Source of the DNA: Basidiobolus ranarum | Taxonomy: Eukaryota | DNA length: 35,776 nt | Assembly (NCBI GenBank): GCA_040143965.1 | Contig: JASJQH010006938.1 | Span: 1-35,776, forward strand | Reading direction: 5' to 3' | Notes under the pieces: generated by a model | What the model was told of the DNA's origin: nothing | Seen by the model: the letters and a program-made list of their open reading frames with translations, nothing else | The model's database searches: none | Shown here: positions 1 to 35,776 of the stretch, piece by piece | Layout: each line of letters opens with the position of its first letter | Numbering within the stretch: position 1 is the first letter of the stretch | Translations under genes and position numbers: made by a program

Positions 1-230
1 CAAACTAACATGTAGAATGTGCCAAAAAGGGTGCCAGGAACATGTGTGCAAAGTGTGGGGGTTCTGGAACAAGTTTGAATGTCTATACATCTGAGAACTT
101 ATAAGTTGGTAAAAATATTCCAAGTAAATTCCAATTGAGAATAAGTGATAATATCTTAGTGAATTATAAGATAACTACGTACTAAGCTATATATGACTAT
201 GCGGATGTGTAGGCAATGCTAATTTAAACA
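1..230 (-). mobile_element. LTR family copy A (truncated by window edge)
   Basis: Aligns by eye with 1715-1927 and with the reverse complements of 22972-23319 and 30407-30718; ends ...GCTAATTTAAACA at 230. Confidence 0.85.
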
Positions 231-1597
231 ATATGTGTAATACAATTTGAAGATAAGTTTTAGAAGATTAGTTCTTTTTCATATTTGGTGGTTGTTACAC
301 TAGCTTGCCATATGGTTGGGAGCATGGATTCACTTGACTCTGACAGTGTTGCTCTTTTGGACTATATAGGGATCAATTGATTATACTTACAAATATTGGT
401 AATATTTGAAGAAAACAAGCCTATGAAAGGATTTCATTTGTATTGAAATGACTGGGGTATAAGTTCAAATAAAGCTAACTGGATAGAATGTGCCTCCACA
501 TGTTACAATTTATTGATCAAGGTTGTATACAATACTTCTATTGCTATTTAGGGCTGGTTTTCCACAGTTAAAATATGTTAGGAAATCTTCTCTAGCCAAT
601 TAAGATAATGCCATTTTTGCATACTATATAGAGTGAGAATACCATTCTAGTTGTAGAAGATATACCAAATTAGACTCAATTTTGTGAGTGAATGGAACAA
701 ATTTTATCCACTATGACAGTAAGCAGGATCATACATATATGTGTAAGATGTATTGGCATTTAAGATGAGAAATTATTGCTGGTGGCACTATGATAGTGGA
801 ATTAAAGGACCTTCCTATCCATATGAAAGTTAAGCTGTCCCCTCCATGTTTTCCTAGGATCAACTGCATATGGCTAGCACCAGTTTTTCTTAGATTGTAG
901 GGGCATCTAGCTTTCAAATTGCTGATATTGTTGCAGCTTTCAGCAACATTCAGTCAATTACAAATATTCAGTACTTGTAGCTATATTTATTTTGTTATCC
1001 CTGATGTTCCCATGTGTGACTATCACATCCAGGTAAGTGGAATGGTGTTGCAGGATCTGGTCATAATGAGGATTGAGTATGTTGTTTAGAGACAACTTGT
1101 GATACTCTATTAGTTGCTTTGTTCTTGAAAGTATATGGTGACTTATGTAGCAGAGAAGTAAATAACTCTGTTTGAGATATTTAGCAGTTTGTGTAATAAG
1201 ATATAATAGATAAGTGAGGGTAATAAGACATACTAGTTATATAGATATAGGGATTTACCTAATTAGAACACAGGGGCTATCCAGATGTTGCTTTCTACTT
1301 CTGATATATGTTGCATGACAAAAATTGATTGAGATATTGGATACAGATTGATTATGCTACATCATTCTATACATGTTATTTCATTTTTACCAAATTATAA
1401 AATGTACTTAATAATTTTTGACTTATGATGACTGGCAAACCTGACAAACTGAATTCCCAAACTGATGTTGTTATAAGCCAAATGCTTGGTGCTGTGACAG
1501 ACAAACAATTAACTCAGAATATATTTCCATACAGTGTGAAAGTTGCCTGTGGAATGTATTGCTGGCAACTTGATGCTGCAGGTGCAAGCATCAGTGT
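231..1597. other. CpG-free degenerate sequence between two LTR copies (decayed repeat/TE interior, identity unknown)
   Basis: No CG dinucleotide from 204 to 1722 by manual scan; no recognisable ORF, PBS or PPT. Confidence 0.5.
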
Positions 1598-1927
1598 TGT
1601 TAAAGTATTTGGGAGCCTGTTGGAAGTGGTTTGGAGAATTAGAGGAATTGGTGGTTTTCACTTATTGATTTATTGAGTAGTAAGTGGACATTTATAGTTT
1701 TGTCAAGATGTAAGCAAACTAACGTGTAGAATGTGTTAAGGAAGGTCCCAGGAACATGTGTACAAGGTTTGGGGCTTCTAGCACAAGTTTTGAAGAATCT
1801 ATATATCTGAGAACTTTTAAGTAAATTCCTCATGAGATTAATGGATAATATCTTAGTGAATTATAAGATAACTAAGTACTAAGCTATATATGACTATATA
1901 GGTGTTTAGGCAATGCTAATTTCAACA
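1598..1927 (-). mobile_element. LTR family copy B (no matching TSD)
   Basis: TGTTAAAG...TTTCAACA termini; homologous to copies C and D; flanks AGTGT / CTTAC do not match. Confidence 0.85.
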
Positions 1928-2370
1928 CTTACTAGCGATTTTATAGAAGTTTAAAGATCCTTTTTCATCTAGCAATTTAGTTTTCTCAACAACCGGCTGA
2001 AAAAACCTTAGGAGCTTGAGTCCAGTTTTAGGATTATGTAATATACTTAAAGGAACAGCTGTGCAATGTATAGGAATATGTTTCAACAAGCCCTGTGCAT
2101 TTATTAGTAGTGATACACTTAGAGCAATACAATTAGCACCGACGCGTTCCAGGATTAATTTAATTGGCATCTGAATACTTCCTTTATTAAATGAATATAG
2201 TATATTATAGAAATAACATGAACGTATGGGGCTAATTGTTTGCTTGTTCTATGTACTGACTCAAAGGAAATTATCACTCAGGATCTTTAAAAGTTTATTT
2301 TGATAGAGAGATAGGGCTAAAATATAAGTAATACAGAGGAATTTTAAAGATCATCAAGTTACCCACCCAT

Positions 2371-2928
2371 TCATGGATTTCTAGTAAATTCAGGGTGGGA
2401 AAGATTGTGAAGTATAGAGGAAGGATAACTACAGGTTAAACCATTCTCCGGTTCGACGAATAGTTGCTTTACTTTACCTTCCTCAAGGATCATGGCGAAC
2501 CTTTTGGAAAAGATTTGAGTGCCTTCTTTGCTTTGTTGTTCTAATCCGATGGAACTGACAAACTCTCCTTGTGGATCAGCAAGAAAGCGTACCTTACTGT
2601 TATCAACGTTAAATGACTCCTCCCAAGCCTTGGTCACGAATGGATCGTTAACTGATATAAAAGCAAGCATGTCTACTCCATGAGAGGCCAAGTCATGCAT
2701 ATGGTCAAGATAGCATGGAATTTGGGATCTTGAGTCAAGCGGATTGAACGCACCAGGTGATCCCAAGATAAGCACCTTCTTGTAGAGTTTCAATGCATCG
2801 AATGCATTGACCTGGTTAAACGGAGAGGCCTCTCTTAAGGGGGTGTTGGGTATCTTGTCACCAATTTTTATTAATGGAGCTATAGTAGCGTAGCGACGGT
2901 TGATGGAAGGTAGAATGTGACGCAACAT
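2371..2928 (-). CDS. Prx5/Ahp1-family peroxiredoxin homologue, peroxidatic Cys replaced by Asp; likely mitochondrial presequence
   Basis: IKIGDKIP, SPGAFNPLDS (canonical PGAFTPxCS), SVNDPFV..AW, RFLADP, SKRFAM, GLTCS; ATG at 2928, N-terminus MLRHILPSINRRYA; 185 aa, intronless. Confidence 0.9.
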   Translation of the reverse strand: MLRHILPSINRRYATIAPLIKIGDKIPNTPLREASPFNQVNAFDALKLYKKVLILGSPGAFNPLDSRSQIPCYLDHMHDLASHGVDMLAFISVNDPFVTKAWEESFNVDNSKVRFLADPQGEFVSSIGLEQQSKEGTQIFSKRFAMILEEGKVKQLFVEPENGLTCSYPSSILHNLSHPEFTRNP

Positions 2929-3763
2929 AATTGAGATCTTGAGTCTCTTCCAGAGGTGACGCTGGTATTTAACTTGGATGCACACACTATGGTCTTACCC
3001 GTGATCAGTGACTGTTAAATGATAATTGTTACGTATCCAATGAATCTCATCAATGGTCAATGAAAATGAACCTATGCAGTAGAGATGATTCTTTAGTATA
3101 AATAATGGTTTAACAGCGCCATAGGAACAAATAATCCCTTCTGGCACAATAGGTCAGATGAATCAAGGAGAGGGGGTCAAGGGTGTCACAGTGAGATAAT
3201 TAAATGTAGGAATGGAAATGAGAATGGAAATGGAATTATAAATAAGGAAGCATCATCTTGGTTAAATCACCACCTAATTGTGCGTTTAATTTGTTGATTA
3301 AGTTGAGCGTAGTCGGAATAAATCGCGCATAATGGATAAAATGTCACTTGACACTCTTCCAATCCCAAGTAAAATCAATGCAGGATAAGTGATAAAATGA
3401 AAGTTTGTATTTCCAATTAAACTTCTGACCTATCGCTCTTGTCCAACCTTCAAAGTCTCCTAAGCATCTTGGGCAATAATTGTGTCCCTATCTGGTGGAA
3501 ATTGTTGACAATGTACCTATATCTCTATTTTTAGCGCATCTACAGCAAAAATAACTCTCCACAAGCATCATGCAGTACACAGTAATTAGCTCAATCTCGA
3601 TTCCAGTCAACTCAAATTTATCTCATCAACAGTAATGTGGGGGTGTTCGGGAGAGAGAGTCAAAGTGAATGTGGAAAATCATTACAAGTCCAATAAACCA
3701 GTTTGAAATTAATACTGCAGGCTACCATTTTGAAGTACAAACTGAGAATGGCGAACAGTGAAA

Positions 3764-3773
3764 TATATAAAAG
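3764..3773 (+). promoter_or_regulatory. TATA box of tyrosinase gene
   Basis: TATATAAAAG about 60 nt upstream of ATG 3828. Confidence 0.55.
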
Positions 3774-3827
3774 ATACGATTGCTTCTAGATGTCAGATAT
3801 ACTTTTAATTCTACTTCCTCTCTTATC

Positions 3828-5149
3828 ATGAAATCTACCGTCTACGCCCTGGTTTTGGCGTTCGCTTCTTTGAGTACAACCTTTGCTCAGTGCAGTACAA
3901 CCATTGTTCGTAAAGAGATTCGCCAGATAACGAACTCTGAAAGGACTGCTTTCATTAATGCAGTAAACGCTATCAAGAAGAGCGGTAGATATGATGAGCT
4001 GGTTTCTATTCACTTGAACTATGTACCGTATGCCCACTCTACTCCCGCCTTTTTCCCTTGGCATCGAAACTTCATCAAAACCTTTGAGCTGGCTTTACAG
4101 AAAGTCAATCCCAAAGTGACCTTGCCATATTGGGTAAGAGATGTTGGATAGTAATCGCATGAACCATTGATATTAATAATATTTGATATTTAAGGATTGG
4201 ACTCTTGACTCTCAGGCACCAGAGAAAAGTCCAATATGGACATGGTTCGGTGGAAATGGTAGAAAGAAAGATGGCTGTCTTATTACTGGACCATTTGCCA
4301 ATTGGAAGACTTCGAAGCCTGATTCTCACTGTCTACAGAGAGTGTGGGATTCTGGAAATAAAATCTCCGCTTTTTATTCACCTGAATCCATTAATTACTA
4401 CGTCAGTACTTCCAGTGGCTTTGGTGCACTAAGAAACAACATCGAGTTGGGTCCACATGCTACAGTACACAATAGTATTGGTGGGGACTTTCAGTATATG
4501 ACCAGTGCCAATGAGTATGTAACCATTACAAATCACTCACTTTGCTCACATTCTGACCGTTTTTACTTCATTTAGTCCCATCTTTTTCCTTCACCATGCA
4601 TACATCGACAAGATCTGGGCCGATTGGCAGAAATCCCATCCTCAGAAATCCAACGATTATAGTGGAACGAACTTAGTTGGTGGTCGTAAAGCGAACATAA
4701 GCGACATCATAACCCCTTTCCAAATACCCGTACGTCAGGTGTTAAATATCAACACCCTTTGCTACAGTTACTCAAATAGCCCCAGTGCTACTATCCAGCA
4801 GAATGGTAGAAAGAGATCTATGCCACATAATACCCAAGTGTCCCGTATCACCAAGAATGAATCCCTTCTAAAAAAGATCGCCTCTTGTCCTCGACCAGAT
4901 TATGCGTCACTCTTGGGTCTGCCATCGTCGACCGATAGGCGTTCACAATTAACCAAGCTTCGTCCACCCATAGGGGTGAGTCCTCGCTTCAGTGAAATGA
5001 TGAAATACGATCTCCATAAAGTTCGTCAATTGGAACTCGATAACGCACTCTATATTAAGAGTCTTAACGAAAAAGGATACGTCTCTAAGGTTTCCTTGAA
5101 GAACATTCTCTCAGGAGTTGCAGATATCGACCTTAAGATTACCATTTAA
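3828..5149 (+). CDS. Secreted tyrosinase / type-3 di-copper protein, 3 exons (3828-4133, 4195-4514, 4576-5149), 399 aa
   Basis: Signal peptide MKSTVYALVLAFASLSTTFA; VRKEIR, CuA H..AHSTPAFFPWHR, LPYW|DW, CuB GPHATVH...ND|PIFFLHHAYIDKIW; GT-AG introns restore the frame. Confidence 0.93.
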
Positions 5150-5451
5150 CTTCAATTATACTCTCTATTCATATGTTGATCGATGAATGCAAGGTTCGTT
5201 CTGTGTTCTTGATGATATTTTGATTTTTTTTCTCGGCATTTCCCTTCATTCCTCTTTTGTTACTTCAAACCTGATACCCCTGCCTGATCTGATATACTTG
5301 TGTTCAGCCAATTTTCTTGTCTCTCGATTCTTTATACCGTCGAATCTAATAACAATTGACAATAATAATCATTTATGAAAAATCTCCCCCTCTTTTGATT
5401 CAGATGCACGTGGAAAAACAGTGAGGAAGTGATAAAATATAATGAGTCCAA

Positions 5452-5546
5452 GGAATATATTGAAATGAAGATGCATTGAACTGGATTGAATGGAATGGAA
5501 TATATTGGAATGAAGATGCATTGAATTGGATTAAATGGAATGGAAT
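5452..5546. repeat. 45-bp GGAAT-rich tandem repeat, ~2.1 copies
   Basis: GGAATATATTG(A/G)AATGAAGATGCATTGAA(C/T)TGGATT(G/A)AATGGAAT starts at 5452 and 5497. Confidence 0.85.
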
Positions 5547-5606
5547 TGAAACATGGCTTGAAGAATGTAAAATCCCCAAGTAGAATGAAGATTGCTATTT
5601 GTTCAT

Positions 5607-7211
5607 TTACAAAATTTTCTCTTGAAAATCTCTCCAATCCTTGGAAAGATCTTCTTTTTCTTGCAGAATCCGATGATTTTCTCTCTTGAATCGAATTCGA
5701 AGTATTAGGGATATTATCACAGTCAAACTGAGTAAGCATATGAAAATAATATGACTTGAGGTATATCGTGGAGCTTCTTCTGCTCTAAAGAATTGCCCTC
5801 CAACGGCGCCACCGATGTTCCCAAATGCTGATACTAACGCAGTACCAGTTGCTACCTTGGTAGATCCTCTTGTGTTGTTAGATATCCAAGCAAAGCAGAG
5901 TGGCATACAGACATATAAGCAAATTGCGATGAAGACAAGGCATCCGTATAGCACCCATGCTCCGTTTAACTTGATTAAAAGGATGAATCCTATGATACAA
6001 CCTATGGCGCAGATGATGATGTAAATTCCACGTTGCATCACTCTATCCGAGTGCCATGTAATTATCAGTGTACTGAAGAATGCAACAACATAGGGTGGTG
6101 TTGAGAGTAGTTGCGCTGTCACATTCGTAAATCCAAGTGAGGAAATGATCGTTGGTAGGAGCATTGATAAGGTGACAGATGGTGTCAATACAGTGAAATA
6201 AAGTATCTGATAGAGTATAACGTTTACATCGGTAAATGCAGCAAGAAATTGGCTTCGTTCAAATTTGGTATCGGTTGCGATGGTCCCTTCTAACTCTAAA
6301 CGTTTAACGGCAACTGCCCTCTCCTCTTCTGTCAACCATGTGGCAGTTTGTGGAAAATCAGGCAAGAGGAAGCTGTATAAAGAAAAGATGGGTCAGCATT
6401 GCGATTAAAACCGAGATGAAAGAATAAACTTACAAAGTAAGAATACCAAAAAAGATGGAAGGAATACCCTCAATGAGGAAAATCCACTGCCAGGCGGATA
6501 GTCCTAAATTATTATGCATATGACTAATGGCATATGCCAAAATCCCGCTAAACCCGCTAGCAAGTAAAGAAGTGGCGAAAAGAAACCCAATTCTGGTAGC
6601 TTGCTCTTTTCTCGTATACCAAAAAGAGAAATAATATATAACACCAGGGAAGAAACTATTGTTGAAATTTAGTCACAGAATTCAAGAAGAGATAGAAGAA
6701 TTTGCTTTGCATTACCCTGCTTCTGCTATTCCCAAAAAGAACCGAACAGACATTAGACCAGCAAAGTTGTGAACAGCAGCTCCACAGCTGGAAATAATAC
6801 CCCAACTGATCATTATTCTGCTAATCCAACGAGAAGGTCGAGCCCGCTTCAGAAAATTGTTCGAAGGGATCTCGAAAATGATATAGCCTATAGTGAAAAG
6901 CTCTAGTTGAAAACTTCAAGAAAATCAACAGAACTAAGCCTACCAAAAAAGAAAACGGAAAGGCACCAGCCAAATTGTCCAGACTTCAAGTCCAAGTCTT
7001 TCTCCAAGTTGTATAAACGTGCATTTCCTAAATAACAACGGAGTATAAATACAAAGAACAGTTTTCTCAATTCCAATAGAGAGGTACCTAAGTTTATACG
7101 GTCAAGAATTGAAAGGGTATAAAGAATTAAAATGAGAGGCAGTATACGGATATCATACTTTCTCACTATCTTCCTCTCGGTCTCGCTATCCCAGAAATGC
7201 CCTTTAGACAT
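5607..7211 (-). CDS. MFS transporter, anion:cation symporter (DAL5/TNA1-like), 5 exons (7211-7088, 7027-6944, 6887-6716, 6655-6434, 6372-5607), 455 aa
   Basis: RKYDIRILP, LDRINLGNA, GYIIFEIPSN, EAGFFPG, WQWIFLIEG, LPDFP..A.WLTEEER, APRY motifs; all introns GT-AG and frame-consistent. Confidence 0.93.
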
Positions 7212-8105
7212 GTTTATGAGAGTTCTGAAAATGACAATGGGAGGCACTATATATAACACCATAAAGCTACCTATCAAAGTTAAATTTCCAATATTTCCAA
7301 ATCGAGTGCTCTGACTCATTTCCAAGAGTAACAATAAGGTATAATATAAATATGAATGGCAAGCCTCAAGGCTTAGGCACCGGATAGTCAAAATCTTCAA
7401 CGGCTTTAATTCGCTTAATGGGGAATCACCAAAGATAGAACTGTTCGTATAGATTTAAAGATACGACAAGTTTGTGCAATCTCCATCACCTTAAAAGCTA
7501 ATCTCAATAGCAGAGTTAAAGTGCAACTCATTCCTATACTCATACTATGGTCTCTGGATTTTAGGTGGCGTTTTGGCGATAGTTAGTCTTTTCGCGGTCT
7601 GTTATTTCAGATTTGAATCTTCTTTTGACATCGGCCATACATATAAATCCAGCTTTGTGTTTCGGTAAACTATACGTGCATCCATTTCCAGCCTATGATT
7701 GTTCTATACATATTGGTTCCTTTTATAGACCAGCAACGATTTTTACATCCGTACACACCACCAATCCTTGCGGAATAGCGATAATGCTCAGAAATACTGG
7801 TTAATGTGAAACCTTGAGCAACACCATTATGCTGATATCATTACCAAAGGAAAACCAGAGCTGGATGAAAAGGATGTTTAGAAAGCAATACTGAAGCGGT
7901 CATTAAAAATAGAAGCCACTCCACTCACGCAGTCCATGAACGGCATTATCATACTTCGGCCTGCATTAGCCTAGCCAATCCCTGAGGATATATTAATTTT
8001 ATCTCAAGTCACAACTGTCAAGTGACACTAGCATGAAACCAAAATACAGTAAATCTGAGGGTTAAAGGTATTGAAGGTAATTTTAACTAAGAGGTAATCA
8101 GTTGC

Positions 8106-8992
8106 TTAACCAGCAGTCTGATGGATTTTCGAGTGGCGTCGTAAGTTAGACAACACCGAGAACCTCTTCCGACACCCCATTGCTTGACACGAATATGGCT
8201 TCTCGCCCGTATGAGAGAACATATGAGTTTTTAGAGAGCTGGGCCGTTTGAATTTTTTATCACATAAAGTGCACTTGTACCGCTTGTGATCATCTATATT
8301 GGCCTCCTTATAATCAGTAAAATCTACTTGCACCATTTTACTCACCATGGCCGGCTTCGATGCTCCTTGTGTGATAGCGTTTACAGAGCGCTCGCCTTGT
8401 GCTCTGATAATGCCTGGGTTCGACTCCGAGTCATAAAAATTCAAAAACTCCGAACCTTTGATTTGATGAAGAGAGATTCCATAATCTTTGATTCTTCGTG
8501 CTTCTGATTCGTCATGTAATCTCTGGCTGAGTATTGGCGGTAGAAATTAAGAAGAGAGGGTTTTGTAGTATTAGGCGGGATCAAGAGAATAATAGAAATT
8601 GATTGGGTGTTTAGCCCACCTTTCTTGCCCTATAGGATTGGTAGAATCTTCATCAGATAAATTTAAGATTGTATGGGGTTGTGTTGGTGTTTTGATCATC
8701 CTCAGTTGGGAAGACGTTGCATACGTGGCTTTGATTTGAAGCGCATGAAAATCGTCCTTGTTAGCCTAATTTTTAGTAGAATACATTTCAAGTTAGAGAA
8801 GTAAAAGGAAGAGCTCTCACGACTGCTACAGAGATAAAGAATCTCCACTAAGAATATCATCTCTCCTAAGAATACAAAATATCATACCAGGGAAGAGATT
8901 AGTTTGGAATGCTCTTTCTGTGGATTTTCAAATAGAATCGAGTCAACCGAAACATATTTGGGAAATTCATTATCGTCTAACGGAATGGACAT
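8106..8992 (-). CDS. Two-finger C2H2 transcription factor (MtfA/Nrg1-like); probable exons 8992-8888, 8765-8620, 8526-8106
   Basis: CTLCDKKFKRPSSLKTHMFSHTGEKPYSCQAMGCRKRFSVLSNLRRHSKIH; upstream exons inferred from GT-AG sites and open frames, so the 5' structure is less certain. Confidence 0.85.
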
Positions 8993-9336
8993 TGCATTCG
9001 AATGGCTCGAAAGATGTACTTTTCACAGATACTGCCTGTCTAAAGAAAAATGTAAAGTTGATTGCATGAAAATACCCCTAGTGAAAATAACCGTGACAGA
9101 AGCCAGAGTTTATTTAAGTAGTGGCAGTTGCTAAATATGTGATATGTATATTAAGTAATTAATTTCAACGTTGATATATATATATATAAGAGTTAGAGAT
9201 AAAAACCTGTTGGCCATCACTCTCGTACGTCTCGTTATTTATAGTGATATGGTATATGTAAGTGGATCAATCTTGTTACTTCCTTCTAAATAGTATAAAT
9301 GCTAAACAGAATACATACAGTTCGTTTAAATTACAT

Positions 9337-9351
9337 TGATTAGGGTTAGGG
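9337..9351 (+). promoter_or_regulatory. Telomere-like (TTAGGG)2 motif in the divergent C2H2/FBA1 intergenic region
   Basis: TGATTAGGGTTAGGG; related motifs at 19547-19560 and, reversed, 33624-33640. Confidence 0.3.
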
Positions 9352-10178
9352 CTAAATGGATCGATTTGTGTAAGGTGATTGGTTATGTCTTCGAAGAGCC
9401 ACTTCGGATGCACAGCTACTCACAAGGAGTTGAACAACTAAACCTATTTTAGTTGTTATGTTAAATGACAACGCAGATCTCACTTTGGATATAGCTCTTA
9501 CTTGGTCTATAGAAAGCAGAAGAAGCATGTAGATTGTTTCTGATTTCCGAGGACGGTGTAACACTAGACATTCATCGAATCATTGATCATATGCCTTTAC
9601 TTTCGAGCGGTTTCAGGTTAGCATCATTGGTTTCAGATTCGCCCCAAAAGAAAGTGGAGTGTATTTATCTAAACCCTAAGTCCCAAGCCCTAAATCCCGA
9701 ATTTCGAATTACTGCCAACATCATCATTGTTAACAGCAACCGTTTACTCTCAAGATTACAGGTCAAGGTTGGTTAAGGTCCAAAGGTACTACGTAAAATG
9801 CCTACAAAATATGGGGTTATGCGCCGTGGGAAATACCGGGTTGCTTCGTCACCTTGATCGATTAGTGATCAACTAACATTTGATCATTATTTACTCTTGT
9901 TGGTTGATGTTGACATTGTACTACTTCGAGCTACTCTCTATCCCACTTAACTGATTTACAAATTGATGTGATTACGTATCATGATGCTCTTGCTCAGTTC
10001 CATCACTAAATGCAAGTAGATAGAGTATTACTTTCTTATTACAGGGCTTACCAAATATTTAAGGGTTATCATGTTGGGGTCAGTCCTAATTCGAGTCCAC
10101 TCCGTATATAATGATCCTTGCTTTCAACTCTGAACTCAAGCTACTTCACTACCACTTTTCGTTCTAATCATTATAAGC

Positions 10179-11255
10179 ATGGGTATTCTTGATATTGTTC
10201 CCGCTGGTGTCGTTACTGGTGACAACCTTCGCAAGCTTTTCACTTACGCACGTGACAACAAATTCGCCATCCCTGCTATTAACTGCACTTCCTCCAGCAC
10301 TGTAAACGCTGCTCTTGAAGCTGCCCGCGACAGCAAGTGCCCTATCATCATCCAATTCTCCAATGGAGGAGCTGCTTACTATGCCGGTAAGGGTTTGAGC
10401 AATGAAGGCCAAAAAGCCTCCATCTTGGGTTCTATTGCTGGTGCTCAACATGTCCGCGCCGTGGCTAAGGAGTACGGTATCCCCGTGGTCATTCACTCCG
10501 ACCATTGTGCCAAGAAGCTTCTCCCTTGGTTCGAAGGTATGGTTAAGGCTGATGAGGAATACTACAAACAACACGGCGAACCTCTGTTCTCTTCCCACAT
10601 GTTGGATCTTTCTGAAGAATCCAAGGAAGAGAACATCGAAATCTGCATGTCTTACCTCAAACGTCTCGCACCAATGGGATGTCTTTTGGAGATGGAGATT
10701 GGTATCACTGGTGGTGAAGAAGATGGTGTTGATAACACTGGTGTCGAGAACTCTGCTTTGTATACTCAACCTGAGGATATCTGGGATGTTTACAGCAACT
10801 TCAGCACCATCACTGATTTATTCACCATTGCTGCCGCTTTCGGTAACGTTCATGGTGTCTACAAGCCTGGTAATGTTGTTTTGCAGCCTGGTCTTTTGGG
10901 CAAACATCAAGCCTATGTTAAGGAGAAGCTTAGCACTCAGAATGACAAGCCTGTATTCTTCGTATTCCACGGAGGATCTGGATCTACTGAGGAGGATATC
11001 AAGACTGCTGTTGACTTTGGTGTCATCAAGATGAACGTCGATACTGATACCCAATGGGCTTATTGGGATGGTCTTAAGAATTACTATGAAGCCAAGAAGG
11101 GTTATCTCCAAACTCAAATTGGTAACCCTGACGGCAGTGACAAGCCTAACAAGAAGTACTACGATCCTCGTGTCTTCGTTCGTGAGTCTGAGAAGTCCAT
11201 GATCAAGCGTGTCCAAGAAGCTTGCCAGCATCTTGGAAACGTCAACAACTTGTAG
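10179..11255 (+). CDS. FBA1: Fructose-bisphosphate aldolase class II, intronless, 358 aa
   Basis: FAIPAIN, IHSDHC, SHMLDLSEE, LEMEIGITGGEEDG, AFGNVHGVYK, VFHGGSG, KMNVDTD, NKKYYDPR; strong codon bias. Confidence 0.98.
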   Translation: MGILDIVPAGVVTGDNLRKLFTYARDNKFAIPAINCTSSSTVNAALEAARDSKCPIIIQFSNGGAAYYAGKGLSNEGQKASILGSIAGAQHVRAVAKEYGIPVVIHSDHCAKKLLPWFEGMVKADEEYYKQHGEPLFSSHMLDLSEESKEENIEICMSYLKRLAPMGCLLEMEIGITGGEEDGVDNTGVENSALYTQPEDIWDVYSNFSTITDLFTIAAAFGNVHGVYKPGNVVLQPGLLGKHQAYVKEKLSTQNDKPVFFVFHGGSGSTEEDIKTAVDFGVIKMNVDTDTQWAYWDGLKNYYEAKKGYLQTQIGNPDGSDKPNKKYYDPRVFVRESEKSMIKRVQEACQHLGNVNNL

Positions 11256-11905
11256 GATTTCTTTCCTGACCTGTCCGCTCACCATTCATATCAACATAAT
11301 ATTCCGAAATCAATAACTTTTTGCATTCCAACTGTATTTTCAATAGTACAATAAAATTAACCAATTTTATAATTGTAAACAGCTATGCTGGTTTATTTTA
11401 GATCATCACTTGTGGTTATTGAAGATTTACTAAAAACGTGTAGAATACTACGTAAATGCCAGGTGGAATGTTTGAAATTACTTCCATTTGAAACGTTATC
11501 AAAGTAAGGAATCAATTCGGTTTGTTTACAAAAGAAATATAATGCAACATATTGCTTCAATTACTATGATTCTAACACGAGTATCTCACCTCTCTTTATG
11601 CATATCCTGTACAATTACCCAACAATATCACATCCACATGGAAAGCGTTTTAAGTGAGTTACTTTTCATTCATCCCCTCACCTACTTTCACTTACGAGTA
11701 TTAAACCACTCAGATATTTCCAATTTTATCGTTTACCTTGCTTCTTTGAACAGGTTCTCACTTTGACTTTTCTTGAGAGGTTTAACTCTACTAAAACTTC
11801 ATAACCTAACCTCTTTCAGTAAATTATCGTTGGTTGTATACAGACTCTAAAACTACCTTCCTTTGAATCCCACTGTATATTAGCATATAGAAGCTTGATA
11901 CTACC

Positions 11906-13968
11906 ATGTCGACTATTGCCATCTATAAACTCTTTGGAGAGAAGAATATTGACCGCTTTGAAGTCAGCCCCCGAAAAAGAGGTAGTTTAAAGTAAATTTA
12001 AGTAATGAAGATATTAAATTTAATAGAATATTAGTTAACCAGAAGTTTCTTTTATTTAACCTTGACTCAACGTACTTCACTTTTTTCAACTTTAAGTGTC
12101 TCGTAGAAGTATGAGAACGTATAGTTTGGATGATGTGAGTCAGTTACCACCAACACTAGTTTTAACTTCTTTGAGTCACACTTTTCCAACCAAAAAATTC
12201 GAACTGTTTGATAAAATTCCAATTGGTCGTCAAGTATCCCCAAAGACTTCTCCAGATGTGAAAAATGGATATTTTGATAGTAAAGTTCTATCTAGAACCC
12301 ATGCTGAAGTTTGGTCGGAGAATGGTCAGGTAAATCACTTTCAAATATTAGAATCTCTGATGATATTGATCTCATACTCTCCTCTCCTCGCTTCCCCCCT
12401 TGAAAATCACCTTAGGTCTACATCAGGGATTTGAAATCTAGCAATGGTACCTATTTAAATGAAGTTCGTTTGAGTCCAGAGGGAGTTGAAAGTCCCCCTT
12501 TCGAATTAAAGAATGGAGATGTATTGGAATTTGGTATAGATATCCAAGAGATTGATAAAATAGGTATAGTTGAATGATTGCAATGATTTAGGTGTGCCTT
12601 GATTGACATCATCTTCTAGAATATCGAAAGATCTCATGTAAAGTAGAAATCTTACGTGACTCCATATTGAATTCCAAATCGAATCTCTCTTCCTCTCCAG
12701 AAAAAATAACATCTCCTCGGTAAGTCGGATTTAATTCACTTCAAATTCGGGAATCCCTCTTCTAAAATTACCAAAGTATCATTACTACTATGCAGGTAAA
12801 TGGTTGATGGGTAGGTGTTATCTTATCTATTGAACTAAGATTGATCCATTTAGAATCAACTTCATGAAGATGACAATAATCCTATTCCTAGTCAACCTGA
12901 TAAATTGGAAGAATGGAAAATCAAACTTAGAGTAAGAATATGTTAAGTATTGCTTTTGGAATTGAGATCAACTCATTTTTGCATTAACATAGACTGAACT
13001 GGCAAGGCTTACGAACGATGGATTTGAGATCAATCAATTGACATCTACACTGGTGGAGATTGCCAGTGAATTCGGTGGCCACAAGCAGGTAAGGTTCTTT
13101 CCTCATATCAACTGATTGCTAGATTATAACTTAAACCATCTAGGGTGTCACATTCATTCAAGACTCGGATAGTTGTCATTCGTTGCAGAATGGCTTAAAT
13201 CAATCTAACAAAGCACCGAAAGAGTCTGGAACCACCCGCTTGAGTCCTTTCAATATGGATATACAATGCTCTTCCATTGGGATCGAGAAAGAGAGTAATT
13301 CGGAAACGGAGAAACTTAAGCAACAAGTGGCACAAATAATGGAAGAAAATCGAGCTTTTAGAAGTGTGCATACTCAACAACAGTCATTCTTTGATAACAA
13401 GGTGGCTGGGATCTTGGGAAAAAATAGAGAACTATCGGTAGAGAACCAAAATTTAAGAGAGAAATTATTGGAGGAAAAACGATACTCAGAACATGTTAAA
13501 AAAAGTCTTGGTCGAACTCAAGATATCCTAGAGAGCATGGGCAAACGAATCAAATCGTTAGAGTTAGAAATACAGAAAAGAAATGATGCTGGAGCTAAGG
13601 AACCGGGAAAAGACTTGGAACAAGTTCTACTAAGAAAGAATTCAGAGTTAAGAAGGCAAATGTCTAGCTTTGATGGTTTTAGATCTCTACAGACTCCAGA
13701 ATGGAAATTTCGTCACGATGAGAATGGGAGCTTCTCAACAATCAAAGTAAAGGAATGTAATACTAATATTTCGGTTTGTGCCCCAGAAATTAGAAAAGAA
13801 CATAATGCACTTCAAAGCCATGGTTATCCTTGAATCAGTGTGTATAGCTACTGGAAGGTAAATAATACCCAGATGGATGTACAATGTATATATGTGGTTT
13901 CTTTCATCCTCATGATACTTATGTCTATAACAAAGCCATGTAAACTTTACTACAACCTTTGCACATGA
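11906..13968 (+). CDS. FHA-domain, coiled-coil, probably tail-anchored protein (SLMAP/Far9-Far10/Vps64-like), multi-exon
   Basis: Exons 11906-11981, 12097-12329 (IGRQ..NGYFDSKVLSRTHAEVW), 12416-12563 (VYIRDLKSSNGTYLN...LKNGDVLEFG); coiled-coil ORF 13183-13833; hydrophobic IYVVSFILMILMSI before TGA 13966-13968. Middle and last splice sites are uncertain. Confidence 0.8.
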
Positions 13969-14187
13969 ATAGGCTCAATAGAATGTCAATTTATTTCATA
14001 TAAACCACTGTGATTAAATATTACAATCAAAATACCATTTTTAATATTGATCTTGCCGCAATTTAGATTCTTGGTTTTGAGAAAATGACTGCGGAGAGTA
14101 TTTCGTGCAAAATAACCGTCACTTGTAATGCTGCCAATTCACCGAGGTTTATTATATAGAACCTTAGATAGTACCATTTTTTACACC

Positions 14188-15478
14188 ATGAAAGAGAAAG
14201 GTATATTAGTTACAAGAAAAAGTGCCCGTTTGGCGGGTAAAGACCCAGTAGATAAATTAACCCAAGTTAACACTTTAAATATCACTTTTAAACAAACGAA
14301 AAAAAGGTAAAAAGAAGGGACTGTAGTCACTTTCCTTCACATTTTATTCCCGGTTTTCCAGTACTAAAATCTTCACCCTCTCTACTTTATTTCTTGAAAT
14401 ATTTCAGTATTTCTCCAAAAAAAACCAACAAAAAACTTCCATTATTGGTAAAAAAAGAGGTCAAAGGTTTGTTTTTGCTACTTTTACTTTTAACCTTTAT
14501 GTTCGGTAATGACAGAATATACTCAATATTGGAATATTTCTACCTTTAAACTACATACAGAGGTTGTCACGGATAAAAATGAACCCATTCCGAGTAAGCC
14601 TTTATTTCAACAGAAATTCTTGGATCATTCAGCTTTGAAACACTTAATGTCAGTGGATGAAAAACTAGGAGAGTTTATCAAACTTTGTGATGGAGATTGT
14701 ACTATCTTGGAAGCAGAGGAGTGTGAAGTCAACGGGTTCCAGTCACTTTGTAAAAGTATAATCTATCAACAGATATCTGGTAAAGCGGCTGCTTCTATTA
14801 TGAAAAAGTTTATCCTTACTTTTCATCCCGATACTACTACTGAGGATCCTATGAAGTTACCTTTCCCATCCCCTCAAGAAGTACTGGATATGGAAGTGGA
14901 GAAGTTAAGAAGCGCTGGATTGTCAGGTAGAAAAGTAGGTCTTAATCATATTGATTCTCATCGATATTTATTCAAACCTATTCACTAATGAATTTTCCTG
15001 TCTCTAGGTTGAATATGTTAAGGATTTAGCGAGTAAATTTTTGGATGGTACTGTAAATGAAAAGAAGCTTCGGGAGATGGACGATGAAACATTAGCCACC
15101 ACTTTATGTAGCATTAAAGGAATCGGACCGGTATAGCATGATTTCTTTTACTTCTTGACCATCAACACAATCACTTAGCAAGATGTTAACACTTATTTCG
15201 AACATTAGTGGACGGTTCATATGTTCCTTATGTTTAATCTTAAACGATTAGATATTTTACCAGTATCAGATTTAGGTGTTCGTAAAGCTATGAGTACTCA
15301 TTTTGGTCTAAAAGCACCTAATGGTGTATCCCCTAGCAAGAAGAAATCTTCTTTTTCAGGCAATACCTATTTACCCACTCCCAAGGAAATGGAAGACTTA
15401 TCTGAAAATTGGAAACCATTTCGAAGCGTTGCCTCGTGGTACATGTGGAGGATGACCGATATGGTGATACCGGAATGA
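14188..15478 (+). CDS. MAG1: DNA-3-methyladenine glycosylase II (HhH-GPD, AlkA/Mag1 family), multi-exon
   Basis: [72 protein letters not shown]; introns 14935-15007 and 15131-15208; 5' exons and start (CACCATG 14188) less certain. Confidence 0.9.
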
Positions 15479-16258
15479 AGTGATAATTTTGTTGACAATC
15501 AATGTAGGGTGAGAAGAGTACAATCTTTGAAGAAATATTTATATAAAGTTATAGTAGTTCACCCGTGACCATAGTTTATATATTGAAGTGAATATACGCA
15601 CAGTGCTTGTTACACCCAGTCTTCATAGGATGGTTAGTCCTAAAACCACTTGTAACGATCTCAAACCCAGATATAGATGTAGCCAATCTAACTCCCCCAA
15701 AAATATCTCTTCTCATATACGATCGGAGAAGCATGTGAGATATGAAAGGAATATCACCGGACAAAATCCGATATAGAAATCGTATCTCGAGCCCATTTCA
15801 TATTTGGTGTTTTTCTTACTTTTAGAGCTAAGATGTTTCTTTCAGATATATTTCAAAAGTAAACTGAGTTCTTAAATTGGTATTATCCATCTCTTTCCAG
15901 TTGATAAAGGAAAAGAATAAAGATTTTCATGTTATTACTGATATTTTATGAGCCAATTAAAAACTAGGATAGGAATTCTTTCGGTGTTTATTAATTAATA
16001 TACTATGGAAAATAAATATCGATGTCTAACAGGTGGCTATATACAGATTCTAAGTCGGTGGCAGTGAATACAGAGTTTGTGAATCCTATGAGGGATACGT
16101 GGGAAAGGATGGTTTAATCCTATTTACAAGTGTGCATGTGCATATGTGTGTACGTGCGTAAAGTTCTGTTGTGATAAATTAGTGCGAGATATTTTGTAAA
16201 AGGTCTATGACTAATAATAACCAATATATGAGATATGCTCAAGCGTGCGTAAGGAAAT

Positions 16259-17878
16259 CTACTTGCTACTGGTTTTCTGAAGTTTCTTACGGAGAACTGA
16301 GCGAATCCCATCCTTTTCACAAAATACCGCTACAAGGGGGAGATGATCGGAGGGACAGTGCCAGTTAGGAAGATTCAAATGCCCTTGTTCTCTTGGTAAA
16401 CCATCAAGAACTGCAAGAAGATCAAGCGAGTGAAGAGTGTAGAGAATATGGTCAATTACTCCTTGAAAATTCTTGGTGCGATTGCTGAAGCGTAGATTAG
16501 GCGAGCTTTTATCAGTGCAGGCGCTACGAAGTCTTAATTGATGACGAAGAGGATGTGCACTATAGCGGCCAAAGTCATGCCCACTAAAAGCCGATGAGGG
16601 AGCACGTCCAGAAACCAGGTATTGAAGTACAGAGCTGGTAGGTAGTGAGTTTAAGTCACCACATATGACAGTTGGGTTCTTGAATTTCTGAAGACGATCA
16701 ATTAGAATGGCAGCTTGAAGTAATTTTGCATCCGGATATTCTGGGTCAGCAAGTAAATGAGTATTAGCAACGCAGAGCTTTGATTGTGTCTCTTTGTTTC
16801 GGAAGATACCAACTAGCGCAAGGTTGTTGAACATATTGAACCTGATGGCGGTATCGCGTGCCAAAGAGTGGCGACGCTCATCATCAAGGTTTGTCTCATT
16901 GTACCGGATAACATGGGTTTTGATTAATTCAAAGCGATGTTGCTTATAGAATGTAGCACAGCCGTCTTGAACCTTTTGGTTACTTTTATTCTCGTAAAAG
17001 CCAGTGTATCCGTAGTGATTTAAAGCTGGAAGAAAGAAATCGGTGAAATCCTCGGGTTCAACTTCTTGGAGACAAACAAAGTCAGGCAAAAGACCTACAA
17101 TTTGTCCGAGGATGGTATGTTTGCGATACTCCCAGTCGAGGTAGGGCCAGCTATGACTATGAAAACGACTTGTACTTGCTAGATTGGGGGAAAGAATATT
17201 CCACGACATGGCAATAAAGGCTCCGTTATCTAGCTCATCCTCAGGCGTGAAATAGTTCCAGTTACGAGTTTGACAGTTTAAACTGCTGTCATCCAACATT
17301 GATACCAATTGCTCATCTTCATCATCCATTTTCTCATATTCGTAATCTTTCCACTCTTCAATCATACCGGCTTCTTGAATAAATTCCTCACACTCATCGT
17401 GCTGAACGCTTGAAGAGTCGCAGGTATCACTAGAATCAGAGGAGCCATCGTAAAGAGATGGTACTGGACTCTCCACAATCAGAGTCTCATTGTCTGAATG
17501 GGATAGTACTACTATTTCAGATTCTTCGACTTTGACTACAGGTAAAGCAGCGAATCTATGTGTCTTTTTCTTTTGCCGTTTCTGAGATTTTTTGCTGGCC
17601 TTAGTCATTGGCTTGGTGGGAGTGGTTTCAGTTACTACTGCTTCCTGTAGAAATCAAACCAATTTAGTCATACTATTAGGATAAATGAATCTGATGGTTT
17701 CAGGGAATACAGCACATCAGGGGAGAGGGAGGGGAAACTGATCAACTACCTTTTGGCTAATTATGGATATACGCGCTTGTAAGATGGCTTTGAATACATC
17801 CAACTCTCTAGTGGTGTCGAGTTGCTGGAAGTTACTCAAGTGTGTGGCGAAGGCTTTCAAACTGTTCCAAGCAAACAT
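16259..17878 (-). CDS. CCR4/Angel/nocturnin-family EEP nuclease/phosphatase without LRR; exons 17878-17750 and 17644-16259, 504 aa
   Basis: SWNIL, CLQEV, DGCATFY, NTHL, CGDLNS, IDHILY, PSDHLP; phase-0 GT-AG intron joins a 43-codon first exon; basic then acidic low-complexity N-terminus. Confidence 0.9.
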
Positions 17879-18261
17879 GTTGTAACTGTGGAGAATACCG
17901 GTGCACTATGTTCAATATTGTGAGTTATATATATTCAGTGTAATGATTCGGGGAAATATCGAGAGATTCACAGTGAGAGTGGAAGCTGCTCAAATCAATA
18001 TGCTGTCTAATCTGGTGGGCAGACTCTTCCTCTTTATATGAAATTGAACATTGAAATGGCACGAGGTCGATTCACGAGTAAACTCAAAAAGAATTTCACC
18101 ATTCTCCTAATTTGGAACATACATCAGTTCTAAGTGGAATTAAGCTGTTACCCAATCTCCGAACTCCCCGCGCTTACCTTACTTTCGCTAAATAAATATG
18201 TTACCTCACTTTACTTCTGCGATTATACTTTACTAGATCTTTATGAATATACATCTTAAAT

Positions 18262-18299
18262 CTAGGAATAAATAGAATATACTAGGAATAAATAGAATA
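18262..18299. repeat. 20-bp tandem duplication
   Basis: CTAGGAATAAATAGAATA(TA) twice. Confidence 0.85.
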
Positions 18300-18876
18300 A
18301 CTACATGAAACCCATTTAGAATTCGGCTGAGGTGCCCCCACACAACAAACCATCTTCACTAGCAAAGCCTACCCTCGTCACTATATTGAGATTTGCCGAT
18401 CAGGTGTTCAATTAGTTTTATTTCCATAGATACCAAAGAAACCAATTAGGACAAGCTTTATCTCAGTAGGATACCAATTAGGGTATCAGAAGAAACGAAT
18501 CACGACACCGGAAGGAATCGATACCTACAGAGAAATGTCTTTGTTGATGGGGCAGAGCCTGAATACTGGGGATGGCACAAGTTGCCTATCTAGCGACTAC
18601 ACCACTCCACGACAATACAGACACCCACTACCACACCCACCACTATATTAAAAATCATTCCATCACCACGGGTCTAGTTGATGATGATTAAAGTTTGGCT
18701 CTCGTGTTACATCAAACAAATAAATCACATCAGTGTATGTACATATATATATCCATCTTATTCTAGTCTTAGGCTGAGAGTCATCAACCAATTTAGTAAA
18801 AGAGTCACAATATGATCTCTGATTCCTAGTTAGGTGTGCATCAATCATGAATCATGAAATCTCTGCGATGAAAATG

Positions 18877-18937
18877 TATGTGCAAATGATGCTAGCATGA
18901 GTGAAGAAAATATGTACAAATGATGCTAGTATAAGTG
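18877..18937. repeat. 34-bp-period imperfect duplication
   Basis: TATGTGCAAATGATGCTAGCATGAGTG / TATGTACAAATGATGCTAGTATAAGTG. Confidence 0.75.
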
Positions 18938-19419
18938 CGTAGAGTATGTATATGAGAGTCGAGTGAATTTCCGATCCGATGACAGAATTAAATCAGCGTG
19001 GTGTGTTTGCTGCAGTACGCATCTTCTCCGGATATGGAGAACCCATTATTCTTAGCTTTGGAGAGCTGCTGTTAACCTGTATACTAGGTGTGTTGCTTTG
19101 TGGGCGTTCAAGAAAGTGGCGAAGTTGAAGAACATGGCTTGATAATGAACGTGCTTTGCTGGATAGGCGAATGATGGGGAAGTGACAAGCTCAGAATCAT
19201 GGGGAAGCCTAGAATTACGGGGATATAACAACCTAGCGCCACCACCAAACAAGAATAAAACAATGGTGGCTGAATAAGAAACCGCTTTACAAATATATAA
19301 AGCTTGCATAGACAACCATCAGTCGTGTGATGCTGATAGATATATTCCGAGATTCGATGATTTATTGGAGAAATCTGTTTGGAATACGGAGGACTACACT
19401 CTATGTATGCCAGGATTGA

Positions 19420-19493
19420 CACTGCTCTTAATCACTTTGTACAATTTGAAATATTGCACTGCTCTTGATCACCTTGTCCAATTTGATCTATTA
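19420..19493. repeat. 37-bp imperfect tandem duplication
   Basis: CACTGCTCTTAATCACTTTGTACAATTTGA / CACTGCTCTTGATCACCTTGTCCAATTTGA. Confidence 0.8.
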
Positions 19494-19603
19494 CTCCATC
19501 TATTGCTCCATCTCTTTAACGTTTAAGGCGATTGAGGCTGAGTGGATGATTAGGGTTAGGATAATCACAATTCAATCACTATACTAAAATCACTTGAAGT
19601 ACT

Positions 19604-19671
19604 CACCATACTATTGAAATCACCATACTATTGAAATCACCATACTATTGAAATCACCATACTATTTCAAT
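19604..19671. repeat. 17-bp minisatellite, 4 copies
   Basis: CACCATACTATTGAAAT x3 perfect plus CACCATACTATTTCAAT. Confidence 0.95.
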
Positions 19672-20870
19672 TAAGGTCGATTCTGTCTTAGTTTGAAATG
19701 CTGGTGGTTGCTTGTGGTTTAAATTCACGCCACACTCATTAGTGAGACAGTTCTAAGCCCAGTCTCAACATCCTAAGTACTTTTTTCAACCCCCGAAAAT
19801 TCACTGACTGGCCCGAGTTGTTCTTGTAACTCCTATCCCTGAGCAAGATACCTGATTGTTATTAAACTATGGAAAACCCTCAGTTCCCTTGAACTCTCAC
19901 TTTTCTTTATTTTTTTTACTAGATATATCCTTATTCAAATATTATCAGGACTTCAAACCCTATCCCGGTAACCAGGAAAATTACGCTACTAATGCTTAGC
20001 TTGCCTGATAATTTTTCAACGTCAAAAGAAATACTATACAAAAAGTGTGTTTTCGTCGTGAGTTGAAAGGTCAACTTTATTGCATACAGTTAAAGGCTTT
20101 TTGACTCTGAAAGTTTTACTGAGACTAATATTCCGGTATGTTACACGGCACTTCAACCGAAAGAAATGAACTTAGTACCTGAAAATAGAAACTAAGAGTA
20201 TCCTTATACCATCAGTAGAAGGGCCAGTGCATTGATTCTTTACGTAGAGAACTTTATATGCTTTGATAATATGGTAGTCACTAGATACAGGCCAATAAAT
20301 CACTCTTCTTTTACTGACCTACGAAGTAATAGTATTCAAACTATATTTCCAGTCGCTCACTTTTTTCTGATGGCTAAGATTATTTGTTCGGCTAGCTAAA
20401 GCATGTTGCTTGATTGAAAATACTTGTATTAATGTTTGTTCCTTGAAATATATGTTTGATTGAAATATACTCTCATCCTACTAATAAATATATTGACTTT
20501 TTGGACAAACTGGTGGTCTTTTAGTTGTAATTATCAATTTGATATTGCCTTTTTTCACTAGACCCCTGCTTGCATTCGCTCAATCAGAATTTCTATCACG
20601 TTATAGGCCTGTAGAGCGCAGATAGAATCTTGACTAATCTCTACACATCATTCTGAACACATGTGCCCCTTATTATAACTAAGACCATTTAGTCATCCCT
20701 TTGAGCTAAATGTTTAAATATGCAGTACATCAAACATCTTATGCTTTGTTTAAGGTGACTTTCTTTCCCTCAAATAATTCCTATTGAGTCGAGATTAATA
20801 TTATACCTCCTCACTCGTTACATACAGATCATCATAATGCTTATGTTGCTCAAAGGTAGAGAAAATTCAC

Positions 20871-21137
20871 TTAAACTTTAGTAGGTTGGCAGCCTTGGGC
20901 GAGCATCTCCTTGCTTAATAAATTACAAGTATTCAATACAGTACAAGTAAAGGAGATGGGAGCTTTGTAGGTGCAGCTAGTGGGGTTTTGCGCACAAATT
21001 GTTTGCAGAGTTGGTACAGGGTTACCGGGGCAATTCCATAGATATGAAACTCCATTTTGGGTCTTTTGACCGACATATCCACCTTCAACAGCGGCGCCGA
21101 CAGCAAGAAGAGACATTAATCCAGCAGTAAATTTCAT
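20871..21137 (-). CDS. Small secreted cysteine-rich protein, 88 aa, 6 Cys
   Basis: Signal peptide MKFTAGLMSLLAVGAAVEG; 6 Cys in the mature part; TATATAAAG about 55 nt upstream; GC-richer than flanks. Confidence 0.8.
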   Translation of the reverse strand: MKFTAGLMSLLAVGAAVEGGYVGQKTQNGVSYLWNCPGNPVPTLQTICAQNPTSCTYKAPISFTCTVLNTCNLLSKEMLAQGCQPTKV

Positions 21138-22971
21138 GATTAATCCGAGGAGAGATGAAACTATCTATTAAAGTGGAGATACGTCTGCTTTATATACCTG
21201 TTATTAAGTCACTTGTTAGTAGAATGAGTTATAGGTTACTTCTTGATTTTCGTATTCCTTTGACTGCTCATTACTGAATTTTGCTGGAGTGATTTAGTTA
21301 TCAACCTGTATTCAACCTGCCAACAAAGCTGTAATATTCAGGGCTAGACAAATTTCGGATAAAAATGCAGGTTCATGAAGTGGCTATCTATTGCTTCATT
21401 AGTCGTAATGAAAACGCCATGGTCGAGAAGGAACTGAAGTGACTCCTTCATTATGTGCCACCGTTGTCGTAACCTTGTACCTGTGAACTAACGCTGGCTG
21501 TTCTATCAATTAATCAAAAAAGCCTTGGGATTTATTGGTTTAAGGGCTGATATAGACATACTACCAATTCTCAATTCACCTTGGGGTAGAGGTATGTTTA
21601 AAATTACAAGTAGTGAGGTATCTACGATTGTCAATAATGTCCTCTGTGAATAATACTCTAAGAATCCGTTTTGCAATAACAGTTATTCTTGTATCTGATA
21701 AGTTACTTGTTTCACACCAACTAGTTGATCAGCGTCTAGCTTGACCATAAAAGGATTAATTAATAGCATGGGAATAGCTTATAGATATATAAATCTTGTA
21801 ATCATTTAAATAGTTTATCTATAATGATAATGGCACAATGATTGCCTAACTAAAACTATTGTAGTGGTTGACAAAAGTTTCTCAGTGTTCATTAGTGATA
21901 CACAGTCGGCTAAGAAAGGCTTATTTTCATTCAAAACGTAAATCTGAATGCCTTTACTACGTGAATGATGGTATTAAAGTTCAGCACACTCTTGGAAATG
22001 CTTACCGACTGGCTCACATGTCACTTTTGCTGCCTAGAAAGCTGGAGACAATTGCTCTAGCAATTAGATCATAACCAATGCACCAAAAGGGTAGTAGTAA
22101 TGGCGGACTTGAAACGACTATGTAGAAGATACTTGGAAATTGTAGAAACTTACTAATTGCCGCCTGGTTAGATATCGCTTTTGTGTTAGACTACTACTAG
22201 TATTGTTTAGCTCCGCCAAGATGTAAAAGTGATAGTTAGCACTAAATAAATCAATACCTGACCTATACATATACATCTTATTTCTTATTTCTCTTCCGAG
22301 TTTATATGTAGCAATTGGGAGATATACAACGAATTAAGCACGACTTGACTATCTGCATTCTTCTGCTGATAATGAAATCTAGAGCAGGGATAGCTAGTTT
22401 TTTAAGAAGATTATCACTGGGAAGATGCAAGTAGTTTAATATCATATAGTTCTCTTCCGTGTTTATCTCTATCAATGGATTATGCTACTGTTGAAGATTA
22501 TGGCATTTATCGTATGTATTATCCCTATCTGTTTACACCTGAGTATTTCATATATAAGTTATCATGTTGTGTTAGTCATCATCACTTTGTTGAAAATTCG
22601 AATAAATATTTAGTATATATGTAAATTATCCAAGAATTAGCAAAGTTGAACTAAAATTTCACAGTCGTCCAAATTAACCCGAAGATAGCCCATTTTACAA
22701 ATGTCTTGAACACAACCCCATTGATAGTCTTCTGTGTTTCCACCGAAAATTATAAACGCCTTATTTTATGTCAATTAATAAGCATCTCTCGAGTTCAAAA
22801 CTCCTTTATTTCAATGGAACATTCAATAAGTCATATTCAAGTAAATTTCTGTATACACCTCAACATTTTTCAAAATAACCCCAAGTTACCCCTAATACTC
22901 ATAGTGCCCAAGTAACATATTTCTGTTATTGCTGTTCATTATTTTCAACAAAAGTACAGGTACCCTATTTC

Positions 22972-23319
22972 TGTTGAAATTAGCTTTGCCTAAACACCTA
23001 TATAGTCACATATAGCTTAGTACTTAGTTATCTCATATTTCACTAAGATATTACCCATTATTCTCATAAGGAATTTACTTGGAATATTGACACCAACTTA
23101 AAAGTTCTCAGATATATAGATTTTTCAAACTTGTGATAGAAGCCCCAAACTTCGCACACATGTTTCTGGAACCTTTCTCAACACATTCTACACGTTATTT
23201 TGTTTACATCTTGACAAAGCTACAAATGTAAACTCTCTACTCAATAAATCAACAAGTGAGAACAACCAATTCCTCTAATTCTCCAAACCACTTCCAACAG
23301 GCTCCCAAATACTAGAACA
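22972..23319 (+). mobile_element. Solo LTR copy C with 5-bp TSD ATTTC
   Basis: ATTTC-TGTTGAAAT...TAGAACA-ATTTC; internal AATAAA; 348 bp. Confidence 0.92.
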
Positions 23320-24369
23320 ATTTCAATACAATAAAGTAACATATTTCTTTAAAGTATCCTGATCCAATTCATTTTATAACAACTACCACAAATGTGCTGG
23401 GAATAAAATAACACTTTGTTAGCTCAATTATAAATATATAGATGGATTCATTCTGTTCCTTCCTTAGTCAGATATTAATCTCGATATCTTTTCGAAGTTT
23501 TTTCCGAAATCACATATACCTTACTACTGTCATCAAATCAAATAAACTGATAGCTCTTGGCCCGTATTGTCTGTATATTTATTCAATATAATAATCTGTA
23601 TTATGTATATGAGCTTATCATATGACAGTAAGCTGTTAACAGCAACAAGAGCACTAATAATAAATTTTAATTCCTGGTAACTATAGCAGTAATATTTTTT
23701 CTTGGCATAGTTCCAATATCTCTAATCAAGATCAAACTTTGTACTCCCAAGATATCATCTATAGAATTATCACATGCCACTAAATGTCCAGATTCTAAGC
23801 CGTTCAGTAGTTTTCCAAGGTATTGGATCATCATATTGAATCCTTTGGAGATATTAGAAATCCATATACGCCATACCTATTACCTATTTGACCTTTTCTC
23901 TGAGTCAGCATCTAGACTTTAACGTTAATTGCATTGATTATATTCAGCTTTGAAGGAAAACTAAGCCTGCACCACGCCAATTTCCTTAATAAGGTGTTCG
24001 CACAGATGTATAATAGTGACCACCGAAGTTGCATTTGATATCCCAGCTTGTTTGGTGAAATCCGATTTGATTTCAATTTGGGCCCAGTAATTTTCATTTT
24101 ATTACTAGTTCAACTCACTCTTTGGGGTATTCTTTTGAATGTGCAGTTTTCCATGTGTTGGCACTAACTGCTTCACCTCACTATATGACGATCTGTGATA
24201 CAATATGAAGCAATTTCCTAAAATGCCATTTTAAGTTAATCGATCTAGAATGGCGTAGTGTCCAGATATAGGTGCTAGAGTAAGCAAGCTATAAGAGGTT
24301 AATGTAGATTGAATCCAATTTATTATGGTTGTATTAGGTGTCTGGATATTGGAGTTAAAATTGATGATT

Positions 24370-26160
24370 CTACCGTGGTTGGTCCATCTGTACCACAGTC
24401 GCCTTATACTGACTAGTAAGAATCTCGGTACTCTTTTCACTGTCTTTTTCTAGTTGTAAACGGATATCGTCGGGGAATCGTACACGAATAATATAATAAA
24501 ATAAGATGTATAAAGTAATTCCACTACGAGCAATAATGGTAAATGGAATCTCAAACAGAATTGGATAACATACAATCAAATCTGGACGCCATGCTAAACC
24601 GAGTCGACCACAGCTGCGGGATTGCCATACATTGTAGAAGATAATGCCTGCCCAACAAACAATGATTGCGTCGGCATAGAATACCATCAACTTGGTAAAG
24701 TCCTCCAATGATCGGATCTTGGCAAAAGACATGATAATTCCAATTAGCTGTGCTATTTCACGGCCCAAACTGATCAGTTTCCACATGGAATACGTTCGAG
24801 CAAACCACTTGGGCCCATAAGTCAATCCCCCAGGTGCAAATAATACTCTTATCCACCTCATCATAAACATACAACCAGCAGGGTCCCATGAGCGCATGCG
24901 TTGATTTAAGAATGAGTGCTCCTCACATTTACATTTGGCAGGGTTGAGCTTTCTTCTTAAGGGATCAGGTAGTAGATCATACCAATGCATAGGGCAGTAA
25001 GGAACCACAGTAGCAACAATACAATCTCGGACGTAACCTATCCTGCTGGGACAGGAAACACCCAATTTGGCATCATATCGTCCTGATAATTTATGAACCA
25101 GGTAGCCCATCTCCAAGTCCTCCCCATTGAATATTGTGCAATGCCGACTCAGTACTTCTTTGAGTTGATCTAATCTCCAGGTAGATATAGCTCCAGATGC
25201 AAACAATTGGGTGCCAAAGTAAGATGCAAAGTATCTGCCGACATCTCCACTAAGGTATTCAATTTGCTGAATAGTAGCCATCAGGGTTGCGCTATGATTT
25301 TCCGCCGAAAGGGGATAAGCCAAAAGGATTTTGGTAGGATCTTCAAACTGTTTCTCTATTGATTTTGAAGGCCAGTATGTTGGCAGGATCACATCATCAT
25401 CTAGGATGGTGATAATATCACTCTCGGACTGGCCAGCATGGTACCGAGAGTGAAGATCATATATTGCATGGTATTGTGCTAGTGTCTTGTTACCATATCG
25501 AATATGTGAGACCATAATTTGACTTAAGGGCTCCAGTCCCCGGGAAGTATAATATTCGTTTGACATTTGTAGGCAGAGGGAATCTGTCGCTTCTATTTCC
25601 TCCACCGAAGACCCATTGTCCGATATAAATACTTGATGCGGTGCAACATGCTTAAGTAAAGCTAGAACGGTTTCTCGAAGTTTATCGGAGCTGTTGTGTG
25701 CAACGATGAGAAATAAATGGCGTTGCGAGGCAGGCTCGGTTTCAGGATCTGGGAAAGGCTTCCATCGAGCAAAGATACCAAATAATGAACTAAGCAATAC
25801 ACTGAAGCATAAATACATGTATACATTGGCATATACAAATACATCGGCTTTGAAGTTTTGATAGTAGCGCCAGTAGTTACAAGCCCACCATACGAATTGG
25901 AAAAACGCCTTAGGATCTGAATTGTGAAAGCCACCATCAGAAGCGTACTTGCCGAGTAAAGCACCAGGGATAGCAAGTCCTACCAGTAGTGACAATAATA
26001 TAGTGGAGAAATACGACTTGTGTGCATATCCTTCGGTGAAAACCCGTATTTTGCATAGATATCCCAAAGGATAAAGAATACCAGCATATAGGCCACCTAG
26101 TGTTAAAACTAGTAACGCAAAAGCTGCTAAATAAGCGTGAGAACTCTCTACCCAATCCAT
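24370..26160 (-). CDS. Membrane-bound processive glycosyltransferase family 2 (synthase-like), intronless, 596 aa
   Basis: N- and C-terminal TM segments; SDNGSS, GNKT, LDDDV (DxD), ASGAISTW, GEDLEMG, QRMRSW; ATG 26160 lies about 45 nt after TATAAAAG. Confidence 0.88.
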   Translation of the reverse strand: MDWVESSHAYLAAFALLVLTLGGLYAGILYPLGYLCKIRVFTEGYAHKSYFSTILLSLLVGLAIPGALLGKYASDGGFHNSDPKAFFQFVWWACNYWRYYQNFKADVFVYANVYMYLCFSVLLSSLFGIFARWKPFPDPETEPASQRHLFLIVAHNSSDKLRETVLALLKHVAPHQVFISDNGSSVEEIEATDSLCLQMSNEYYTSRGLEPLSQIMVSHIRYGNKTLAQYHAIYDLHSRYHAGQSESDIITILDDDVILPTYWPSKSIEKQFEDPTKILLAYPLSAENHSATLMATIQQIEYLSGDVGRYFASYFGTQLFASGAISTWRLDQLKEVLSRHCTIFNGEDLEMGYLVHKLSGRYDAKLGVSCPSRIGYVRDCIVATVVPYCPMHWYDLLPDPLRRKLNPAKCKCEEHSFLNQRMRSWDPAGCMFMMRWIRVLFAPGGLTYGPKWFARTYSMWKLISLGREIAQLIGIIMSFAKIRSLEDFTKLMVFYADAIIVCWAGIIFYNVWQSRSCGRLGLAWRPDLIVCYPILFEIPFTIIARSGITLYILFYYIIRVRFPDDIRLQLEKDSEKSTEILTSQYKATVVQMDQPR

Positions 26161-28102
26161 GGTTATAGAAGTGTAGTATAAAAGTAGGCAAGTTAAGCAT
26201 CTTTTATACACCGCAATCTACCATGGAATCTCTGGTACTTATCTTTGACAACGCTTTATTCTGAGTTCGGAGCTTCAAGATAACCACTTTTAAGCAAACG
26301 CCGTTAAGTCATTTAGCCTATTTACTGATATAGAATTGCCAGATATATTACCGATTGAAATTATTGCTTTGAGATTCAAATCTACCTTCTCCGCCAACCT
26401 CCGGCAAGATGAGCCGATGATATCTATTGGTGCAGGTATACTTCTATATCATCTTGCCCTGTGACGCCCAAAAAATTGTCCGCACTAGAGTATAGAGTGG
26501 GCGTGTGATGGTATTCAGTTGGGAAATTGACGTTGGCGCATAGTTGAACAATTTTAGACTTATTCAGGGCTAGCATGAGGAAAGTTGTAAGTTGTGCCAA
26601 CTCATTTTATACTAGCATTAGAGAAGTCTTCAAAGCTGATATTCTAGGCTTCACCTCTTACTGAGGCCAATCGTATATGGGCTTTAGTTGTATGAGTTGA
26701 TATTTAGATGATGTCTGATATACAGAGACTATATACGCCAGATACTCCATAGGCATATTATTGTTGCAACAACCGGGTATCGAAATATTTATGTACTATA
26801 GTTGAGATCCTTTTTCCATCGTATTTGTTCTTATTAGTTCTCATATTATTGTCCAGCTTTTCATGAGAGTTCAATATGCTGTAAACATAATAAGGGTCCA
26901 TCGTTACCCTTCTTTTTCTTCGTTGTAAATAGATTTATTACTCGGCTTCCGATAATTCATTGACTGGTATAAATTCATATTTTATTTACCTTTTTAAATC
27001 TGCTCAGTTCATTGTAAAAAACGAATACTTTATAATAAGATCTTGTACAAGTAGTTATAGCATTGAAGCAGCCATGAATACCGTGTTTATCTTTTCAAAT
27101 CTACCAATTTTGTCCATTACTGTAATACTTGACAGGCCTCTGATTCAATATTCTAGGTAAAACTATACCGTGTTAATAATTACGTACTAGAAACGTAGAT
27201 ACGTATAGCGATGGAACTGATTATACGTTACTCTCAAACAATTGTCAAGCATTCGCGAAGATATTAAAGAGTAGTATATGAACAGATTTCCCAGGTTAGA
27301 GTTGTTATTGATGCTTTAAAACATGTATTCAATGATATTTTATAAGAAACCAATAACACTAACAATTATTAATCTTAGCTGAATGAGCCCAGAACTCTGT
27401 TTTATACTTGACATTGAAAGATCTATTCTTATCGAAGTCATTATCATCATAATCTATAGCTCTTGACGATACTAATTTTTAGTGTTAATTTCATCATCCT
27501 CTCTCTGTTTAAGAAGTAGCACTAAACAATGAGGTATGAAGTTACTGATCTAAGGCGGTTCAATTCTTTCCAACTCTTACCCGGCTATATACTCGCAAGG
27601 AATAAACTAAATCTTTTCTGATACCTATTATGCTTTAAGCATGAACTCTCAATTAATTTGAAACATCTACTTGAGACACTATGCAGTCTTAGAATTTAAC
27701 TTTACTCCTACTAAGCAATTATATTAAGCCAAATTAGACTAAAACAAGAATAGTGGGTAGGTATTTTCTAGTTCAACACTGAATGTCCGGTTCTATCATT
27801 ACAAGTGTATTTCCTAATCAAAAACCTGGTAATCTATTCACAAATTTCTTTACACCTCTACCCTTAATACAGTTATTGTTAACGCAATAGTATAGTAAAA
27901 TTTCATATAATCTACTTCCAATTCCATATAAAATGCATTTTCCAAAGATTCTAGTCTATTAATTATCTTTGTTAGCGATAGAGTTTCTTGTACTCTGGCC
28001 CTTAGATAACCATAATAACTACAGCATTTGAATCTCTTCAAGAATAAAGAGAAATGAAGCGGGTGGAGTAGGTATAGTATTTCAGGTTCTGATTTTCAAG
28101 TT

Positions 28103-28174
28103 GGCCTGCATAGTGTATTGGATTATGCGTTGATCTCACGGTCAAAGGTTGATGGTTCGAATCCATCTGGGTCT
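28103..28174 (+). pseudogene. Degenerate tRNA / tRNA-like Pol III leader
   Basis: A box TAGTGTATTGG 28111-28121; B box GGTTCGAATCC 28154-28164 in perfect T stem GATGG/CCATC; D stem GTGT/ATGC; anticodon stem TTGAT/GTCAA with only a 6-nt loop; broken acceptor stem. Confidence 0.75.
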
Positions 28175-28201
28175 CTAACTTAATTAGGTAAATCCTTAAT
28201 C

Positions 28202-28337
28202 ATAGATAACGGTGATGAAAAATTCTCATTGTCGGTTGGATATCAGAGGACGCCCTTAGATCTCTAAGGGTGAACCCACCTCTGTTCCAATCACGTATGA
28301 CATAAAATTCGCCCTCAAGCGCGTCTGAGTTATCTAT
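28202..28337 (+). ncRNA. Candidate box C/D small nucleolar RNA (136 nt), family not recognised
   Basis: Perfect 9-bp terminal stem ATAGATAAC/GTTATCTAT; box C GTGATGA 28212-28218; box D CTGA 28325-28328; canonical 3-nt K-turn bulge; long internal hairpin 28236-28290. Confidence 0.72.
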
Positions 28338-28340
28338 TTT
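28337..28340 (+). terminator. Possible Pol III T4 terminator
   Basis: TTTT at the end of the terminal stem, with further T4 runs within 20 nt; no T4 run between 28103 and 28336. Confidence 0.45.
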
Positions 28341-29319
28341 GAATTTTCCTCATCATTTTGCAATGGCTCTGTTGCTAGCTGTATTGTGATAGTGTTTTTG
28401 CTCAAGATTATTAAATATAATCAAATTGGTAAACAATTTTACGGGAAACAAGCTGTTCTTCAATTTATTTTTAATGATGTTACTGATTCATTATGTTCAA
28501 CGTCAATATGACGCAGAGTTAATTATTAGAATTTGTCCGCTTGTTGTTGCCAAAATACAGGTTTTAAAGCCAAGATAGATGTAATTCATGCAAATCCTTA
28601 TGCAGTTACGGATCTTCAAATCAAATAAATATCTTCCATTATGAGCTCTTTGTGTTAATATTACTATCGATAAAGCTTAAGCTCATTCTATTGGACAGCA
28701 TTTAGTAAACGAGAGTTTTAAATGTGTTTGTAAGTGTTCATGGAAGTCAGAATCCATCAAAGGGTAAACAAAAATTGTTCTGAAAACAAATGGCACCCAA
28801 ATGTAGTACGCATATCACACCATTGAGGCTAAATCAGAACATTAAAAATCAGGTTAGTTTGCAGATTGTGAGAAAACTTTAGGAGTGATCGACCTGGTGT
28901 ATCCACGAGTTGAATGAAAATGAAAAAAGGAAACAAGATATGTCTGCCAAGGTTTTATAATAACTCTTGGTATAAACCTACTTCAGCTTTCTTGGCGCTT
29001 TTTAGAACAATTGTGATTTTCACCATAATTTTCATACTGTCATTTCAAAGAAAACTCACTCGATAACTCAGAAATTTTGTGAATATATTATGCTATTTAC
29101 TTTTCTTCATGCTTTAAATTTCCAGATATGTTTATTCCTTTATAATCCAGGACTATTTAGGTAGGGATCGACTGGTATTCAAGTTGAAAGTTCAACGTAA
29201 TGACTGGGGCTGTACAGTGCTTTTCCAGACTCGATGCCAACTTTAGAGTCCATCGAAACGATAAAAGCTGGCTCATGAAATTGAGTTTATCATAACTTAC
29301 ATCTAAACAGTAATCTACC

Positions 29320-29736
29320 ATGGAAGCAAAGAGATCTCTTTACAGAGTAGCCTTATTAATTGTGTGTCTTTTGAGCCCAATTGTGGTGAACGCTGGAAGT
29401 TGTAAAGATTGCCTATTTTCCTTACCTTTCCGAGCCACGCCAGGATGCCAGGATTTCGTATATGACCAAGAACTCAAGCCTTTTAACCCTACCGATTTGT
29501 ACAAGAAATGCTCTTGCCAGCTAAAAGATGCCCCTCAACATTTTGATCTATGCAATCAAAATTGCTCTCAATCGGAGGTGAGCAATATAAAATCCCAAAT
29601 TAACGCCGCAGGAATATTTGATTGCAATAAGGTTCTAGGAAAATCAGCCGCACCTCCAAGCCTGTTGTCATCCAATACTGCCTGGATGATGGGAGCTGTC
29701 CTGAGTTTACTTCTAAGTCACTTCCTATTGATATAA
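29320..29736 (+). CDS. Secreted, probably GPI-anchored 8-Cys protein (CFEM-like spacing), 138 aa
   Basis: Signal peptide to ...IVVNA; 8 mature Cys; omega-like SAA and hydrophobic C-terminal tail AWMMGAVLSLLLSHFLLI; CTACCATGG start context. Confidence 0.85.
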   Translation: MEAKRSLYRVALLIVCLLSPIVVNAGSCKDCLFSLPFRATPGCQDFVYDQELKPFNPTDLYKKCSCQLKDAPQHFDLCNQNCSQSEVSNIKSQINAAGIFDCNKVLGKSAAPPSLLSSNTAWMMGAVLSLLLSHFLLI

Positions 29737-30406
29737 TCTAGCCTCTAAAATTATGGTTAACTTTTCTCTACTGCTATACAGCTAGTTACGCATACAATAA
29801 ATTTCAACTTTAAATAAATCTATCAACAGAAAGTGATGAAATCAGTATTTATCAGTTTGATACCTTGTTCCTAGGTAATATTCATTAGTGGGGCTCAGTC
29901 AGCACTTAACCTACCCAATGAGTATTCAAAGTATGATTGCCAAAATCTGCTTAGTACGATCAAATATTTTGGTTGAAAGTCTCACTGTTGGAATTCACCC
30001 TTTTACATTTGACATACACAATATGAGTGATATGGTTTAAGTGTTTAATTTCGTAGGCTATGTAATTAAGAAGAAATATCAGGAGTGTTAAATGGCCTAC
30101 CTTTTCGTTCTTGTTGTTAAGGTACCTAATATCCGACATCTGGTGTTTGCCAGTTGACCAGTAGACCTTTTTTACATTCTACGTGTTTCCCCATAATAAA
30201 TATGTCATTTTATAAGTTCACTTGTTGCTCACTATTCTAAAGGCTTCCAGTTTAGTTAGATCTGTTGGTGCTTTCTCCTCTTTAGAGAAAACTTCCTACA
30301 TTTCTCTGTCCTATATATTTGAATTCTCAGAAATCTTAATTTGCATCATCAAGCTTGTCAATGATCTAATATACAACGGTTATTATAGAGATTTCGGACA
30401 TGTTTC

Positions 30407-30718
30407 TGTTGAAATTAACATAGCCTAAGCACCTATATAGACATATATAGCTTAGTACTTAGTTATTCCATATTGAACTAAGATATCACCTCAAGAGTAA
30501 TTTACTTGGAAGTTCTCAGATATATATATCTTTTAAAGAAGCTCCAAACTTTGCACACATGTACCTGGGACCTTCCTTAACACACTCTACACGTTTGTTT
30601 ATTTACCTTTCGACAAAACTATAAATGTCAACTTTCTACTCAATAAATTAGTAAGTGAAAAACATCAATTCTTCCAGTTCTCCATACCACTTCCAACAAA
30701 CTCCTAAACACTTCAACA
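30407..30718 (+). mobile_element. Solo LTR copy D with 5-bp TSD GTTTC
   Basis: GTTTC-TGTTGAAAT...CTTCAACA-GTTTC; 7-bp terminal inverted repeat TGTTGAA/TTCAACA; CTATAAAT then AATAAA; 312 bp with internal deletions. Confidence 0.92.
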
Positions 30719-32050
30719 GTTTCCAGAGTTGCAAGATGAGGTTGATAGCCTATTGAGAGAGCTTGATGCTTGTGAAAGGTGTTTAAAGAAATGGCCTTAC
30801 TGTAAGTTTGAGAGATGATTGTTAATTGATTAGATATCAATTATACATAAATTTGAAAAGATTATAGAAACCAGCAATGGAATTACGTTCGGGACATCCG
30901 TAAGAGTAAAATAAGCCATCCTTGGGCTAATTAAAATATATCCCAAGTATATATTTCAATGTTGAACTAACTGCTTTTTGACTGAAGAATGCTAGCTAAT
31001 TTAGAGAAGATATACGAAAAAGTGATGTGGCCAAACTCTGAGTGTATAAAGATTAGGATAAATAATATAAGGGAAATAAGAACTTCAACTATCTTTAAGT
31101 TTATTTTATTCTCTCTCAGAGATCAGTTAGTTACCCTAAAGGAAACGTTTTATTGTATTATGGTTACTTCCACTTCAAATCCTGAACTACTATAACAGTA
31201 CTAATCTCAAAAGCATCATTCACTCTTGAATTCTAGTATATTTGAAGCAATTTATCCATCAAATGAAATATAACATTTAGTTTGATTTGGGGTGATAGTT
31301 CGATTAAGAGCACCCTAAATATATATGTATATGCATAATATAAGATTGTATTATATTCCATTTCGGTTAATTCGGTCAGATGGCATCGTTCTACACCATA
31401 TAAAGATAGGACATTAATTATTTACCAACATGAACTTGAGATAACACTTGCTGGAAACAAATAAGAAATGCTCTTTCGGTGATTATCAGTGATAACAGCA
31501 GTCCTTAGTTAGCACGAAACTGTTGCCACACTCTTCCATGTTTCTGTCAAAAAAATGGAATGAGCATTTGCTATTCTTGCAATCACGTATGATTTCCTCC
31601 GAGATTCAAAGTGCCAAGGTTTTTTGTACACTGATTTCTTTCACCTGATGGTTCAAGGGAATTTTCAGATACATGAGCTACTCTTACTAGCGTATCAATT
31701 CCAATCGTCAGATCGGTGTTTATATCAGTCTGTCACCTTAGATGGGATTCTTTCAAACGCCAAGAAGTTGGTAGTTAGTCTTGGTCGCATCTACGATCAT
31801 CAGTATATTTCTTGGCACAATCACCTTGGTAATTATTAGGATATATATAGGAATTTATTTAGTAAAATCTGAAAATAATTACTACAACGGACCATTAAGC
31901 ACTAGCCAAATAGGTAACAGTGGTAGGACAAGATCCATATTAGTAACAATAGAATGAGAAAGATGTATAATGGATGAGGCAGATCTACATAAAACCAGGC
32001 AACTGAGATCTTGCTTCTCACAGGTTTCCTTCGTAAGTCGTTTATCGTCC

Positions 32051-33063
32051 ATGGCTGTCCCTCCTCATTACAATTTATATCACTATGATCCCAATATACC
32101 ACTAGCCATTTTTGCGCTGGTTGTATTTACTATTTTAACGATTGTTGTTTCTTTTCAAACTCATCGATATAAAACACGGTATATGTATGGAGTCGCTAGC
32201 GGTGCTGCCGGTAAGTTTGAAATGCTGGAAATGTTGCCAAATAAATTCAATTTTCTCAAATTTTCTTGTGCTAGGTGAAGCCATAGGGTTCGCCATTCGT
32301 ATATGGTCAGGTCAACCAGCAAACAATGGAATTATTCCAGCCTACGCTGCATCCACTGTATTTTTGTTACTTCCGCCTATTGTCATCGCCCTAGGGAGTT
32401 ATTTAGCAGTAGCCAATATGTAAGTATTTACCTCTACGGTTCAACGAGGGGAGCAATGAAAGTGCGGTTTTTTAATATTTCTTCCATAGAATCTATCATT
32501 CCAATTATCGGACCAAATTCATTCAACCGGTTATCATTGAGAAGGCCTTTTTATCGATTGATGTGATTTGCTTCATGGTTCAAGCAATGGGTGGTGGTAT
32601 GATGGCTATTCAATCTATGGCAAGCACAGGCTCTAGTATCGCACTGATTGGCCTCGGTTTGGCCTTGGTATCTCTCCTTACTTTCTCTATCATCACTTTC
32701 TATGTCCAGCGCACATCACATTTCACTTTTCGACTACTTGAGAATGGTCAGAAGAATGTAACAGGTTGGCGTATTCTCTACTGGCCAATTTGGATCAACA
32801 TTGTAGCGCTTCTGATCCGATCAGTCTATCGTGTAGCCGAGTTCGCTCAAGGGTTCCAAGGCTATCTTATTTCACACGAAGTGTACTTTTATATATTCGA
32901 CTCGTTGATGATGCTTATTGCCATCGTCGCCTATGTCATAATCCCCCCAGGCCGGTATTTGCGACCTGATTTGGTTGAAAAGCAGAGTTTTTCTATGAAC
33001 CCGTTGAGATCTGAAAGTGGTGAGAGTGTATTGACTGGTAAGTGGACGACAGCTCAGATATGA
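32051..33063 (+). CDS. RTA1: RTA1-family 7-TM lipid-translocating exporter, 3 exons (32051-32210, 32275-32419, 32490-33063), 292 aa
   Basis: LYHYDP, G|EAIGFAIR, LLLPPIV, DVICFMVQAMGGG, LIRSVYRVAEFAQGFQGYLISHEVYFYIFDSLMM, PGRYL. Confidence 0.93.
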
Positions 33064-35549
33064 AGAGTCCAAAGCTGTATTAAAGTATGTTGGTGACCAC
33101 CTTTGAGTATCACGGTCTGAGCAGAAACAGAAATAGAACTTCTGCATTCCCATATTGACATGATTCGTTTGAAGAGGAAATATTTATTATATCCTTTCCT
33201 ATTTTTGACATTGCATCAATAAACTCGTTAAAGCTAATCATTCTTGTTGGCATACAACGATAAAGTAGACGTACTTAGATATAAATATTAATACCACATT
33301 CACAGTTAGATCAGCATTATATAAGCAACGCATGAGTCTTTTTAGCCGAATCATGACCGATCATGTTGCTGGCTATCATATGAATAAATAAACATATCTG
33401 TACCTGTACATTTTGAAAGAAATTGGGATACAACATAGATACATACTATGTATACTTTACTGACACTCTTTTGTAGCCAATATAGTTTTCGATCATTTGA
33501 ATGAAATAAAGTATCTCATTACACTTGTAGCTATAATATATAATAATTATATTATAACAATTCAATGGAAGTGATTTTTCTCCACCTTTATGATAGAATC
33601 GAGATTGTAGCATTTTTAATACTTAACCCTAACCCAATCATTCGACAGTCACAATTCATCTGAATTTATTATTTATGAACGCTGATCGCAAAAAGGGTGA
33701 AACACCTGGTTAAATACTACAATGATGTCGAACACTCGTAGTTTCTTTGTATGAACAATCATTTAGATGTTAAAGCTAAAATATAGGATCACCTAGAGAT
33801 CTTTAATGCATGCTTGGTAACACCTATTCACATTAAGATCTGTAAGTGGTACTATGGCCAAGGGGGTTGGCATTGTATCCAACAGAGTTACTTGGGATTG
33901 GATCATGTTCACAGATGTACTAGTGAGAGATATTTATAACTAATAACAATCCAGGATGTAAAGGTTGAAGTTTGTAACTAGCTAAAAACATGATTGAGGT
34001 TGAAATTAGATTTTACACGGTTGACTTGAGGAAAGAGCGAAGAAATAAAAGTGAACCAATGCTACTATCAGTCAAACACTCGTATGTATTAATATATAGC
34101 AACTATAGGTTAGATGTTAATGAATAAAAACTTTTCAATATAGTGGTAAATGACACCACTACCTAACCTCCAAAATAATCCGGTTAAATTTCGCCCAGAC
34201 AGTCTGCCATATTTACAGCAGTTCTAAATTGATTGATATTGATTAATCGAGTGACCCATCACATATTCTATGTGGAAATCAAATCAATCGACAATTATGC
34301 TGACGTGTGAGCTAAATTCAAAATTAATCGATTATTTAGTAGCGATTAGGCGATATGGATAATCAAATCTATAAGTCAATGATATGCAACATTTAATAAA
34401 GATCGCTTACAGGTAGTTAAAAATGGAATAAGAAAAACCAAGGCGAAAAATCGTAAAGAGGGGGCCGTAGAAAAGAAATCCTAGGGAAGAAAGTAAGGAA
34501 TGTGTACAATGATGTATCACTACTTTGGATAAATATGAATGTTGTACTTCCAAATGGTAAACTTGTTTGTTGGTTCAATTTGTATGATTTTACTTATGAC
34601 CCATGACAGGAGTCGTCATATATATGAAAACGTTAGACGTTGATATAGTACAACATTCAAATCATTATCCTTAAATACCATTTTTCAATGCATACCATCT
34701 CTGACAATTGGCCCTTAAACATGCCCGTACAAAATTTGGGTGTGCCATATATATATCCTAGTAAGATTGGGAACCGACTCGTAGTCAATACTTGTGCACT
34801 ACATGGAATATTGCAATGGATTTGGAGGAATCATCTTTAGGTTCAGAGCACCAGAAACACATACATCCGCACTACTCAAATATTGATCACATGTACGAAA
34901 AGATTAACTTTATATCGTGCTATAAACAAGTAAAAGGTCACTATTACTAATCCTAAATTAAATTAATGTAACTGGGAGGAGACAACTCTGATCTAGAGGT
35001 AGTTGGAGTGAAAGGATGAGATATCATAATGCTCTAAAGAGAAGGCAGAGATAACTTTTGAGCTACTGTGTGACAAGATTTGCAGTAATAGGAAGCTGAT
35101 GATGAGAGAGAAAGTCTCAAACAGGGCATTGATAAGCTGCACAATGCAAAGAATAAGTGGGACATAACAACAATTACTATCCGAATTTCACTTAATTCTT
35201 ATAAGAGTAAGAATACCAACAGTTGCACACTAGTAAGCCATTGAGTATATTCAGTATTTAGTGTTCCAGTGGTGATGCAGAATGAGCAATCCTTTTAGTT
35301 GGAAGAGTATATGATTAATAGGGAAAATATGGATGTTATTCAACCCTAATGTTGGTTGAAGAGGTAGTGCCGTTTCAGGACAATGTAAATATACAGTTGG
35401 TGAATTAATATCAAGTGATATGTATAGTACTAATCAAATGGTAGTACATCTTTATATGAGCTATATTTGATAGTCGGTAATCTTTTACTATATTTACTAC
35501 ATGGTGGGGCTTTGTGAGTTATAAAAGGGTGGCATCTCTTTGGTAATCT

Positions 35550-35776
35550 TCATTCAACAAAATGGTTCACATCAATCTCTATGCTATTGCTGCTGCTCTC
35601 CTCTGCACCTCCGCCTATGCTAGTAATTTTGTAGCTTACTCCGGAGGTCATTATTCTGGATCTAGCAAGAGCATTGGAAAATGTGGCTGCTCTTCCATTC
35701 CCTACAGAGGTAGTTACAAGTGGTACGCTGAAGGCCAAAGTGGACGTGTCTATAATGGATCTGGATGTAGCGGAGC
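35550..35776 (-). CDS. C-terminal end of an unidentified gene entering from beyond the window
   Basis: Frame is open from the window edge to TGA at 35550; Ser/Thr-rich; GC-richer than the flank; no motif recognised. Confidence 0.45.
   Translation of the reverse strand, partial: SATSRSIIDTSTLAFSVPLVTTSVGNGRAATFSNALARSRIMTSGVSYKITSIGGGAEESSSNSIEIDVNHFVE

Follow-up and report, generated by a model that had tools for sequence, protein, structure and literature searches.

Promoters of the tRNA type located upstream of a co-transcribed snoRNA are already known, and the literature cited here describes them for plants, for SNR52 of budding yeast, for the nematode UM2, and for Drosophila. In plants the arrangement is that of a dicistronic gene, as exemplified by tRNA-Gly(GCC)-snoR43 of Arabidopsis and tRNA-eMet-snoRNA of rice (Kruszka et al. 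2003, as cited in PMC2566860 and PMC2780460), and a report on Neurospora snoRNAs refers to the tRNA-snoRNA organization as exclusive to plants (PMC2780460). The yeast SNR52 and RPR1 genes are described as Pol III genes whose A and B boxes are located in a 5′ leader and are cut away with it (PMC5356446). For UM2 of C. elegans, 5′ and 3′ RACE showed that the primary transcript, which is short-lived, includes a box A/B motif and ends at T runs, and the motif was interpreted by its authors as the remnant of a tRNA-snoRNA dicistron (PMC2527325). In the yeast Yarrowia, tRNA-5S and tRNA-RUF70 dicistrons are reported (PMC2566860).

A literature search conducted mainly at the level of titles found no such unit described in fungi outside of the Saccharomycotina, and no study of Basidiobolus snoRNAs. 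The main text of a survey of fungal snoRNAs contains no mention of either Basidiobolus or the Entomophthoromycotina, although its supplements may list more species (PMC5824354). The novelty that an earlier note on this DNA had claimed for the locus described below was overstated, because A/B-box leaders that are removed from snoRNAs had already been described, for example in the account of SNR52 (PMC5356446).

A tRNA-like element upstream of a box C/D RNA

We have analyzed a 35.8-kb stretch of Basidiobolus DNA, the whole of which is referred to here as the window, and find in it a tRNA-shaped element and a box C/D RNA that lie on the same strand and are separated by only 27 nt. We consider that the best reading of this arrangement, and on balance a probable one, is an active Pol III gene composed of a pseudo-tRNA leader and a box C/D snoRNA. 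The features of the locus are as follows.

28073–28080, + strand: TATA-like TATAGTAT, about 18–25 nt 5′ of the presumed start; a weak signal in AT-rich DNA
28093–28099, + strand: TTTT (28093–28096) followed by CAA (28097–28099); a T run 7 bases before the pseudo-tRNA and the presumed 5′ bound
28103–28174/5, + strand: pseudo-tRNA leader, from the Rfam tRNA model and a relaxed ARAGORN run; a cloverleaf whose acceptor stem is weak and whose T arm is perfect
28111–28121, + strand: A-box-like TAGTGTATTGG, read from the sequence and aligned to positions 8–19 of the tRNA model; near consensus
28151–28167, + strand: perfect T arm GATGG/TTCGAAT/CCATC, read from the sequence
28154–28164, + strand: B box GGTTCGAATCC, an exact match to consensus, 32 nt after the A box
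28175–28201, + strand: 27-nt spacer from pseudo-tRNA to snoRNA, read from the sequence; no TTTT
28202–28337, + strand: 136-nt box C/D RNA, from its boxes, terminal stem and fold
28202–28210 with 28329–28337, + strand: perfect 9-bp terminal stem, AUAGAUAAC with GUUAUCUAU, read from the sequence
28212–28218, + strand: box C, GUGAUGA, which fits RUGAUGA
28226–28299, + strand: long irregular central hairpin (nucleotides 25–98 of the RNA), on which the MFE and centroid structures concur
28300–28324, + strand: mostly single-stranded stretch 5′ of box D in the predicted fold; the presumed antisense (guide) element
28325–28328, + strand: box D, CUGA, abutting the 3′ half of the stem
28337–28347, + strand: TTTTGAATTTT, the presumed Pol III terminator, with two runs of four Ts at 28337–28340 (overlapping the last base of the stem) and 28344–28347

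Comparison with described systems

The locus resembles each of the described systems in some respects and departs from each in others. First, like the plant dicistrons it has a tRNA-shaped element that directly precedes a box C/D snoRNA in the same orientation, promoter boxes inside the tRNA-shaped part, and a single T-run terminator downstream, and in both cases RNase Z would be expected to free the snoRNA. However, the plant units carry a working tRNA and are present in multiple copies, whereas the Basidiobolus element is a non-decoding pseudo-tRNA, and the functional upstream tRNA that marks a plant-type dicistron is thus lacking. Second, the promoter boxes lie upstream of a C/D snoRNA as they do in SNR52, where they sit in a Pol III leader that is discarded (PMC5356446). 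The leaders of SNR52, RPR1 and ZOD1 are said in PMC2566860 not to be arrangeable as a tRNA-like structure, in contrast to the Basidiobolus leader, which still folds as a cloverleaf. There is also no guide shared between SNR52 and the Basidiobolus snoRNA (no Rfam snoRNA family matches the latter), and orthology with snR52 is not supported by the sequence. Since snR52 has a Neurospora homologue that PMC2780460 lists among intronic snoRNAs, a common origin with SNR52 seems unlikely.

Third, UM2 likewise has tRNA-like A and B boxes upstream of snoRNAs and termination at T runs, but in the description drawn on here (PMC2527325) the upstream element is a box A/B-like motif with no cloverleaf mentioned, whereas the Basidiobolus element is a near-complete pseudo-tRNA in a different kingdom. 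Finally, the Yarrowia dicistrons are fungal Pol III fusions of the kind proposed here, the tRNA gene at the head serving to express a promoterless downstream RNA that is not a tRNA, although as reported their leader tRNAs are functional and the downstream RNA is 5S rRNA or RUF70 (PMC2566860) rather than a C/D snoRNA. As far as its sequence indicates, the Basidiobolus locus would therefore differ from known systems in its lineage, in the cloverleaf state of its leader, and in having a snoRNA that lies outside the curated families.

The tRNA-like leader

No tRNA was found in the window by ARAGORN at its default settings. When the threshold is lowered to 95% or 90% the leader is the single match in the window, reported as tRNA-?(SeC|Val), and the number of matches rises to three at 85% and 14 at 80%. 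The Rfam tRNA model aligns to the leader through model positions 6–65 with a score of 24.6 bits against a cut-off of 29 (E = 0.0085 in a local search of 551 nt). The acceptor stem predicted by ARAGORN has six pairs, three of them G-U, together with one C-C mismatch; the anticodon stem has 5 bp, and the anticodon loop in the relaxed run has 6 nt (CUCACG, 28135–28140). The leader does not qualify as a functional tRNA gene, which would show a canonical cloverleaf with an anticodon loop of 7 nt and be detected by tRNA finders. We judge from the 6-nt loop that it would be unable to decode, and it is best described from its sequence as a pseudo-tRNA that is nonetheless not shattered. The letters of the anticodon loop may point to descent from tRNA-Val(CAC).

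The earlier note had reported a tRNA-shaped element with an A box, a B box and a perfect T arm, and all of these are present. Its further description of the acceptor and anticodon arms as broken is worded somewhat too strongly for an element with a whole cloverleaf and a 5-bp anticodon stem, in which the 6-nt anticodon loop is what is plainly defective. The MFE fold of the leader is a four-way junction (−22.2 kcal/mol, z −1.76) that is equaled by 9 of 200 shuffles and, taken alone, is without significance.

The promoter boxes appear to be the best-kept parts of the pseudo-tRNA. The A-box-like sequence is near the consensus as generally known, and the B box is the sole exact match to its consensus in the window, where 0.30 matches are expected with one mismatch or fewer. 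The sequence has what characterizes a tRNA-type (type 2) Pol III promoter: its A and B boxes are spaced as in a tRNA gene, and a T run lies downstream of the unit but none within it.

The box C/D RNA

The 136-nt RNA has the sequence hallmarks of a box C/D snoRNA, which are an RUGAUGA near the 5′ end, a CUGA near the 3′ end, and a terminal stem that places the two boxes in a K-turn, with its 3-nt bulge and tandem G-A pairs. The K-turn register is correct, with exactly 3 nt (G, G and U) from the stem to the GA of box C and 0 nt from box D to the stem. A check of positions bears out the earlier note in its account of the 27-nt spacer, the 136-nt RNA, the perfect 9-bp stem, and the boxes C and D in K-turn register. 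When both strands were scanned for RUGAUGA followed by CUGA within 40–250 nt and flanked by a perfect stem of at least 5 bp, 28202–28337 was the single candidate on either strand of the window. When the whole window was shuffled 300 times with its dinucleotides preserved, stems reached 7 bp at most, in two of the shuffles, and 9 bp in none of the 300. The fold is also much more stable than expected from composition, with an MFE of −46.8 kcal/mol compared to −27.9 ± 3.6 for shuffled sequences (z −5.24), and none of 200 shuffles equals it. There is no convincing C′/D′ pair within the RNA, the only CUGA-like tetramers being CAGA, CUUA, CUAA and GUGA. Its predicted structure resembles that of a snoRNA in which one guide is combined with a large internal hairpin.

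The RNA does not correspond to any family in Rfam, as the earlier note had supposed on the ground that it recognized none. There are no matches at gathering score in the whole window, and searches of 551 nt and 145 nt at E values up to 10 returned no family, only resemblance in the boxes and stem. The best snoRNA scores relative to the gathering scores are 20.4 against 55 for snoZ157, 14.3 against 45 for snoR28, and 13.2 against 55 for snoU61. The first of these, RF00333 (snoZ157/R69/R10), is a plant C/D family that resembles the Basidiobolus RNA in its long terminal stem and in its GGUGAUGA and GUCUGAG box contexts; membership was rejected at 20.4 bits, the guide regions being different and 80 nt occupying the place of 46 model positions. 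A minus-strand match resembling snR64, with 13.9 bits and an E value of 7.1, was set aside as chance.

T runs and the limits of the unit

It is apparent from the distribution of T runs that the unit is closely bounded. The sequence TTTT is absent from 28097–28336, and T runs are dense after 28347. The T run at 28093–28096 bounds the unit on its 5′ side, and transcription must therefore begin downstream of it, with the start site probably at the CA of 28097–28099 to judge by the sequence. The TATA-like element lies at a place that suits an upstream Pol III TATA, and both it and the CAA are compatible with a Pol III start directly downstream of the first T run, although in AT-rich DNA the two are weak evidence. 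Counting against the Pol III reading, a run of four Ts is possibly a weak terminator in fungi.

The earlier note had remarked that the TTTT after the stem is the first such run since the leader, and the positions hold. A stretch of this length free of T4 runs is in itself not rare, since 24.6% of 241-nt segments lack TTTT, and a stretch of about 240 nt is thus only mildly unusual. Nonetheless, the gap occupied by the unit is the second longest within 26200–29300, against a local median of 60 nt, and the fact that T runs delimit the unit exactly is more telling than the absence of T4 runs within it.

Leader and C/D RNA as a candidate Pol III gene

The leader is the one near-threshold tRNA among about 71,500 strand positions in the window, and by simple arithmetic the probability that it would lie by chance within 100 nt upstream of the C/D RNA is about 0.001. 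Every sequence feature required by the Pol III pseudo-tRNA/snoRNA reading of the earlier note is present and statistically non-trivial, while the domestication and selection that it also proposed rest on one sequence. From the anatomy of the sequence and its statistical significance we infer transcription by Pol III, processing, and function in a snoRNP.

We propose by analogy the following steps of transcription and processing, because plant tRNA-snoRNA genes, SNR52 and RPR1 of yeast, and UM2 of C. elegans behave in this way. A former tRNA gene would have lost decoding through its 6-nt anticodon loop and weakened acceptor stem, and would have retained the A box, the B box and the shape of a cloverleaf. 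TFIIIC on the A and B boxes would place TFIIIB on the AT-rich or TATA-like DNA upstream, and Pol III would start directly after the TTTT at 28093–28096 and stop at TTTTGAATTTT, giving a transcript of about 245 nt in which the pseudo-tRNA is joined through the 27-nt spacer to the 136-nt box C/D RNA. The tRNA-shaped leader would then be removed by RNase Z, RNase P, or both, with the spacer trimmed in the 5′ to 3′ direction as far as the snoRNP assembled on the C/D K-turn (Snu13, Nop56/58 and fibrillarin) and the U tail trimmed back to the 9-bp stem. The predicted mature product is a box C/D snoRNP with a single free antisense stretch upstream of box D.

The presumed guide element and the search for rRNA targets

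A box C/D snoRNA is expected to contain an antisense element of at least 10 nt that is complementary to rRNA or snRNA and ends beside box D or D′. In box C/D snoRNAs the methylated nucleotide pairs with the fifth nucleotide upstream of box D, and by this rule the target nucleotide would pair with C28320. Targets were sought in at least 45 eukaryotic rDNA contigs that are contaminants of bacterial assemblies, that were found by the NL1 primer pattern, and that are heterologous to Basidiobolus; the same pattern gave no matches in viral contigs. One rDNA unit was completed by way of the LR11 site, and according to Rfam its SSU and 5.8S are both complete and its LSU covers model positions 1–2271 plus 1883–3401. 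NL1 and LR11 are fungal LSU primers. This is the only complete rRNA set in the search, and it is not from the host organism; the other 44 of the 45 loci listed are partial.

Exact complementary runs between the snoRNA and the listed rDNA are 9–11 nt long, each present in one to five of the 45 loci listed, and only weak duplexes are added when G-U pairs are permitted. Duplexes anchored at box D reach no more than 9 bp on the one heterologous rRNA set that is complete, and this is not above chance, as shuffled guides give duplexes of at least 9 bp in 186 of 200 trials and at least 10 bp in 129 of 200. A match of 9 nt where D1 and D2 of the LSU meet was rejected as a target, being present in one of the 45 loci listed, in a variable stretch, and at chance level; we speculate that it could be longer in Basidiobolus. 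By these tests, which were run on heterologous rRNA, the C/D RNA appears to be an orphan. The metagenomes scanned with a 19-mer spanning the guide and box D yielded five matches, all in bacterial-looking contigs of 65–66% G+C and none with snoRNA features, and these matches are therefore attributed to chance.

These results bear on the alternative that the RNA exists without guiding methylation, and is instead a structured snoRNP or K-turn RNA that acts as a chaperone or processing factor or has a target other than rRNA. We regard this as somewhat unlikely. It would account for the lack of an Rfam family, for the lack of a canonical rRNA duplex in the heterologous search, and for an RNA that has no recognizable C′/D′ pair and more than half of its length inside the long hairpin. 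However, the rRNA that was searched is that of other organisms, with 44 of the 45 loci listed lacking a whole rRNA set, and the fungal survey describes lineage-specific guides to variable rRNA regions as common (PMC5824354). A role other than guiding would moreover concern function alone, and is compatible with expression of the RNA by Pol III.

Repeat copies and unrelated neighbors

Short interspersed elements derived from tRNAs have a tRNA-related head, an unrelated body, a length of about 240 nt, and Pol III boxes. The unit has this same layout, and it could accordingly be such a SINE, or else a dead copy that arose by retroposition from a Pol III transcript of the pseudo-tRNA-snoRNA type, in either case a functionless copy of a unit of about 245 nt that is, or formerly was, mobile. 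We regard this explanation as unlikely, and the evidence is of several kinds. First, there is a 31-nt partial copy of 28181–28210 (spacer and 5′ half of the stem) at 1236–1265 on the minus strand, with 87% identity, which scores above all of 300 shuffles and all of 192 real control segments; its 15-nt core is otherwise matched in the window only with three mismatches, as expected by chance. This partial copy shares with the unit a CATCTGG on the upstream flank and TTATCTAT on the downstream flank, but has no B box, box C or box D. It could be what is left of a second copy after decay, or a fragment of a shared repeat, and it hints that the unit has been dispersed at least in part. Second, other dispersed repeats exist in the window, although no second full copy of the unit is found in its 35.8 kb. 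Third, the unit is flanked by a 6-nt repeat, ATTTTC, but this is equaled or beaten at 16% of 954 control positions and is therefore no evidence of a target-site duplication, and there is no A-rich or simple-repeat tail. Fourth, the C/D motifs are all perfect, including the 9-bp stem, which is unexpected in a decaying copy. Finally, the dicistrons of Yarrowia and of plants are reported as multi-copy themselves (PMC2566860), and even if the locus were a SINE, a master gene of identical architecture must exist.

It is quite unlikely, in our view, that the two elements are unrelated neighbors, with a decaying tRNA pseudogene lying beside an independent box C/D snoRNA gene that is transcribed by Pol II or processed from an intron. 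Fungal snoRNAs are mostly Pol II products or intronic, as the listing of the Neurospora snR52 homologue illustrates (PMC2780460), and there is a same-strand ORF with a signal-peptide-like start about 1 kb downstream. The terminator-like run could also be incidental in AT-rich DNA in which T4 runs are frequent (local median gap 60 nt), but the interval free of such runs is bounded on either side exactly by the unit. Unrelated neighbors would further have to explain why the window's sole tRNA-like element is on the same strand and 27 nt away, and why its promoter boxes are its best-preserved parts. There are no detectable coding exons around the locus. In the interval 26200–29300 no convincing coding frame was seen by eye, and the longest ORF from stop to stop is 81 aa. 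This makes an intronic snoRNA less likely, although a host transcript that is not translated would still be compatible with it; the locus appears from its sequence to be intergenic.

That the resemblance is fortuitous and no stable RNA is made is very improbable, for although the locus is known from a single sequence, the window's only near-threshold tRNA adjoins its only C/D candidate, and both the length of the C/D stem (0 of 300 shuffles) and the fold (z −5.24) are beyond what shuffled sequences provide.

Implications

If the locus is an active Pol III gene with a pseudo-tRNA leader, several consequences follow. We suggest, tentatively, that the Basidiobolus lineage may independently have made a tRNA gene into an expression cassette, with decoding lost, with the TFIIIC boxes and a cloverleaf that can be cut by RNase P and RNase Z retained, and with an orphan rod-shaped C/D RNA outside Rfam placed under its control. 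Were this so, the locus would represent a living intermediate between the plant dicistrons with their functional tRNAs and the leaders of SNR52 and UM2 that have boxes only, and the unit may belong to a family of such units in the Basidiobolus genome. An orphan family of C/D RNAs would moreover be gained for a lineage on which the main text of the fungal survey is silent (PMC5824354).

If the unit is transcribed as proposed, expression of a snoRNA by Pol III from a captured tRNA promoter would have arisen or persisted in a deep fungal branch, beyond budding yeasts, plants and animals. The leader would then be a tRNA that is dead as a decoder and yet still tRNA-shaped, and would bear on the origin of leaders of the SNR52 and RPR1 type. 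There is a practical aspect as well, since guide RNAs in fungi that lack characterized Pol III promoters are expressed from elements of this kind, native Pol III cassettes that are compact and have a tRNA-like, self-cleaving leader.

Genomic context

The coding content of the window includes a class II fructose-bisphosphate aldolase, an RTA1-like protein and further fungal-type proteins, and its sequence indicates that it is eukaryotic and fungal. The G+C content is 33–42%, and several dispersed repeats are present elsewhere in the window. A B-box-like site at 8417 with one mismatch was considered as a second unit and rejected, as it has no tRNA match and the nearby TGATGA...CTGA is without a terminal stem. 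The ORF at 29314–29736 (+ strand), about 1 kb downstream of the C/D RNA, begins in a signal-peptide-like manner. The aldolase encoded in the window, by which the source would be placed in Basidiobolus or a close relative of it, is 94% identical to a protein of Basidiobolus meristosporus and 83% identical to one of B. ranarum, with proteins of Mucoromycota following.

A partial copy and a possible tRNA relic

Part of the proposed unit formed by the pseudo-tRNA leader and the box C/D RNA recurs elsewhere in the window, which also holds a B-box-like site:

1236-1265, minus strand: partial copy of 28181-28210 (31 nt, 87% identity)
8414-8430, plus strand: B-box-like GGTTCGACTCC, one mismatch

The 31-nt copy covers the spacer and, in the C/D RNA, the 5′ half of the terminal stem, and CATCTGG and TTATCTAT are common to its flanks and to those of 28181-28210. 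The flanks of the copy contain no B box, box C or box D, and it may be the decayed remnant of a second unit or a repeat fragment that the two places have in common. The B-box-like GGTTCGACTCC sits within a T-arm-like CTGGG/CCGAG, and upstream of it is a CTTGTG stretch reminiscent of the anticodon loop of tRNA-His. An Rfam tRNA search gives no match at this site at E values up to 10, and a nearby TGATGA...CTGA lacks a terminal stem. The site is possibly a tRNA relic, far more decayed.

Neighboring ORFs and repeats

The surroundings of the unit include the following:

24370-26160, minus strand: uninterrupted ORF of 596 aa
29314-29736, plus strand: cysteine-rich ORF of 140 aa
1-230, 1597-1927, 22968-23324 and 30403-30723: dispersed repeat, ~200-350 bp, four copies
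5452-5541: tandem repeat, 45-nt unit, two repeats
19603-19670: tandem repeat, 17-nt unit TCACCATACTATTGAAA, ~4 repeats

The 596-aa ORF is the closest upstream neighbor of the unit; it has no Pfam match at E values up to 0.001, and both its ends look hydrophobic. The 140-aa ORF, ~1 kb downstream and on the same strand as the unit, has an N-terminus that resembles a signal peptide, and its C-terminus is hydrophobic. The dispersed copies are 73–94% identical and occur in both direct and inverted orientations, indicating that this region of the genome is repeat-rich; possible identities for the repeat are a solo LTR and a non-autonomous element.

Eukaryotic rDNA in prokaryotic assemblies

Exact matching to the LSU 5′ primer located fungal-type eukaryotic rDNA contigs in at least 45 assemblies of bacteria or archaea from the species-representative collection (loci L006-L050). 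These contigs are contaminants, among them a complete rDNA unit 8,971 bp long (G001 contig 45).
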